Shown piece after piece: positions 1-64,000 of a stretch of 64,000 nucleotides of DNA (the stretch's first letter is position 1; every line of letters begins with the position of its first letter). Position numbers and translations under genes: made by a program. The notes below the pieces were generated by a model that worked only from the letters and a program-made list of their open reading frames with translations, had not been told where the DNA came from and ran no database searches. The stretch is taken from the NCBI GenBank assembly GCA_004022145.1, contig RCNU01000001.1; one strand, written 5' to 3'. Source of the stretch: Paecilomyces variotii. Its lineage: Eukaryota.

Positions 1-1153
1 AGAATGGTTATACTGACATGGACGACAATAGTTTCTGACTACCTGCTTTGCTATCGGCTGTTTTCTCTGTAAGTTGCGACATTAGCGATGCTTTTCTCCT
101 CGTGCAAGAACTAAAGACTATGGCAGCTGTCGCCCTTGGAATGGGCAGACATGCCATTATGGTGAAGCAACCGACGCGAATGGCCAAACAGATCCTGACG
201 AATGAGGTCTTTTACACTCCTGCGTCAACAACCGTGAAATTCAGCATCCTCTTATTCTATCGACGACTATTCCCGCTGCAGAACGGCCTTAACTGGACCC
301 TACTCGGAGTCGCAGTGTTTTTGGTCGTCTTTGCTCTTGCTCAAATGGTGAGCGTCATTATTCAATGCACTCCCCCAGCAGCACTCTGGGATCCAGTAGC
401 TCATCCGAATGCTAAATGTGACAATTACTCTCCGGCTCTTTTGTTATTTGCCATTGTTAACGCTTCAACCGATGTCTTCATCCTATGCATTCCGCTACCG
501 ATTCTATGGAAACTTCGAGTCTCGGCTACCAGAAGGAAACAACTCATTGGAATCTTCCTGCTGGGTGGTTTGTAAGTACATGCGACAGCAGTCATATTCT
601 GTTTTAGATTGCTGACCAGGTTGTATATAGGGTGTGCGTAGTAAGCATCTGCCGAGTAGGTTACGTGACCCAAGTCACCCTGACAGACCCAAGCTGTGAG
701 TGAAAAGAGTACAATCAATCAGAAACAGAGTAAACTGACCCGAGTTATATACCAGGGGATGATGTCAACACAGTCATACTATCCGCGGTCGAAAACTGTG
801 CCGGTGTTCTGAGTGCCTGTCTACCAACAACGTTGCCCATTTGGCGTTACCTGAGACACGGTAAAGCTAGTCAAGAGGAGCCAGGACACCATCTTCAGGA
901 GTCAGAAAATCCACGTAAAAAGCCATCCTGTAAGAAGAACTGGTACACCGATACCATGCTCCTGAATAGCATTGCGAAAGACGACATTATCAGCGGCTCG
1001 AATCCATCTAGTGAGCACACTCAGTCGACAGTCAAACTTTTTAATCCTGCCTCTGCTATTCGTGTGACTACCGATTTCCAACAGGAAGATGAGATCGTTT
1101 CAGAACGACTGCCTTCTTATCAGCCGTACGAATCCGTTTCTCAGAGATGGTAG
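1..1153 (+). CDS. PTH11-like integral membrane protein (fungal rhodopsin domain), 5' end outside window
   Basis: Typical motifs GMGRH, KFSILLFYRRLF, IIQCTPPAALWDP, TDVFILCIPLPILWKL and VENCAGVLSACLPT. GT-AG introns at ~69-127, 572-630 and 696-755; stop at 1153. Confidence 0.85.
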
Positions 1154-1239
1154 TCTTCCGCAAGTAAGGAGTCTCATTCCATATCCAGGTCGACAAGTAC
1201 GTCAGGATGGAGTCCGCCTGAATATTATATCACGATGAA

Positions 1240-1890
1240 GTAGCTACCTCACCCTTTGACATCTTTTCGCGGAGTTTCGAACTGCTCAACTTGTCAGATG
1301 ACCATTATAGTATCGATGTTCTGCTAGCTGTCCTCCAAGGGTTGAATGTTGTAGGTCTTCCTTTTCCCGCCGAACTTTCTTCTAGATACTGACCCTGCTC
1401 GTCGTCTCTTACAGCTAGGACGCATGTAATGGCTGGCATCACTTAATCTCGATAAAGCATTCTTCCGCAAACTCGCCGCTGCAAATGATCGATATGAAGC
1501 TTTCAGTGGCATTCGAGCGCATGGCAAAATGGGACACAGTAAAGGTGAAAGATGCATTCCATTTCCTGCAAAGGGGAAGAGATCCCATAACCGAGTCTGG
1601 GTTTACGCCCGAAAATCTGGTTTCTGAAGTGAGTCTTTTGATACTTGGAGGTTTGTCTACTCGTTATTTAGTTTACAACGTTCACTAAGCGTGAACGCTA
1701 ACTAACGCGGTTCCAAATCAGGAAACGACATCACCTCCACAGTGATTATTAGTATTCTCTTCACGGTCATTCGAATATATTCTCGAATGGTAGATTGCCG
1801 GGAATGATGAAAATAGTCTGGCACGAAGTGAATTCCACCCGTTCAGTATCGGTCTGTGAAGTTGTGCGAGGAAAGGAATGGTATATCTGA
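1240..1890 (+). pseudogene. Cytochrome P450 relic, piece A (E- to I-helix, then a deletion, then a degenerate heme region)
   Basis: Fragments YLT/FDIFSRSFELL, GFTPENLVSEVSLLILGG-(intron)-NDITSTVIISILF (I-helix) and EFHPFSIGL*SCARKG (heme motif with a stop). Multiple stops and frameshifts. Confidence 0.8.
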
Positions 1891-2207
1891 TGATTGGTCT
1901 CTAGCAGTTAATCTGAAAGGTTAATTATCTACAGAAACTAACTGCTATATCTAGCACTACATGGGTTCTTTTTGTCTATTCTACTTGACAGTAAGAAGGG
2001 GTGGGAGCTCCTTCCCATAATCCAAGCTTACTAGGAGCGGAAGGATTTATTTTGGCTTAAGTACAACACAAGACCCCATAAGCGACTGTAGTGTTTTCTT
2101 AAACCCACAACCTCGTTCTCCTCCTGTCTTCCCACTCCCTCTACCTTTCTCTTGCGTCAGACATCTCCCTTCTCAGAAACCACTTTGACTTCTTTCCCAT
2201 CGTGAAA

Positions 2208-3334
2208 ATGGCGTCTTCAAACACTGTCCTTTTCGAAACTGGTGCCGAATGGCTCGCTGAGGCCCGGCGAAGAAACATCGCCCACAAGTCCATAAAGACT
2301 TGTAGCGACCTACGATCTGGCTCGAAGGTTACGGAAGAGCAATTCTTGCTCTTCCGGACTCTGGTCCCCTCGGTCGAACACAGATTCGACCCCAATGTGT
2401 TTGGACTTGCCGCGCAATATTCGCAAGCCGCTGGTCGTCTGGGGGGGATCCCTAGACTTCCAAGCATATCTCAGCAATATTGGCGCCACGACAACGGCCA
2501 TTAACCAATGGCACCTTGACACTTTGTTCAAGGTGCCATTGGCACAACAAAGGCACGTCTGTTCAACAACCTTTCGAGACAGAGCAAAGCTTGCCCGTCG
2601 ATCTGAATCGGCGGTGAATACATCTCTCATCTCGTTTCTACAAGCTCTGACAATGGTAGCTGGGCTACCTACCTGTCAGTGGAATGGGGATAGAATCCCA
2701 CTGGAAGCAGACTTTGGGGCCCCTGCTGGCAGCTTTATTGCTGTCACAGACGGCCAGCTCCAAAATATAACGAGAAAATGGAATATCGAGCCAGATCGAA
2801 GCTCGCCCGTCGATCTGAGTCGGCGGTAAATATATCTCTCATCTCGTTTCTACAAGCTCTGACAATGGTAGCTGGGCTACCCACCAGTCAGTGGAATGGG
2901 GATAGAATCCCACTGCGAGCAGACTTTGGGGGCCCTGCAGGCAGCTTTATTGCTGTTACAGATGGCCAGCTCCAAGATATAACGAACAATTGGAATATCG
3001 AGCCAGATCGAAGCTCGCCCGTCGGTCCGAGTCGGCGGTTAACACGTCTTTGGTCTCGTTTCTACAAGCTCTGACAATGGTAGTTGGGCTACCTACCTGT
3101 CAGTGGAATGGGGATAGAATCCCACTGGAAGCAGACTTTGGGGGCCCTGCAGGCAGCTTTATTGCTGTTACAGATGGCCAGCTCCAAGCTGTGACAGATA
3201 AACGGATTCTGGCACTCGTCGAGTGCAAGCGCTGGGAGAGGGACAGACACAGTCCTCAAGTTGAGGTGCAGGAGACTGCCCAGATGGTCGCCTGGATTAA
3301 GGAATTTCCGGACACTGCTACGAGACCTTGGTGA
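2208..3334 (+). pseudogene. Frameshifted fungal hypothetical gene with PD-(D/E)xK-like motif, disrupted by an internal triplication
   Basis: One coding sequence is spread over ORFs 2202-2504, 2395-2829, 2778-3074 and 2990-3334 in changing frames. Frameshift at the G-run ~2441-2447. Motif AVTDGQL...ILALVECK...QETAQMVAWIK. Confidence 0.7.
2575..3190 (+). repeat. Tandem triplication, 212-bp period
   Basis: The anchor GCCCGTCG recurs at 2593, 2805 and 3017. The three units are near-identical and each encodes ...ARRSESAVN.SL.SFLQALTMV.GLPT.QWNGDRIPL.ADFG.PAGSFIAVTDGQLQ. Confidence 0.95.
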
Positions 3335-3344
3335 GTGCCACCCA

Positions 3345-3960
3345 ATCCATAATCTCGCCTGCCTCTCCAAACTTGAGGCTGAGATCCGACCCAGATTCGA
3401 CCATGTCGAGGAGATCCGCGGTGGTCCCAAGTTGGCAAGCTGCCAGTACTTATCCGTGCGCCTGCATTTATGAAGACTTTCGTATGACGCCTGGCGTTGG
3501 TGGTATTTTACCTCGCGAGGTCCTCCCCGGAGGCATTCTCATCGATTGCGGTATTCCCATCTACACTATCCATCATAAAGAGGAATAATACCCACTGCCA
3601 CTCGAGTACATTCTCGAACGGTAGAATGCCGAGGACGATGAGATTACTGGTACTGAGAAGGAAAGCGAGAATAGTGGAGGATCATGGACAGCAGAGCAGG
3701 TAGCTCTGACACGAAGTGCATTCTACCCGTTCAGTATCGGTCCGTGGAGCTGTGCAGGGAATGGGACGGCATATAAGGAGCTGATGTTTGTGATTGCATG
3801 TCTAATAAATCTATTCGACCTGAAGGTCGCTGATGGTACGAAGAATGGAGAAGGCGACCCAACGGCTACACTGAGATATCGATGACAGAACTATGTACAA
3901 GGCAATGACCGATTTGTCCACCGGACAGATGGCCCAACGTTGCAGTTTAGACTTCGAGTT
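3345..3960 (+). pseudogene. Cytochrome P450 relic, piece B (J-helix to C-terminus)
   Basis: HNLACLSKLEAEIRPRFDHVEEIRGGPKLASCQYL / ACIYEDFRMTPGVGGILPREVLPGG (K-helix ExxR), IPIYTIHH and AFYPFSIGPWSCAG (FxxGxxxCxG heme motif). In-frame stops and frameshifts. Confidence 0.9.
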
Positions 3961-4961
3961 GGAGCGGTTCTCTCAGAGTCGATTCGATACGTCCTTCTCA
4001 ATCAATACTACAAATGTCGACTGAATCCTCTGGCTGCCTCCCTTAAACCGCTCCAGTAGTACCCCATCCAATCGATCTCTTACCCCGCGCATATGTTACT
4101 ATTTCATCGACCAGCTCTGCTTAGACCTGCTAGAAACGGACAGTAGCCTGGTTAAATTAATACTTTTGACTGGTTAGATAAGATCGAAATTTTATTGGAA
4201 ATTCACTAAGCCAGCTTGAGCAGGTCCATCCCGCATACAATATTTCCTCTTATCTCCTCGAGAGTAACTATATCCCGCGTTACACGCCACATTTTATTGA
4301 TCAAAGCCACAAGCGCGTTCGGTTTATTGGGTGACAGTAAGTAAGTAATAATTAATAGATACTTTATCTTATCACGGCTAGGTACTTAATCTATACGCCC
4401 CCGCATGCTGTCGCCCTGGAATTCTGTTCCTGAAAAGCGATACTTCCACCAACCCAAAATATTATCCGTCGGAGTTTTCTTGACGATAAGCCCATACGAG
4501 TCGATTAGGGTGCTTCCGACAGCGACTTGGCAATCGTTCTGCATGCTCTAAATTAGTAGCTCTTCTCTTTCATCGTGCTAGCAGGGGAATCCAGGAATCT
4601 ACGTTCCCCACGATCTAGATAAGGATCATGGGATCGGGCTCTCACATGGACCTCTCGATAGGTATCTATGGTCAGGCTGCATGGCCGTGGTATTATCTAT
4701 CTCTAGCCTAGCTCCCTGGTATTAACTAGCTCCTGCGATGCATTCTAGGGTCTTTGGAAGCCTTTCTTCTTTTCTCATAAAGAGCTTCGTCTGTAGGAGG
4801 TTCTAGTCCTGACTAGTTGTTGAAGCTATTATTTGATTTTATGGAAACCCCCATAAAAAAGACCATTACAGGCCTGAGATTATTGCGGTTTCTTACGTCT
4901 TTTTAGTTCTTTTCTATTGTACATGTACATAGACCGGGGACTAGATACACTTCCTATCATC

Positions 4962-7109
4962 ATGGTCGGTCATATGTCCCTATGTTCATTGATCAGTTCG
5001 CTCGCAGTTACAGCCACACTACTCTATCCAGTAGTACATGCGCAGAAATGCGAGAAGACCAAGGTAGCCATTCTCGGGGGTGGGACCACAGGGATCACTG
5101 CTGCTGTAAGTCGAACGCGATTAAGTCTCTATTATGCAATACAATGCGATGCTCACATGTAGTGACGAGAACAGCAAGCCCTGACGAATGCATCGATTCA
5201 TGATTTCATTATTGTGGAATATAATGCGGATATCGGCGGTCGAGTCGCTCATACTGATTTCGGAAAGGATATAGATGGAAATCCTTACACGGTTGAACTT
5301 GGAGCGAACTGGGTATGTTCCTATGACATGTGGTTTTCCATCGATATAGATTAGATTGACAATGGTCTAGGTTCAGGGTCTTGGGTCAGCTGGAGGACCG
5401 GAGAATCCGATTTGGACTTTGGTATGTGATGAATTAGTAGGGAAGATATTCTACAACTTAAGTCTTGCTAACGATGTATGTTACTTCAGGCCAAGAAGTA
5501 CAATCTTACAAACACGTAAGATATATTCTGTCAAAAAGTGGTGATTAACCCTACTATTATTATGTTCTAATTTATGTATAGCTATTCGGATTACTCTTCT
5601 ATTTTGACTTACAACAAAGACGGATATTCCAACTACTCAGACCTCATCGATGACTATGAGAATGGACCGTACTCCGAGATTGAGTACGGAGCAGGTATCA
5701 TTCTCACCGAGAATCTTCTCGACCAGAGCTTTCGTGCAGCGTCATCTCTTGCGGGCTGGAAACCACAGACCCCAGAGGAACAGGCGGTAGAGTGGTGGGA
5801 GATTGACTGGGAGTATTCTTACCCTCCAGTATGTATCTCCCTCTCTCTCTCTCTCTCTCTCCCTCCTCAAAATATAGGGGTTGTATGGAGCAACTGACTT
5901 TTATTGAAAATAAATAGGAAGAATGTTCGGAAACTTATACAGTGGTCAACTACGTGAGAGCCGTTGAATTTCCGCTCAACAAAATCTTGCTCTCGAACTA
6001 ACGGACAGTTAACTACTACAGAATACTACCTTCTATCAATTCTCAGAAGCGAATAACCTAGTCATTGACCAACGGGGATTCAACGCCTTTATCAAAGGCA
6101 TGGCGTCGACCTTCCTACATAAAAACGATTCGCGACTTCGTCTAAATACCATTGTCACGAACATCTCATATACCGATGACAGTGTCAGCGTGTTCAATCA
6201 TGACGGCAGTTGCATCGAAGCCGACTACGCCATCTCTACTTTCTCGTACGTTGGATCTCCCTTTCAAATAAAGCCCCCCAACTATACCTAGTTTATAGCT
6301 ATCGGCTCACTATAGCTAGCTAACTAACTAACTACCAGTCTGGGAGTCCTCCAACACGACGTTATAACCTTTGACCCTCCGCTTCCGAAATGGAAGAAAC
6401 AAGGCATTGCCAACTTCGCCATGGGAACATACACCAAGATATTCCTTCAATTCAACCCCGAGGACGTCTTCTGGGACAAAAACACCCAATTCTTCCTCTA
6501 CGCAGACCCAACCCGACGAGGCTACTACACAGTCTGGCAATCGCTAGACACAGAGGGCTTTCTTCCCGGTTCGGGAATCATCTTCGCCACGGTTTTAAAC
6601 ACTGAATCTTACCGCATCGAGAAGATGTCCGATGACGAAACGAAGAAAGAAGCACTAGCCGTTCTGAAGACGATGTTTCCAGAGGTTGAAAAAATCCCTG
6701 ATCCCATTGCATTCATGTATCCTCGTTGGACCGAGACGCCCTGGTCATACGGCAGCTACTCGAATTGGCCAGTGGGCGTTACTCTCGAGATGCATCAGAA
6801 TCTGCGTGCCAATGTTAGTAATCTTTATTTTGCGGGCGAGGCTACTCATCCGGAGTATTATGGATTTCTCCAAGGGGCTTATTTTGAAGGGAAAGCGGCT
6901 GCGGAAGCGATTGCTAGCTGTGTGAAGAATAATGGATGCGTGGGCGGGCCGAATTATCCTGTCTTGCATGGAACGACAGAGGAAAAGGATCTGACTTCCG
7001 CGAATGGATGGACTGGTAGGAGTTTATTCTCTATTCTAGCATAGTCTGACTTGGTATATGTGCTAACAGGCTTTTAGTGTCGCCATTTGAGACTTGGGGT
7101 TATGACTAG
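4962..7109 (+). CDS. Flavin-containing polyamine/amine oxidase, signal peptide, ~9 exons
   Basis: Hydrophobic N-terminus, KVAILGGGTTGITAA FAD motif, IGGRV, VELGANW, MGTYTKIFLQF, PRWTETPWSYGSYSNWP and LYFAGEATHPEYYGFLQGAY. Last exon reads VSPFETWGYD*. Confidence 0.93.
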
Positions 7110-7365
7110 AATAATTAATAATGGGTTATCTGTGTACACAACATATAACATATGCATAAACAGAACATATCAGTATACGCAGACGTTTAGCGGACCATGG
7201 CATGATATGATTGTTAAGGGCATTAAGAAATAGTTTTGAGGGTAATAAGGGACTAGGATTTCGATCGCTTTCTTTAATTTCACTACTTTAAGATATGTAT
7301 GTACAAATGACAGGAATATTCAACCTCGTCATACTAAGGTTCTCTAAGTCAATGAACAAGATTCT

Positions 7366-9125
7366 CTATAGTCCTCGGTCGTTCCGCGCTTGGATGAACT
7401 TGTGCGAGACTTTCGTGGTCGATTTGGCGGAATGGTCCAACGAGAGCTAATGACAAAAGTTAGCCACCTCGAGCAATCGGTAGAGGGAAGGAAAGAAACG
7501 CACTTGTTCCATGAGACTGTCCGCTCTATTGAAATCTCGCAAATACTCCTCATAATCGTCGGAGTCCATTTCGTATTCAGAGTCAGACTCCTCGCTTTCG
7601 CCTTCCGGTGCGATCCAATTCTCATCCCACTCGTTCTCTTCCTCGTCTGTGTCATCGTACTCTTCACTACTTTCTGAATCACTGTCTTCAAAATTGCTCC
7701 CAGTTTCCTCGTCATCAGCACCGAGACCTTCTGTCTCTCCACCGCTTTCACCTCGGAGTCCTGTCTCATGATAATGTCTGCCTAAGTAGCCTGATACCCA
7801 TGGACGGAAATCTTCGTTTATCCAGTTTTCCAAGTTATCAATGATACATATAAGCTCCATCATTGGATCTTCGAAATGTATATCTCCCTTCCACATGCAT
7901 TGCATATGCTGTCAACGGTCAGAACCTCTGTTGATTGCTCCTCGTTGACCACCAAGCAGACTGGATAGCACTGGGAACATACGTATCTCACTCTGGTGAA
8001 TTCCCGCAACTGAGAGCCTTTCTCAGTTGCGATAGTCTCTGAAGCATTCTTTGTGGACTTGATACCCGCTATCCAAACACGAGCCTGATGTCCGTTCAAA
8101 GTGATTGTCACCACAGGTCGGGCGTCTCTCTTGAAATCAGATGCAATGTACTTGCCAGTAAGATTATGCAGCAAGGCAAGTGCACATGCAGCACCGTTCG
8201 CTGCCTGGCAATAGCAGTTCTCAACACTTGACTGTTTTACCTCGTGATGCTTCGCTTCGAGAACCACACAAGGAAAACAAAGGCGACCCTTCTCTTTTGA
8301 TCGTTTGCCAATTATACGGCTCAGGGGACTAGACAACAGGCCTTTCTTATCTGCCAGCAACTGAAGCTTAGCAGCGCAGAAATTTCGCATAATAGGGCTA
8401 CGTGCAAAGCCCCTGGGTACTTTATCTTCCTCAAATGTCGGTAGAGCTATATAGAGATCGGGCTTTGGACGTGTGAGGATTGGCGCATTAGACGACGCTG
8501 TTTTTAACCGCACCTCGTGAGCAGCATACCAGGTGTCCTCACTTTCGCTGCACAAGAAGTGGTTAAAGGTTGAGAAGGGGTCTAGTATGGCTTTAATGCA
8601 GGACTCACACCCTAAGGGATTTTGCTAATTCTCTAACTCCAATAGTTCTTGCGCCCTCGGTGATTAGTGCTCGATCAGACATGCCCTTGAAGAGTTCGCT
8701 CTTCACCAACCCTTGCCAGCGCATTTCACTGGCAGCAACAATGTTCATGGCATAGTTATGTGCGCTCACTGCTTTTGCTGTTAGCCGCTTGAGCTTTCGA
8801 AGTTCTTGTGGATATCCAATGTCAGCGGTTAGCCTGTGTAAAATACTTCGATCCTCTGATGCCAGTAAAGGCTAGTCATGTTCACGAATTAGCTAATCTG
8901 TCGTTCGCAAAAATGAGAAGAAAAGGAGGCGAGTTCTAGGATGATTACCTCTGCCTTCTCCTGAGGCACGAATCTGTGATGGAAACCGAGGAGGCGCGCA
9001 GCCAGTTTTTTGGCTTGCTCACCCAATTTATTGCGTAGTCCATTCAATCCAATTACTCTCAGATCAAATGTAATCCCGTTTCCTTGCAGGCTTTTCCTGT
9101 CCAGCACCCCTTTGCCCTTGGCCAT
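7366..9125 (-). CDS. Fungal hypothetical protein with PD-(D/E)xK-like core and acidic C-terminal tail
   Basis: ORFs 8889-9137, 7860-8555 and 7447-7905 can be joined by GT-AG introns. Motifs RPKPDLYIAL...LCFPCVVLEAKH...YCQAANGAACAL; D/E-rich tail. Confidence 0.7.
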
Positions 9126-9590
9126 TCTTCTTAGCAATCAACTTGATATAACGGAGATTCTCGAAGCTGTGATGATGGTCGAAAGAATGGCACCAAGTGA
9201 GGAAATTTGCAACTTCTTATCATCAGGCTGCGCCGCAAAAGCAAATGCTCACGCTAAACTCGTAATATAGATTAGCACTGTACTTTTGAACAGGGTAAAG
9301 GAAGAGAGACCAGAGCCCCTGCCGCGCTAGGCAGATACTACAGCATGAGAACCCACTCTAGCAAATGAGCTGCTAGCATTAACCGCTGAAGACGTTCCTA
9401 TCACCCGTTCAATCACCGTAGAACTAGGATTAGAATGTGACCTGATTTGGGGGCCGCTGCTGGAGTCAGATCATCACAGGAGGCCCAGAACCGTAGGAAG
9501 GAGCAACTTGTTAACTTTCACGGCGCTTATCTCGGGGCTCTTATGAATATACGAGCTAAGACGCAGAAATAGACATCGTAGATCAGCTGA

Positions 9591-9809
9591 CGCAATGTAT
9601 GGCATGCATCTTTACTTAGCAGAGCTGATTTGGCAGCCGATACCGCCGCAGAGGAAGTGCATATAAACAAAATCGGCTTCGTCTCCTTCTCAGATGCGCA
9701 AATGGAGAAAGCTATTGGAACCAGGAATCTGAGTAGTTGCATAGCAGTTATGCTAGTCTCGATGAGAGGGGGAAACACTGATCTTCATCATGCAGTTCAC
9801 AGCATCTGA
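9591..9809 (+). pseudogene. Truncated relic of a fungal hypothetical family with a CheD/CNF1-like Cys motif
   Basis: The + frame reads SLLSRADLAADTAAEEVHINKIGFVSFSDAQMEKAIGTRNLSSCIAVMLVSMRGG, then degenerates and stops. No start codon. Confidence 0.5.
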
Positions 9810-10323
9810 AATGAGAATGACACATAAGTTTATCTTGGTGTTTCAAGATGTATAACAATATATAATGACAATAGGGCACAGAAATTTATGAAGCGGATAA
9901 AATGAACGCAGTCAAAGACTCCTACGAAGGTATGGAAGAGAAAAAAAGTGAGAAGAGGAAAAATGAGGTTGATAAGGTGGAGGATGAATGAAAGAAACAA
10001 GAGGAGAAACGAAGAAAAAGAATATTATAAACAAACTAGTAACAACAACGCCTATCAAAGGGTATCATAAATATCAAATGCAAATTAAAATGCAGTGAAC
10101 ATGTTTATGCGACGGTCTCTCGGTTCTACCTGTTGAGGCACATCAGAATGGTTTGTTGTCATTGCAGGGTTTGAATGCATTCGAGGCTATGCCTCGATAT
10201 TCAATGCTCCCTCATTGCAGAGGGAGGGTTTGTTCTTTTGGGACGGTCTTTCTTATTGCCGTTTCGACTTGATTCATCATATCATCGTGGACGTATCCTT
10301 TTGTCAATGGACACAATAACGAC

Positions 10324-11451
10324 TTAAGCTGGAGTGATCGCAAGACGGGGTCTCTTGTACATCTGCTGCTCCTCTCTTCCATGCTTCTCCGTCGCACACG
10401 GCTTTTCGAATTTGATTCCGGTGATCGGTGGAAGCTGGCCAGGGGGCGAGCACATAACCGACCGCAGCTGGTCCTGGAGCTGCACAGCATCCCTCTTGAT
10501 GTCTTCCTCCATCAAGATCTTTGCAGATAGATCGCATTTCGCCGTGATACACAGGTCAAAGGAGCGCAATCCACGGACTAAGAGCATCGGTGAAACCCAG
10601 GGTTCGTCAACCGCAAGTCGAATCCGCTTGCCGCCGATGATGACACCTCCAACCGGGGTGCTGCTAAACCGGCCAATATCCAAGCTCAAATTAAGTTCTT
10701 CCAGATTAGGAAGGGCAATTACTCGAGTCCAGAAAGCAACCCACAGTCGGTCGTTGTGCGTATGCGAGTAGATCGATGACTTGTGCTCCTCGCCCGACAT
10801 GGGCTGCCAGATGGGCATCCATTGAACGGTCAGACGCTTAATGCAACGCAGTCGATCGGGGCAGACACTCAAGGTGAAGGCAATGAAGGTGTGAAGGTCA
10901 TCAACATCGAACTCCACTTGCGAATAAAGGATGTCTGCCGCCTCCGCGTAGATGGCACGACACGTCCGGAGCAACGAGACACCTGAGTTGCTCAGGTTCC
11001 CTGGCAGCATCGTATGCGTGTGCGGATAGAGCTTACGATCGCTGTGACCTGCCATGCGGCCATCGTTAACGCGCCATCTAGCTGGAGTGAGCGGGCAGCA
11101 CTGGCGGTTGCTCTGGATGGAGGACGAGACGTGGTTGCAGCGAACATGGCGGACCTTGTCCTTGACCTGCACCAGATGGACGGCTTGATCCCCAAAGACA
11201 TATTCGTAGATGAGCAGACGAACCTCGGGGGGAAGCTTCTGCAGGAACATCGAGTCCGGCTGCGAGGACATCTCCCGGCGAAAGGGGTCTACGGGGACCG
11301 CATTTCTGGCCGCCGCAACATCCACCTGCGGAGCACAGATCTTGCGTTCCTGGATCATGTCCCGGATGGTCTCCTGCCATCTTCGGCCGGTGGAATAGTA
11401 ATGAAAGATCGAGTAAGGGTCTCGAAGGAGCCAGGCGTCGAAGTGACGCAT
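10324..11451 (-). CDS. Conserved fungal hypothetical protein (F-box-like/DUF7730-type)
   Basis: Intronless 375-aa ORF with FLQKLPPEVRLLIYEYVFG and LLRTCRAIYAEAADILYS motifs. Confidence 0.8.
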   Translation of the reverse strand: MRHFDAWLLRDPYSIFHYYSTGRRWQETIRDMIQERKICAPQVDVAAARNAVPVDPFRREMSSQPDSMFLQKLPPEVRLLIYEYVFGDQAVHLVQVKDKVRHVRCNHVSSSIQSNRQCCPLTPARWRVNDGRMAGHSDRKLYPHTHTMLPGNLSNSGVSLLRTCRAIYAEAADILYSQVEFDVDDLHTFIAFTLSVCPDRLRCIKRLTVQWMPIWQPMSGEEHKSSIYSHTHNDRLWVAFWTRVIALPNLEELNLSLDIGRFSSTPVGGVIIGGKRIRLAVDEPWVSPMLLVRGLRSFDLCITAKCDLSAKILMEEDIKRDAVQLQDQLRSVMCSPPGQLPPITGIKFEKPCATEKHGREEQQMYKRPRLAITPA

Positions 11452-12781
11452 CGTGACCAGGATTCAATCGAATCAGGAGAAGTCAAGAGTCAATTAGTCG
11501 AGAAGAGGAAGAGTATAGAAACAAGGTAAAGCCGTTGTAGTACCAATCAGGGATCCTTGTTTCTATGGCGGTCACAAGACGAGGGTAAAATAAGAAAAGC
11601 TGGCTTGGGATAGGATGAGACAGGATAGGAAATGTTCTACGGCGCCAGACACGAGGCGATCTATACAGAGCAGCGTTGATTTCGAGGCAATTCGAGTAGG
11701 ACAAAGCGGACGACTTCTCCTGCTTTTTATCTCTCCCAGCAAGGCGTCCTTGAACGGCAGGAAGAGCAACAACCAACATGGACAAACGATCAGGGGGAGG
11801 GAAATACCATAATTAATATTAATACCATATAAGATGTTCATCCTTGTTGTCCAGCCCGATCGGGACTTCCCGGTGCGATGACGTCGAGCCGGTACAGGAT
11901 GATACGCAAATATTATAGGAAATTCATCAAAATCCGCGCCAAGAGAGACAAACAGGCTGTAATCTTGTGACGATCGAATAAATTACACCCCTGATTGGCC
12001 TGTGGAAGAGGGGACGCTACTCCGGCCACCCGCAAATGCCAAGTCGCGCACCAACTGGCCATTCACAATTTATCTTATATTGTTGATCGCTGCGCTCGCC
12101 GCTCCCCGGAAAACCGCACAAAGACATGCTCCTATACTGACCGGACTGATTGGATAACCAGTCCAACATCCCCTCGCTGAGGAGGACAGTGAAATCCTTG
12201 CAAAGTCGGGGTACGGCGATCCCTACTCGATCTTTAACCCGGAGTAAAGTCCTCCGTTCAGCACAGACATACATGCATATGCATATTACTCTATCTAGTA
12301 CCAGAAGGACGGTTATCGTCAGCGGCGGTGATATAAAACGGGCCTGTCGCTGGAGGGTAGTATTCATAGGAACCTAGAATGCGTTCGGGAAAGGGTCCTC
12401 AGCTAATAAGATAACGATATCCACACATGGCTATACTCCAATTTCTCCCTGCTTGCATCTACCCCCGACGCGGTATTATTGCAGAGGACTGTGGGGTAAA
12501 CCGAGAATATTGAGTCTAGCCTCATCGCGGATACTACACGAGGAAATATACACTCAAACACAGGTGGGAAGCAAACACAGAGAGACGTAGATTGATTACT
12601 GCGTGGCGATTACTTATCTATACAGCGCAGAAAACAAACTGCCAACAGTGGAAGATACAAAAAGATCAGAAGAAAAAAGCCCCTCTTAAAAAACCCAGAC
12701 AAAACAAGAGAGAACATACGTCGTATGTATGTATGTGTATATACAAATAAGGCTTCGAGGGGAAAAAACAAAAAATTTAAT

Positions 12782-12869
12782 CGACCAACGCAGGATTCGA
12801 ACCTGCGATCTTCCGCATGCGAGGTTAAAGAACCGGAAACGGATGCCTTATCCACTAGGCCAGTTGGCC
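12782..12869 (-). tRNA. tRNA-Arg(CCG) with a ~15-nt intron
   Basis: Minus strand reads GGCCAAC TGGCCTAGTGGATAAGGC A TCCGT TT CCG G [intron] T GCGGA AGATC GCAGG TTCGAAT CCTGC GTTGGTC G. Stems pair, A- and B-boxes are present, and a T-run terminator follows. Confidence 0.95.
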
Positions 12870-13497
12870 GGGCTAGTTGACGGATAAATTCCGAAAAGAT
12901 TTTATGAAGCAGACTGTTAAAATGTATGTACAGTACGGTAACTAAACGATCTAACTTACCTCGTGGATATGTGTGATGCTTCCATGCGGATAGACCCTGT
13001 TAAATAGGTTTTAGTATAGAGATAGGAGAAATTCAACGGATTGGAAATAATATGCTATGTCATGGGATCTACTAGCCGAATGTCTAAGATGTGGTTAGGC
13101 AAGATTAAGGAGTCGAAGTGCCTATGGGTTCTGTCAGTCGAACTCACACTGGCTATCCAAGCCTGGCTCACCAGTACGTCCGGTTGGACTTATGGCAGTA
13201 ATCAACTAGTCGGGAGTAGGATCTGTTTAGATCGTAATCCTTGATATTCCTATTCTGACCACCCTAGTATATAGTATAGTAGCGATATAAAACTAGGCAC
13301 AATGAAGTGAAGATATCCATACACAAAAATGAACACCCTTATACCATATCCCCCGTATGCTATTTATATAACTACTCATCGAAATTCATTTCCCCAGCCT
13401 TCATACGTTAACCCCATAGTAATCTTTTGGTCGCCTAGTGCCGTTGCATTCCTCCAGTGCGTAGTCACTCTCCTCTGGGTGCCCACACTGTACCAGC

Positions 13498-15701
13498 CTA
13501 CTCGAGGTACTCATTGGGCATGTAGAGCGGCATCGAGTCCTCCCAAATGGTGTCCGTGAGCAGCTTTTTATTGGAGCCATCGTAGTCCATAACCATGATT
13601 TGGCCGTAGGGCTGGAAGGTGTTGTCGTACAACGCACTCTCGTCCTTGAAGCCGTACATGCCGGTGCTCCACATGATGCGGCCGTCCTGAGACCACACCG
13701 CACTGAGACAAACAGTCAATATTTTCTTGCCAGAGGAGAAACACTGAGAAAGGGGATCGGGTTTAAGGGTAACTCACTGAGCGTCGTTGGCCAAGCTGTC
13801 CGTCACCCTCGTCAGCTCCGAGCCGTCAGGGCGGATAGTATAGACATCGAAGCGATCCGCGTACCAGCGGCTACCGTAAGATGCGGTCCAGTTGTTGTTA
13901 CGGGTGAAGACAATGCGCTCACCATCTGGCGACCAGCCGGGCGTGTTGTCCCAGCCCAAGGTGAGTCGGGTGGTTTCACCGGTTGTGAAGTTGAGGACTT
14001 GCAAGCCTTCCGGCGCGCCGGTCTCGCGATTCCAGAGACGATAGACAATGGCCGAGCCGTCAGGGGACCAGCTGGGGAAGCCGGCATTGTCAACCCAGTC
14101 GGTCAGGTTCGTGTGGGAGCTGCCGTTGGCGAAAGTGCGGTAGATGGCAGCGGAGCTTTCAGTGCGCGTTGCAAACCACGCACCGAAGCCGACAACTAGC
14201 TCTGTACCATCTGAATTCCACGAGGGCTGGAAGGCGCCCGCTTGACCCTCATTGAGCATCTCAACTTCGGTGGAATTGTTGATCGAGTAAATGGCATACG
14301 AGTCGAGCGCCTGGACCACGTCCGTGTAGCCCGGCGACGAGGTCACTAGGGATCCATTGGCGCTTCCTAACACCTTCTGTGTCGTCGCGATACGGTTGAC
14401 GGCCGTGTTGTGCATGGGGAAAACGTCCACGTAGCGGTATTCCCAGTCGTCGTCAAAGCTCCATAGTTTCAGCTCGGCCGCCTGCTGCGTCCAATTGAAG
14501 ACACTGTAGACGATCTTAGAGCCGTCGGGAGACCATGAGGGGTCTCGTAGGTTGGTCAGGTTGAACGCTTTGTGTGTTTTGTCGGGGACGGTATAATGTA
14601 TGCCCTCCAGAGGCCCAGCCTTGATCAGGTAGCCGATGTTACTGGAATTGCCAATGTAGTGCTGACCGACCTTGGGGTAATCGCCAACGGTGTGAGCGAC
14701 GATGTTCTTACCGGTGGCTACATCGACGCTATAGATCTGCGCGGTGACGGCCTCTTGCTGGGTGGAGACTCCATGAGAACCGTAGGTGTCCTCCGTCGTC
14801 ATATTGTTATAGATAATGCGCTTCCCATCCGCCGACCACTGGGGAGTGCCCAACGAATAGCCGCTCTGGCGTAGCAGCGCGCGGAAATCGCTGCCATTTG
14901 GGCGGATCACATATAGACCCAGGCTCTGGGTATGTTCCCAGCCAACGCCCTCACTGTGACCTGTCCAGTCGGTGTTGCGGTCGGAAGTAAAGGCGAGCCA
15001 TTCGCCATCGGGGGACCATGCAGGGCGAAAATGACCGGACGGCCAGATATTGTTGGTGCGCGTGGTCGCGGTGTCAGTCAGGTTGTATGCGCGGTTGGTC
15101 TTCAGGTCCTTGACCCAGATGTTGGTCGTGTAATTGCCCTTCGTCGACACGTACGCAACCTTACTCCCGTCTGGTGATAATACGCCCACATCCTCGACAT
15201 GGTTCGTAGCCACCAGGAGCTGGAGCCCCGTGCCATCCGGCCGCACCCTATACAAGTCCGACTGTCCAGGGGCGCGGCGCTCGCTGGTGAAGACAATCCA
15301 CTGGCCATCCTGCGACCACGAAGCGTGGTAGTCGAATGCGTGAGTTTGGTTTGCCATCAGCTTTGTCGCATTGCTGCCGTCTGCGTTTGCGATCCATAGC
15401 TGCGAGCCAGAGGGTCCGATACGGTTCACTGTCAGCCCGTCAGTATATGTCTTTCTTCCTGCACCAAAACTCCACGGACAATCGAGTGATACTCACTATA
15501 AAAGATGCCCTTCTTGCCCTCAATTGGCGTGCGGCGTGAGAGCACGGGGGTATCTTGTATCACCGGCGTGGCAGCGCGCTTCGCATAGGGGCAGCTCGCG
15601 GCAGCAGCAGCAACATTACCACGCTCTGCGTAAGGGCAGCTGGCGGCAGCAGAGCCAGCCACGAGTGCAGCAAATGCAACAATAGCCGCGGAAATGCGCA
15701 T
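13498..15701 (-). CDS. Secreted TolB-like/PD40 beta-propeller protein, 3 exons
   Basis: Signal peptide MRISAAIVAFAALVAGSAAA and repeated P.WSPDG..I.F blades. Introns at ~15430-15497 and ~13704-13777. Confidence 0.9.
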
Positions 15702-16822
15702 CTTGTCTTTTCCCAGGGTGGAGATCAACACAGGCAGTCGCCATTGTAGATCCGAAGGAGAAGATCGACTTATATATAGACAGTCATATAAATATATCGA
15801 TCTAATCCTTTGCCTCGGACACTTTCCTCTTCGCTCCCCCACTCTTCAGACCTTTCTGTTCATCATGAACTGCGCCTGTCTTCAGCACGGTTACTTGAGA
15901 GACCCGTGGGACTCGAGTATATCGAATCGGTCGTCGGGACATTCCAGGTCAGAATGACGCAGCAACGGCTACTGCCCACCAAGATGAGTCTAATTTGAAT
16001 TTTAAGATAGTTGAGTGGTATGATGAGGCCTGTTAGTTTTATTAACCATCCAGTCGGCCGTTATAAGATTGCAACTTAGAAAAGCAGAGGATAAGTGTCG
16101 AGCTGGAAACAGAAGAGATCGGCGTGCTAAATAAAGTTCTCCCACAGCTCGGTCACTTTTCCCTAATTGATACAAGTTTAGACGGTGCTTTCTGCTCCAT
16201 TCATCGACAATGATCTCTTTTATCTCCGACCTCGCAACTCCTGCCAAGTCTTTAGCATCTATTAAGCAGGAAATAATCTCTCAAGGCCAAGAGATTAAAA
16301 AAAAAGAAAAAGAAAAAGAAAAAAAAGAAAGGCGGCATAGCCTCGGATTTGCGACGCCAATTAAATAGGATTATTCGGAAGTCTTTTGGAACTAGCGCAG
16401 TGGAGGAAACACTGCCTGGTTTCATCAGCTCAACTTCCAAAACATTCTGCTAGGATGCTTGATACGTATCTAGTCCTTTTCAGCCTTAAAGAGTGGTCTG
16501 CATTTGGGTGCAGACGACACGCCAGTCATCATTGCCCAACTTATCTAGCAATGGTCTGTAACTAGTTATCATTTCCTGCTTCTACTGACCAATCTAGATT
16601 TCAAGTCTCCCAACGCCATGCCCATGCTGAAACGCCTATTCATCGTCGATTCATTTCCTCCAGCATATCCGTTACCGACATTATTCCCTTCCCCTGCCTG
16701 TGCGCCCAATCAGTCATTAGAGGTCATCAACACGTGGCTGTGCTGCAAATCGCAGATATATCCAATCTGTCTCAACCGAAAAGGAGGACCCTGTGCGTCA
16801 GTGGGAATATAGCTCATCCAAT

Positions 16823-18430
16823 TCAGCGTTGACGGACATCATGCTGAACATTCTCGACACGCCCTTGCAGGAACACCGTTCCGCGTTCGAGGTCGCCCTG
16901 TTCTTCGTCCGCGGGGTCCTTTGCAACCTCAGCGTGGTTAGTATCTGATACAGGTTCCACTTCGATCTTCCTGTTGTTTTCTCGTGCGACTGCGACATAG
17001 ATCGCACTGCCCAGGATCAACCCTGAACCCGCCCAGCTGGCTGCCGACGGGGTGCTGTTCCATATCACTTTATCGTAGAACAGAGCGAAGAGCATCTGCG
17101 TGTATACCATTGATGTGGCGCGCGACCCGTGGCCAGAAGAACTATGAGCCCGGACTGACTGTCCCGGCTTTGGAGGAGGTACATATGCCAGACCGGCCGT
17201 CAGAAGGAATTGGAGAACAAATCCAGCGACCCCCAGCCCTAGGAGAAGCATCCATTCTGTCATGTTTCCCGGTAAACGGAAGTTGGTCGACGGAATGACT
17301 AGTATAGCCACAACCGACACAATTGTTGTCCACGTAGAGAAGTAAGTTACGCTGACGAGAGCATGGGCTCTTGTTCCGATCCAGCGGATCGTGGTATATG
17401 CGCATGCCGCACCTAGCACCCCGACCAGGGAAACAAGAACAGCTAGCATGTGGTGGTACGCGTCAACGGGCTGCGGCTCCCCAGTGTCTGCAGATGCATT
17501 ATTGCCCTCGTCAGGACTAACATCGGCAGATGTCGAACCCTGACCAAACGGCTGTGCTATCAAGACAACCCCTAGCAACGACACGATACCCGCCAGCTGT
17601 TGCTTTCGAGTGAAGGGCTCATTGGGCATAAGAAACGAGCAAGCATAACAAGCCACGATAGGTGACAGGAAGGTTAGCACTGTTGCTTCCGAGAGCGGCA
17701 TGTACAGCATCGCATAATAGATGCCAAACACACCGAAGAACCCACCAAAAGCACGCAGGACCAACGGCCAGCGGACTTCGCGTGTCCCCAGAGGATGAGG
17801 TACCTTAGCGTACCACATGTACGCATAGCTGGCTATAGCCGTTATCGACATACGGGCGAAAAGAATCTATGTACACTGATTAGACATTATTACGGTCAAT
17901 TTGATTGGGGGAATACAGCGGCTGACCTGAAAGGGATCCATGCCCTTCCCATGAGCGCCGTCGATCTCCAGAAGCCGTGTCATGACGTTCATGGATGCAC
18001 CAAAAAACTGAGATAGCATCACCATTATCATCCCCTTGTATTGTAGCCAGGCCGTCCATAGTATGCCTCTCCACGTCGTCGGCGGAGTAACATAGTGGGC
18101 TTCGAACTCGGACCCTGCGGGGGAGGGAGAGCGGAGCAATGGCACATCGCACCGCGGCGCATTCACTATTCGTCCAGAATACACAGAGAGGTCGGAGTAG
18201 AGTGAGTCTGTTGAGGGTCGAAAGCTGTTGGCAAGAGGGACGCCCAAGTGCTGGACGTCATCCCGTTTATTGGATGGCCGATCCTCGACGATCCCAGTGC
18301 TAGGAATCTGGGGATAGTAGTCTTTATGCTTGTCATTGTTTTCATTCTCTGTCGCTGTCATGATCCCTGGTAGTGCTGATGGGATCCCCGCAATCGCCTG
18401 ATTCTCCTGTGAGCTGTCCGGTGTAGCCAT
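16823..18430 (-). CDS. EamA/DMT (DUF6) family transporter, 2 exons
   Basis: MDPFQ-(intron)-ILFARMSIT, LVLRAFGGFFGV, PLSEATVLTFLSP and YTQMLFALFYD; about 10 transmembrane segments. Confidence 0.92.
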
Positions 18431-19004
18431 GAGCTCTGCCTATATTTTAAGTAAAAATTAAAAGGACAGGAGATCAAGTTAAAATAAGAAAGTATTTCAG
18501 ACTTTGGAGAGACGCCAGCGTCCGAATGATCCCGTTGGACGTTCTTGAATAGCGGCACGCGACAGTCTGTTGGCTGGGCGTCACAGAGTGAATAGAGGAT
18601 GACAGGAGAATGGGAAGAACACAGAAGAAAGACAAGACAAGAGGCCTGTCTAGGTCCCTGGAGGCCATCCGAGCCTACCGACGCAGGCTGTCTGGCAGCC
18701 ATTCGTTAGTGGATATTTAACCGTAGAATCCAATATCACATTTGCATTTAGTACTTGCAGATGAATGAGGGGAACCAACCATGACGTTGGCTTGACAGCC
18801 TCTTTTCCGGCGGGTAATAATAATGGGTAATAATAGCGCCATTTCTCGGGCGGATATCTTTCCTGCCGGAGAAACACTTCAATTCGAAATACGATGTGAT
18901 GTCCCTCTAAAACCGAGACTCTCTTCCAAGACCACTTTTGTATCTCAATAGATAGACGCCCTACTAGGGTACTAGGACCTGCTATAATTATACCGCATAC
19001 CTAA

Positions 19005-21399
19005 TTACACAAAGGTGAATGTGTCTCCGCCCTTCTCTCGTAGCATATTCCCGATCCTCTTCGTTCCAACGATCCGTTCCAGCTTGAGAGCATCCCATTT
19101 GGAGAAAATAGCACGCACGCCAGTGTCCGCGGCCTCAGAAACACTGGCCGGGTCCAGCCCAAGATAGCCTACAATCTCTCCCCAGAAGACCGGGTTTTCT
19201 GGCACTCCATACATGATCACGCGCTTCACGCCTCGAATCCGATATCGTCGGAAGTGGTGCGCACGCTCTGTGTACAGCAAAACAGACTGTCGACCATTCA
19301 GAAAGTGGGTACGAGCACGGGCGACATCCCGAACAGATGTATATTCAGAGATGGCTCCGAACGAGACATTCGTTGTCTGGGACGAGGTAGCAAAGTGATT
19401 GCGCACACGCACAAAGTCCAGATACGAGGGAATAAAGATCAACGTTCCCGACCCGTTGCCCTTTCCTCTTCCAGTGATGTTTTTGACAAGCGAAGAGAGG
19501 ATAGCAGTAGTGAAGTACTTGAATCGCGCGTCAGGATCCTTCACCGGAGAGAGACTGTCAAACCGCGAAAACGTCTGCTTGACAGGGACGGGCAGCGGGA
19601 CCTCAGTGATAGCACCGGGATAAGTAGCCGTAAGCTTGACCTTGCCGGCCACATTCTGCATATGCGAGGTGAACAGAGAGTTTATTTCCGGTGTGACGAA
19701 GGCTGATAGTACGATAGTCTGCCGAAGCTGGCGGGCGTGGTTGTCGAGATACCACGATCGCACACGACTGAAATCACAACCGTGCGCTTCCCGGGGTTGC
19801 AAGTTGAGGTGCTGAAATATGTATTCCATGTGGTCCCAGTTCTGCATAAGAAGCGCATCGGCATGGTCAACAATGACCAATTCGATGGAAGACAAGAAGT
19901 CATAATCCCTCTTCTTCTCACTATGGCGGTGTCAGTAGGAGCCTCGAACGGAGGGGCCAGAAAACTTACTCTGCTTGGTCCATAACCGTACGGAGACCCA
20001 AGGGACTTGCGAGAATGACATCTGAGTTGTAGAACTGCGCAAAGTACTTAACAGTCTTCCGGGTGAACTTCAGACCTAACCGGAACATGTCATCGTCGTT
20101 CCCCCCGAAGAGTTCTCTGAAATCTTCCGTCTTGTCCTCAAAAGATGTATGTTCGGGTGCAGAGAACCCATCGAGGAATCGCTTCTTGTTCTCTTGCTGT
20201 TCCGGCTGATACAGCTTGGTGATCGAGTCCATCACCCGGACGCAAGCTTGCCGGGTAGGTAGGATGTATAGCACCTTTGGCCTGGTAAAACCCTGGTCTC
20301 GTAGATCGATATCCTCATCTTGTTCTTTTGAAGCACGAGCATTGTTCTTGATGACACGATCTCTGGTCTTGAGAACATGATTAAGGGCGTGGAGACTTAG
20401 TAGATCACGCAGGTGACCGGAATTTGATGGCGTCCTCGCTCCAAAAAGAATATCTTTGTAGTTGAAAATGTAAGGTGCAAGATTCTGAGCCTGGCCTTCA
20501 AACTTGGGCACCAGCTCTGAAGCAGGCGCAACTAGTTTCTTTTTGAGCTGCAGACGAGTCAGCATTCTTGATCCAGCTCTGTTGCAGATTAACGTACCTT
20601 TACGCTACCTATGTCTCGTAGGGTGGAAGGGAGATGTTCCTCTTTCCCCCCGATTTCAGGCGTGCTGTACGCCAGTCTGAAGTCATCCGAGAGCAGTTTC
20701 TTGCTGGAGTGCCATCGGTTCTCGGACACAGCTTGCAGTCTCTTTGCAAGCTCACTCTCGTCTGGGTTTGCGAAATGCGTCTCGAAGGGATCACTCGCTG
20801 CTCTACAGTTAGTACCACGAGTAACATACACTAGGATCATCGAAATAATTCTAACCATCTTCATCATCGTCCACGCCCTCGTCATCAGCCTCTCCCGGTC
20901 CAACGTTTTCGTCCTCAGACATGTCTCCATCTTTGGCGGCATCGTCTTCCAGTTGGTCATCCTCGTTTTCAGGGACATCTTCCAGGACAGCCGCCTCGGT
21001 TACTTCATCATCTTTATGACCAAGCTTTCTCTTTTTGCGAGCAGGTCCCTTGGAACCCGAACTTGATCCTGCATTGAGCAGTTGTAGGAGTGCGTTGTAT
21101 GGGCGTTCCTTAGATTGTTCCTCCTCCTCCTCGCTATCGGATGATACGTTGTCAGCAGACGCTACATCCTCTATTTCGTCCTCCTCAGGCACGCCATTCT
21201 GCTCATCAGACTCATCTCCCGATCTGCAATGTTGTCAGTCGACTTCTCTGTAGACATTCTGGAGGGCTGGCGTGGATACTCACGGTAGCTCGGCCACCCG
21301 CGAAGTTTCGAAAGCGTTTTTCCTGCTGTGAAATGAACCACCACGTCCTCTTCCACGGCCCCGGGCCTGTCTGGCGCCTCTACCGCGTGCTGGAGCCAT
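19005..21399 (-). CDS. UTP25: U3 snoRNA-associated protein 25 (DUF1253/DEF)
   Basis: RGR-rich start [51 protein letters not shown] and [13 protein letters not shown]. Multi-exon. Confidence 0.95.
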
Positions 21400-21651
21400 T
21401 ATTTGCAGTTGTTGCTGAGCGCGAGCTGTGGTCGCGAACTTTTTCGTTGATCGGGGGTAGCGGCGTTATCTTATCTTAGCGTGAAATTTCGTCTGCGCGC
21501 ACACACAATTCGAGCCTCTCAGGAACCACGTCGCCGCAAACCCCAGCGGGCGGAAAGATTGGAGCCACTCTCCACGACAAGAAGAAGAGCCTGTCCGTCT
21601 GTATCTCCCACCGCGAGAGACAGACGTATCTATCCAACCCATCTGCCCAGC

Positions 21652-22809
21652 ATGGCCGTCACCGACTCCTTCCTCCATCTCGCGCGGCCTCTAGGCCCTG
21701 TGGCAGTGGGGTCTGCACCGACAACCGCCCCTCTGAACGTTGTCATCCAGCCCCAGGTATGATTACGATCGCTTTCCCCTTAGAAGATTCTTGATGGCTA
21801 ACTGGATTTTCTAGGCTATCTTCTCTATCCTCGACCATTCCCTCCGCCGAAATGCCGACCAGGAGCGTGTGATTGGAACCCTGTTGGGAACCAGGTCCGA
21901 AGATGGTACCGAGGTCGAAATCCGCAGCTGCTTCGCTGTCGGTCATACGGAAACGACGGACCAGGTCGAGGTCGATATGGAATATCAGAAGCAGATGCTT
22001 GCTCTGCACTTGAAGGCGAACCCAAAGGAGGTCCTTGTCGGGTGGTACGCCACCTCGTCTGAGTTGAACACATTTTCCGCTTTGATCCAGAACTTCTACG
22101 GCGGACAGGGCGACGGTACATGGCCGCACCCTGCTGTTCATCTGACTGTGTCGACGGAGCCTGGCAAGGATATCGAGACCCGTGCATACATCTCTGCTCC
22201 TGTCGGTGTTACTGCCGAGAGAGCAGCCGACAGTGCTGCCTTCATCCCCGTTCCCCACGAGATCAGATATGGCGAGGCCGAGAAGAGTGGTCTGGAGGCC
22301 ATTGCGACTGCCAAGGACAACGAAGAGCGTACAGCCAGCATCTTTACGGATATTGAGGCTCTGGAGCGTGCTGTTGAGGAGGTCCTTGGCATGATCGACC
22401 GTGTTTCCCGATATGTTGAGTCTGTCATCGATGAGGAGGCTCCTGCGTCAACGGCACTGGGCCAGTTCTTGCTCAACACTCTTGCCTTGGCTCCCAAGGC
22501 TGAGCCTGCTGACATTGAGCGTGACTTGTATGTTTCCCTTGTCTCTGGCTTCTGGATCTATATCATAGTCCCGATACTGACATATATTACAGCAACAATC
22601 ACATCCAGGATGTGCTCGTTGTTTCTTACCTCGCCAACACCATCCGCACACAGATGGAGCTGTCTAACCGACTAGCAACTGCACAGCTGACCCTTGGTCC
22701 CGGCGAAGGTGCTGCAGAGTCTGGCCAGCGTGGTGGCCAGAGAGGTAAGGGCGGTCGAGGAGGCCAGCAGCGCAACCAGGAACGGGGTGCGGAGGAGGCT
22801 CGTGCTTGA
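21652..22809 (+). CDS. eIF3f: Translation initiation factor eIF3 subunit F (MPN domain), 3 exons
   Basis: [16 protein letters not shown]...[29 protein letters not shown] and [17 protein letters not shown]. Confidence 0.95.
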
Positions 22810-23479
22810 AGAGAAGGAGAGAGGAGTATAATTATTACTACTCATTGATAGTGTGCGGGCTCGTCCCGTTCCAGGCCTTTTTTGCGAAAGGCCTGGCCCT
22901 CCTGGTCAACTTGTTATCCGTTTGCTTTTTTTTTCTGGCATTGCATTTTTGCTAGGGCGGCAAAAAGCATGGCGTATCGGAGTCATCTGGCCTTGTTCAG
23001 ACCGAAAGGAGGAGAGGGAGAGAGTGAGAGAGAATCATGCCCTTTTGTCTGGCTGGATCAGAGGGAGCTATTCTCTCGAGAAAACCCGCTGTAAAAGCTA
23101 AAAGAAAAGAAAAAGGGACCGCCCGCCACTTTTATGAAGCAACGGCAAAACTGCCAATCTCGATGAAATGAACAGGAAATGAGCTAGCTAGATAATCTCC
23201 GATTCCGTTTCCCACTGTTGTATGTAGAAGATGGGTTTCTGTCATGGTAGATATATATGTATGCATTCTGACCCTAGTCAAGCTGCCTTTCACGAGCATT
23301 TCCCGTATGATTTGTGCCCAGTTAGAAAATAAAGAGGACCCCAAAGACAAAAGCCGCCCATCCTGAAATCTAAATGACAATAGGGACCACCGAAACGCCA
23401 TTGCGATGCAAAATCAGCAATAAAAACAAATAAGAGCCCAACAGTCGACCCCCAGATCAACTCGACATTACTCTTCCTT

Positions 23480-24132
23480 TCAAACCTTCCTCTTCTTCGA
23501 GACTGTCCCTTCAGTCCCATCTGAATCTCTCCGGGCTCCTCTCTTTCCTTTGCTCTTTGCCTTCTTCCCCGCAGTACTCACCCCATCGACACTCTCGCCG
23601 ACATCGCCAAGGCCCTTTTTACCTGCCTCCTTGAGTGCACCAACCTGGTCATCGTTCTGATCGAAAGCCTTTCGCGCTTCCTTCAGTTCGCGCTCCATCC
23701 GCAGCAGCTCCTGCACACGACCTAGCTTGTTCGGATCGCGGCGCAGAGCGAACCGGAAATCATCGACTTTGATCTTCTGTCGGCGAGAATAGGTCGCGTA
23801 CTGGGCGGCTGTGTGACACATCTCCAGGACGAAGTCTGTTACGATCTCGTCGAGGACGCGGACGGTCTCGGGAAGTGGTTCTGAGGGGAAAGAAGGATGC
23901 GGACTGGGATCACCGTATGCGAGAAGGAGAAGACGCACTGGTATATAAGATTAGCGAGGGAGCGCTTTTAATGAGTGTATAATATCCAATGCGACAAACA
24001 GCCCTGGAGCCTGTGCCCTCCTAAGAAGTAGATTGATGATAATAAAAAAACGATGATGCAAAATCACATACATTCAGGCGCAAAGTTCATTTGGCCCTTG
24101 TGCCTTGCGGCACGGGCTCTTGGTTCAGCCAT
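23480..24132 (-). CDS. TAF13: TFIID subunit 13, 2 exons
   Basis: MAEPRARAARHKGQMNFAPE-(intron)-LRLLLLAYGD...PETVRVLDEIVTDF...KIKVDDFRFALRRDPNKLGRVQELL. Confidence 0.93.
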
Positions 24133-24677
24133 GTTCGTCCGACGTCTTTCTTCCCTCTGGCGAGTTCTCCAATCCCCAGGCTTCTTGAGCGCGCTCTTAG
24201 GAACAGACGGGGCGTTTCTTGGTTCTGGTCCTGACTCTTGGACCGATTCACTCGAGGCGGCAGCGGTCTTCGGCGTATAGCAGGGTTTATAACCTGCCCT
24301 GATTAACGCAGTCTCTTCAGGATTGAACGGCCAAGGAGGCGCAAGTGCTCCAGTAACATGGCCCGTCGGTGGACGACTGACAGGACGTGATAGAGAAGGT
24401 GTCGCTAAACGGTCGCCGGGATTGATACGGTAAGGCGATGTCGTCGGGGCGGCGAAGTGGACGTGCCTGCCGCCGCCGCTGCGGGCCGGGTCAGCCATGG
24501 CCAGATATAGCTTTCCCTGGCGCGCGCTTGTCGGGAGCCTCAACTGTGCAACCGCCAACGTCTGTGGTAGATCAGTCCAAACGCGAGGATAACGTGGGTT
24601 TTAGATCCCCGAGCGAAATAGGTGCTTGTTTCTTATTTCGTACGAGATCAAAGCAGCAGACAGAGGAGGTCGTCAAG

Positions 24678-25258
24678 ATGGTAAGTGACAGATTCCAACA
24701 CGCTCATGTCAAAGGAAGAAAGAGAGAGAGAGAGAGTAGACAGACCAGGACACTTCACTTTCACTGGCACCTCCTAGTCAGCTGTTGCTGTTATTTTTTC
24801 TTTCACAATTAGCTGACAATGGCCATTACCACACAGTCTGCGCTATTCAACTTCCAGTCCCTCCTTCTCGTCTTCCTGCTCATCATATGTACGAGCGCTT
24901 ACACCCACTCCATGATGCCAGGAATCATGGACCGCAATCAGCATGGGTACGATCTCCTTTCTCGCTCAGTCCTCTATAGATGTCCAGGAAATTCTTCGTG
25001 TCACCCGCATCCTATATTCGGTTGTCTTTTGACTTTCTTGCAACTGTACACGACTCGACGCTAACAGTTGCTTCTGACATGTAGCTTCTTCGGTATCTTT
25101 TGGAAATGCGCCAGGATTGGAGAGCGGCTTAGTCCATATATCAGCATATGCTGTGTTATGATGGCGGTAGGTCTATATTATGAGAAATCTTCTTCGTTAC
25201 CTGATCATCTTATACTCATCTTCTCTATGTACAGATCTCGATCTTCTTCGGTGGTTGA
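24678..25258 (+). CDS. KSH1: Protein kish (DUF1242/TMEM167), 4 exons
   Basis: ATG|gtaagt, then SALFNFQSLLLVFLLIICTSAY...GFFGIFWKCARIGERLSPYISICCVMMA-ISIFFGG*. Confidence 0.93.
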
Positions 25259-25502
25259 AATCTGGCAGGGTATGTTACTGAGCGGGGGTCGGCGTTGTCG
25301 TATCAATCAATTTTATTGTCTATTGTGGTTTGGATCCACGAAGCATATGGAAAAAGAACAGATCATGAATAGTAGTTAATGTACATGTACATCAGTCCAG
25401 AAATGTATAGACCAGCCCTACACGCCTGTACAACACCAGAAACGCATGTGCCCCTCACATTGAACCACAGCATACACTCTAAACTCAGATGAAGCGGGTA
25501 TC

Positions 25503-27995
25503 TCAAGAGTTCGAGTTGGAGTTGGATTTCTCCGCTAGACGCCGAAGACCTTCATCGAGCAATTGCTCGCGCTCTTCCCTGCCCTCCAGCTGGGAATGCT
25601 GATTCCGCAGTGCGTCCCTCTGATCCAGCTCTTCAATGGCGGTTCGAAGACGTTCTGGGTCTCGCAGATAGCGCAGACCTTTCATCGTGTATGCATCGAC
25701 TGGGAATCCTTGCTCTTCCATCATTTTGATCGCCTCCGCGGTCTCTTCGACTTTCTGTGCGTTCGCGTAGCCATTGATTATAGTGTTCCAAGTCACGCCG
25801 TTGAAAGTCACCTCGTGCTTGGCCATCATCTCCCGGATCTTTTCCGCAGCTAGCGGTTGTCTGTTGTAGATAAAAGCACTGAGAAGGATAGTCCACGTCC
25901 GCGTCGTTGGCTTCGCGTGGGCTATTGGATGTTCCGCCGCCCAATCTAGCACGTCGCGCCCCGGAAGTGGATGAAGCATCTCCTCGACGATTTGAACACA
26001 ACAGCGGAGCGCTCGTGGGTCTTTGCGAAGTGAGACCAAAAATTCGTTATAGGTATGATCGGTCTCGGCCAGAGGTACAATAGTCTCGTGTCCACGGATG
26101 AGTAGCTGGCGGAATCGTTGGTATAACCGGTAGGCAATGCCTGAATTGCTTTGGCACCGGAGGTATGTCGCAATTATGATATATAAGGCCACTGGCGTCG
26201 GCTGAGGTTTCGGTTCACCCGGCGGATATCTGTAGTGAGGTGGTAGAATCAAGAGGTCTTTCAGGGGAGTTATACTGTAGAGTTCACTGTAGATATTAAG
26301 CATGGATGTAAAGACCTCTGAAGGATCGGCATCCGAATCAAGGTGTTTCGCGCTGAACGTATAATGAGCATGGAATATCTTGCCCGCAATGTAGGGGTTC
26401 TTCCGCAGCTCATCATTGGGACCGATTTCCTGTATAACCGAGTCGACACCGCCTCTGTCCCCGCGGGCCACAGCGTCTGTGAGCAACGTCAGGTATGTGT
26501 ATGAGTCGAGTTCAAAGCCTCGGGCCTTCATGTATCCCACCATATCTAAACCCAGTTGTGGATCACCGGTTTTGAAAGCATTGGAGATGACGACATTCAT
26601 CATGTCGCGATCGGGTTTGACGCCGAATCCAAGCAGTTTGGGGAGAATCTTGAAATTCCGCTCGCCGTTTTCATCATGAACGGTGTCTAAGGTTAAAAGT
26701 TTGCAGCAGTGGCGTAATACCGCCTGGGAGTCCAATTCGAAGCCGGCTTGTTTGGTTATAGGTATTAGCTGGAGGGCTTCCAGTGCTTTGTCCACGTTGC
26801 CAAACTCCGTAAAACGCATCATGAAACAGAGAGCTGTTTCCGCAGACATATGTGTCTTGCGTTCTCCCATCATTCGAAAAACACTCAGGACCCTTTGATG
26901 ATCCGATTTCTTGATGTATAAGCGGACGCCTTTTTGATTGAGAGAGACCACCGGCCATTTTTGGGGATCTAGGCAGGTGTGAATAACAGAGTGGTACCAC
27001 TCCTCGCTTTTCCAATGCTTGAGCTCCTCAGCATGAAATTCGTCAAGATAAAGCAGGCAGTCAGCGACCATACCAAATGGTGGTCGGATATCCTCGCGGG
27101 CCGTCGCAAGTAGAAATTTCATGGCAAGCTTAGGATCGTTCCATAGTAGATGTAGTGCTAGTCGCGGCCACTGGAACGCTTTCACGGCCCGAGCTAATTG
27201 CTTCCAACTGGCCTGGAAAAGGTTTTCGTTGTCCGTTTCAAGCTCCTGTAGAAGAGTCTTTCCACGATCATCCAACTCGTAGTACGACGGTTGCTGCCAT
27301 GACGACTTGTAGAACTTGGCTTTGTATAGTCTCGTATAGGAGTCTGGCCAAAGTCGATGCACGGAATCGAATGGATAAAAAGTAGCCATTCTTACTGCGA
27401 TATCGTAGCGAAACCACTTCTGGTCTATGACCCTCTTCTGTTGTTTTAACTGCTTCCCTGCCCTATCAACCGCAGCGACGACACGTCGGCGGGTACGGCG
27501 TTCAATAAATTGGCGAATTTCAGCATCAGAGTATACCGGATACTCCTTGGTGACCTTATCTTCATGATCGGCCGGCAGTGATACTGTGTCATCATACCAA
27601 TCCAAAGTTTCTTCGTCGAGAGCCGATCCGTTCGAGGATTCTGCACCATCTGTATTACCACCAGTCACCTTCTCTTGGAGCGAATCCACCTGCCGATCTA
27701 TCGCTCCAAAGCTCTCCTTGGACACTGGGTGCCATGTAACCGGAGAGTCTCGGGGGCAAGACTCCTTGAATAGATGACGAGGGACAAATGCAGACTCCTT
27801 CAAATTATCTTCCTTGTAACCTAGGTCGCCAGAAGCACTCGCGTCTGATTGAGAAGTGGTATTCTCTCCTCCCCTTGCCGTCTGCGCTGCTGCGTATCGA
27901 CGCCATTGCCCAAGTCCGTTCCTGGACCGCGGGACACAGGACGAAAGCCCGGCTGTCAAGCGGCAGCGAATAACGCTGTTCGGGCACGTGTACAT
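25503..27995 (-). CDS. Mitochondrial pentatricopeptide-repeat (PPR) protein
   Basis: 830-aa intronless ORF with an Arg-rich presequence (RRYA) and PPR motifs such as TWNTIINGYANAQKVEETAEAIKMM and YTYLTLL. Confidence 0.88.
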   Translation of the reverse strand: MYTCPNSVIRCRLTAGLSSCVPRSRNGLGQWRRYAAAQTARGGENTTSQSDASASGDLGYKEDNLKESAFVPRHLFKESCPRDSPVTWHPVSKESFGAIDRQVDSLQEKVTGGNTDGAESSNGSALDEETLDWYDDTVSLPADHEDKVTKEYPVYSDAEIRQFIERRTRRRVVAAVDRAGKQLKQQKRVIDQKWFRYDIAVRMATFYPFDSVHRLWPDSYTRLYKAKFYKSSWQQPSYYELDDRGKTLLQELETDNENLFQASWKQLARAVKAFQWPRLALHLLWNDPKLAMKFLLATAREDIRPPFGMVADCLLYLDEFHAEELKHWKSEEWYHSVIHTCLDPQKWPVVSLNQKGVRLYIKKSDHQRVLSVFRMMGERKTHMSAETALCFMMRFTEFGNVDKALEALQLIPITKQAGFELDSQAVLRHCCKLLTLDTVHDENGERNFKILPKLLGFGVKPDRDMMNVVISNAFKTGDPQLGLDMVGYMKARGFELDSYTYLTLLTDAVARGDRGGVDSVIQEIGPNDELRKNPYIAGKIFHAHYTFSAKHLDSDADPSEVFTSMLNIYSELYSITPLKDLLILPPHYRYPPGEPKPQPTPVALYIIIATYLRCQSNSGIAYRLYQRFRQLLIRGHETIVPLAETDHTYNEFLVSLRKDPRALRCCVQIVEEMLHPLPGRDVLDWAAEHPIAHAKPTTRTWTILLSAFIYNRQPLAAEKIREMMAKHEVTFNGVTWNTIINGYANAQKVEETAEAIKMMEEQGFPVDAYTMKGLRYLRDPERLRTAIEELDQRDALRNQHSQLEGREEREQLLDEGLRRLAEKSNSNSNS

Positions 27996-28351
27996 TCAGG
28001 AGTTCGACAAGAGAGGCATTGACATAAACCGGACGACTGAAATATCGAATACCGGAGCGTGCATCGACGGAGAATCAACGCTCAAGAAAGCCGGCAGTCT
28101 GAGTTTGCGAACAAGCAGACAAGAAGACTTCGGAGTTTGAGCTGTGGCTGGTGTAGACTTCCGACTGTGGCGCAAGCCCTGCGGGACAATTATCGCTGTG
28201 AAGCTCCCGAGTTAAGAACCAGAACGGACATTGACCAGCGAGATTCCACAGCGCTCGAACAATCTGACAGCTACGCCTCGAGTGCTATTATCTGTGCTTT
28301 CTTACGTTGTTCAATTCTCAGATATTTATATTTTCCGGCCTGGCGGGGAAC

Positions 28352-28963
28352 ATGTCATCTAACCACGCTTCTCTCGATGCGGCGGCAACAGAACGCAAGG
28401 CAAGACTAGCCAGACTTGCAGCGCTGAAACGGAAACAACCAGAACCAGAGTCATCCGTGGACAATCCTCCCAGAGACGAGGAGCTTGGAGACGCAGCCCC
28501 CGATGTCACCACGTCATTCCTGTCTGGGCGAAATTACGACCCCGAAACGCGCGGCCCGAAGCTTGGATTTGAACATGCTCCAACAGATGGGCAGATCACG
28601 TTGGAGGAAAAGGCCGCTGAGATAGCAAAAGCTACCGCCGAACAAGCAAAGAAGGAAGAAGAGGCAGAACAACCAATTGATCTATTCAAACTGCAACCGA
28701 AGAAGCCAAACTGGGATCTGAAGCGTGACTTGGATGAAAAACTGAAGATTCTGAACGTCCGGACCGAGAATGCCATCGCGAGACTCGTACGACAGCGCAT
28801 AGAGAATGCGCAGCGTGAAGCAAGAGGCAAACCTTCCAGAAACGACGGAGAGCAGCAAGGGGAGGAAGTTGGGATGGAAGGCGGAACGCTGGTGGAAGGT
28901 ATTCACGTTCGTGAAAGGGAAGAGGAAGAAGCGCGGAATAGAGAAGAGGATGAAACGCTGTGA
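28352..28963 (+). CDS. CWC18: Pre-mRNA splicing factor Cwf18/CCDC12
   Basis: ERKARLARL, RNYDPET and IDLFKLQPKKPNWDLKRDL. Confidence 0.92.
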   Translation: MSSNHASLDAAATERKARLARLAALKRKQPEPESSVDNPPRDEELGDAAPDVTTSFLSGRNYDPETRGPKLGFEHAPTDGQITLEEKAAEIAKATAEQAKKEEEAEQPIDLFKLQPKKPNWDLKRDLDEKLKILNVRTENAIARLVRQRIENAQREARGKPSRNDGEQQGEEVGMEGGTLVEGIHVREREEEEARNREEDETL

Positions 28964-29177
28964 TACCCGATTGTTGAAAAAGCTTTTATGGATGGTTCTT
29001 CCTGTATCTGGCGTTAGAGGCACATTGGGGGACGCGGTTGAGGAAGTAAAATGGCGCAACAGGTATCTATGGTATTGCAGCTCCATTATCATTATGTAAT
29101 CTTTGGTAACAATACATGATCAAAAATAATTTTCAGCTCCGAAAATGCAGGATTCTGGTAGACCTTGCCAGTGTACC

Positions 29178-30212
29178 TCATCTCCCCATATTCATAGCTT
29201 GTGTGAGAGCGAGCCGCTTACTGAAGGGGCTCAAACTGCGCTCCCGCGGCGGAGCAGGAGCTGGGGCTTCCCTCCGCTGGCGCCCATTCTCCCCGCCATA
29301 TCTGCCCCTAGGCGATCGAGGTCTGGGTGGCCGACGCTCCCTCTCGTGAACAGGTACTGGCAGATCCTCCGGAGTCAATGACCGCCGCCCTTTTGCGATG
29401 CGACTCTTATCCAGACTATCGCTCCGAGACCTGTCTCGTCGTCGTCCCCGACTGCTCACTTCATGTTTGCGCCCGCGCTCCTCTGGGCTAGATATTCTGT
29501 GACGTCTTCTTATATTCCTCTCATGGTCTCTGTCCCTAGATTGCGCGCGCCCCACAGACGAGGGAGAAGAGTGTGAGTACCCCGAAGATGCGTCGCTGTA
29601 TCGCCTCTTTCTCCTCCTTGATTCATGAGGCGAAACAGATGTAGTCCTACGTGGTGATCTTGTCTCACTGCCGCCGGCGTCGTACCTTTGCCGGCGCTCC
29701 CGAGACGCAGAACGGGAACGGTTGGTAGATATGGTGGAGACAGAGCTGGCAGAATGCGACGACAGCGACCTTGCACGCTTCCGTGATTGATGACGGCCAT
29801 CTGAAAGCTCGTCGAGGTCGTCTATATCCCTTTTCCGTCCTCGCTCTTCGTCCTTTTTCTTTAGCAGCTCATCTGCGACACCCTTCCTGTAGAGGCATTA
29901 GATCCCTGGAAACAAGACACAGTAAGGGCATGACATACGTGCGCGAGAGATCATTTGGTACCTCTGTTGTGAGCTTAGGCCTCAGATCTGGGTTCAGGAG
30001 TTGCTGGGTGCGGGAAGGCCGAGATATATACGGTCTCTCCTGAGCAGGCGCCTTGCATTCGTAACTATAGTGCCGTGCTTGGTGTCAGTTAGGAGAGCTG
30101 CAAAAAATATAGACAAGCTGAACATATCTCTTTTTAAACATTTCTGGCAAAGTGTGTCAGCAGAAGCCCTTGTTGGACCTCGCAACCCAGGGACATTTCG
30201 ATATCGGTTCAT
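29178..30212 (-). CDS. Zinc-knuckle (CCHC) Ser/Arg-rich protein, ZCCHC10-like, 3 exons
   Basis: Exons 30212-30128, 30074-29939 and 29886-29178. Spliced product has CQKCLKRGHYSYEC...ERPYISRPSRTQQL, an RS-rich region and the C-terminus RERSLSPFSKRLALTQAMNMGR. Confidence 0.88.
30075..30127 (-). other. Non-canonical AT-AC spliceosomal intron (53 nt)
   Basis: Minus strand reads AGAG|ATATGT...CTCTCCTAACTGACACCAAGCAC|GGCAC. Removal restores exact C-x2-C-x4-H-x4-C spacing. Confidence 0.8.
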
Positions 30213-30980
30213 TGCACGCAGCGTTCGACGGAACACTGATCGCGCTGGTTTGCGGGATTTTGGGGGAACTCTGAGTTGATAAATGGAAGGACTAACCGCG
30301 CAGGTGCGACGAATAGGATATGGAATGGAAGAAGCCTGATATTCTAATTGCGCCTTATGTTCACCCCGAGATATCAGAACGTTGGAGAGTCATAACTACC
30401 AAAACCATAAATTGTCGCGGGGCGGCTATCACAGCCAACCACAGCAGGCAACACCCGCGCGGCAAGCACACCGGGGGCTAAACCCCACGAAGGAAGCCGT
30501 CCTGCTTGGGTTTACCAGATCCAACGTCTGCTCTCTCTCACCTCCGCCGTCTTCTGTATCCGCCCCTCGTCTTTCAGGCAGACAATCGCCTTCTTCGTGG
30601 GACACCCTGAGAGTCCTGCTCTTCTTGGCTTTGCAGAAGTCATTCTTCCTGAGACTGAGCCAGCGACTGACGCTTCGAACACGCTGTTACCGTTGACCTT
30701 TTATTGCCAGTATCAAGTCTGGCTGACTATATTATCCTACGTCGTGCACCTTGCTAGCCTTTTCGGGCAGCTTCAATTCCTGGGAACCGCGTCTTTTCAC
30801 ATGGCGAATGTCTTCTCTCAGAGATATGTCGTCTTTCTCTTTGGGCTTGTGTGAAGCGTTTGTCAGCGACCTCATCTCAGTTCGAGTTTCGGTTCAATCC
30901 TTTCCTTAACCCGCACTGCGCTCCTATTAGTCCGGCTCAGCGTCGTAGGCACAACTCGTGCTTTCCGTGACTAATTGAAG

Positions 30981-33548
30981 ATGGCATCGAATACAAAGGG
31001 CGGAGGCGCAAACCGTCTCTCGTTCGCAAAGGTACGCTGGTGTGCGAAGCAAAAATGGACCTAGGTCAAACGGCTGATATGTTACTCAGATCGCAGCAAT
31101 GCCTCCTCCCTCCAAACTGGAGTCTCCGATTGCCCACCCTGAAGAGAACGGCTCTCAATTAACCGAACCACCGACGAGCCCATCGGCATACCACACTTCC
31201 AGCACGACCTTACCCCCGGAGCAGTCCGTCATTCAGTCGAAAGAAAACAGCGCAGACCGACAGATTGAAGGCCTCGGAAAAGCCGTAAAGGCTCTTGGGC
31301 TTACAAAAGGGAAGAACCCGGAGGGCTCAGAGTCCTCTGGAGACCCACAAGAGAACGGCGTTCTCAAGAGAGAAACATCCTTTGAGGATGACAGGACTCA
31401 CCTATCTAACTCTTCTACTAAACAGACGAGCTTTGACTCGAAAAGCATGGCGTCTGTTACAACCTTCGCCATGGACGAGAAGGATTCGTTACGCCCGGAC
31501 GACAGCGCAAGCGTCCAGGCTGCGGACGAAGAAGAGTCTCTCTCCGGTCCTGCTTCTGGAGCACCAAACTCGCTGACAGGATCTGAATCTGGTGCGAGAG
31601 GACTTAGAGATCACTTGCGGGATGCTAGTCTCCAGAAAGCAAGAGGCGTTGTCCCCGGCGCTGCGCCCCGTTTCAATGATGGCGGTATCCAGATTTCGGG
31701 AGCGATTCCCCCGGGCTCTGTTTCTAACAACTTTGTTCTGCCGAATGCAGACTCCTTCCAAGACGGCAGATCTCTCCATGGTTTCCCGTCAGAGCCAGAC
31801 GAGAAACTTTTGGAGGCAATGAACTCCCCCAAAGACCGCCTTCTGTTACTACAGCTGGAGGAAAAGATCCGGATCTTTATCCAAGACTCAAAGTGAGTTG
31901 TTATTTTCCTATTCCTGATTTCATGCTCGTCAGAGGGAAAGATATTCTAACGTTGCACTAGAGAACAATCTCTGGAACTTCCGCCATCTAACGCGTTTGG
32001 ACGGCTCCTCGCACATAAGCTGGGCGACTATTATCACCTAACCCACTTTGTGGACAATAACGTCACATCTGTCCGCCTTCACAGAACACCCTTCTGTCGA
32101 CTGTAGGCTGCCTATCATTCACTATTTATTGTCACTAATGAACATCTGCTGATAATATTAGGCCTACTCCCCTAGCCTTACTACATGCCGCTAATACAAC
32201 GCCTCCTCCAAGTGCTCCAGCGATGAAAATCATGCGCCGCAATGGAGATCGTCCTGGGGGTAGTACAGGTGCTAACTCCTCAGCTCCCTCTAAGACCACC
32301 TCGGAAGCTGGTGGAGAAGGTAACGACGAAGAGCGCGGTGGCTCTTCTGCTGGCGCAACACCAGCCAAGGACAGAACTACCATGACTCGGGAGGAGCGAG
32401 AAGCTAAGTACCAAGAGGCTCGGGAGAGAATATTCCGCGATTTCCCCGAGTCGAAGTCTTCCGACAACGCAAGCGGCGATCAAAGCGCACAGATGTCCCG
32501 TTCAAGTTCGGCCAGTGGTCGAAAGAAAACTCACAGACAGAAAACACCACATGACGATAGCTTTGAGGCAAGATCGCAGTTCAATGCTTACTACCCAGGG
32601 ATGCATTATGCTTCCGGTCCGGTCCCATACAATGTCCCCATGGGCGATGGCTCTTATACAGGCCAGCCACCTTACATGGTTGGACCTGGCGCTTCGCCCA
32701 GCATGGGGTACGTCCAGAATGCCCAGCACAATGCGATGTATTCTGCACCGATGAACATGAACTCTGTCCCACATTATCCTATGACGGTCTCTCCTCACAT
32801 GGCTCAGAACAACGGTTGGCAGAATGGTGCTTTGCCTCAAGGATCGCCATATTCAGGATATGCGTCCATCAACCAGCCGTCAGCCATGATGGCTCAACAG
32901 TCGTCCACGAGGTCTTCTCCCGCGATGAACAACTACGCTGTTCCCAACACTGCACAGTACCAGCAGACGGCTCCCTCGTGGATGCCAACACCTTATCAGT
33001 CAAGCTTCCAGCATTCCCCGCAGCGCAACCCTCCACCCGTACACTGGCCGAACTATCCTTCTCAGTCCATGGTATCAGGACCCGTTACGTATCCGTATGG
33101 ACAACTGCCGGCACAGCCTTACGGCCCGGGAATGCAGAATCATGCAAACCAGCACCCATTACCTGGGAGCTTCACTAGATCCCCTTTCAACCCCCAAACC
33201 CGGTCTTTCGTGCCTGGTGCTGGGTCCCCCATGGGTTACCCCGGAAAAGGGAATCAGCATGGAATGGGTCACTCCTATGGGGGACCTCAGCCTGGCAACC
33301 AGCAGCAGTGGGGTGGATCTCAGTCTCCTGCTTCAAACTATGCCGCAGGACGCAATGGCTCATCTAGTAGCCAGGATTCTATCGCGAAATGGGGCACACC
33401 ATCCCATTTGCCTCCAAAGCCTCCACCCTCAGAGGTCTCTTCTGACTTCGATATGAAGAATAGGATTACTTCCGTGCCAAACAACAACGGGCTGCCCAAC
33501 ATGAAAAATGGACCGCTCGTGGTTTCAGGAGGCTCCAAACAAAACTGA
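30981..33548 (+). CDS. R3H and SUZ domain RNA-binding protein, 4 exons
   Basis: LLEAMNSPKDRLLLLQLEEKI, LPPSNAFGRLLAHKLGDYYHLTH (R3H) and MKIMRR...TREEREAKYQEARERIF (SUZ); P/Q/Y-rich tail with FNPQTRSFVP. Confidence 0.9.
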
Positions 33549-34437
33549 TTTCAAACCGTTATCAGCCAATTTCCTTTCTTGTGCATCTTTGCTATGTGGC
33601 GTGGTGATACGAACTGCAATGAAATAGCTGCGGTGATCCTCCGGCGGGTGGCGTACCTGGGAAGCTTCTGGTTATCATGTGGCGAGCATCATAAAAAGTC
33701 TGACACTTGGTGCATCGTATGTCGGGACTCTCTTTTGTGTTTCCTCATCCGCAACCTAACCCTGGCAGGTGAAGGCGTGAGCGGGGACCCGAGTAGAGGG
33801 AGGGGTCTTTGAGCCGGCAGAACGGCTCGAAGCAATGCAAACAGAATTTCTACTCACATTGATTGATATCCACGCAGTTCTCTCGCGTAGCGGAGGAATG
33901 GCGTGGGCGCTAGGGCAAGATTCGGGAAAACATAATGACTTCCAACGCTGATCATCTTCTGTTTGTTATGGCCAAAGGACGGGGAAAGAAAGAGTTTTCA
34001 ATATTTCCTGCTTGCTTTGCTGACATGCAGTTCCCGGCCGCTCGGCTCTTCTAAGATAATCGCTCACGTAGATTGCCTAATGTATGTTATAATTCAATAA
34101 GAATCTACCTTTCTCGGTACGACGGAGATAAGAATACCGTAGAGATCATCGGATCGGTTCCAAAGTCATCTTTGATCATTTGATACATGTTTATCTCACA
34201 AGAAGCTGGCTAGGAAAACAAAGAGCCGCGAAGATGCTGACCCAGATAGAACATGGCTGAGACACGCCGAGAGGGAAAAAAAAGGTAGCACAGGAGTTCA
34301 TAAACCGATAAGCCACTCGATAGATATACACAGGGCTGAAGAATTCGCAGTCCACCCCAGACGGACGGATTCAACAGGCAGAGAAAGAAGCAAGGGAAAA
34401 GCACCAAAGGGCCCCGAGGCCTGATATAGGTTTCAGC

Positions 34438-35239
34438 TTACTCCTTTGCTTCCGCCTCCGACTTCTTAGGCGACGCAGCTTCCTTTTTCTCCTTTAGTTC
34501 CATTCGCTCCATCCGCTTAATGGCATCTTCGAGCTCATCTATACCATTCTTTCGGAACTGCGTCACCTTCTTCACGTTGAGAGCCGTCAATTCGTTCAGG
34601 GTCTCGAAACCTTGCGATCGCTGGCGCGCCACCGTCTTCGCGGTCATGGCGAATCGAATGTCCTTGGGGCCGTCTACTAGCTCGAGGATCGCACTGGGGG
34701 CCTGGTCATCCTTCTTGGGCTCAACGCGGAGAACGCGCGTGTATCCACCGGGTCGGTCGGCGTAGCGTTCACGGAGAGGTCCGAAGAGTTTGGGGAGAAG
34801 CTCATGGGGGGTCTGTTTGATATGCTGGTCAGTAGGTGCTCTGCAGCTCACTCGTGAGGATGTTGATCGACGAAAAGAATAGAGTCCATATGATCTTCGA
34901 GGAGTAAAGATATACGCTAGCATGGACGAATGAAATATCTGGGTCCATCTCATGCAGTTTATATCCCGCCAGCCTTTTGCCTCTAGTATACCGCAAAAAG
35001 GACCGGTGGACGAATATACGTACATAAAAGATCTGCAATGCCCGTCTCCTGCTTGATTCCGTATTCTTCTTGCCCAATGTGATCAGCTTCTCAGCAAGTC
35101 GCTGTGCTTCCTTCGCCTTCGGCCATGTTGTCGTGATGGATTCGTGCTGAAACAGTGACGTGACCAGGTTGCGCAGCAAGGCCTGCCTGTGCGATGACTT
35201 CCGGCTAAGATGACGATATTTGGTCGCACCGCCCGCCAT
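34438..35239 (-). CDS. MRPL8: Mitochondrial ribosomal protein bL17m, 2 exons
   Basis: YRHLSRKSSHRQALLRNLVTSL...ITTTWPKAKE...RYADRPGGYTRVLR. Confidence 0.95.
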
Positions 35240-35859
35240 CTTGAATGACTATGTTCTGGTTGGAGGAGGATTAAAGGATGGGAGTATCGGTAAAAACGGG
35301 TTCCTGGGGTGAGAGCAAGGTCGAATCGCGCTGGCTGGAAGCACGACGGTTCCGCAGCAAGGGAATAGAAGTGAACAATTGACCCCTCGATGGCGGAGCC
35401 GGAAGAAGAACGGTCTTGTTCGCGTTGAGAAGAAGGCTGAATTGTTCTTGGACTCCTTTGGTCTCCGATCAGAAGATTCGATCCTGAGGTTTCCGCCGCA
35501 GCCAATCGGAGAGCTGGCCTGGGGCCTCCGATCGTCCACTGCGGACTTGGAGGGCAGAAACATCTCATCCTCACTTCGTCCAGTTCCACGCAGTGTCTTG
35601 CGCTTGATCTAGAAGCGAATTACCAGAGCGCTCTGGTCTCTGGAAGCCCAGGACGGCTCCCTGTGTTCAGTTCAAGCCAAACACCCGTCTCTTAACAATA
35701 TCCTTTCGTCCTGCCCAGACAAAGGACTGCAGTACAAACAGGCTGAATCACCCCACCAGCTCCGCATAGCCATTGCATTATCCTGTGTCTCTTTGACTGC
35801 GCTGTATTTCCATACAATAAGTCTACATACTTACTCCTAGAGGAGTATTCCTGGGCAGC

Positions 35860-36311
35860 ATGGGTTTCCTGGCAGGATTTGTATGTTTCAAGTCATCCAA
35901 TTGTTATCATACTGCAAATGTTTGTTGTCACGAGACCAAGATGGATTGATTCTTTGGCGCATATAGTTTGGCGGGTTCGCTCTCACTACCTCCGTTCTCT
36001 ATCTCTCAGTTCAAGTCCACCGTTCAAATCGCCTCGAGCAGCAAAGAGCGATCAGGGAGCAGACTGAAGTCCTCAATACGCTTGCTTCTCCGGCCGGCGC
36101 ATACTACCGTCGATTCGCTCCCGAAGTGCCAGAACGGAAGCCACGCGACTTCGAGACAGAAAGAGCGGGAACAAAAGCGCTGCTAAAGGAGAAATGGAAC
36201 CGCGAGGTGGAAGCATTGGCTAGGAAGGCGTACGAAGTGCGTTGGGAAGATATGAGAGAGACAGCCGTGGAAGGTTTCAAGGCCGTTTCGCGACTGGTTA
36301 AGAGGGAGTAA
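35860..36311 (+). CDS. MIC12: MICOS subunit Mic12-like small mitochondrial protein, 2 exons
   Basis: MGFLAGF|(intron 35881-~35966)|FGGFALTTSVLYLSVQVHRSNRLEQQRAIREQ...LKEKWNREVEAL. Confidence 0.8.
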
Positions 36312-36951
36312 ACAAGTGCAGATGGATGATTTTCATGGATACCATTCCCATGTCATGGGATCCGTACGCCCCGGATATTTCGAGCGATTTGTTGATGTTG
36401 CATGCCTTTATACCCATTTTATTACTGTATATATGGTGTGACGGAGTTGGGATATCGGTTCTTCGCACGCCTGTTGTGAATCATAGTATACAACCCTTCA
36501 ACTCTCTTCATGCTATTTTTGTCTAATGACCAACTCCGCTATACGACCTAATTGATGTCAATGGGTATATGAGATATATGTGTGGAGTCTGGACAATAAT
36601 GCCATACTGTTGATGCGGAGCTTGGCCGGGACCTTATAAGCAGGTCAAAGCAGTACTTCATAGCATGGAGCTTTTCGATCGCCCATGTGGAAGAGAAGTC
36701 GGTATGTTCTGCGCACCACCAGGCAGGGATCGAGTTATTCCCAGGATAGCGGCCATCATTCGCGCAAGTTTGTCATAAGCGCCGTATTGTGTAGGGGGGG
36801 ATTCGTCTCCTTTGAGATGGTAATATGAGACTCGGACCGAGGGAGGGATGTAAGTCTCCCCTTGCACACCATCGTGCTCTCGAATCCACGGCATTCGCGT
36901 TTGCAGCGAATAAATGTTGAAAGTTCCTGAACGTAGGTACCGCTTTCGCCT

Positions 36952-37734
36952 TCATCTGGTGGTCCTTGACGTGCCACTCGTATCTACGCTTTCGCTTTCA
37001 CTCCAGATGTCCTTGCTTTCTCTTTCAACAGCACGCATTGCATCAGCGACCTCCTCGAGTTTAGCAACGACATCTAGCACCCCACTCTTGACACGGTCGA
37101 AGTATCTATCATTGGCTTCACGCCTCTCACGCGCAAGGAGAAGATCATTCTCCGTCTCTTCCTCGAGAGCTTTGTGTGAGCTAGACTCGCCTCCTGGCCG
37201 TTCTGCTGTTCCCCCAGGGGCTGAACCTCCTTTTTTGGCGGACTGCTGATGTGGCTCCTCGGTACCTTTGGCAGCATCAACGACTTCATCAGCTTCACTT
37301 CGGGCCCAGGCTTGAGCCAGTCGCAACTGCTTCTCGCGCAGCTCATCCAGGGCTTTGGCATGTTTCTCCCCAAAGACGTGTTCACCGCTCATCGCGCTGA
37401 GTTCCACTTCAGCAAGGGTGTTTTGCATCTCCTGCCATATTGCCTCTGAACGGTCTACTTCACCTTGAGAATGAGAGCGTGAGATAAATGGCGAGAGCAA
37501 TGTCTGGCCTTCCAAAGGCCCTGAGCGTTGTCGAGATGAGCGCGTGCGAAACAGAGGCGGTGACGGAACACCTCCCGGAGTAGTAGCCGCAGAACCTCCA
37601 TGAGTACTAGCAAGACGTCCAGAAGGAAGAGAAATATTAGAAGCATTATGCGACGGAGGCCCTTGAAATAGAGACGGAGGGGGCAGACGCTGGGAGCTTG
37701 TATGCCTAAGCGGCTCCATTTTAGACGAGGACAT
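36952..37734 (-). CDS. Conserved fungal hypothetical coiled-coil protein
   Basis: Intronless 260-aa ORF with WQEMQNTLAEVELSA...HVFG..HAKALDELREKQLRLAQAWARSE and RERREANDRYF. Confidence 0.8.
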   Translation of the reverse strand: MSSSKMEPLRHTSSQRLPPPSLFQGPPSHNASNISLPSGRLASTHGGSAATTPGGVPSPPLFRTRSSRQRSGPLEGQTLLSPFISRSHSQGEVDRSEAIWQEMQNTLAEVELSAMSGEHVFGEKHAKALDELREKQLRLAQAWARSEADEVVDAAKGTEEPHQQSAKKGGSAPGGTAERPGGESSSHKALEEETENDLLLARERREANDRYFDRVKSGVLDVVAKLEEVADAMRAVERESKDIWSESESVDTSGTSRTTR

Positions 37735-38287
37735 CTTGGAGAGTTACAGCAAAGGTATCTCGCTGAAAGACAGGAACTTGTTTTACATAGGAAAGGAGCA
37801 GATGGCACAGTTGACCAAAGCTATTGTCGATCAATGGGAGTATGCATATAATAGATTCCATAACAAGTCTGTACTCTGTAGTTATGGTTGTTCCTATGGA
37901 GCGGACTACTAGGCTCGGTCCCGCCGACGTTTCTCCGATCCGGGCGGAGGTCTCGCTTAGCGTCGTTAGGGCGAGCACGCACACCAATTTTCGACCTCCC
38001 GATTTTGGCGAGACGTCGGCCGTGAAAGTTGTGAACGACTTCGCCCTCGACAATCAACCGTCAACCTTTAGGTCTTTCAAGTCGGTACGTCTTCCTGACC
38101 CTGCACCATATTCATTGAGATTCCCCGATCGTGCATCGATCTGGAATTATCAACGGATTCCCTACCTCCCGAATCAACCCCGCAGATACCCTTCAATTCG
38201 CACCTATCCCACCGTGTGACAGCAAGACATCTAACATCTTCTCTCTCGATCTCACAGTAACCGTCCAACGAAAGCAATACCGCCAAG

Positions 38288-38915
38288 ATGGGTAAGGGAA
38301 AGCCTAGAGGTTTGAACGCCGCCCGCAAGCTCCGCAACCACCGCCGTGAGGAGCGATGGGCCGATCTGTCCTTCAAGAAGCGTCTCCTCGGAACCGCCTA
38401 CAAGTCCTCTCCCTTCGGTGGTTCTTCCCACGCCAAGGGTATCGTCCTTGAGAAGGTCGGAGTCGAGGCCAAGCAGCCCAACTCTGCCATCCGAAAGTGT
38501 GTCAAGGTTCAGCTCATCAAGAACGGAAAGAAGGTCACTGCTTTCGGTGGGTTACCTGCTCCCTTTATCTTCTCTGGAATATTTGTCGAGATCGACTCGA
38601 GGCCATGTGCTGGATTGCTGGATAGTAGAAAGAGCATGGGACTGGTCCTTTATGACCAGCGGATGAATTGGCTGCGAGGGAATCTCTCAACATGCATAAA
38701 AAAAACCAGTCATGCTAACTTGATAATGCTTTTTAGTTCCCAACGACGGTTGTCTGAACTTCGTCGACGAGAACGACGAGGTCCTCCTCGCCGGTTTCGG
38801 TCGTAAGGGCAAGGCCAAGGGTGATATTCCCGGTGTCCGTTTCAAGGTCGTCAAGGTTTCCGGTGTCGGTCTGTCCGCTCTCTGGAAGGAGAAGAAGGAG
38901 AAGCCCCGCTCTTAA
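38288..38915 (+). CDS. RPS23: 40S ribosomal protein uS12/S23, 2 coding exons plus a probable 5'UTR intron (38085-38257)
   Basis: [15 protein letters not shown]...[11 protein letters not shown]...[17 protein letters not shown]...KEKKEKPRS*. Confidence 0.98.
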
Positions 38916-39474
38916 ATAACGAAACGAAAAGGGAAAAAAAGGGGTGTTGGAATCTTCTTCTTCAAAGAAAGCAACGGAAGGAGATGGTTTTTTTCTCGGG
39001 AGCATCACAGTCACTGGGATATGTTATGTTATCTGTAACTCTGGTCTGGATCAGGCGGATTATGGTTCAGGACGGATGACATGCGATGCGACTTGCAAAT
39101 ACTACGAATTGATTCACTGCGCAAGAAAACCTTCAAAGATGGCGTCATGAATACAAATTTTTTCCTATCTCTTTCTCTCTCCATGAGAGGGGGTCAGAGG
39201 ATCTCTTCGAGATAAAAAATGAAGGATGTTCTGACCAGTCTTTTCCGGAAAATAATCCTTCTAGAAAGCGTAATGTGCCTGTGATCTATTCTAAGGTAGC
39301 CAGTGGCCCCAAACCCAAGATCTATAAGCACTCCCCAGACCTACTTCGTTAAAATCTAATAGATTATGGCCTACAATCGAACGTGCGGGTTATCTATAAT
39401 GATTGCCCTGGGTATCATTATTTTCATTTTGTTCCTTCCATATTTTCTCATCTAGTGTAAGTGTCATTCATAAT

Positions 39475-40957
39475 CTAGAAGTTGATATCCTCCTTCCGGT
39501 AATGGTCTGAGACGATACGGTACAGATATGACGGCGCATGACCTCCCCTAGAAGCTATTGTCAATCCAATGCCATATAAGGGAGCAGAAATGAGAAAAGA
39601 ATGCGTGTACTCACAAGTTAGTAATGTAAAGATCAACCAGCTCTGCTGGAACATAGTCATAGAGTGGGTTCTCAACGTCGATCTTGTCCACCAGATCGCC
39701 GTCTTCGTAACCGAGCACTTTGCTCGCGTCACCGTATTCGATCAGCGCCTCGTAGTCGAAGGGATACACTGGGCTCAGCTTGTAAACACCGCTGACCACG
39801 ACGACCGGAGTCTGGTGGACTTTGGCTGCCCGAGCAATGACTCGAGTGCCAGCGGCCGCGACAAGTCCGCCGTTGGCCAGGACCGAGTGTGTGCCCAGGA
39901 TAACCTTGTTGACCCGGGACATAAGCGCAAATACGGCGGAGTCGGGGATCAGGATGACCGTGATACCCATGGCAATCAAAGGCTTCTGGAATGACTCGAC
40001 GCTCATGCTCTCTTCGTCGCCGTAGGTTGTTCCGCTTACAGTAGCGTGCGTCGCCTCGTGGTTGTTAGGATAGGACTCTGCATGGATGACGGTGAATTTC
40101 CGCTTAGCAGCGGCCTTCATCAGGAATTTTTGGACGGTCGACGAGGACGTGTGGGTGAGAATGATTTCATTCGAGTGGATATGCTCCAAGGCGTAACCGG
40201 CGATCTGGTCGTCGACTTGACCTAACTCATCGATGATCTCACCGATTCCGTCAATGACTTCTGCGCGGATGTCCTTGCTTGGAGCGTGACCAGGGAATCG
40301 ACCCAACGGCGAACCAGGCATTGCAGGGGAGCCTGGTTGAGAGGAGTCCGTATCGGGATGTGACAGGAGACTGAACATGGATATCGGGGCCGGAGTGGGC
40401 GCAAAGGAATTGAAAGGTGGGCGAGAGGAGGATCTCTCTGAGCCTTCGTGCCGGACGGACAGATGGTCGTGAATGCCCAAACCAGCTTCAAAATCCTTGT
40501 TCGACTGGGGCGGAGTGTGTGGTCGACTGTCTGAACCGGCGTCACTGGACAAGGAAAACTCCGCATCTCGTTCGTCCTCCGCTTCGTCTCTGATGAGGCC
40601 TAGGATCCGTCTCACAATATTACCAACGACCATCTCCCTGGGTTGGGCGGCTATCAGCCGTCTCCCCACACTCTGCACCCGCTCAATTAATTTTGCAGCA
40701 TCTGTTGTCCGGTAAAAAGAGACGACGCGGAGGAGAAGGTAAGCGGTCGCAATGGCGCATGATCGTGAATGACGGATCTGTCTCCGTTTGAGAAGTCTAG
40801 CACGGTCAGTAAAGTCAGCAGCCATCGCAGCAACGAGGACAGTATCGTTGGAGACATACGATATGAGGTTGTCGATGGATGTGTCGATCGGGTTCGTCTT
40901 CAGAGACTTGAGAAACGACGACAGGCCCGGGGTCAAGGCCACCGATGTGGACGGCAT
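39475..40957 (-). CDS. GCD7: eIF2B subunit beta, 3 exons
   Basis: [72 protein letters not shown]. Confidence 0.96.
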
Positions 40958-41682
40958 CTTGGATGTCAGACACTATATCTCCTCCCCAGATCCTATCGTA
41001 TCCCTCTAGTGGTTGTGAGATGAGCGTGGAGCAAGGGCGGAGCCAAGCGGTGGTGTGTGCGGACGAACGATGTGCCCCTCTTGATGTCAGGACTCAAGAC
41101 CGTCCGCGTTTCAGTACCGGCCGTTGTCTGAGGGAGAATAAGAGCTGGACTGGTCCTGGAGATCCAGTGAGGCCAGAGCTGATGGTATTTCACGCGAGCA
41201 CCGTGGACTACTGACTTGCGGCGGTGGTTGAAGCAGCACGGTTTGCTGCCGGTTATGTTAGTGAGCGAAGTTCAGAGAAAAAAGGCCAAGCTCGGCCAAC
41301 GGTTCAACGTAAGCTCAACTCCTCCTTGTTGCTCCCCACACCTCCGTCATCCGTTGAGTACTTAGCATAGGCGAAAGAAACAGCAACTTCCACCACCAGC
41401 CACTCGCCCCGTTGTTTCTACTGTACTATCGACTGCCAGATCATCCAGAGCGTTAGTGTGCTGCATCTTGAGCCCATATACCGGCACGTTTCTAGGGGCA
41501 GCGACGTGGCAGCGCGAGCGGTATCGAGGGACGGTCGTCCACTGGCGCATTGAGGTCTGCAATCGCCCTTCCTCTCTCTCCCCTTCGGCGCTTATCTGCC
41601 CTGCGAGCGGCCTTGTTCAATGACTGACAGAATCCCTCCAGATATCTGCGTCAGGGTCTGACCCGATGGCCGTTGCTGGAAG

Positions 41683-43301
41683 ATGAATTCACTGAATATA
41701 CTGTCGTCCCGAGTCATTGGACAGTCCTCATCTACTAGTCCTCCGCGCCATCGCTCTCGCTCGCAGGACGAGGTGCTCTCAGGCAGTCCGCGCAGTGATT
41801 TGGCCAAGACCCGATCGTTTAGCCACCAACAGCTCAATGACTTGGACCTCTTCGAGAAGGAACGCGAAGGCAGGTCCGATCAGTTCGAGCCTACCGACGC
41901 CGACATCCATACCCTCGATGAGAAATCCCCTCTTCTACAGACGCTCCATAAAGATGTCACTCTCCCGGTTCACAGTAGACTCCATTTGATTGCTCAGCGA
42001 CTCTTCGACGCCATTGCGGAAACGATCAAGGTTATACTCTCCACTCTTGCTGCACCTGGGGTCTATGCTGCGCGATGCTTCCGAGATGATGATGGGCACT
42101 ACTCTCCCCTTGTCCCCGTGAAGAAGTTAGGACGTGCGATGTCGAGTAACAGTGGTCCACCATCAAAAGGAGGGAAGCCGTCGGGGCACGGTAAGGGAAG
42201 CAAACGGTCTGAGAAATCTACCCGCCGCGATCCTTCCACCAGGAAGCTCCGAAGTTCCACATCGCGGGATTCCATGGTCTCAACGACTTCCGACTCTGAA
42301 GCGGATCGACGAGGTGATATCAAGACTTCCGGTGGTACAGGGCGCCATGGCAAGACAAAGGCTCATAATGCAGAACCCGCAGCCGAAGACGGTACTCCTC
42401 GACGTTCTATACGGATCAAGCTCCACAACGAAGATGTTCTCAAAAGGCAGAAGCAGCGACGATCGCAGAGCATAGACTCGAATCAGGACGTTGATAACCC
42501 GGGGAATTTTCAGGCCGGTCTCGCAGCGGATATTCTCAAGTCACCGACGTCTCCCTCCTCTCATAAGATCACCAAGTATCCCCACTCTCCTACTCCTCCC
42601 CGTCCGCTGGTCCCTCCGCGTCAGCCTTCGTACACTGCAGGTACACGCGGCTCTAGGATTCCACAGAAAACACTGGTGCTTGATTTAGACGAGACGCTTA
42701 TCCACTCCCTGGCAAAAGGTGGTCGGATGTCGAGCGGCCATATGGTTGAGGTCAAGCTTGCCACTCCAGTGACTACCGCAGTGACACCCGGTTCAGCGCC
42801 CACGACCCTGGGTCCTCAGCATCCCATTCTGTATTATGTCCACAAGCGACCTCATTGCGATGAGTTTCTCCGCAAGGTCTGCAAGTGGTACAAGCTTGTT
42901 ATCTTCACGGCTAGCGTTCAGGAGTATGCCGATCCGGTCATCGACTGGCTTGAGCAGGAGCGGAAGTACTTCCACGCCCGATATTACCGGCAACACTGCA
43001 CTCTGCGCAATGGGGCGTACATCAAGGATCTCAGTTCTGTAGAACCAGACTTGAGTAAGGTCATGATCTTAGATAACAGCCCGATGAGCTACATCTTTCA
43101 CGAAGGTAAGACTCTTCTCGACGGCAGACTCCAAAAGAGAAACTCTAACTCTCTATAGACAACGCGATCCCGATCGAGGGCTGGATCAACGACCCTACGG
43201 ATAACGGTCTGCTGCACCTCATTCCCATTCTGGAAGCGCTCCAGTACGTCACCGATGTACGAGCACTTCTAGCACTAAGAAGGGGTGAGGCCGAATCATG
43301 A
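41683..43301 (+). CDS. NEM1: Nem1/CTDNEP1 HAD phosphatase (NIF domain), 2 exons
   Basis: KTLVLDLDETLIHS (DxDxT), VHKRPHCDEFL, YIKDLS and ILDNSP; last exon NAIPIEGWINDPTD...DVRALLALRRGEAES*. Confidence 0.95.
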
Positions 43302-44388
43302 TCCTGTTCCCATGTATCGAGCACGAGAAAAGATGCGGGTACGAATATTACGGATATCATGTCTGTTGCCTTTGTTTTCCCCCTGTTTCTGGTCCTGCCT
43401 TGTAAAGAGAAACCCGGCAGATGTCTCCCCGCTCGATGAGTGCATATCGTCATACCCTTCCGCACAGCCGATTGTATTTTTTTTTCCGTATTTATCTTCT
43501 TCTTTTCTTGCCTTGGCTTCCTGACAAGCCCTCTAAACGCATTGTAGTCCTCTTTGAGTGTTCGTGTCTATGTCTCTAATTCGATTGTTGCCCGTGGCGT
43601 TTTCCCGAGCGAACCGGTGTTGTCATAAATATTACCAATTACTCTCGATTGATAAGTGATGTTCAACAAAACTCGTCTACCATGTTTACTCCTCATTGGC
43701 TTGTCCATACAGCCGTTCTTGGTTATTGAGTTCCGTGTCTATTCCGCACTTCTAGTCCTCGGAAAACGAGATACGAGGGACATGTTCCTTCAGGGGTAGA
43801 AAAGAAAAACAAAAAAGTGAAGCGGGAAACTTTAAGATTGATCGTGTCAAACAGATATATACCAGTACATATTTAATAGTGTTGAGCGAGTGGTCATTGC
43901 TTTATATATCGTTGACAAAACGGGTACAATTGACATACAATTAATATATTCCCTAAAAAAAGACAGATGCAAGAACCAATCAGAACATCGCTATCTACCC
44001 AGGTAGGTAATTTTCCAAAACATTCTCGATCACAACATTGCCTCATTGTATATGTTTGCAAAGCATTGGAAACCTTGAAGAAGTTGCATTTCTTATTCTA
44101 CAAAACGACATGGGAATAGAATAATCTGATATTGATTCCTAACTTACGGCAAATGTGGCCTTGGCCAATGTTATTTATAGTTTACAGTAAGGATGACAGT
44201 CTTTTGAAGATGAAGTTTTAGTTTGGTTTCATTTTCATTCACTCGTTCTGAATTTTATGTGCCTGAAATAGCCCCCGTGTACACTTTTTTTTTGGATCCT
44301 TGCCCCCTCCTTCCTATTATTGCGTTCCAAGAAGCCTGATGTTTTTTTGGGTGGGAATCTAACGCTAGATGTTGATATGTGCAACTAT

Positions 44389-45627
44389 TTACAGACCCTT
44401 TGCCTTCTTGGCTTCAGTGATGGACTCCTTCAGAGCCGCAATGGCCTTGTCGATATCACCGCGGGCGGGGTCAGTGACGCTGACGCCCATGTGGCCGAAT
44501 CGGATGTACTTGGTGGCAATCTCCTTGTGAAGACCGCCAGCGAAGACGACACCGCGCTTGGCCAAGCCAGGGAGAACGTCCGCAGCAGCGATGCCCTCGG
44601 GGAGACGGATGGCAGTCATGGCGTGCGCCTGGTTCTCGGGCTTGACGGCCAGCTGGGTGAGACCGAGTTCGGCAACGCTGGCCTTGACACGGTCAGAGGC
44701 CTTGGTGTGCACGGCGAAGCGCTCAGCCATGTTTCCAGTGATCTGGGATAGAGTGGTGTGCAGAGCGTGGACGAGCTGAGTGGGAGGAGTAGCGAAGTAG
44801 GAAGGCTTGAGGGCCTCGTAGTTCTGCATGATGGGTAGCCAGTTCTTGAGGGAAGCATAGTAGGATCCAGGAGGGCTCTGGCGGGACTGGAAGCGGTTGA
44901 TGGCACGCTCAGAGAGCATCAGGATGCTCAGACCGGGAGGACAGCCGATGGCCTTCTGGCTGGCCGTCAGGACGACGTCCAGGTCCCATTGGTCGAAAGC
45001 GATCTCTTCGCATCCGACACTGCACACCCCATCAACGACGACCAGCGTCTCCGGGCTGACACGGCGGACAAGCTCAGCAATGGCCTTGATGTCACTCAAC
45101 ACTCCAGTAGAGGTGTCGACGTGCGTGATAGTAATAACCTTGTACGACTTCTGCTTCAGCGCCTGTTCAATCTCGGAGAGCGATGGTCTCTCGCCAATGG
45201 GAGCCTTGAGCTGCGTGACCTGCGCGCCGTAGGTCTCAAGACAGGCAGCGAAAGAGTCACCGAAGTAACCGGTGTGGAGGACGAGCGCATCCTGGCCCCT
45301 CTCGATCAGGTTCGACGACACGATATCCCATCCCAGAGTACCACTACCGGAGATGATCAACGGCTGCGAGGCGGGGTTGCTGGTCTGGAAGAGTTTCCGC
45401 AGAAGAGTCAATGATTCTCCAAAGACCTTGACGAAGGCCGGGCCAACGTGGCTCTCACTGATATAGAAACCAGACAGATCAGTATACCTTTCCCCCTCGA
45501 CAACCCAATGCTCAGGAGGGGTAATTCTCAAGACTTACGCATAGTGGGACATGGACTGCAGGACCGCATCGTCGAATTCGATGGGTCCTGGGATCAAGAG
45601 AGTGGAATGAGGGGCTTGGGATGACAT
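44389..45627 (-). CDS. AGX1: Alanine-glyoxylate aminotransferase (class V PLP enzyme), 2 exons
   Basis: MSSQAPHSTLLIPGPIEF, GSGTLGWD, THVDTSTGV, VVDGVCS, ASQKAIGCPPG (PLP Lys) and YIRFGHMG. Confidence 0.95.
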
Positions 45628-46900
45628 CCTGGCGTTTGATCTGGGCTGTCTGGATGGAGTTGCGGGGGATAAGGAGGAGATTGTTCGATCGATGGGTTTA
45701 TACTCTAGGTCGTCCGGTTCGACGGAGATCCTTTCGGTCGAGAAGGGCGTGTTGAGCTCGGGCAACGGTAGACGCTGCTCGAGGTGCCTGGAGATCAGGC
45801 TCAAGCGGCCAGTCGCCCGTGAGGACGCCAGTGTTCCGATCCGCGGCCCTCGACGGAGAGTCGCGGCGGGGTAGAATCGGAAGAGAACAAGGACGACGGC
45901 GCCTAGTTGGACTCGCTGCTGATTTGCAGGTAGAGACTGACTGGATGGTACTGAACAACGATCAAATAATGGAGGGAAAGAAAGATAACTACTATACTCT
46001 TCCGGTGACTCAATCGAGGGATATTATAAAAGGAGGCCTCTTTTTTTTTTTCTCACTAATCCAGGGGCGGTGGACTCCGGAACTCACATTCGGGAGTGCC
46101 ACCGCCTGCGGGGAGAACGAGGCGATGGCGATTCTACCTTGAAACAGCTAGATGTATACTCTAGTCAATCTTCATGTCGATTGACCTTGGTTCAATTATT
46201 GTTTTACAGTCTTCTGTCTCTGCATCTGTGGACAGTTCTAGTACATTGGGCTCTTATATATTGCGGATGGACATGCTGAGTGACTCACATAAAACATCCC
46301 GGACAGTCGAAGGAACATTAAAGCATATTTCTTTTTTCTTTTTTAAAAGGTTCTTTTCCCCTCATTCTCCAACTCCAGGACGGAAATGGATAATTCTTAA
46401 TGGCGCCATGGGTGCAAAAAATTTTTCTTTCTTTCCCGTCATGGAAGTATAAAACGACCGGATCTGAGAAAGCAGGATATCCCGGTAACTGTCTACAACT
46501 GCCATCTGCCGTTGTCGGAGGCTCACTTGCAATGATACGGGCCAATTATGATTAAAGTAAGCGCCTCTATCGGTGAGATTCAAAAATAGTAATTCACTTT
46601 CATAATAATTGTAATGATGATTACCATAGTTAGTCACATCGGAGAAACTTTTCCTGTGGCTGGATGCGGAGATGGCGCTAGTCCATTATAGTACTACGTA
46701 TTAGGGCTTAGGGTTCAAGTACTACGGATGCCAAGCCTGCCCTCGCAACTCCAGCGGAAGCTGCCTGGAAGCTCCGCCGTGGAGAGCTCGAAGGAGTAAA
46801 GTAGTAAGCAGTTGGACGTGTTCGCTGCTTCACCCTCGCTCTGTCTCATCAGCATTGGATGTCAGGAATGGGCCGTTGAGAAACTTGCGCAGGATTCACG

Positions 46901-47702
46901 ATGACCTCGCGTCTGGTCCTGGTCATTGGGGACCTGTTCATCCCGGACAGAGCTCCGGTAGGTTTCCCCTCACATCTCCTATCTTGATATAGATAGATAC
47001 TGACATTGGGCACAACTAGGACCTTCCAGCAAAGGTGCGCATTAAAACCGCAATTCAATTACTAGCATATCAACCAACCAATCTATCAATCATTAACGCC
47101 AGAATAGTTTAAGAAACTCCTTACTCCCGGCAAGATCGGCCAGATCCTCTGTCTAGGCAACCTTACCGATCGGGACACCTTCGAGTTCCTGCGGCAGATC
47201 GCACCCGACCTACAACTGGTGAAGGGCGATTTCGATGTCGATTCTCCTAACCTTCCTCTCTCCAAAGTAGTCACACATGGCAGCCTCCGCATTGGCTTCA
47301 CTCATGGCCATACCATCATCCCGCCCGGTGACGCAGATGCTCTCCTGATTGCGGCCCGTCAGATGGACGTCGATATTTTGCTATGGGGAGGAACGCATCG
47401 GTTCGAGGCCTTTGAGATGGAGGGTCACTTCTTCGTCAATCCCGGCAGTGCGACTGGAGCGTTCAGTACGGGATATGCGCCCGAAGGCCAAGACCCGACT
47501 CCGAGCTTCTGCCTGATGGATGTGAGTGAGGATGCAAAGCCAAGAACTGATTCGTTGCGCACGCCCGGATACTGACGTGTAGTAGGTCCAAGGAGATGTG
47601 CTCGTTCTCTATGTGTACCAGCTAAAGACGGACGCGAGTGGAGCGGAGACCGTCGCAGTCGAGAAGGTGTCATTCCGCAAGAACAGCGGCACCACGTCAT
47701 GA
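46901..47702 (+). CDS. VPS29: Retromer subunit Vps29, 4 exons including a 15-nt micro-exon (47020-47034)
   Basis: MTSRLVLVIGDLFIPDRAP|DLPAK|FKKLLTPGKIGQILCLGNL...VKGDFD...NPGSATGA...PSFCLMD|VQGD. Confidence 0.96.
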
Positions 47703-47924
47703 TTTCTATTTCTTCTACCAGCATTTTGTACATACCCCTAAGAATGTGTGCTATTATGACCCTGCAATTCTATCAGAATCATTGTTCATCCGCTACTTCC
47801 TCCCCATCTTCTTACTGGGATTGAATCTCCCACCTCTACACTCAAGTGCATGCGAGTGGCAGGCAAATGATAGCTAATTTTCTACCATGATCTGAACGCG
47901 GAGCCGACCAACAAGGAACTACGC

Positions 47925-48739
47925 TCACGAGAACCTCTTGGCTTCTCGTAGATAGCCCCCTCGAAATAGGAGCCTCTCCTTCTCCTTGATGCGAGCCTTG
48001 GCAGTCCGGAAGGCGACCAGGGCTGCTCTCGTTCCCCGTTCACGCGCCGGGGTAGGATCTCGTCGCATATCTCGTACATACTCTGCAAGCGTGATTCGCA
48101 TCTGTCGCAGCTGCTCGTGCCATTTGTCCCGTTCCTCCTCCCACATGCGGACCTCCTGCTCTTTCCTATAGAAGACAGTCCAGTATGTGCACATGGCAAA
48201 TAATTGCAATTTCACTGCCGTCCCCTGATCCACCCATAGATCGTGCCCTAATATGACGGGCACGTAGGCTGCTCCGAAAAACGCAGCAGAGTAATGGGAC
48301 CTGAGAAGTCCATGTTCGCGAGCAGTCGTTGACCTAGTATATATTGGTTAGTATCAACAGAAAATCTCATAGACATCTCGTAGAGGGGAAAGAAAACACA
48401 GTGTGGGGGGGGGGGGAGGACGCTGTCCTACATAATTAGGGAGAGCCATTTATAGTTGACAATATGCAACATAAAGACGAAAAGGAAGCAAAAATTGATC
48501 AGCTCTAGGATATTGGTAAACTTGGCATCCCAAAGAGATACGGTGCCTCCCCAAGTCTCTGTAGCGTGTCCGGTGGCGTGGAGTATGGCTGCTAAAACCG
48601 TCGCGCAGTCCATGATGAGGGTGATCATATTGCGCCTTATATCCACAGGACCATGATATCGATGTGTGATATGAAGTGTTCCTTGAGTACCTGTAATAAG
48701 GTCCGCTTTAGGTATGGGAGGGAGCAAGCCTAGTGACAT
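47925..48739 (-). CDS. Small lineage-specific hypothetical protein or relic; exon structure uncertain
   Basis: Two minus-strand ORFs (48428-48739 and 47925-48263) with a clear branch/acceptor (CTAAC...TAG) near 48333-48350. No convincing in-phase donor was found. Confidence 0.35.
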
Positions 48740-49219
48740 GTTTTTGAAACGAAGGCCATGATGAAGTAGACATTCGGAAGGGAAGGTACGCAGAAAGCTC
48801 TTGCTGACTAGTTTTGTGATATAACTGCGATATTGTTCTATATTTCATGGTTCAGCTGCCCTCCATTTCTATATAAGTAAAAAGATCTAGCGTTGTACCA
48901 TGAGAGAGTGCTAGAGTCTAGATTTTGTTCTTCTCACTTGGATGTTATTTTAAGAGATATAACTTGTATTAGCTATTTATTAATCGTATTTCAGACATTA
49001 CAGGCAGTGTATTTGCCAGAATTCTGCTGATGTATCGACAATCCCGAATACTATTATTGTGAACATTGTTCGCACAGCGAATCTGGAAAGACTGCACAAA
49101 TGCACAGAGCAGAGAGCGGGCGCGACTTCGGAATCCATCAAGCAAAGATCTTTTTGTTCGTTAGCATAACTTGTTGACTCTCCACAAGCATCGCAACTAC
49201 CACTCTCCTTGGAACATTA

Positions 49220-50984
49220 TCACACCGGATCAGTCATGAGGTTCTTCTTTGCATTCGAAGTCCGATCTGATAGCGGATCAGTTGTTAAGCGCCTCTCTTC
49301 ACTAACAGGTCCTGTAGTGCCGCCAGGCTGGTTGGAGAGGAGTATCTTCGATTTCCTGATGATATCTGGAAGGAAAAATCCCCCTTTAACAGTGTCGCAT
49401 GGCCCAATCGGTGTGGATTTCTCTGATGCAGGCCAGTTCCTAATGACCCGAGCATAGTTCTGAAAAAGAATAGGTTTAACGTCCTTCTGTGTAGGTGTAC
49501 CAAGGCAAAGAACGCTGCCTGAAAATCCTGTTGCATCATCGCCGTCGGCTTCTGATCTCCATAGTAGACTGATCGTAGGATTTCCGATTTCATTTTCCCA
49601 CAAATATTTCGTTCCTTCAATTACCGCAAGACGAACAGCTTCAGTCGCAACAGTCCCCTTCATTATTTTCCATTTATCATATTGAAGGAAGAGGGACGCT
49701 TCAAAGACGGGCTCTCCCTCAAGAGCATCGTCGTATTCAGCCCATACTGGGGCCATATGAATCCCTGGTGGAGCAAATACATCAGGAAGATGAGGTGCCG
49801 TTACCAATGACAAGTCATGCTTATATCCGGCAGGGTAAGGGACGTGCTCGCTTGGGTTGTCGAAGGTTGTTGTTATATGACCTATCTTTTTTGCGAAAGC
49901 TAGTTAGCCTTGCTATAAAAGAGCATCCAAATGCAAAAATACCATAGTTTTCGTTCCCGCAGAATATACCACCTTCCCGAGGGGCGAATTCTTCATTTTC
50001 TTTGTGGTGTGTACATCAGCACGTGCTATCGAAGGTGAAGGGTTGGATCTGAATCCCATAAGTGAGCGTTTGATGCGCTTATATCTGTCCGCCACAAAAA
50101 CCGAGATCGGGCCAGGTTTAGGTCGTTTTACAAACCCGTGTGTAACAGTCGTGATACATTCAATGCCACCAGGTAGCCTGATCTTTAAACCCAGTTGCGA
50201 GTGTGCGATGTAGCTGTCAGGCTCCGGACTCACTGGCTCTCCTGCCTGTAAAGTAGCATGGCAGGGATTATCTTCAATGGTCATATGGCCGACAGATAAC
50301 CCGCCAATAGCCCGCGCACCACCCTCAGCCCACGCCTTCTTCATGTCCTTCTTTGTTTTGAAAATGTATATGGCCCATCCGCAAACTAGAATCTCAACAC
50401 CAATGGCTCGGACATGGACTTTGCGAATCAATTCCAGGTCTTCCGGGGTAAGAATCCGGCGTGGATTAAGCTCTTTCCTGAAAGGGTCGCATCGTTCTGG
50501 GATCCCAATAGGGATTTCACTTAGATCCAAACTAACAGCAGGAAGTATGTGGATTTCTCTATCTCCGGCGCGTAGCCCCAGTTTACGACTATTCGATGTT
50601 GGTAAAATTACCCACATCGACTTGCGACTGTGATTCTCCACCATAACGTAGACGAGTGGCTCGTTCGCGAGCGAGGGGTGGTGCGTTCTGAAAAGCTGTT
50701 CATTAAGCCTTGTGACTCTGGGTTCGACGATTGCCCGAGCGGCTGCAAGATCAGGATTTCCCCAGATTCCTGATGATGTATCTATAGAATATCAGAGAGG
50801 TGCCTTAATGGGGACAGAATGCCATACACTCCACTCGGTAGTGAGTTCCACCGTATCTGAACGACGGTACCTGCAGCCCCTGGTGTTCCTTTCCTCCTTC
50901 TCTAGGACCCAGTCTGAAGTATCCTGTGCTGTTGACCCTCTTCAGGCCATGTCGAGACCTGACTGAGGAAGCTGGCTCAGACAT
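49220..50984 (-). CDS. Hypothetical protein with a divergent trypsin-like serine-protease triad, 3 exons
   Basis: ATG at 50984 with GT-AG introns at ~50783-50826 and ~49883-49942 giving a continuous frame. Motifs ITTVTHGF, HDLSL and GFSGSVL. Confidence 0.7.
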
Positions 50985-51176
50985 TTCAACGACTAGAGCC
51001 GGCTGTTAAAACCAAGCAAAGGAGTAAGATCTCGGCAGAGATGGAGTGAACGTGTACTGGAGAAAGTGAGAGTAAACTAAACAGAAGACAAAATCAAAAA
51101 GATCAAGATCTCGGACAGTAATGACATAAAGTTACTGCCAGAGAACGTGAGGACAACCGAGATAAGGAGAAGATAA

Positions 51177-51270
51177 AGATCCGACGTAGTCCAGGATCAG
51201 GAAAGTAAAGGTAGATCCGACGTAGTCCAGGATCAGGAAAGTAAGGGTAGATCCGACATAGTCCAGGATC
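51177..51270. repeat. 36-bp tandem repeat, ~2.6 copies
   Basis: AGATCCGACGTAGTCCAGGATCAGGAAAGTAA(A/G)GGT starts at 51177, 51213 and 51249 (partial). Confidence 0.9.
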
Positions 51271-52072
51271 TGTGGGATGTGATGATCAAAGGGGATTAGA
51301 AGGGAAGAGATGGAAGGTGTGATGAGTGTGGAAATCACTTTAACACAACAAGAGAGGAGCTAGTTAGTAGGGTTGCTGGTCAATTAATGATCAACAAAAG
51401 AACAGAAAGATTGACATTTACCTAGGCAGCGACAGAATACATCGCCATTAGGGAAAGTAGTAGTTAAGCTGTACTACTGTAGCTGCCTAGGGTACCTGGC
51501 TTGCGATGACTGCGATGCCAAACTGAAGCAGTGCTGAGCATTTTTGATGAAATCGCGAAGTCTAAACTCTGTTTTTTTCTCAATTGGGTCTGATTTAATC
51601 TCTGTAATTCCTGTGTTGATCTGTTAATTGCATTTCAGGCATAAGCATAGTAATAATTCTGTTGCTGTATTATTATTATTGACATACCTAAGTAGTACTC
51701 CATTATCGTGACGTTCGCACAGCCAATCCGGAAAGGTTCCCAGAGGGAGGAGAGATGTCGCTAAGCCAGAAAGAGCGGGCGCGACTTCGGCATCGATCAA
51801 GCGTAGTTTTTGCATTCATTATTACTTTGCCTCTCAATAACTCCCATATTGTCCCCTTCGGCAAGGACCTTTTGTTTGCATTCACTCCTTTTTGCCGTCA
51901 GCCGGTTCTTGTTCGTGTCGGTGATCATCTGTGCTTGGAAGGGTTTTCTGGGGAACTTGCATCTTCGTTTCCCGAAGGAGCACCGCGAGATTCCCGAACA
52001 GACACATCGCCCCTCATTTTAGCTACGGAACCTATCTCTTCAGCGTTCGACTTCCCTTGTCAGACCGTCGCC

Positions 52073-52944
52073 ATGGCTACTGAAGGAAACGAGGTTAAGG
52101 ATGAGCGTCCGGAGATGCATGAGGAAGGAGGCGATGACGAGGTACGTTTTTCAAGCTTCCTGGGAGGAGCTCCAACCAGCCACCTTGCGCGCAGCTCAGC
52201 AACCATGCCATGACATGACTTGTTCTCAAGCGCGATCTGTTCTTTTTGGACTGTAATGATGAGACTAACCTATGCCTGTTACAGGAAGAAATTGCGGCGA
52301 TGAAGAAGCGCGTAGCAGAGATGGAGTCGGAAGCAGCCAAGTTGCGGGAGATGCAGGCTACTCTCGACCAGCAGTCGGAGAGCTTGCGCGAGGACAAGGA
52401 GGACATCGATGCCCGAAGTATCTTCGTTGGAAACGTGGATTATGGCGCTTCGCCGGAGGAGATCCAGGCCCATTTCCAGAGCTGCGGCTCGATAAACCGT
52501 GTCACGATCCTGCTGGACAAATTCACGGGACACCCCAAAGGGTACGTTGTTGGTTGTGGTTCCTATGGATGGTTCTACATCTTTCTGGCTGGATGGTTCA
52601 CGTCTGATGCTAATGGATGGCTGCAGATATGCATATGTTGAATTCAGCGAGCCGAGTCTTGTGGCACAAGCATTGGTTCTCAACGAGAGTCTCTTCCGTG
52701 GACGGAACTTGAAGGTAAGAAGTCAACCCCCTCTTTGGGGTCATCTTCTCGATCTTCAGGAAGTTATGATACTAACGTTACTTCTAAACAGGTTGTCCCC
52801 AAGCGCACCAATCTGCCTGGCATGAGCCGCGGACGTGGGCGAGGAGGCCCGCGAGGACGAGGCGGCCGCGGCGGGTTCCCGCCTCGCGGTGGATACCGTG
52901 GCGGAGGTTATCGTGGTCGCGGACGAGGATATGCACCATACTGA
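52073..52944 (+). CDS. PAB2: Nuclear poly(A)-binding protein 2 (PABPN1/Pab2/Sgn1-like), 4 exons
   Basis: Coiled coil [29 protein letters not shown]...[19 protein letters not shown] and an RGG tail ending GYAPY*. Confidence 0.93.
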
Positions 52945-54185
52945 TGACATGTCGTGAATGGCGATATAATTTTTGCGCAATTTGAAAAGGATTTATCCGA
53001 TGAGGGCAGAGACAGGACCGTGGGACGCATCAGCCAGGGCAGTTCCACACTCGACGGGATCTGTCACTTTGCAAAAAAGGGCTGAGGATTGCTTCGGAGT
53101 TGGGAGAACAGGCATGTATGATACTCGAGCAACAGAACTGGGACCATAAAAAAAACGGGCGGACCATAGGGAGCTTCACTGCGACTTTCTGCGACATCAG
53201 TACGATTGAGCCTTTTTGGTTTAGTTTTTGTGATTATTTACACATTGGAAATGGCATTGTTCATATTTTTGGGTCCCCTAATTGCAGCCTGTCTGGGTCT
53301 TATTCTTGTTTTTCTAGAATCCCCGTGGCTGAGTCCGAGGTATATAAGCAAGTGTCATCGAATGCAGTGGCTGATGGGCCATGTGGATGAACCGCTAACG
53401 CCAGAACGGGCGGAGAAAGCATGAAGCACGGCCTGGACTTGCTGATTGCGTCGTCTCACGAAGGGGAGCCTCCGGATATGCCGATTGCCCATCGCGAACT
53501 AGAGTAGAGTACCAAGTATTTCGTTGTGCGGTCACCAACTGGCTCCTATCCTCTGCTTGGTCAACCGTGCTCTTTCTTTCTTCCCTTCCACCCTGGCTCT
53601 CATTGAATGAAATCGCATCGAACGTTGTGCTGCCAACCTACAGTGATCCTGGAGCACGCGGGGTTTCCATCCTGGGACTCTGATCCATAGCGGCCGAAGC
53701 GAGCGGGCCAGAGGGGGGAACGAGGCAGAAGACGTCTGAAGAGCGAACCCGGACGGCCACTCACCCATCGTTCGACCGCCATCAGGGAAAAAAAAGTATT
53801 CTTCGTGTTCTCTCTTCTCTTTCTTTTGCTTTTTTTTGCCACGGAGCAGAGACGAACAAAAAGAACGATCGTTCTGGTTGAAAGGGCCTACTTAGAGTAA
53901 GCTGCCTGTGCCCCCGGCCAGCCCCTCGCCCAGAAAGGTCGATTGGCCCAGCGGCGTCACGTCAAGACTGCTCAGCCCCAATTCCAGGTTTACTCCAACC
54001 ATTATCGCCCGCCTGAACAACATCCTTCGAACAGACGACCCTATTTACTCTCCCGCGGAGTGTCCTGTTTCCTGTTTCTGCGGTCGGAAAGTGAATGCGC
54101 AAGGCCGCATCTTTCTAGTCGGCTTGCTTTGACTGGCCTTGAACGCCCGACTCGGTCGCGGTGTCTCGCGAGCATTCGCTGCAGA

Positions 54186-57100
54186 ATGGGTTCGAATCTA
54201 CCAGCGTAAGTGATACCATCGATCATCATGGTCTCTCTCATCCAGTTCTTCCATACTGGCATGTCAATCTGCTTGATCACGCAATCAATACTGACGGTTA
54301 TCATAGCCAGCCAAATCTGAGGGTTACAAGTGAGCAACCTACTACTCCGACAAACTAGATCTGCGAACCGCTGGACAAGATGCTGACTCCGGAATACTAG
54401 TTATCGCGGCGGATGGATTATACAAGCGAGATGTCTTTCGTAAGTATTAACTTCGATCATCGCAAAGGTGTTACGTTCCATGACTGACGATGGTTGATAT
54501 GTTGCAGGTTTTCCGGATCCATTCGCTGTGGCCACCGTCGGCGGTGAGCAGACCCATACCACCTCGGTGATTAAGAAAACGTTGAATCCATACTGGAATG
54601 AGATGTTTGATCTGTACGGAATCTCCCACCCGCGATATAATTTTTACGTTCGTTTCGGTGTCTGACTACCGGGTTCCCCAGGAGAGTCAATGAGGATAGT
54701 ATACTAGCGATCCAGATCTTCGATCAGAAGAAGTTCAAGAAGAAGGACCAGGGTTTCCTAGGCGTCATCAACGTTCGCATTGGAGATGTGATCGATTTGC
54801 AGATGGGTGGCGATGGTGAGTTCCAACTGGTTTTGTTTTCCTTGATGGTCGGGGTAATAAAGAGTCATGGCTGACAACTGTGGCTTTCACTCTTCTATAG
54901 AGATGCTTACCCGCGATCTGAAGAAGTCAAATGACAATCTGGTCGTGCATGGAAAGCTCATCATCAACCTGTCTACGAACCTCAGCACACCAAATACCAC
55001 GAGTCAGAACAGGACGCAGAATCGCGCATCGTCAACCGGACTTGTCCCGCAGCCAGCTCTCCCCCACTCCGAGTCGTCTACCGCAGCTGCTTCCACCGCG
55101 AGTACTCCACGACCTCCAGCTTCTTCTACTCGACCGACCAGCATTGTGGCCCCTGTCAACGGCACCGCGGCGCAGCCTAATGGACACGCTTCCTCTCGCA
55201 CGAACCTGAGCTCCTTCGAAGATAGCCAGGGCAGACTTCCTGCTGGATGGGAAAGACGCGAGGATAATTTGGGGAGGACGTACTATGTCGACCATAACAC
55301 GAGGACAACCACCTGGACGAGACCGTCGGCAAACTATAATGAACACACTCAACGAACCCAGCGGGAGGCCAGTATGCAGATGGAACGGAGAGCCCACCAA
55401 AGCCGGATGCTACCGGAGGATCGTACAGGTGCCAACTCTCCCAGCTCAGCAGAAGCTCACCAAACGCACACGCCACCAAGCGGTAGCAATGCCAATGCTG
55501 TTTCTATGATGGCAACTGGTGCGACTACGGCCGGTACCGGTGAGCTTCCTGCTGGATGGGAGCAGCGTACAACGCCGGAAGGACGACCATATTTCGTCGA
55601 CCACAACACTCGCACGACGACGTGGGTTGATCCCCGTCGACAACAGTACATCCGCATGTACGGCCAGAACGCAAACGGCACCAACACCACAATTCAGCAG
55701 CAGCCAGTATCCCAGCTGGGTCCTCTACCAAGTGGATGGGAGATGCGGTTGACGAACACAGCACGCGTCTATTTTGTTGACCACAATACCAAGACGACGA
55801 CTTGGGATGACCCCCGGTTGCCGTCATCCTTGGACCAGGGCGTGCCGCAGTACAAGCGTGACTTCCGGCGTAAATTGATCTACTTCAGATCGCAGCCCGC
55901 TCTGAGGATCATGTCTGGACAGTGCCATGTCAAGGTCCGCCGATCAAACATTTTCGAGGATTCGTATGCCGAGATCATGCGTCAGAGTGCATCCGATCTC
56001 AAAAAGCGGCTCATGATCAAGTTCGACGGAGAGGACGGTCTGGATTATGGTGGTCTCTCTCGGTATGTAGACCTCAAAACACACTTGTTCCGATGTCAAT
56101 CTGGAATGCTAACCTTTATCCTAGTGAATTCTTCTTCCTTCTTTCTCACGAAATGTTCAACCCTTTCTATTGTCTATTCGAATATTCCGCGCACGATAAT
56201 TACACCCTGCAAATTAATCCTCACTCCGGCGTTAATCCCGAACATTTGAATTATTTCAAATTTATTGGCCGCGTTGTCGGTCTCGCCATCTTTCATCGTC
56301 GTTTCCTCGACTCTTTCTTCATTGGAGCATTCTACAAGATGATGCTGAGGAAGAAGGTCACCCTCCAGGATATGGAAGGTGTCGATGAAGACTTGCACCG
56401 TAATTTGACGTGGACTCTGTAAGTGAACATACTACGAGACGCACAATCGTTATCGAAAACTTTACTGACAAGACCATAGGGAGAACGATATCGAAGGCAT
56501 TGTGGAGCTGACATTCTCCGTTGACGATGAGCGATTCGGAGAGCGTCATACGGTTGATTTGATACCCGGTGGCCGGGACATCCCCGTCACCAATGAAAAT
56601 AAAGCGCAATATGTTGAGTACGTGTCAAATAGCCTGTCTCGCTGTTTTCCTCGGTTCGTTCTAACTCTCGATAGGCTAGTGACGGAGTGGAAGATTCAGA
56701 AGCGTGTTGAGGAGCAGTTTAATGCGTTCATCTCCGGCTTCAACGAACTGATTCCTCAGGACCTGGTCAACGTTTTCGATGAGCGAGAATTGGAGTTGCT
56801 CATTGGCGGTATCGCTGATATCGATGTCGAGGACTGGAAGAAGCACACTGACTACCGAGGCTATCAAGAGTCAGACGAGGTTATCCAGAACTTCTGGAAG
56901 GTCATTCGCGGCTGGGATGCGGAACAGAAGTCCCGCTTGCTCCAGTTTGCCACTGGTACATCTCGTATTCCAGTCAACGGTTTCAAGGATCTCCAGGGTT
57001 CCGATGGTCCCAGAAGGTTCACGATCGAGAAGTCTGGCGATCCGAATGCGTTGCCCAAATCTCATACTTGGTATGTTTCGTATCTATCCCCGTGCGAAGT

Positions 57101-57221
57101 GAAGACTAACCGTGTTTGTAGCTTCAACCGTCTTGATCTTCCGCCGTACAAGACATTCGAGGCTCTTGATCAGAAGCTCTCGATTGCGGTCGAGGAAACA
57201 GTAGGATTCGGTCAGGAGTAG
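54186..57221 (+). CDS. RSP5: NEDD4-family HECT E3 ubiquitin ligase (C2, 3 WW, HECT)
   Basis: MGSNLPA|QPNLRVT|...[10 protein letters not shown] (C2), three WW domains (LPAGWE...[11 protein letters not shown]) and HECT motifs [13 protein letters not shown] and LPKSHTCFNRLDLP; ends GFGQE*. Confidence 0.98.
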
Positions 57222-57999
57222 AGCAAGACGATCCGACGCAGGGATGCGCTCATGTTTGTGTTTACTTGGGGTGTTATATCGGTCACCGTATAGTGGACTG
57301 GCAATCTAGCACGGGCATCTGTTGACCCTTTTCCTTTCTGGTGGTGTTTGCTATGTTGCAGTCGGTCTTGTCGACCCGACTTCTAGGATCAAGTGCGACT
57401 CTTCAAGAGAAGTCAGTTCCATTACTTTACTATTCGAAGGCCGTGTCTTTGACGTTGCGTGCGGATAGCAAAAGATACTGTCTTTTTTCTTTCTCTTTTT
57501 TGCACATGCGGTTTTTCCCTTCTTCCGTTTGTATATCTGTACAATTCTACCGGTCAGAGGCCTTTATGATCTTGTTTTACTCGCAAACGATGCTGCTGGT
57601 CGTTATCCAGCGACTGCGCTTTTCAAGTCGTTATGGGGCGCACTGTTGATACTGTTGATATTTAGTCGAGCATATCTATCTGATAATCAATCTACGTCAT
57701 GGAGGCTTTTCGTTATCGTCAAAATCACTCATTTCTCAACACAGAGAAAGTCGTACTGTCCAGCACTCAATGGACAATAAATACTAATACTATGGTAGTA
57801 ACATATGCCCGATGTTTTTAGATTCCTAGATATAACTATACCAGGCAACAATTTTTCCAATGTTGCCTATCAAGAGAGGACACATACGTCTTCATCACAT
57901 AGTTACGGCTATGTATGTAAATACCCCCTCCCCCTCCTATTCGAAATAACATCTTCCCTTCCCGAACCAAACAACATCCAACAGACCACCACCTCCAAA

Positions 58000-58755
58000 A
58001 TGCCACTCCAAGATATCCCCGAGATGATCCTTCTCTGCCGTGAGAAGAAATTCATCACCGCATTCAACGACGCCCTCCCCAAGTACTGGCCTTCATACTC
58101 CACAACCAACTCAACTACAACATCCACGCCCCCAATCCGAATAACAATCCTCAACGAATCCCTCAACACCATCCCTCAAGGGACGAAATTCGACCTCATC
58201 GTCTCCCCGGCCAACTCCTACGGCCGGCTGGATGGCGCCTTTGACGACGCCATATCGCGCAAATTCTGCCTCTCGCAGAAACAACCATACGATATGCTCA
58301 CACATGCTGCGCAAAAAGTTCTATATGAGAAATGGAGAGGGTTCGCGCCACCAGGGACGTGCACTTTAGTTCCCTTTCCGGACGAGTTGAAGGGGAATGA
58401 ATTCGGATGTGCATGGATAGGACTGTGTCCGACAATGAGGTTACCGACTAATGTCAAGTGGGATAAGGAGGTTGTTTATGAATGTGTTTGGAGCCTGATG
58501 GGGGTGGTGGAGGGGTGGAATCGAGATCATGATCACAATCGACGATCGTCTGGTGGGGAGAAGATCGAGAGGATTCTAATCACGCCTCTAGCGACGGGCG
58601 TGGGGAAAGTGAGTCCGGAGAAATGGGCGGCGCAGTTCGTGTTGGCGATGAAGCATTTTGTGGATGCGCTCGAGAGGCCTGAGAGGTGGAGTAAGTTGGA
58701 TTGGGGACAGATAGGAGATACGGCAATGGAGGTGGAGAGGACGTGGAATTTGTGA
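58000..58755 (+). CDS. Macro-domain-like protein (ADP-ribose-binding/processing fold)
   Basis: FDLIVSPANSYGRLDGAFDDAISR, CPTMRLP and ILITPLATGVG motifs. Likely start ATG 58000 in AAAATG context. Confidence 0.85.
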   Translation: MPLQDIPEMILLCREKKFITAFNDALPKYWPSYSTTNSTTTSTPPIRITILNESLNTIPQGTKFDLIVSPANSYGRLDGAFDDAISRKFCLSQKQPYDMLTHAAQKVLYEKWRGFAPPGTCTLVPFPDELKGNEFGCAWIGLCPTMRLPTNVKWDKEVVYECVWSLMGVVEGWNRDHDHNRRSSGGEKIERILITPLATGVGKVSPEKWAAQFVLAMKHFVDALERPERWSKLDWGQIGDTAMEVERTWNL

Positions 58756-61700
58756 GGCTATTGAGTAACTACTCTTCAGTAAATTGATGGGAAGGTATTG
58801 TTTAATGGTTTAATGCTTTTCCTTAGGCATATAATGTATGAAAATTTCTGATACTAATGCGTCTATACATGTTTGTTCCACGATCTTGCTTTTGGTATGA
58901 TTTCCCGTCATCATTTGGAGAACCCCCAGTAATGTAATAGTTTCTTGTTTTGTCTCTTGGTTTTTGATATGTTGTTGGAAAAGATAGACGGACAAACCAT
59001 GACATAGCGGCCGGAAAGCAACTACTGCTACTGCGTCTGAAAGAGAAAACCGTAGATGATCCCCATTGTGTCGCCGTCTATATGGTTCTATGAGATAGTC
59101 AGATGGCATATCATTCTTTTGTACGTACCTCAGTTGCGTCAAGTCAGATCAGATACTATTTGGTTATGTTGCTGGTAGACCGAAAGAAGGAGTTTCGAGA
59201 CATGACAGAGTTCTAACTCAGCAGCTTCGTTTTGTCAATGTCATCCTGGTTCGATAAAATCTAGGAAAAGAAAAGGAAGATTCAATCGTGAAGAGAAAGA
59301 TATATACCAAACCTGGGTCTTGAGAAGCCAGGATTTCATGTAGCCTTTTCCATCGTCGTACTCCACTCTTCAGTTCCGACGGGCCCGTTTAAATACTAAG
59401 GTCTGTCTGTATACTGACCACGTGCTGTGACCGTAGATATCTTTATGATTGCTCGTACATCCGCGAACGAGACAGTGTTTAGCATTAAGGGTATGATTCT
59501 ACGAACATTGTGCGCTTTAGCCATCTACCTAGTGCAGAATCTGTCTGTTCGTGCAATGAAGCGGATATATCCCGGGTTGGTTATTCCGCAAAGAGGATTA
59601 ACGCCAGGATATAGGTGGAGGCCTTTAGGGTCCCAGAGGTAGATTGCTATATGGTGGATAACGAAAAAGGATATTGAGAGAAAGAATGAGGATAAGAAAT
59701 GCGATAAGTACGATCATCCCGTTGTTAGATTGAACAAGTTGACCGTTATTAAGAGATAATTATGCAAAAAAAGAATCTGAAAGCTTTTGGGGAAGACGCC
59801 ATCTTTGGTTACATGAGCCAACAATATTTGGAACACTTAAAATTCCGTGTATAAAGGAATGATAAGATAAAACTATATCCAGACAGAGTTTCCCGACGGA
59901 GACACTGGCGTGGAAATCTCAACATGAACACATAACAGCTTCCAATTTACATATATTGTATCGAGTGGTCGGATGAAATTAGCATTCTATCCCGCGGTGG
60001 TCCATCTTGCATATCTTGTTCATAGAAAGGGAAGTGATGGTACAAGATCAGAACTCCGTCTAGCCTCTATAACACGGGGGGGGCATCTCTTGGCTAGCCA
60101 ACGTAACGCTTGAATTTCCATTGTTATTTGAGCGTCTGTTAGTATGTAGAAACTCGTCTGTTTGAGTTAATTTATAATCATAGAGAGCCATCTATATATT
60201 CAGTCGCGACCCAGGTTCCATCAAACACTGAATCCTCAATAGTGATGTTTACTGTCCACATTTGGCAACGCTGCTATTTTGAATGAGATAAATGCGAATC
60301 CCGCGGCTCGAAATGGAATATACTACTGGCTGTCCCTAATAATAATAATCATGACCAGTTCAGTTCAGACCCCGTAGTCCCGTATCCTACTCTAGAATCA
60401 AAAGGATGCTCCCCCCGCCAGGAGCTCGGTAAGATCCACTGTCGAACGTTCCAGCAGATCGGCGTAAAGTTAATGCTGGATAGATTGTCCTGCTTTCTTC
60501 CTTTGCCATTCAGCGCGGTTATCGCCGCGCAGGGACGCATAGTTACATGCAACTCATTCTGAACTCTGCGATATTGAGGGATAATCTGCTGGCTAAGCTT
60601 TTGGGCGGGAAGACCGCTATATTATTCCCGTCTTCGGAATGTCGGGAAGCGATCACCAGTACTCTACATGCCACCGGTTTCCTTGCCTACTACCTAGTTA
60701 ACCAGTTCGTTAATTACTCCTCCCGGACTCCTATATTCAAGCGCGGTACAGCATCGATGAAAGTCGATTTTCTGACTGGAAGCTTCGAGACATCAATTCT
60801 GGCCAGGACTTGTGATCGACTGCGGTTTTCAATGGCAGATAGTATTCGGTGTGGACCTTGGCTACTTACCCCATACGCTATTTTGGCGTCTGCCACGGCG
60901 CGCTAGATGGCCTCTTCTTACGGTCTGACCTCTAGCAGTCAAAGAAGCGAAGCGGAGTGTGTCAGTGCTGGCCAAGCTCACTCCCACTGGTACAGTTCTC
61001 GACCGTCAGCTCCGGATCAGCAGGATCGCTGGTCCTACGGCAAGGGGCTTTGACCAGCTGTATTTGGAGATCCTCACCCGGAACACTGAGAGACGCGATC
61101 TTCACAACACGGCGCGGTATACTCATGTATCTTGCCGTATGTTTTATATGAGTAACGTGATAGTTCAACTCTCAGAAAAGATGATTGACAAAACTCATAT
61201 GCTCTTTCATCGATCCTCTGGTCGTGGTCCGTGATGTATTTTTGCGGCTTGGGGTGTTCCCCGGCGTGGCGTGCGCTATGTCCTCGAAATAGCATCGCCC
61301 TGACACCGAGCAATTCTGCAACCTGGACAATGAAGGAACAGAACGCTGCGGAGCCTGAAGGCCCGAGGAGCTATGGTCAGCTATGGTCTCAAAATGGATC
61401 AGCCGGGCTTTGTTGATAGTTCTATGGGCCGACCTTGCGGATGCCATTGGCTGAGTGTTGTGTATGTTTACTCCAGATTCCGATGTCCTTGAACATTCTT
61501 GGTCTCTATGCTACAGCCGGGATCTTTCCACGGCGGGACCAGGATGTGACCTGTACGGGGAACTCTCAGCATTCTTAATTGACCATCTTCTCCCTGCTTC
61601 TTTCTCTCCTGATCATCTTCTTGTGCATTCAGTTTGCTTTCTCGTGCCTGTTTTTGCCTGTTGCAGAGTTACAGTTCTTCGTCTCTCGTTGAGCAGAAGA

Positions 61701-61770
61701 CCATCTCTTTTATACACTCTCGTTAACTACTCACGCATATCAATTTAATCACGCTTCTGCTCTAGCGAAA

Positions 61771-62500
61771 ATGCGTTTCTTCACGGCTGCTGCTGCTTTC
61801 CTCTCTGTCTCTGCCGGCCTCGTTGCTGCGCAGGACACCACTACTGCCGCTGCAGCTCAGTCAACTTCGAGCTCTTCGTCGTACCAGTGTGACGCTCAGA
61901 AGTAGGTTTACATTGCCTTCCTCCTTGAGTGAACGGTAGAGCTGACCGCAATTGTGTGATTCTAACAGCATCGTGGACGCTTGTCTCAAGTCTACTACGC
62001 CGCAGCTGAAGGCCTGCGAGTCCACGGACTGGCAATGTCTGTGTGATCAGAGCACCAACGTCTTGACGTAAGATACCCCTTCATTCATACTGTGGACGGG
62101 GATACCTTTATCTTCGGTCTCATTCAGTTGATGTGGACTGACGTATTATCCTTCCAACAGCTGCTACAACAACTGCCCTGGTGACCCAGACCAGTTCGGT
62201 GCTCAGCAGACCAAGGAGTCGTACTGTAACGCCGCCAAGGCGTACGGCACCAGCAGCAGTACCAGCGCCAGCAAGACTCCTGGCGCATCTGCCACACATG
62301 CTTCATCGACTGGTGCCACTGTTGCTCAGGTGACCAGCAGCGTTGACGGTTCCAACGCAGAGGCTACCGGCACCTCGACTAGCACCGGCTCTTTCTCTTC
62401 CTCTACCTCTGAGTCTTCCAAGAACGCCGCTTCCGGACTGACAGTTGAGGCTGGCAGCCTGGCTGCTGCTGTGCTTATTGGCCTTGGCGCTATGCTGTAA
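61771..62500 (+). CDS. GPI-anchored Ser/Thr-rich cell-surface protein with a Cys-rich domain, 3 exons
   Basis: Signal peptide MRFFTAAAAFLSVSAGLVAA; CDAQN|IVDACL...DWQCLCDQSTNVLT|CYNNCP...YCNAA; S/T-rich stalk; hydrophobic GPI tail (KNAASGL...LAAAVLIGLGAML*). Confidence 0.92.
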
Positions 62501-64000
62501 GAAGCATAGATACCAGCGTCAACTGGGAGGGGGCTTGAGCAGTAATTAGCTTTTTCTTTCGGGATCAGAAATATGGCACGAAAACAATAAGTTGTCCCTG
62601 TGACCATGTAATGTGATTTTACACTGGTCCAGGACATGGTTATGACAATATTTACTTCACTCGCATAATGTGTACTCAATATACAAGATACTATATATGA
62701 TAATTGGATTTTCACTTCATTGACGGTGTTCTGTTCAACTATGGTAGTACTGCAGTTTTCTCCTTCAAATCCGCCAGACCAACTACTGATCTGTGACAAG
62801 CATCGGGCGATCACAACCGCTCGCAGTGGAGCAGTGGCAAGTGCTCTCTGCTGATCTTCTGCGGGTCTGACCATAGCGGTGCGAGCCTATATTAATGTTA
62901 TATATACTTTTCATCAGTTGTGATAGTTTTGTTTATCACATTCTTAGCTTGACTTAGTTTTCTACTTAACCTTTTTTCCTCCTTAATATTCAGCAATGTA
63001 TAGCCTATCTAGCAAACCTAGATTTTTTTTATAGATAATGAAGAAAACTAAGCCACCGCTACGACTGTTTATTACTGACTGCATATACAACAACTGCACG
63101 TTGGCACCTTATAGGAACGTTCGTGCAGCATAACAAGGCCAGCATGACCTGAAGAATAAGCATCAAGGAGAAGTAAGCATGACCACCTGCAGGGAATTCC
63201 GCATGCGGGAAAACGGAGACTATGGAGGATCTGCCATGGGGTATTAATAGAAAAAAGTAGACAAAATCGCGACGGGAGTGATATATCTGAGACATACATC
63301 AACTCTTTCTCTCTTTTGCTGTCTCTTGCAGCGAAGATCAGAACGATGTAACTTGAAATGGTAACTCTGAACTGGGTAAGCTTTCCCTTCACTCCAGGAG
63401 ATTAATCCCTCCTAAATACCTAGGTAGGTATCTAGTTAACTACCGCACCCCAATCCTCAATAAATGTAAATAATCTTCACCTGTTTATCTAAACTAATTT
63501 ACCCCATGTAGAGGCTGGAGTGAGATCATTCGAAGGTCTGTCAAGCATTCAGTTGATTCTGCAGTGTCGCGAGTGGACCTGTGCGATACAAGCCTACCTA
63601 ACTACTTAGCGCATGACAAGCTGGCCAACTCATGCTTCCATGCATGCAGCGTGGTTAGCTTTCCACATACGTACATTAGAATGCAGGTTGGTTTAGTAAC
63701 TATTGACTTATTTGAGCTGGTGTGAGTGAGATTGATATGACTGTATGTACATAGATGCGGGGAAGGTCCATTTCAGAAGTATGGGAGTATGGATCGGATA
63801 ATATTGGGACAGACTATCAAGCGCTTCCTGTCTCTGGCCTGAAGGCCTGTGAGTGGCTGTCTGTCTTCGCTGTGTGGGTAAAGAAAACCTTTATAGGGAA
63901 AAAAGTGGATTCAATCTATTGTTCCTAATTCCATAATAATACCTTTATATGCGGATGGAGTGATAAAATAACATCAACGGATTTTTCACTTCCTACCTAT

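What the first reader, a model, noticed from the sequence alone, without database searches (positions are those of the whole stretch)
30075..30127. An obligatory AT-AC intron splits the zinc knuckle of a ZCCHC10-like gene in a lineage thought to lack the minor spliceosome
Seen in sequence: the minus strand reads ...TGC CAG AAA TGT TTA AAA AGA G|ATATGTTCAG...CTCTCCTAACTGACACCAAGCAC|GG CAC TAT AGT TAC GAA TGC. Removing these 53 nt gives CQKCLKRGHYSYEC, an exact C-x2-C-x4-H-x4-C knuckle in frame with the rest of the gene. The only GT downstream of the second Cys codon (30123) joined to either nearby AG (30098, 30078) runs into a stop within a few codons. An AT-AG splice at 30078 keeps frame but adds one residue and breaks the spacing. 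The donor ATATGT is the fungal U2 donor GTATGT with a G-to-A change, not the U12 consensus ATATCC, and the acceptor is CAC in place of CAG. The branch context TCCTAAC also resembles the U12 branch TCCTTAAC. Established knowledge: filamentous ascomycetes are regarded as having lost U11/U12. Inference: this is a U2-spliced AT-AC intron, possibly a converted relic of an ancestral minor intron. It could act as a rate-limiting splicing switch, and gene predictors would mis-annotate it.
Basis: partly seen in the sequence, partly recalled or inferred. Interest (0 to 1): 0.88.

Follow-up and report, generated by a model that had tools for sequence, protein, structure and literature searches.

The report
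Conserved AT-AC intron, fungal zinc-knuckle gene
A small fungal zinc-knuckle gene carries a real intron that starts with AT and ends with AC instead of GT and AG; related fungi keep these ends, so it is a rare but already known kind of intron that often misleads gene prediction.

Summary
On the minus strand, 30127..30075 is a 53-nt AT..AC intron. An RNA-derived contig (run X5) skips exactly these bases, with no ambiguity about the cut. A DNA contig (X16) shows the same genomic ends. Among the splice-site pairs enumerated, only this cut gives C-x2-C-x4-H-x4-C.

Of 80 related metagenome loci, 47 have a complete intron at this site. These give 31 distinct sequences: 30 AT..AC, 1 AT..AA and 0 GT..AG. 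Thirty loci have no intron here, and 3 are cut off.

The donor fits the ordinary fungal pattern (AT[AG]NGT), and none has ATATCC. A CTRAY branch motif lies 7-12 nt from the 3' end. So this is a major-spliceosome "type II" AT-AC intron, which is a known kind. The nearest named relatives of the intron-bearing loci fall in four classes of filamentous ascomycetes.

Descent from a U12 intron was not tested, and the U12-like branch motif is not conserved. The splicing-switch idea rests on one intron-retaining contig (X4). Mis-annotation is common: 29 of 120 listed homologues lack the knuckle.

The parts
30128..30212 (-). Exon 1 (ATG 30212). It encodes MNRYRNVPGLRGPTRASADTLCQKCLKR plus the first base (G) of the Gly codon, and holds the two Cys of the knuckle.
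   Evidence: RNA contig of X5 covers 30128..30340
30075..30127 (-). Intron 1: 53 nt, phase 1, ends AT..AC. It is removed exactly in the RNA contig of X5 and retained in the contig of X4.
30122..30127 (-). 5' splice site ATATGT. This is the donor hexamer of intron 2 of the same gene (GTATGT) with A in place of G at +1.
   Evidence: the commonest hexamer among orthologues (14 of 31 distinct introns)
30084..30092 (-). Branch region CTAACTGAC, made of two overlapping CTRAC motifs. The A of CTGAC (30085) lies 10 nt before the 3' end, which matches the orthologues' spacing.
   Evidence: for the sequence; for spacing (7-12 nt in 30 of 31 distinct orthologous introns, 29 of those 30 at 10-12); the branch choice is inferred
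30075..30077 (-). 3' splice site CAC. An unused AG lies just upstream at 30079..30078.
   Evidence: 3' trinucleotides among orthologues: CAC 16, TAC 13, AAC 1, TAA 1 of 31
29939..30074 (-). Exon 2. It starts GG CAC and encodes (G)HYSYECKAPAQERPYISRPSRTQQLLNPDLRPKLTTEVPNDLSR(T). It holds the His and last Cys of the knuckle and the most conserved part of the protein.
29887..29938 (-). Intron 2: 52 nt, an ordinary GT..AG intron (GTATGT ... CTAAT ... CAG).
   Evidence: (skipped in the contigs of X4 and X5)
29178..29886 (-). Exon 3, an Arg/Ser/Lys-rich tail ending ...LTQAMNMGR plus the stop codon. The whole coding sequence gives 309 residues.

Best explanation
Window 30127..30075 (minus strand) is a genuine spliceosomal intron with AT-AC ends. 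It sits in phase 1 inside the Gly codon between the second Cys and the His of the CCHC knuckle of a zf-CCHC_3 (ZCCHC10-like) gene. The fungus is Paecilomyces variotii or a near relative.

The intron is of the major (U2-dependent) class, the 'type II' AT-AC kind. Apart from its first and last bases it looks like any short fungal intron, with donor AT[AG]NGT and a CTRAC branch about 10-11 nt before the 3' end.

Inferred mechanism: an A at +1 still allows the first catalytic step. The second step needs the non-Watson-Crick contact between the first and last intron bases, and A pairs with a terminal C rather than a G. The AG three bases upstream is therefore passed over, and the AC at the usual distance from the branch is used.

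A change of either end alone should impair splicing, so the pair is hard to convert to GT-AG. In related fungi the intron is either kept with AT-AC ends or lost outright. Removal may be less efficient than for a GT-AG intron. A transcript that retains the intron shifts frame and stops early, before the His and last Cys.
For: - Exact junction 30128/30074 in the RNA-derived contig of X5, 'both' = 0, with intron 2 also removed.
- The same genomic ends in the DNA contig of X16 and in the unspliced contigs of X4 and X1. X1 has two substitutions and a 3-nt insertion inside the intron but unchanged ends.
- Only this splice restores C-x2-C-x4-H-x4-C. The spliced coding sequence gives 309 residues.
- The closest deposited protein, P0003, has Pfam PF13917 over residues 17-57, E 2.2e-20. 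It matches the 309 residues apart from one residue and a 66-residue gap.
- Of 80 related metagenome loci, 47 have a complete intron at this codon, 30 have none, and 3 start inside the intron and end ..TAC.
- The 47 give 31 distinct introns of 46-59 nt. All 31 start with AT; 30 end AC and 1 ends AA; none is GT-AG.
- Donor hexamers: ATATGT 14, ATAAGT 6, ATAGGT 4, ATGAGT 3, ATAGGA 2, ATAAGA 1, ATACGT 1. ATATCC: 0.
- A CTRAY motif is present in 30 of 31, with its A 7-12 nt from the 3' end. Where intron 2 was found in the same loci it starts GT and ends AG, read by eye from the gap sequences printed.
- Protein models that read through the intron all have Asp (GAY) after CLK[RK], never Gly: 19 of 19 and 18 of 18. 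Frame-shifted models read ..RYV (AGA TAT GT).
- Nearest named relatives of intron-bearing loci lie in Eurotiomycetes, Lecanoromycetes, Leotiomycetes and Botryosphaeriales (a crude assignment).
- Passages of Sheth et al. 2006 (PMC1557818) state that U2-type AT-AC introns are functional. They also state that a G-to-A change at the first base is rescued by G-to-C at the last base in yeast and human pre-mRNAs, 'although less efficiently'.
- Passages of PMC10639083 and PMC2846911 report no convincing minor introns or minor snRNAs in Ascomycota.
Against: - Direct RNA support for the junction is a single assembled contig from one run. The tool labels that run 'RNA? (a guess)'. Its RNA nature is inferred from the clean removal of both introns.
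- X4 keeps the intron, and the X1 contig is unspliced at both introns (DNA or pre-mRNA, cannot tell). No quantitative statement about usage is possible.
- Dependence on U2/U1/U6 rather than on a minor spliceosome is inferred from sequence signals and from the literature. This genome could not be searched for U11, U12, U4atac or U6atac because no genome is held. The 64-kb window holds only a tRNA.
- Read-through protein models are a biased sample, because GT-AG introns would be predicted correctly and never read through. The unbiased evidence is the set of DNA loci.
- The 80 loci are the best 80 of 383 matches and probably all belong to Pezizomycotina.
- One lineage (L046/L050) ends AA, and a related protein model (P0092) implies a terminal G. 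The A-C rule is therefore not absolute, or that 51-nt in-frame intron is no longer spliced.
Confidence: 0.9

Rival explanations
1. Origin: the intron descends from a U12-type AT-AC intron of early fungi. When the minor spliceosome was lost, its donor and branch drifted to U2-type signals while the AT-AC ends stayed.
For: - The intron appears to be old. It carries AT-AC ends in loci whose nearest named relatives lie in four ascomycete classes, and there is no GT-AG version.
- It is in phase 1. [quoted passage not shown]
- U12-to-U2 conversion at identical positions is documented in nematodes in passages of PMC2846911.
- Conversion needs no change of the termini, whereas descent from GT-AG needs two coupled changes (inference).
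Against: - No orthologous DNA from Mucoromycota, chytrids, Basidiomycota, animals or plants could be examined.
- The U12-like TCCTAAC in the window is not conserved in orthologues.
- Full-text searches for ZCCHC10 with 'minor intron' found 0 papers, and with 'U12' found 1 irrelevant paper.
- U2-type AT-AC introns also occur in species without U12 snRNAs, for example 10 'other AT-AC introns' in Monosiga in Table 2 of PMC2846911.
Confidence: 0.25
2. The intron is a U12-type intron removed by a minor spliceosome that persists unnoticed in this fungus.
For: It has AT-AC ends, a short branch-to-3'-end distance, and a TCCTAAC motif in the window that loosely resembles the U12 branch consensus.
Against: - The donor is ATATGT, not ATATCC. 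0 of 31 distinct orthologous introns have C at +5, and all 31 have G there.
- Branch motifs are the ordinary fungal CTRAC.
- The branch distance equals that of the GT-AG intron 2 of the same gene. It is also within the usual fungal range, with a peak at 11-14 nt in a passage of PMC4324775.
- Surveys find no minor snRNAs or introns in Ascomycota (passages).
Confidence: 0.03
3. The AT-AC junction is an artefact (assembly chimera, reverse-transcriptase template switch or strain deletion). The real mRNA uses a canonical GT-AG pair or keeps the sequence.
For: Only one contig shows the junction. In-frame GT-AG alternatives exist, and annotators have used them in other species: CQKSRHYSYEC in P0094, and CLKRDIYEC in P0155, P0193, P0227 and P0230.
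Against: - There is no shared sequence at the joint ('both' = 0), which argues against template switching.
- The same contig removes the GT-AG intron 2 precisely.
- The DNA contig of X16 keeps the 53 nt.
- Every canonical alternative destroys an otherwise invariant knuckle.
- 30 of 31 distinct orthologous introns keep AT..AC at the position that restores the frame and the knuckle.
Confidence: 0.03
4. Added function: slow removal of the AT-AC intron is used as a regulatory step. The retained form shifts frame, stops early and yields no functional protein.
For: - The X4 contig has intron 2 removed but intron 1 retained, while X5 has both removed.
- Retention gives ..CLKRDMFSLSIFFAALLTDTKHGTIVTNARRLLRRDRIYLGLPAPSNS and then a stop.
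- A1/C-last pairs splice 'less efficiently' in yeast and human tests (passage of PMC1557818).
- Several read-through protein models come from contigs of about 0.7-1 kb, which may be transcripts: P0217, P0202, P0218.
Against: - Two contigs cannot give a ratio.
- Retention of short fungal introns is common in general (recalled, not from a call).
- Whole lineages have lost the intron with no sign that it was needed: 30 of 80 loci, several on contigs of 20-227 kb.
Confidence: 0.15

Closest known systems
U2-type ('type II') AT-AC introns, e.g. human SCN4A and SCN5A, and TAF2 of human and fly (Sheth et al. 2006, PMC1557818; passages seen)
   Same: AT-AC ends combined with a donor that otherwise fits the U2 consensus. 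The ends are preserved between orthologues. The class is rare (15 human, 6 mouse and 3 fly introns in that survey).
   Different: This one is in a filamentous ascomycete, a lineage without a minor spliceosome. It is very short (53 nt). Its ends are the same in loci whose nearest named relatives span four fungal classes. Its dependence on U2 has not been tested at the bench.
U12-type AT-AC introns of the minor spliceosome
   Same: AT-AC ends, a short branch-to-3'-end distance and a non-zero phase.
   Different: It lacks the ATATCCTT donor (0 of 31 orthologues plus the window) and a conserved TCCTTAAC branch. The host lineage is reported to lack minor snRNAs.
Yeast and human first/last-base suppressor mutants, where G1-to-A is rescued by last G-to-C (Parker and Siliciano 1993, and others, as cited in PMC1557818)
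   Same: The same pair of bases at the two intron ends in a U2-type intron. The expected lower efficiency fits one intron-retaining contig.
   Different: Those are engineered mutants. This is a natural intron that many fungi have kept.
AT-AC junctions reported in RNA-seq or annotation surveys of filamentous fungi
   Same: The same class of junction in Pezizomycotina. Examples: Trichoderma longibrachiatum 69 of 14305 junctions (PMC4324775); Fusarium graminearum (PMC3577648); 0.03% of SnowyOwl introns (PMC4084796); xylanase genes 'hypothesized' (PMC1557818); annotation statistics (PMC7072748).
   Different: In the passages I saw, these papers give counts only. None names this gene or shows conservation of one AT-AC intron across classes.

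Membership tests
U2-type (type II) AT-AC intron | Intron starts AT and ends AC | tested here: met
   Window 30127..30075; 30 of 31 distinct orthologous introns
U2-type (type II) AT-AC intron | Donor fits the U2 consensus apart from position +1 | tested here: met
   ATATGT against GTATGT of intron 2 in the same gene. Orthologues follow AT[AG]NG[TA], with G at +5 in 31 of 31.
U2-type (type II) AT-AC intron | Removed from RNA at exactly these ends | tested here: met
   One contig of run X5 joins 30074 to 30128 with 'both' = 0. This is a single contig.
U2-type (type II) AT-AC intron | Splicing depends on U1/U2/U4/U6 and not on U11/U12/U4atac/U6atac | not testable with these tools
   This needs snRNA depletion or genetics. 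Only sequence signals and the literature on Ascomycota are available.
U12-type intron | Donor [AG]TATCCTT | tested here: not met
   The window has ATATGTTC. 0 of 31 orthologous introns have ATATCC.
   The window has TCCTAAC, but orthologues have GCTGAC, ACTAAC, TCTGAC, TCTGAT and GCTTAC. The distance of 10-12 nt is also normal for fungal U2 introns.
U12-type intron | Genome encodes U11, U12, U4atac and U6atac | not testable with these tools
   No genome is held for this window. Rfam on the 64-kb window finds only a tRNA. Surveys report their absence in Ascomycota.
zf-CCHC_3 (PF13917), the ZCCHC10-like proteins | Significant match to the Pfam model | tested here: met
   P0003, the deposited model closest to the window's protein: 72.7 bits against a cut-off of 27, residues 17-57. 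It matches the spliced window product apart from K75N and a 66-residue gap. All listed homologues carry PF13917. An Atlas cluster named 'Zinc finger CCHC-type containing 10' scored 0.88, which is a lead only.
zf-CCHC_3 (PF13917), the ZCCHC10-like proteins | C-x2-C-x4-H-x4-C knuckle | tested here: met
   Present only after the AT-AC splice. Intact in 91 of 120 listed homologues.

The most novel reading that the evidence does not exclude
This may be a surviving footprint of the minor spliceosome in ascomycetes. On this reading it was a U12-type AT-AC intron of early fungi that was taken over by the major spliceosome when U11/U12 were lost. Since then it has been locked in place, because either end changed alone blocks the second splicing step, so the only way out has been loss of the whole intron. 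If so, the handful of AT-AC introns in Dikarya could be used to reconstruct which genes carried minor introns before the loss.
Probability: 0.25. Interest if true: 0.7.

Novelty: new member of a known kind. Interest (0 to 1): 0.5.

Why it matters
- **Annotation.** In this gene family a quarter to over half of the database protein models are wrong at this spot. Some read through the intron, some start inside it, and some are forced onto a GT-AG pair that deletes a zinc ligand. Gene finders for fungi should allow AT-AC with a U2-type donor.
- **Mechanism.** It is a natural example of the first-base/last-base pairing rule of the major spliceosome. An unused AG lies 3 nt upstream of the used AC, and the same arrangement recurs in several orthologues. 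This makes it a convenient substrate for studying 3' site choice in a genetically tractable group of fungi.
- **Evolution.** Among the loci examined, the AT-AC state was never replaced by GT-AG but was often removed by intron loss. That pattern fits a two-site fitness valley. It also gives a concrete test case for what happened to minor introns when the minor spliceosome disappeared.

Tried and rejected
- **Own genome.** The genome search 'own' with RF00007 answered that no genome is held. No genome-wide search for U11, U12, U4atac or U6atac was possible. Rfam on the window gave only a tRNA, which says nothing about the rest of the genome.
- **Earlier findings of this scan.** Nothing was returned for the words tried.
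- **Literature.** ZCCHC10 with 'minor intron' gave 0 papers. ZCCHC10 with 'U12' gave 1 paper, on sheep genomics and irrelevant by its title and abstract start. The hit in PMC3091305 was a false match to 'KS-AT-ACP' domain strings. I found no paper that names this intron. Subscription journals and supplements were not searchable, and the minor-intron catalogues in the supplements of PMC10639083 and PMC7367187 could bear on the U12 question.
- **Reaching outgroups.** The representative search with exon 2 listed the best 150 of 339. Names could be obtained for only 3 of 10 divergent representatives, all Pezizomycotina: Tothia, Lasallia and Xanthomendoza. No sequence from Basidiomycota, Mucoromycota, animals or plants was obtained, so the age of the intron beyond Pezizomycotina is open.
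- **X1 metatranscriptome contig.** It is unspliced at both introns and spans the flanks. It may be DNA or pre-mRNA and was not used as evidence of retention.
- **Non-spliceosomal excision (HAC1-like).** Rejected without a separate test, because the donor, the branch motif and its spacing are those of spliceosomal introns.
- **Taxon labels of metagenome loci.** These are only 'nearest named protein' by tblastn and are not a phylogeny.
Full report
**What is in the sequence**

On the minus strand a small gene starts with ATG at 30212. Exon 1 (30212..30128) encodes MNRYRNVPGLRGPTRASADTLCQKCLKR plus one G. The next 53 nt, 30127..30075, start ATATGT and end AAGCAC. Exon 2 starts GG CAC TAT AGT TAC GAA TGC and reads HYSYECKAPAQERPYISRPSRTQQ.... 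A second intron, 29938..29887, is an ordinary GTATGT...CAG intron of 52 nt. Exon 3 runs to the stop at 29178. The three exons give 309 residues.

I listed every GT-AG, GC-AG, AT-AC, AT-AG, AT-AA and GT-AC pair in the region. The finding does not mention five canonical in-frame splices: GT-AG 30139..30078, 30123..30065 and 30114..30065, and GC-AG 30148..30078 and 30118..30078. Each of them removes a zinc ligand or breaks the spacing.

**RNA and DNA evidence**

The run search found 19 rows holding the stretch or part of it, from 8 studies. I laid four runs on 29100..30500.

- **X5.** Its 1970-nt contig lies on 29100..29885, 29938..30074 and 30128..30340. It skips exactly 30075..30127 (ends GT..AT on the + strand, 'both' = 0) and also skips intron 2. 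The run is labelled 'RNA?' by guess, but a contig lacking both introns precisely is a spliced transcript.
- **X4.** Its contig removes intron 2 but keeps intron 1.
- **X1.** Its metatranscriptome contig is unspliced at both introns. It carries two substitutions (30108, 30110) and a 3-nt insertion inside intron 1, with the ends unchanged.
- **X16.** Its DNA contig covers the whole stretch with only two differences, both outside the gene body. The AT and AC are therefore not assembly errors. The tool warns that X16 may be the source of this DNA.

The predicted junction is confirmed, but by one contig, and nothing can be said about how much of the transcript is spliced.

**What the gene is**

Exon 2 found 524 proteins at E <= 0.001 among 526 candidates, and the best 120 were listed. 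All 120 carry PF13917, and the top hit is a Paecilomyces variotii hypothetical protein identical over exon 2. That protein, P0003, matches the Pfam zf-CCHC_3 model at 72.7 bits. It already contains the correctly spliced knuckle. It differs from the RNA-supported product by K75N and by a 66-residue internal gap, and the X5 contig is continuous across that gap. An Atlas cluster named after ZCCHC10 scored 0.88, which is a lead only.

**Orthologous DNA**

I aligned exon-2 peptides from 12 proteins (A1). With it I scanned the metagenome collection: 383 stretches encode a relative, and the best 80 loci were kept. For each locus I located the C-x2-C codons upstream of the His codon.

- 30 loci have no intron at this site.
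- 47 have a complete intron of 46-59 nt.
- 3 loci (L035, L038, L074) begin inside the intron and end ..TAC before the Gly codon.

The 47 collapse to 31 distinct intron sequences.

| Feature | Counts among the 31 distinct introns |
|---|---|
| First two bases | AT 31 |
| Last two bases | AC 30, AA 1 (L046/L050) |
| GT..AG | 0 |
| Donor hexamer | ATATGT 14, ATAAGT 6, ATAGGT 4, ATGAGT 3, ATAGGA 2, ATAAGA 1, ATACGT 1; ATATCC 0 |
| Last CTRAY motif | CTGAC 18, CTAAC 7, CTGAT 3, CTGAG 2, none 1 |
| Branch A to 3' end | 7-12 nt in the 30 with a motif, 29 of them at 10-12 |

Where intron 2 was found in the same loci, the printed sequences start GT and end AG (read by eye). Several orthologues also have an unused AG 1-4 nt before the terminal AC, as the window does.

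**Intron loss**

Of the 30 loci without intron 1, most also lack intron 2. Their nearest named relatives are mostly Pleosporales proteins. Several lie on long contigs and so are genomic: L004 227 kb, L030 136 kb, L075 81 kb, and L016, L027, L008 and L021 at 20-28 kb. L017, L018 and L025 lack intron 1 but keep a GT-AG intron 2. Some short intron-less contigs, such as L068 (1.9 kb, nearest Clarireedia), could instead be transcripts.

The nearest named relatives of intron-bearing loci are Lecanoromycetes, Leotiomycetes, Eurotiomycetes and Botryosphaeriales. This is a crude best-hit assignment and not a tree. It suggests that the AT-AC intron predates the split of these classes.

**Protein models as indirect evidence**

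Among the 120 listed homologues, 91 have the intact knuckle and 29 do not. The 29 break down as follows.

- 19 read through the intron, all with CLK[RK]D... (GAY, so the intron starts with A). When the intron length is a multiple of three they mostly read ...R-H (C|GG).
- 5 are frame-shifted and read ...RYV (AGA TAT GT).
- 1 (P0094) uses the GT-AG pair that gives CQKSRHYSYEC.
- 4 start inside the intron.

Among 125 further representatives at 50% clustering, 52 are intact and 73 are not. All 18 read-through forms have LK[RK]D, and 4 have CLKRDIYEC, the other forced GT-AG pair.

These models are a biased sample, because a GT-AG intron would have been predicted correctly. They therefore show mis-annotation and agree with the DNA, but they are not independent proof.

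**Class of intron and mechanism**

The donor varies among orthologues exactly as fungal U2 donors do (GT[AG]NGT), with A in place of G at +1. G at +5 is invariant, and the U12 donor ATATCC never occurs.

The branch motif and its distance match those of the GT-AG intron 2 of the same gene (CTAAT, 11 nt). They also match the usual fungal range (peak 11-14 nt, passage of PMC4324775).

Passages of PMC10639083 and PMC2846911 report no convincing minor introns and no minor snRNAs in Ascomycota. I could not check this genome.

Passages of Sheth et al. 2006 define U2-type 'type II' AT-AC introns and count 15 in human, 6 in mouse and 3 in fly. They mention that xylanase genes of filamentous fungi were hypothesised to contain such introns. 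They also state that G-to-A at the first base is rescued by G-to-C at the last base in yeast and human, though less efficiently.

From this I infer the mechanism given under Best explanation. The first step tolerates A at +1. The second step pairs the first and last bases, so A selects C and the nearby AG is skipped. The structural detail of that pairing in spliceosome structures is recalled and comes from no call.

The trap argument, that either single change is harmful so that only intron loss escapes, is also inference. It fits 0 GT-AG among 31 distinct introns against 30 intron-less loci.

**Origin and regulation**

Descent from a U12-type intron is possible but untested. I obtained no DNA from lineages that keep the minor spliceosome. 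The representative search did not reach outside Pezizomycotina in the names I could recover, and literature searches linking ZCCHC10 to minor introns found nothing relevant. Supplements, which hold the minor-intron catalogues, were closed.

The regulatory reading rests on X4's retention of intron 1 with intron 2 removed. It also rests on the fact that retention shifts the frame and stops the protein before the His.

**Novelty**

The kind is known. AT-AC junctions have been counted in RNA-seq or annotation studies of filamentous fungi: 69 of 14305 junctions in Trichoderma longibrachiatum, listed among non-canonical sites in Fusarium graminearum, 0.03% of SnowyOwl introns, and annotation statistics in PMC7072748. 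In the passages and listings I saw, none names this gene or shows one AT-AC intron kept across classes. My five searches found no such report.

I therefore rate it a new member of a known kind. It has real value for annotation and as a natural test case, and the question about its origin remains open.

Noticed in passing
L046:1063-1113 and L050 (same intron): One lineage has a 51-nt intron at the same site that starts ATACGT but ends AA, not AC. It is in frame and has no stop. A related protein model (P0092, ...SLGH...) implies a terminal G in a close relative. Either the last base is free to vary here or this intron is no longer removed.
   Followed up: partly
L001-L010, L016, L019-L021, L023, L024, L026, L027, L030, L068, L075; L017, L018, L025: Many related loci lack intron 1. 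Most also lack intron 2, and their nearest named relatives are mostly Pleosporales. Three loci lack only intron 1 and keep a GT-AG intron 2. This suggests at least two separate loss events.
   Followed up: partly
window 29381..29578 (minus strand, inside exon 3): The deposited P. variotii protein P0003 lacks 66 residues that the window encodes (RYDAGG...RRHRIS) and has N for K at residue 75. The RNA contig of X5 is continuous across this part, so the deposited model probably contains a spurious extra intron.
   Followed up: partly
window 30101..30110: The metatranscriptome contig of X1 differs inside intron 1 (T>A at 30108 and 30110, AAA inserted behind 30101) while the intron ends are unchanged. 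This is strain-level variation of the intron body.
   Followed up: no
window 29602: The X4 contig lacks 2 nt here (depth 9), inside the coding tail. It could be an assembly error or a frameshifting variant.
   Followed up: no
window 12782..12869 (minus strand): A tRNA gene, the only Rfam match in the window at gathering thresholds (53.2 bits).
   Followed up: no
P0224 (2203 aa): A very long protein matches a 16-residue part of exon 2 in six stretches. This is probably a low-complexity or repeat match and not a relative.
   Followed up: no

Follow-up and report, generated by a model that had tools for sequence, protein, structure and literature searches.

A probable CUG-initiated, PTS2-bearing form of alanine-glyoxylate aminotransferase in Paecilomyces variotii and other filamentous ascomycetes

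The aminotransferase gene and its AUG-free leader

The window, that is, the whole 64,000-nucleotide stretch of Paecilomyces variotii DNA analyzed here (contig RCNU01000001.1), carries on the minus strand a gene for a class V aminotransferase, an orthologue of fungal alanine-glyoxylate aminotransferase (AGT/AGX1-like). Over exon 2 the product is 100% identical to P0121, a 385-aa entry under the name Paecilomyces variotii, and PF00266 is present, as a precomputed assignment, in P0121 and in all listed orthologue matches, many of which their sources call alanine--glyoxylate transaminase. PF00266 and the orthology to these named AGTs point to alanine-glyoxylate aminotransferase as the predicted activity of the product. 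The locus comprises the following features:

46024 to 46026, minus strand: in-frame TAA, the upstream bound of the open frame, lying slightly beyond the points at which the transcript contigs end on the 5' side.
45832 to 46019, minus strand: untranslated 5' leader before the CTG, at least 188 nt, AUG-free in all frames (contig ends, frame-breaking indels, no periodicity).
45829 to 45831, minus strand: proposed non-AUG start, a CTG within ACA CTG GCG (codon conservation in 51 sequences).
45781 to 45807, minus strand: PTS2 nonapeptide RLSLISRHL, residues 9-17 of the predicted CTG-initiated form (translation, orthologues).
45730 to 45780, minus strand: conserved block EQRLPLPELNTPFSTER 3' of the PTS2 (alignment A1).
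45628 to 45729, minus strand: variable Ser/Pro-rich linker leading from the targeting module to the enzyme core, AUG-free in all frames (sequence comparison).
45625 to 45627, minus strand: annotated ATG within AGG ATG T, at which the 385-aa short form starts (P0121 is likewise 385 aa long).
45539 to 45627, minus strand: core exon 1, MSSQAPHSTLLIPGPIEFDDAVLQSMSHYA (translation, contigs).
45458 to 45538, minus strand: intron, 81 nt, GT..AG (joint 45457/45539 in the X10 and X12 contigs).
44389 to 45457, minus strand: exon 2 of the class V aminotransferase, ending in the stop codon 44391-44389 (translation, PF00266).
44202 to 44214, minus strand: poly(A) addition sites (loose plus-strand poly(T) ends at 44202 in X12 and at 44211 and 44214 in X10).

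The minus-strand translation of 46026-45535 reads *YPSIESPEE...LFRFYPAATLRRGPRIGTLASSRATGRLSLISRHLEQRLPLPELNTPFSTERISVEPDDLEYKPIDRTISSLSPATPSRQPRSNAR-MSSQAPH, the TAA at 46026-46024 being separated from the ATG at 45627 by 132 open codons, and an ATG is absent from all frames of the minus strand over 45628-46088. The open, ATG-free frame of 132 codons above ATG 45627 that was claimed in the preliminary description is thus confirmed by translation and by the ATG scan. The poly(A) transcript contigs X10 record 2 and X12 record 6, which stem from two metatranscriptome studies, reach 46018/46019, are spliced at 45457/45539 and contain no splice junction in the leader. The extension is therefore part of the mature mRNA, and in the window and these contigs an in-frame AUG is supplied neither by the sequence nor by splicing; as assembled contigs, these are evidence of transcription that leaves the true cap site unfixed and allows for rare alternative transcripts. 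The strain differences that the contigs show in the extension (45678, 45889 and 45959) are too few to be informative. The X2 and X4 contigs were set aside as transcript evidence: they are unspliced and run through intergenic DNA, and are accordingly treated as DNA-like.

An in-frame ATG could, in principle, be provided by a rarer transcript with another start site or an extra upstream exon, in which case initiation would be canonical. This scenario, which we consider very improbable, draws on the room that the contigs leave for rare isoforms, on the presence of ATGs further upstream (e.g., 46089 in frame 0) and on public models of relatives (P0002, P0009, P0019, P0020 and P0021) that reach far-upstream Met residues. 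However, TGA 46086 directly follows ATG 46089, neither poly(A) contig has a junction in the leader, and a polyadenylated minus-strand RNA with its end at 46221, seen in a single study (X10 record 4), leaves room of only about 200 bp; the long N-termini of the five models are not mutually conserved. An exon carrying ATG 46089 (followed by GTGAGT) was also tried and rejected, being in the wrong frame at the plausible acceptors, as judged by eye, and having no junction in the contigs.

The stricter form of the PTS2 motif is R/K-L/V/I/Q-x-x-L/V/I/H/Q-L/S/G/A/K-x-H/Q-L/A/F, and the PTS1 tripeptide is of the type (S/A/C)-(K/R/H)-(L/M). The nonapeptide RLSLISRHL at 45807-45781 matches this stringent pattern as well as the simple consensus, (R/K)-(L/V/I)-x5-(H/Q)-(L/A) as printed in PMC7214817, so that the PTS2 match noted from the sequence holds under both. 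Eight codons before it lies the CTG at 45831-45829, in the context ggaACA-CTG-Gcg, and the strong context attributed to this codon is borne out by the A at -3 and the G at +4. Given a start at this CTG, the PTS2 would occupy residues 9-17, close to the N-terminus; in relatives with an ATG at this place it begins at residues 5-14. The C-terminus, ...AKKAKGL, is not a canonical PTS1, as the preliminary description had stated: the window protein ends in -KGL and the orthologues in -KGL, -RKQ or -VRK, against the S/C/A-K/R/H-L printed in the available text of PMC3338719. The extension, if translated, is expected to yield peptides such as LPLPELNTPFSTER.

Among 5000 dinucleotide-preserving shuffles of the 396-nt leader, 75 were open in frame, 30 contained a stringent PTS2 and none combined the two, whereas 393 lacked ATG in all frames; the comparative evidence presented below is far stronger than these figures. 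A start-enhancing hairpin 3' of the CTG was rejected, no clear structure being apparent: the folding energy of 45840-45740 is -36.4 kcal/mol (z = -1.80), a stability matched by 12 of 200 shuffles. Three codons above the CTG there is an ATC (45840-45838) with C at -3 that could contribute to initiation.

Conservation of the extension peptide and of the CTG codon

With the extension and exon 1 as the query, 338 of the 1760 candidate proteins were retrieved at E<=0.01. The stringent PTS2 pattern is found upstream of the LIPGP core in 91 of the 120 best-listed orthologue models (of the 338) and in 75 of 80 metagenome loci. The peptide is conserved from the CTG onward in Eurotiomycetes, Dothideomycetes, Sordariomycetes, Leotiomycetes and Lecanoromycetes, with classes assigned by source names; for instance, Sordariomycete models other than that of M. 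oryzae start with MPRQ...RLSLISRHL. In alignment A1, the invariant or nearly invariant columns include the PTS2-defining R, L, H and L, and the EQRLPLPELNTPFSTER block, which is found across the classes, contains the invariant N50, T51, P52 and E56 along with the nearly invariant F53, S54 and R57. Short forms account for 51 of the 120 best orthologue models and also for the model identical to the window protein. Five NCBI models (P0006, P0007, P0013, P0016 and P0017) lack an initial Met and are classed as 'partial', and in 44 of the 75 loci there is no in-frame ATG from the nearest upstream in-frame stop to the PTS2.

The extension might be translated from the CUG and serve in something other than peroxisomal import, e.g., in regulation, assembly or targeting to another compartment. 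The case for import is built on motif and conservation, and no part in PTS2 import is known for the NTPFSTER block, which is just as conserved. Nevertheless, a different role seems quite unlikely given that the nonapeptide fits the simple and the stringent PTS2 consensus at a distance of 9-17 residues from the N-terminus, that the residues defining a PTS2 are among those that are invariant or nearly so, and that a fungal orthologue is reported as peroxisomal in the available text of PMC3338719.

The start codon could be compared in 75 of the 80 metagenome loci and the window, which together give 51 distinct sequences (50 loci and the window), the start residue being defined by an x-[L/V/M]-A-x that precedes the PTS2 by 4-11 codons (by about 25 in L066). 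The aligned codon is CTG in 34 of these sequences, GTG in 5 and ATG in 12, and in the alignment the Met annotated in P0015 and in P0010 falls on the window CTG. Every Leu at this position is encoded by CTG and by no other Leu codon, whereas six conserved Leu columns, taken from these sequences as controls, have 69 CTG among 282 codons (24%). The 51 sequences are related and many come from one metagenome series, so that the 34 CTG sites do not represent 34 independent events, and the control columns answer this kinship only in part. Each of the 34 CTGs is preceded by a purine at -3 and followed by G at +4. The preliminary description had proposed a codon-level comparison of RLxxxxxHL and the upstream CTG in related genomes; the nonapeptide motif is retained in the 75 loci, and the CTG in 34 of the 51 distinct sequences, with GTG or ATG in its place in the others. 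A hidden upstream AUG would leave this conservation of the CTG codon unexplained.

Coding-type conservation begins at CTG 45831-45829. In the comparison of the window with the five closest loci (L001, L004, L005, L007 and L008), the stretch from the CTG to EYKP shows 37, 25 and 95 differences at codon positions 1, 2 and 3, out of 230 each (rates 0.16, 0.11 and 0.41), with indels of 0 or 3 nt. Above the CTG, the differences are 44 of 101, 52 of 106 and 57 of 105 (rates 0.44, 0.49 and 0.54), and the indels are not multiples of three. For core exon 1, the corresponding counts are 17 of 150, 8 of 145 and 60 of 145.

The segment between the two starts is depleted of AUG. Across 48 of the 51 distinct sequences (L050, L051 and L054 were left out, their core Met lying upstream of the 16-residue span searched), 5 ATGs in any frame were observed from the first start to the core ATG, compared with 88.1 expected from shuffles, and 44 of the 48 contain none, as is also the case in the P. 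variotii window. The sequences with an ATG as the first start all lack an intervening ATG (12 of 12; 0 observed vs 20.2 expected). At the core ATG, 44 of the 48 loci show A at -3.

These patterns bear on the possibility that the extension is a relic, translated only in relatives that possess the ATG, whereas in P. variotii the ATG has been lost and the frame is a decaying, untranslated 5' UTR. Such a view would be in line with the absence of an AUG above the PTS2 in the window, with the 385-aa short form chosen in the public model of the identical protein, and with the short models that make up 51 of the 120 best orthologues. Decay, however, would not keep CTG in 34 of 34 Leu-type sequences together with the purine at -3 and G at +4, nor would it keep the third-position bias, the indels in threes and the depletion of AUG in all frames; moreover, the 44 of 75 loci that lack the ATG belong to diverse lineages, yet the peptide is conserved in them. 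A relic is, on these grounds, highly unlikely.

The region above the CTG

The preliminary description also portrayed the frame above the CTG as Arg-rich and acid-free and suggested a mitochondrial presequence. The basic, acid-free stretch, LFRFYPAATLRRGPRIGT, is indeed present; the presequence finds no counterpart in the form of a coding signature or a near-cognate start. Between ATT 46014, which is about 5 nt from the end of the transcript contig, and ATC 45840, the window has no in-frame near-cognate codon (46011 to 45841), and neither a translated basic N-terminus nor a usable upstream start was found in the window. Conserved bases in this region (TACCCCGCG and ATCGGAA) show no synonymous variation, and the frame in which they lie differs among L005, L007 and L009. 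The length of the upstream open frame was rejected as evidence of coding: the median numbers of open codons above the start in frames 0, +1 and +2 (43, 18 and 45 in 48 sequences) are not informative, frame 0 being no more open than +2. A mitochondrial presequence in the P. variotii genome is, from the sequence data, not supported.

The more elaborate version of this idea invokes three forms, one of which would arise by initiation further upstream, with LFRFYPAATLRRGPRIGT added as a mitochondrial presequence. Apart from the basic composition of the stretch, it is consistent with a Y-P-A/S-like motif in the upstream region, 10 of the 12 matches to which are in frame, and with the basic segment that other lineages encode from a second in-frame ATG situated 21-32 codons further up (L060, L067/68 and L072-75; P0001, P0003, P0004, P0011 and P0018). 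For P. variotii, the lack of near-cognate codons from 46014 to 45840, the absence of codon periodicity and the frame-breaking indels above the CTG, the conserved bases that fall in different frames and the equally open frame +2 all argue against a third form, to which we assign very little credence.

The proposed CUG-initiated form and its relation to known systems

Taken together, the data make it quite likely that a single mRNA gives rise, by leaky scanning, to a minor CUG-initiated form with the PTS2 and a major AUG-initiated short form. Transcription would start at or just above 46019 and produce an AUG-free leader of about 390 nt, in which scanning ribosomes would first meet CTG 45831-45829 in its optimal context, and a minority of them would initiate there. 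Initiation at CUG uses initiator Met-tRNA. The product would be a 453-aa form with the N-terminus M-ASSRATG-RLSLISRHL..., the PTS2 of which, judging from motif and conservation, would be recognized by Pex7 and would direct import into peroxisomes. Most ribosomes would pass the 201 nt that are devoid of AUG in any frame and initiate at ATG 45627, giving the 385-aa form that has no targeting signal and is presumably cytosolic. From the several isoforms that the preliminary description had attributed to leaky near-cognate initiation, we retain the one that would start at the CTG and carry the PTS2, which the transcript and the comparisons strongly support, translation and import being inferred, and drop the mitochondrial one.

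The three-part design, with a start codon followed by the PTS2 and the NTPFSTER block and then by a variable linker and the core Met, is found across filamentous ascomycetes, the first start codon being ATG, CTG or GTG depending on the lineage. It is possible, although rather doubtful, that the choice between AUG, CUG and GUG acts as an evolutionary dial that sets the shares of peroxisome and cytosol from one AUG-free, leaky-scanned mRNA, and that Pleosporales-, Sordariales- and Onygenales-like lineages add a third, upstream start with a mitochondrial presequence and so serve three compartments. In fungi, glyoxylate arises inside peroxisomes via the glyoxylate cycle, and a conserved N-terminal PTS2 offers a simple, testable answer to the question of how a glyoxylate-consuming aminotransferase reaches these organelles. 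This PTS2 of AGT is omitted by most gene models. If the CUG-initiated form is made, a functional proteoform has been missed in many annotations of the AGT gene in Aspergillus, Penicillium, Talaromyces and related fungi, and a peroxisomal pool would escape detection by C-terminal tagging or by expression from the annotated ATG.

Reportedly, alternative start sites on one gene determine the location of mammalian AGT1. The mammalian and the fungal gene share the enzyme activity and the dependence of location on the start site used, both predicted in the latter case. The targeting of mammalian AGT1 is variable between mitochondria and peroxisomes (Danpure 1997, cited in the available text of PMC3798809), and its peroxisomal import depends on a non-canonical C-terminal PTS1, according to the accessible part of PMC2120593. 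What the optional N-terminal piece provides is a mitochondrial signal in mammalian AGT1 and a PTS2 in the fungal gene; the fungal -KGL C-terminus is not a PTS1 under the consensus given above, and the proposed upstream start in the fungal gene is non-AUG.

The AGT1 of Magnaporthe oryzae is reported to reside in peroxisomes and to be needed for peroxisome-linked metabolism (Bhadauria et al. 2012, PMC3338719). In the text available for that study, which used a 385-residue model, the location is ascribed to the C-terminal 46 residues with 'QKA', and full-length fusions gave no signal; the same text considers no N-terminal PTS2 of the kind proposed here. The credit given there to the C-terminus, with no N-terminal signal, speaks against a CUG-initiated PTS2 form; conversely, if the start codon does work as a dial, the 'QKA' account of peroxisomal AGT1 in Magnaporthe would need revision.

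The literature search found no paper with RLSLISRHL as text and none titled on a PTS2 in fungal AGT; for cryptic peroxisomal PTS2 signals translated from near-cognate or CUG starts, only Kremp et al. 2020 was relevant. The word 'aminotransferase' does not occur in the main texts on the Histoplasma peroxisome proteome (PMC13343957) and on M. oryzae PEX7 (PMC3237427), the supplements of which (65 PTS2 candidates) may name the orthologue. Conserved non-AUG N-terminal extensions are described in Neurospora crassa and other fungi in the main text of Ivanov et al. 2017 (PMC5487733), in which the terms aminotransferase, glyoxylate, peroxisom and PTS2 do not occur; the AGT extension resembles these in the conservation of a near-cognate start as a codon and in the coding-type conservation 3' of it. 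A system from 2012, cited in the available text of PMC7214817, also uses an optional N-terminal PTS2 for dual location in cytosol and peroxisomes, by means of splicing, whereas the P. variotii leader is unspliced.

The closest parallel is Pgd1 of Ustilago maydis, in which a PTS2 in the 5' UTR is translated from AGG AUU at about 2% (Kremp et al. 2020, PMC7214817, available text); this is the non-AUG PTS2 isoform of fungal 6-phosphogluconate dehydrogenase that the preliminary description had named as established knowledge. In both genes, to the extent that this text covers Pgd1, the PTS2 lies within the annotated 5' UTR without an in-frame AUG or alternative splicing, and a conserved near-cognate start lets one mRNA encode a minor peroxisomal and a major cytosolic form in Pgd1 and would do so in AGT. 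Pgd1 is proven by experiment, and the AGT case is comparative. AGT is another enzyme from another fungal phylum; its proposed start is a single CUG in optimal context instead of a tandem AGG AUU, and its extension, at 68 codons, exceeds that of Pgd1 and contains another conserved block besides the PTS2. Unlike in Pgd1, the start in the AGT gene alternates between ATG, CTG and GTG over the whole subphylum, and this interchangeability makes the comparative signal unusually clean. If the CUG-initiated PTS2 form is real, AGT would be the second case, after Ustilago Pgd1, of non-AUG initiation for peroxisomal targeting.

The open frame upstream of the AGT core and conservation of its PTS2

The frame of the annotated AGT (AGX1-like) ATG remains open in the 5' direction for 132 codons, up to a TAA at 46026-46024 on the minus strand, and contains the nonapeptide RLSLISRHL, in exact agreement with the preliminary description. 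Also as described there, this frame lacks an ATG; indeed, all three frames are free of it across 45628-46088, and the CTG proposed as the start lies in a strong context. The principal features are the following:

45831-45829, minus strand: candidate start CTG, context ACA CTG GCG (sequence)
45807-45781, minus strand: PTS2 nonapeptide RLSLISRHL (translation of the window)
45627-45625, minus strand: annotated ATG of the AGT gene (sequence)
45539, minus strand: 3' end of core exon 1 (spliced transcript contigs)
45538-45458, minus strand: intron of 81 nt, GT..AG (joint 45457/45539 in contigs)
44392, minus strand: end of exon 2 before the stop (sequence)
44391-44389, minus strand: stop codon (sequence)
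44202-44214, minus strand: poly(A) ends of contigs (X10 record 2, X12 record 6)

The exon 2 sequence shows 100% identity to a public protein of 385 aa, source-named Paecilomyces variotii, the relatives of which bear the source name alanine--glyoxylate transaminase and contain PF00266. Shuffling the leader 5000 times with dinucleotides preserved left the frame open in 75 cases and produced a stringent PTS2 pattern (a stricter nonapeptide consensus) in 30, never both together. The open frame with its PTS2 motif is real, beyond chance.

A protein search with the extension and exon 1 as the query yielded 338 matches at E<=0.01 among 1760 candidates. The 120 listed matches are AGT orthologues of 283-774 residues, with source names from Eurotiomycetes, Dothideomycetes, Sordariomycetes, Leotiomycetes and Lecanoromycetes and with N-termini 40-79% identical to the extension. 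The stringent pattern, mostly RLSLISRHL itself, is present upstream of the core motif LIPGP in 91 of these 120, and 75 of 80 metagenome loci contain the signal as well. The shared layout consists of a short variable N-terminus, the PTS2, a near-invariant (L/I)NTP(F/Y)S(T/A)ER block, a variable linker and a conserved Met preceding xQxxHxxLLIPGP. The block (45780-45730), a few residues past the PTS2, is conserved equally with it across the five classes; we know of no role for any such block in PTS2 import.

Many models begin at a Met lying a few residues N-terminal to the PTS2, as in MASKLTKE-RLSL (P0015) and MSTKSTQQ-RLSL (P0010), and in the protein alignment of extension and core, the column of the CTG-encoded Leu is the start Met of such models. 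Five 'partial' NCBI models (P0006, P0007, P0013, P0016 and P0017) begin without a Met, and the ATG-less state is therefore not peculiar to this genome.

Transcripts and the proposed start codon

Contigs from four metatranscriptome runs were mapped onto 44200-46700; two of the runs, X2 and X4, gave unspliced contigs that extend across intergenic DNA, and these were left out of the RNA evidence. Two contigs from different studies, one per run (X10 record 2 and X12 record 6), are spliced at 45457/45539, polyadenylated, and extend without another joint to 46018 and 46019, respectively, ends that do not fix the cap site. The whole extension is thus part of the mature mRNA, neither contig includes an upstream exon supplying an ATG, and a transcription start downstream of 45800, which would contradict the proposed extension, is not what these contigs indicate. 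Another contig (X10 record 4, 46221-46552, depth about 9) has, on the plus strand, a loose poly(T) end before 46221, which places the end of a polyadenylated minus-strand RNA at 46221, in one study only; this probably marks where the neighbor gene upstream terminates at its 3' end, and only about 200 bp remain for the AGT promoter. Within 44200-46700, the contigs, both transcript and DNA-like, differ from the window by single bases at 45678, 45889, 45959 and 33 further places, presumably strain differences; the first replaces Ser with Pro in the variable linker and the other two named sites are 5' of the CTG.

The metagenome scan with the protein alignment produced 80 loci with DNA, five of which were dropped (four without a pattern match and one cut at a contig edge). 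The remaining 75, which encode PTS2, NTPFS and LIPGP in one open frame, represent, together with the window, 51 distinct sequences; these are related, many coming from one metagenome series, and are not independent events. In 44 of the 75 loci, the frame contains no ATG from the PTS2 back to the first stop codon 5' of it. When the start residue was chosen by amino acid alone (x-[L/V/M]-A-x before the PTS2), its codon was CTG in 34 of the 51 sequences, ATG in 12 and GTG in 5, and never another Leu codon; L066, a locus initially scored as 'none', has ACG CTG GCT further upstream. All 34 CTG sites combine a purine at -3 with G at +4. CTG accounts for only 69 of 282 codons at six conserved Leu columns examined as controls in these sequences, so synonymous sites are otherwise free to vary. 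Judging from these alignments, it is the codon that is kept, not the amino acid, and the swaps with ATG and GTG are the expected mark of a start codon.

Comparison of the window with its five closest loci indicates that the coding signature starts at the CTG, where codon-position bias and indels in multiples of three begin.

Differences between the window and loci L001, L004, L005, L007 and L008 at codon positions 1/2/3
CTG to EYKP (45831-45694): 37/25/95 of 230 each; indels 0 or 3 nt
Core exon 1: 17/8/60 of 150/145/145; no indels
Upstream of CTG (45900-45832): 44/52/57 of 101/106/105; indels mostly not multiples of three (per locus, deletions 0-15 nt, insertions 0-8 nt)

Two motifs just 5' of the CTG are kept in diverged loci (L005, L007, L009, L011, L033, L049 and L066) with no synonymous variation:

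about 45873-45865, minus strand: TACCCCGCG or CCCCGCGG
about 45843-45835, minus strand: ATCGGAA

Their reading frame differs among L005, L007 and L009, and they accordingly look like DNA or RNA elements, not codons. The first contains CCCCGC, the complement of a candidate CreA-type SYGGRG site.

Two probable forms from one mRNA and the proposed mitochondrial presequence

Over 48 sequences (three of the 51 were dropped, their core Met being confirmed separately), the interval from the first start to the core ATG contains 5 ATGs in any frame, versus 88.1 expected from shuffles, and 44 of the 48 have none. The 12 sequences in which the first start is ATG contain no intervening ATG, against 20.2 expected. 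In 44 of 48, an A stands at -3 of the core ATG. Selection for leaky scanning from the first start to the core AUG would leave such depletion and context, and a single mRNA would give both forms in all lineages sampled.

Under this scheme, scanning ribosomes would traverse an AUG-free leader of about 188 nt, and a minority would initiate at CUG, a process that uses initiator tRNA, yielding a product of 453 aa in which the PTS2 occupies residues 9-17; the others would cross 201 AUG-free nt before initiating at the AUG, yielding the enzyme of 385 aa. The longer form would then enter peroxisomes via Pex7; the AGT substrate is made in these organelles by the glyoxylate cycle. We infer CUG initiation, its rate and import; the reading as a whole, a CUG-started PTS2 form beside an AUG-started short form through leaky scanning, appears quite likely to be correct.

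The preliminary description also suggested a mitochondrial presequence 5' of the CTG. The stretch does have a basic, acid-free composition; in this genome, the presequence is nevertheless rejected, because the only in-frame near-cognate codons upstream are ATT 46014 (T at -3, about 5 nt from the contig end) and ATC 45840, no coding signature is present, and frame 0 is no more open there than frame +2, so the stretch is not translatable in frame. In other lineages, resembling Pleosporales, Sordariales and Onygenales, the PTS2-proximal start is preceded at a distance of 21-32 codons by another in-frame ATG (loci L060, L067/68 and L072-75; Onygenales models P0001, P0003, P0004, P0011 and P0018). 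The segment encoded from it is basic and acid-free, for example, MFAAPRLRLLAVNSRLQPRPS-M..., and a mitochondrial form may exist there.

Annotation and relation to known systems

The PTS2 is already included in many public gene models where an ATG exists, and the peptide is thus in databases. Among the 120 best orthologue models, 51 begin at the core Met, 43 are N-terminally truncated, 21 contain the PTS2 and 5 have an extension that does not match the pattern. The practical consequence for annotation is that the short form stands for 51 of these 120 genes and for the model identical to the window's protein. Several long models (P0002, P0009, P0019, P0020 and P0021) extend to distant upstream Mets that are unrelated, probably because an ATG start was forced on the gene model.

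In the main texts covered, we found no published description of the AGT PTS2 peptide or of a CUG/GUG start, nor any paper containing the string RLSLISRHL. Ivanov et al. 2017 (PMC5487733), who treat conserved non-AUG extensions in Neurospora, do not use the terms aminotransferase, glyoxylate, peroxisom or PTS2 in their main text. A fungal orthologue, Magnaporthe oryzae AGT1, has been localised to peroxisomes; in that study, a 385-residue model is used, targeting is attributed to a C-terminal QKA, and full-length N- and C-terminal GFP fusions on this model gave no signal (PMC3338719). Other Sordariomycete orthologues carry the N-terminus MPRQ...RLSLISRHL, which makes an N-terminal PTS2 a candidate in M. 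oryzae AGT1 too, and by this analogy it may be the real, overlooked signal there.

The closest known case is Ustilago maydis Pgd1, in which, as in AGT, the PTS2 lies in the 5' UTR, with no in-frame AUG and no alternative splicing. The Pgd1 paper reports initiation at AGG AUU, at about 2%, announces a systematic search for further such cases as still to come, and does not mention aminotransferase or glyoxylate (PMC7214817). The AGT extension would be a new non-AUG-initiated cryptic PTS2 form, a kind already known, for which the comparative support from the aligned sequences is unusually strong.
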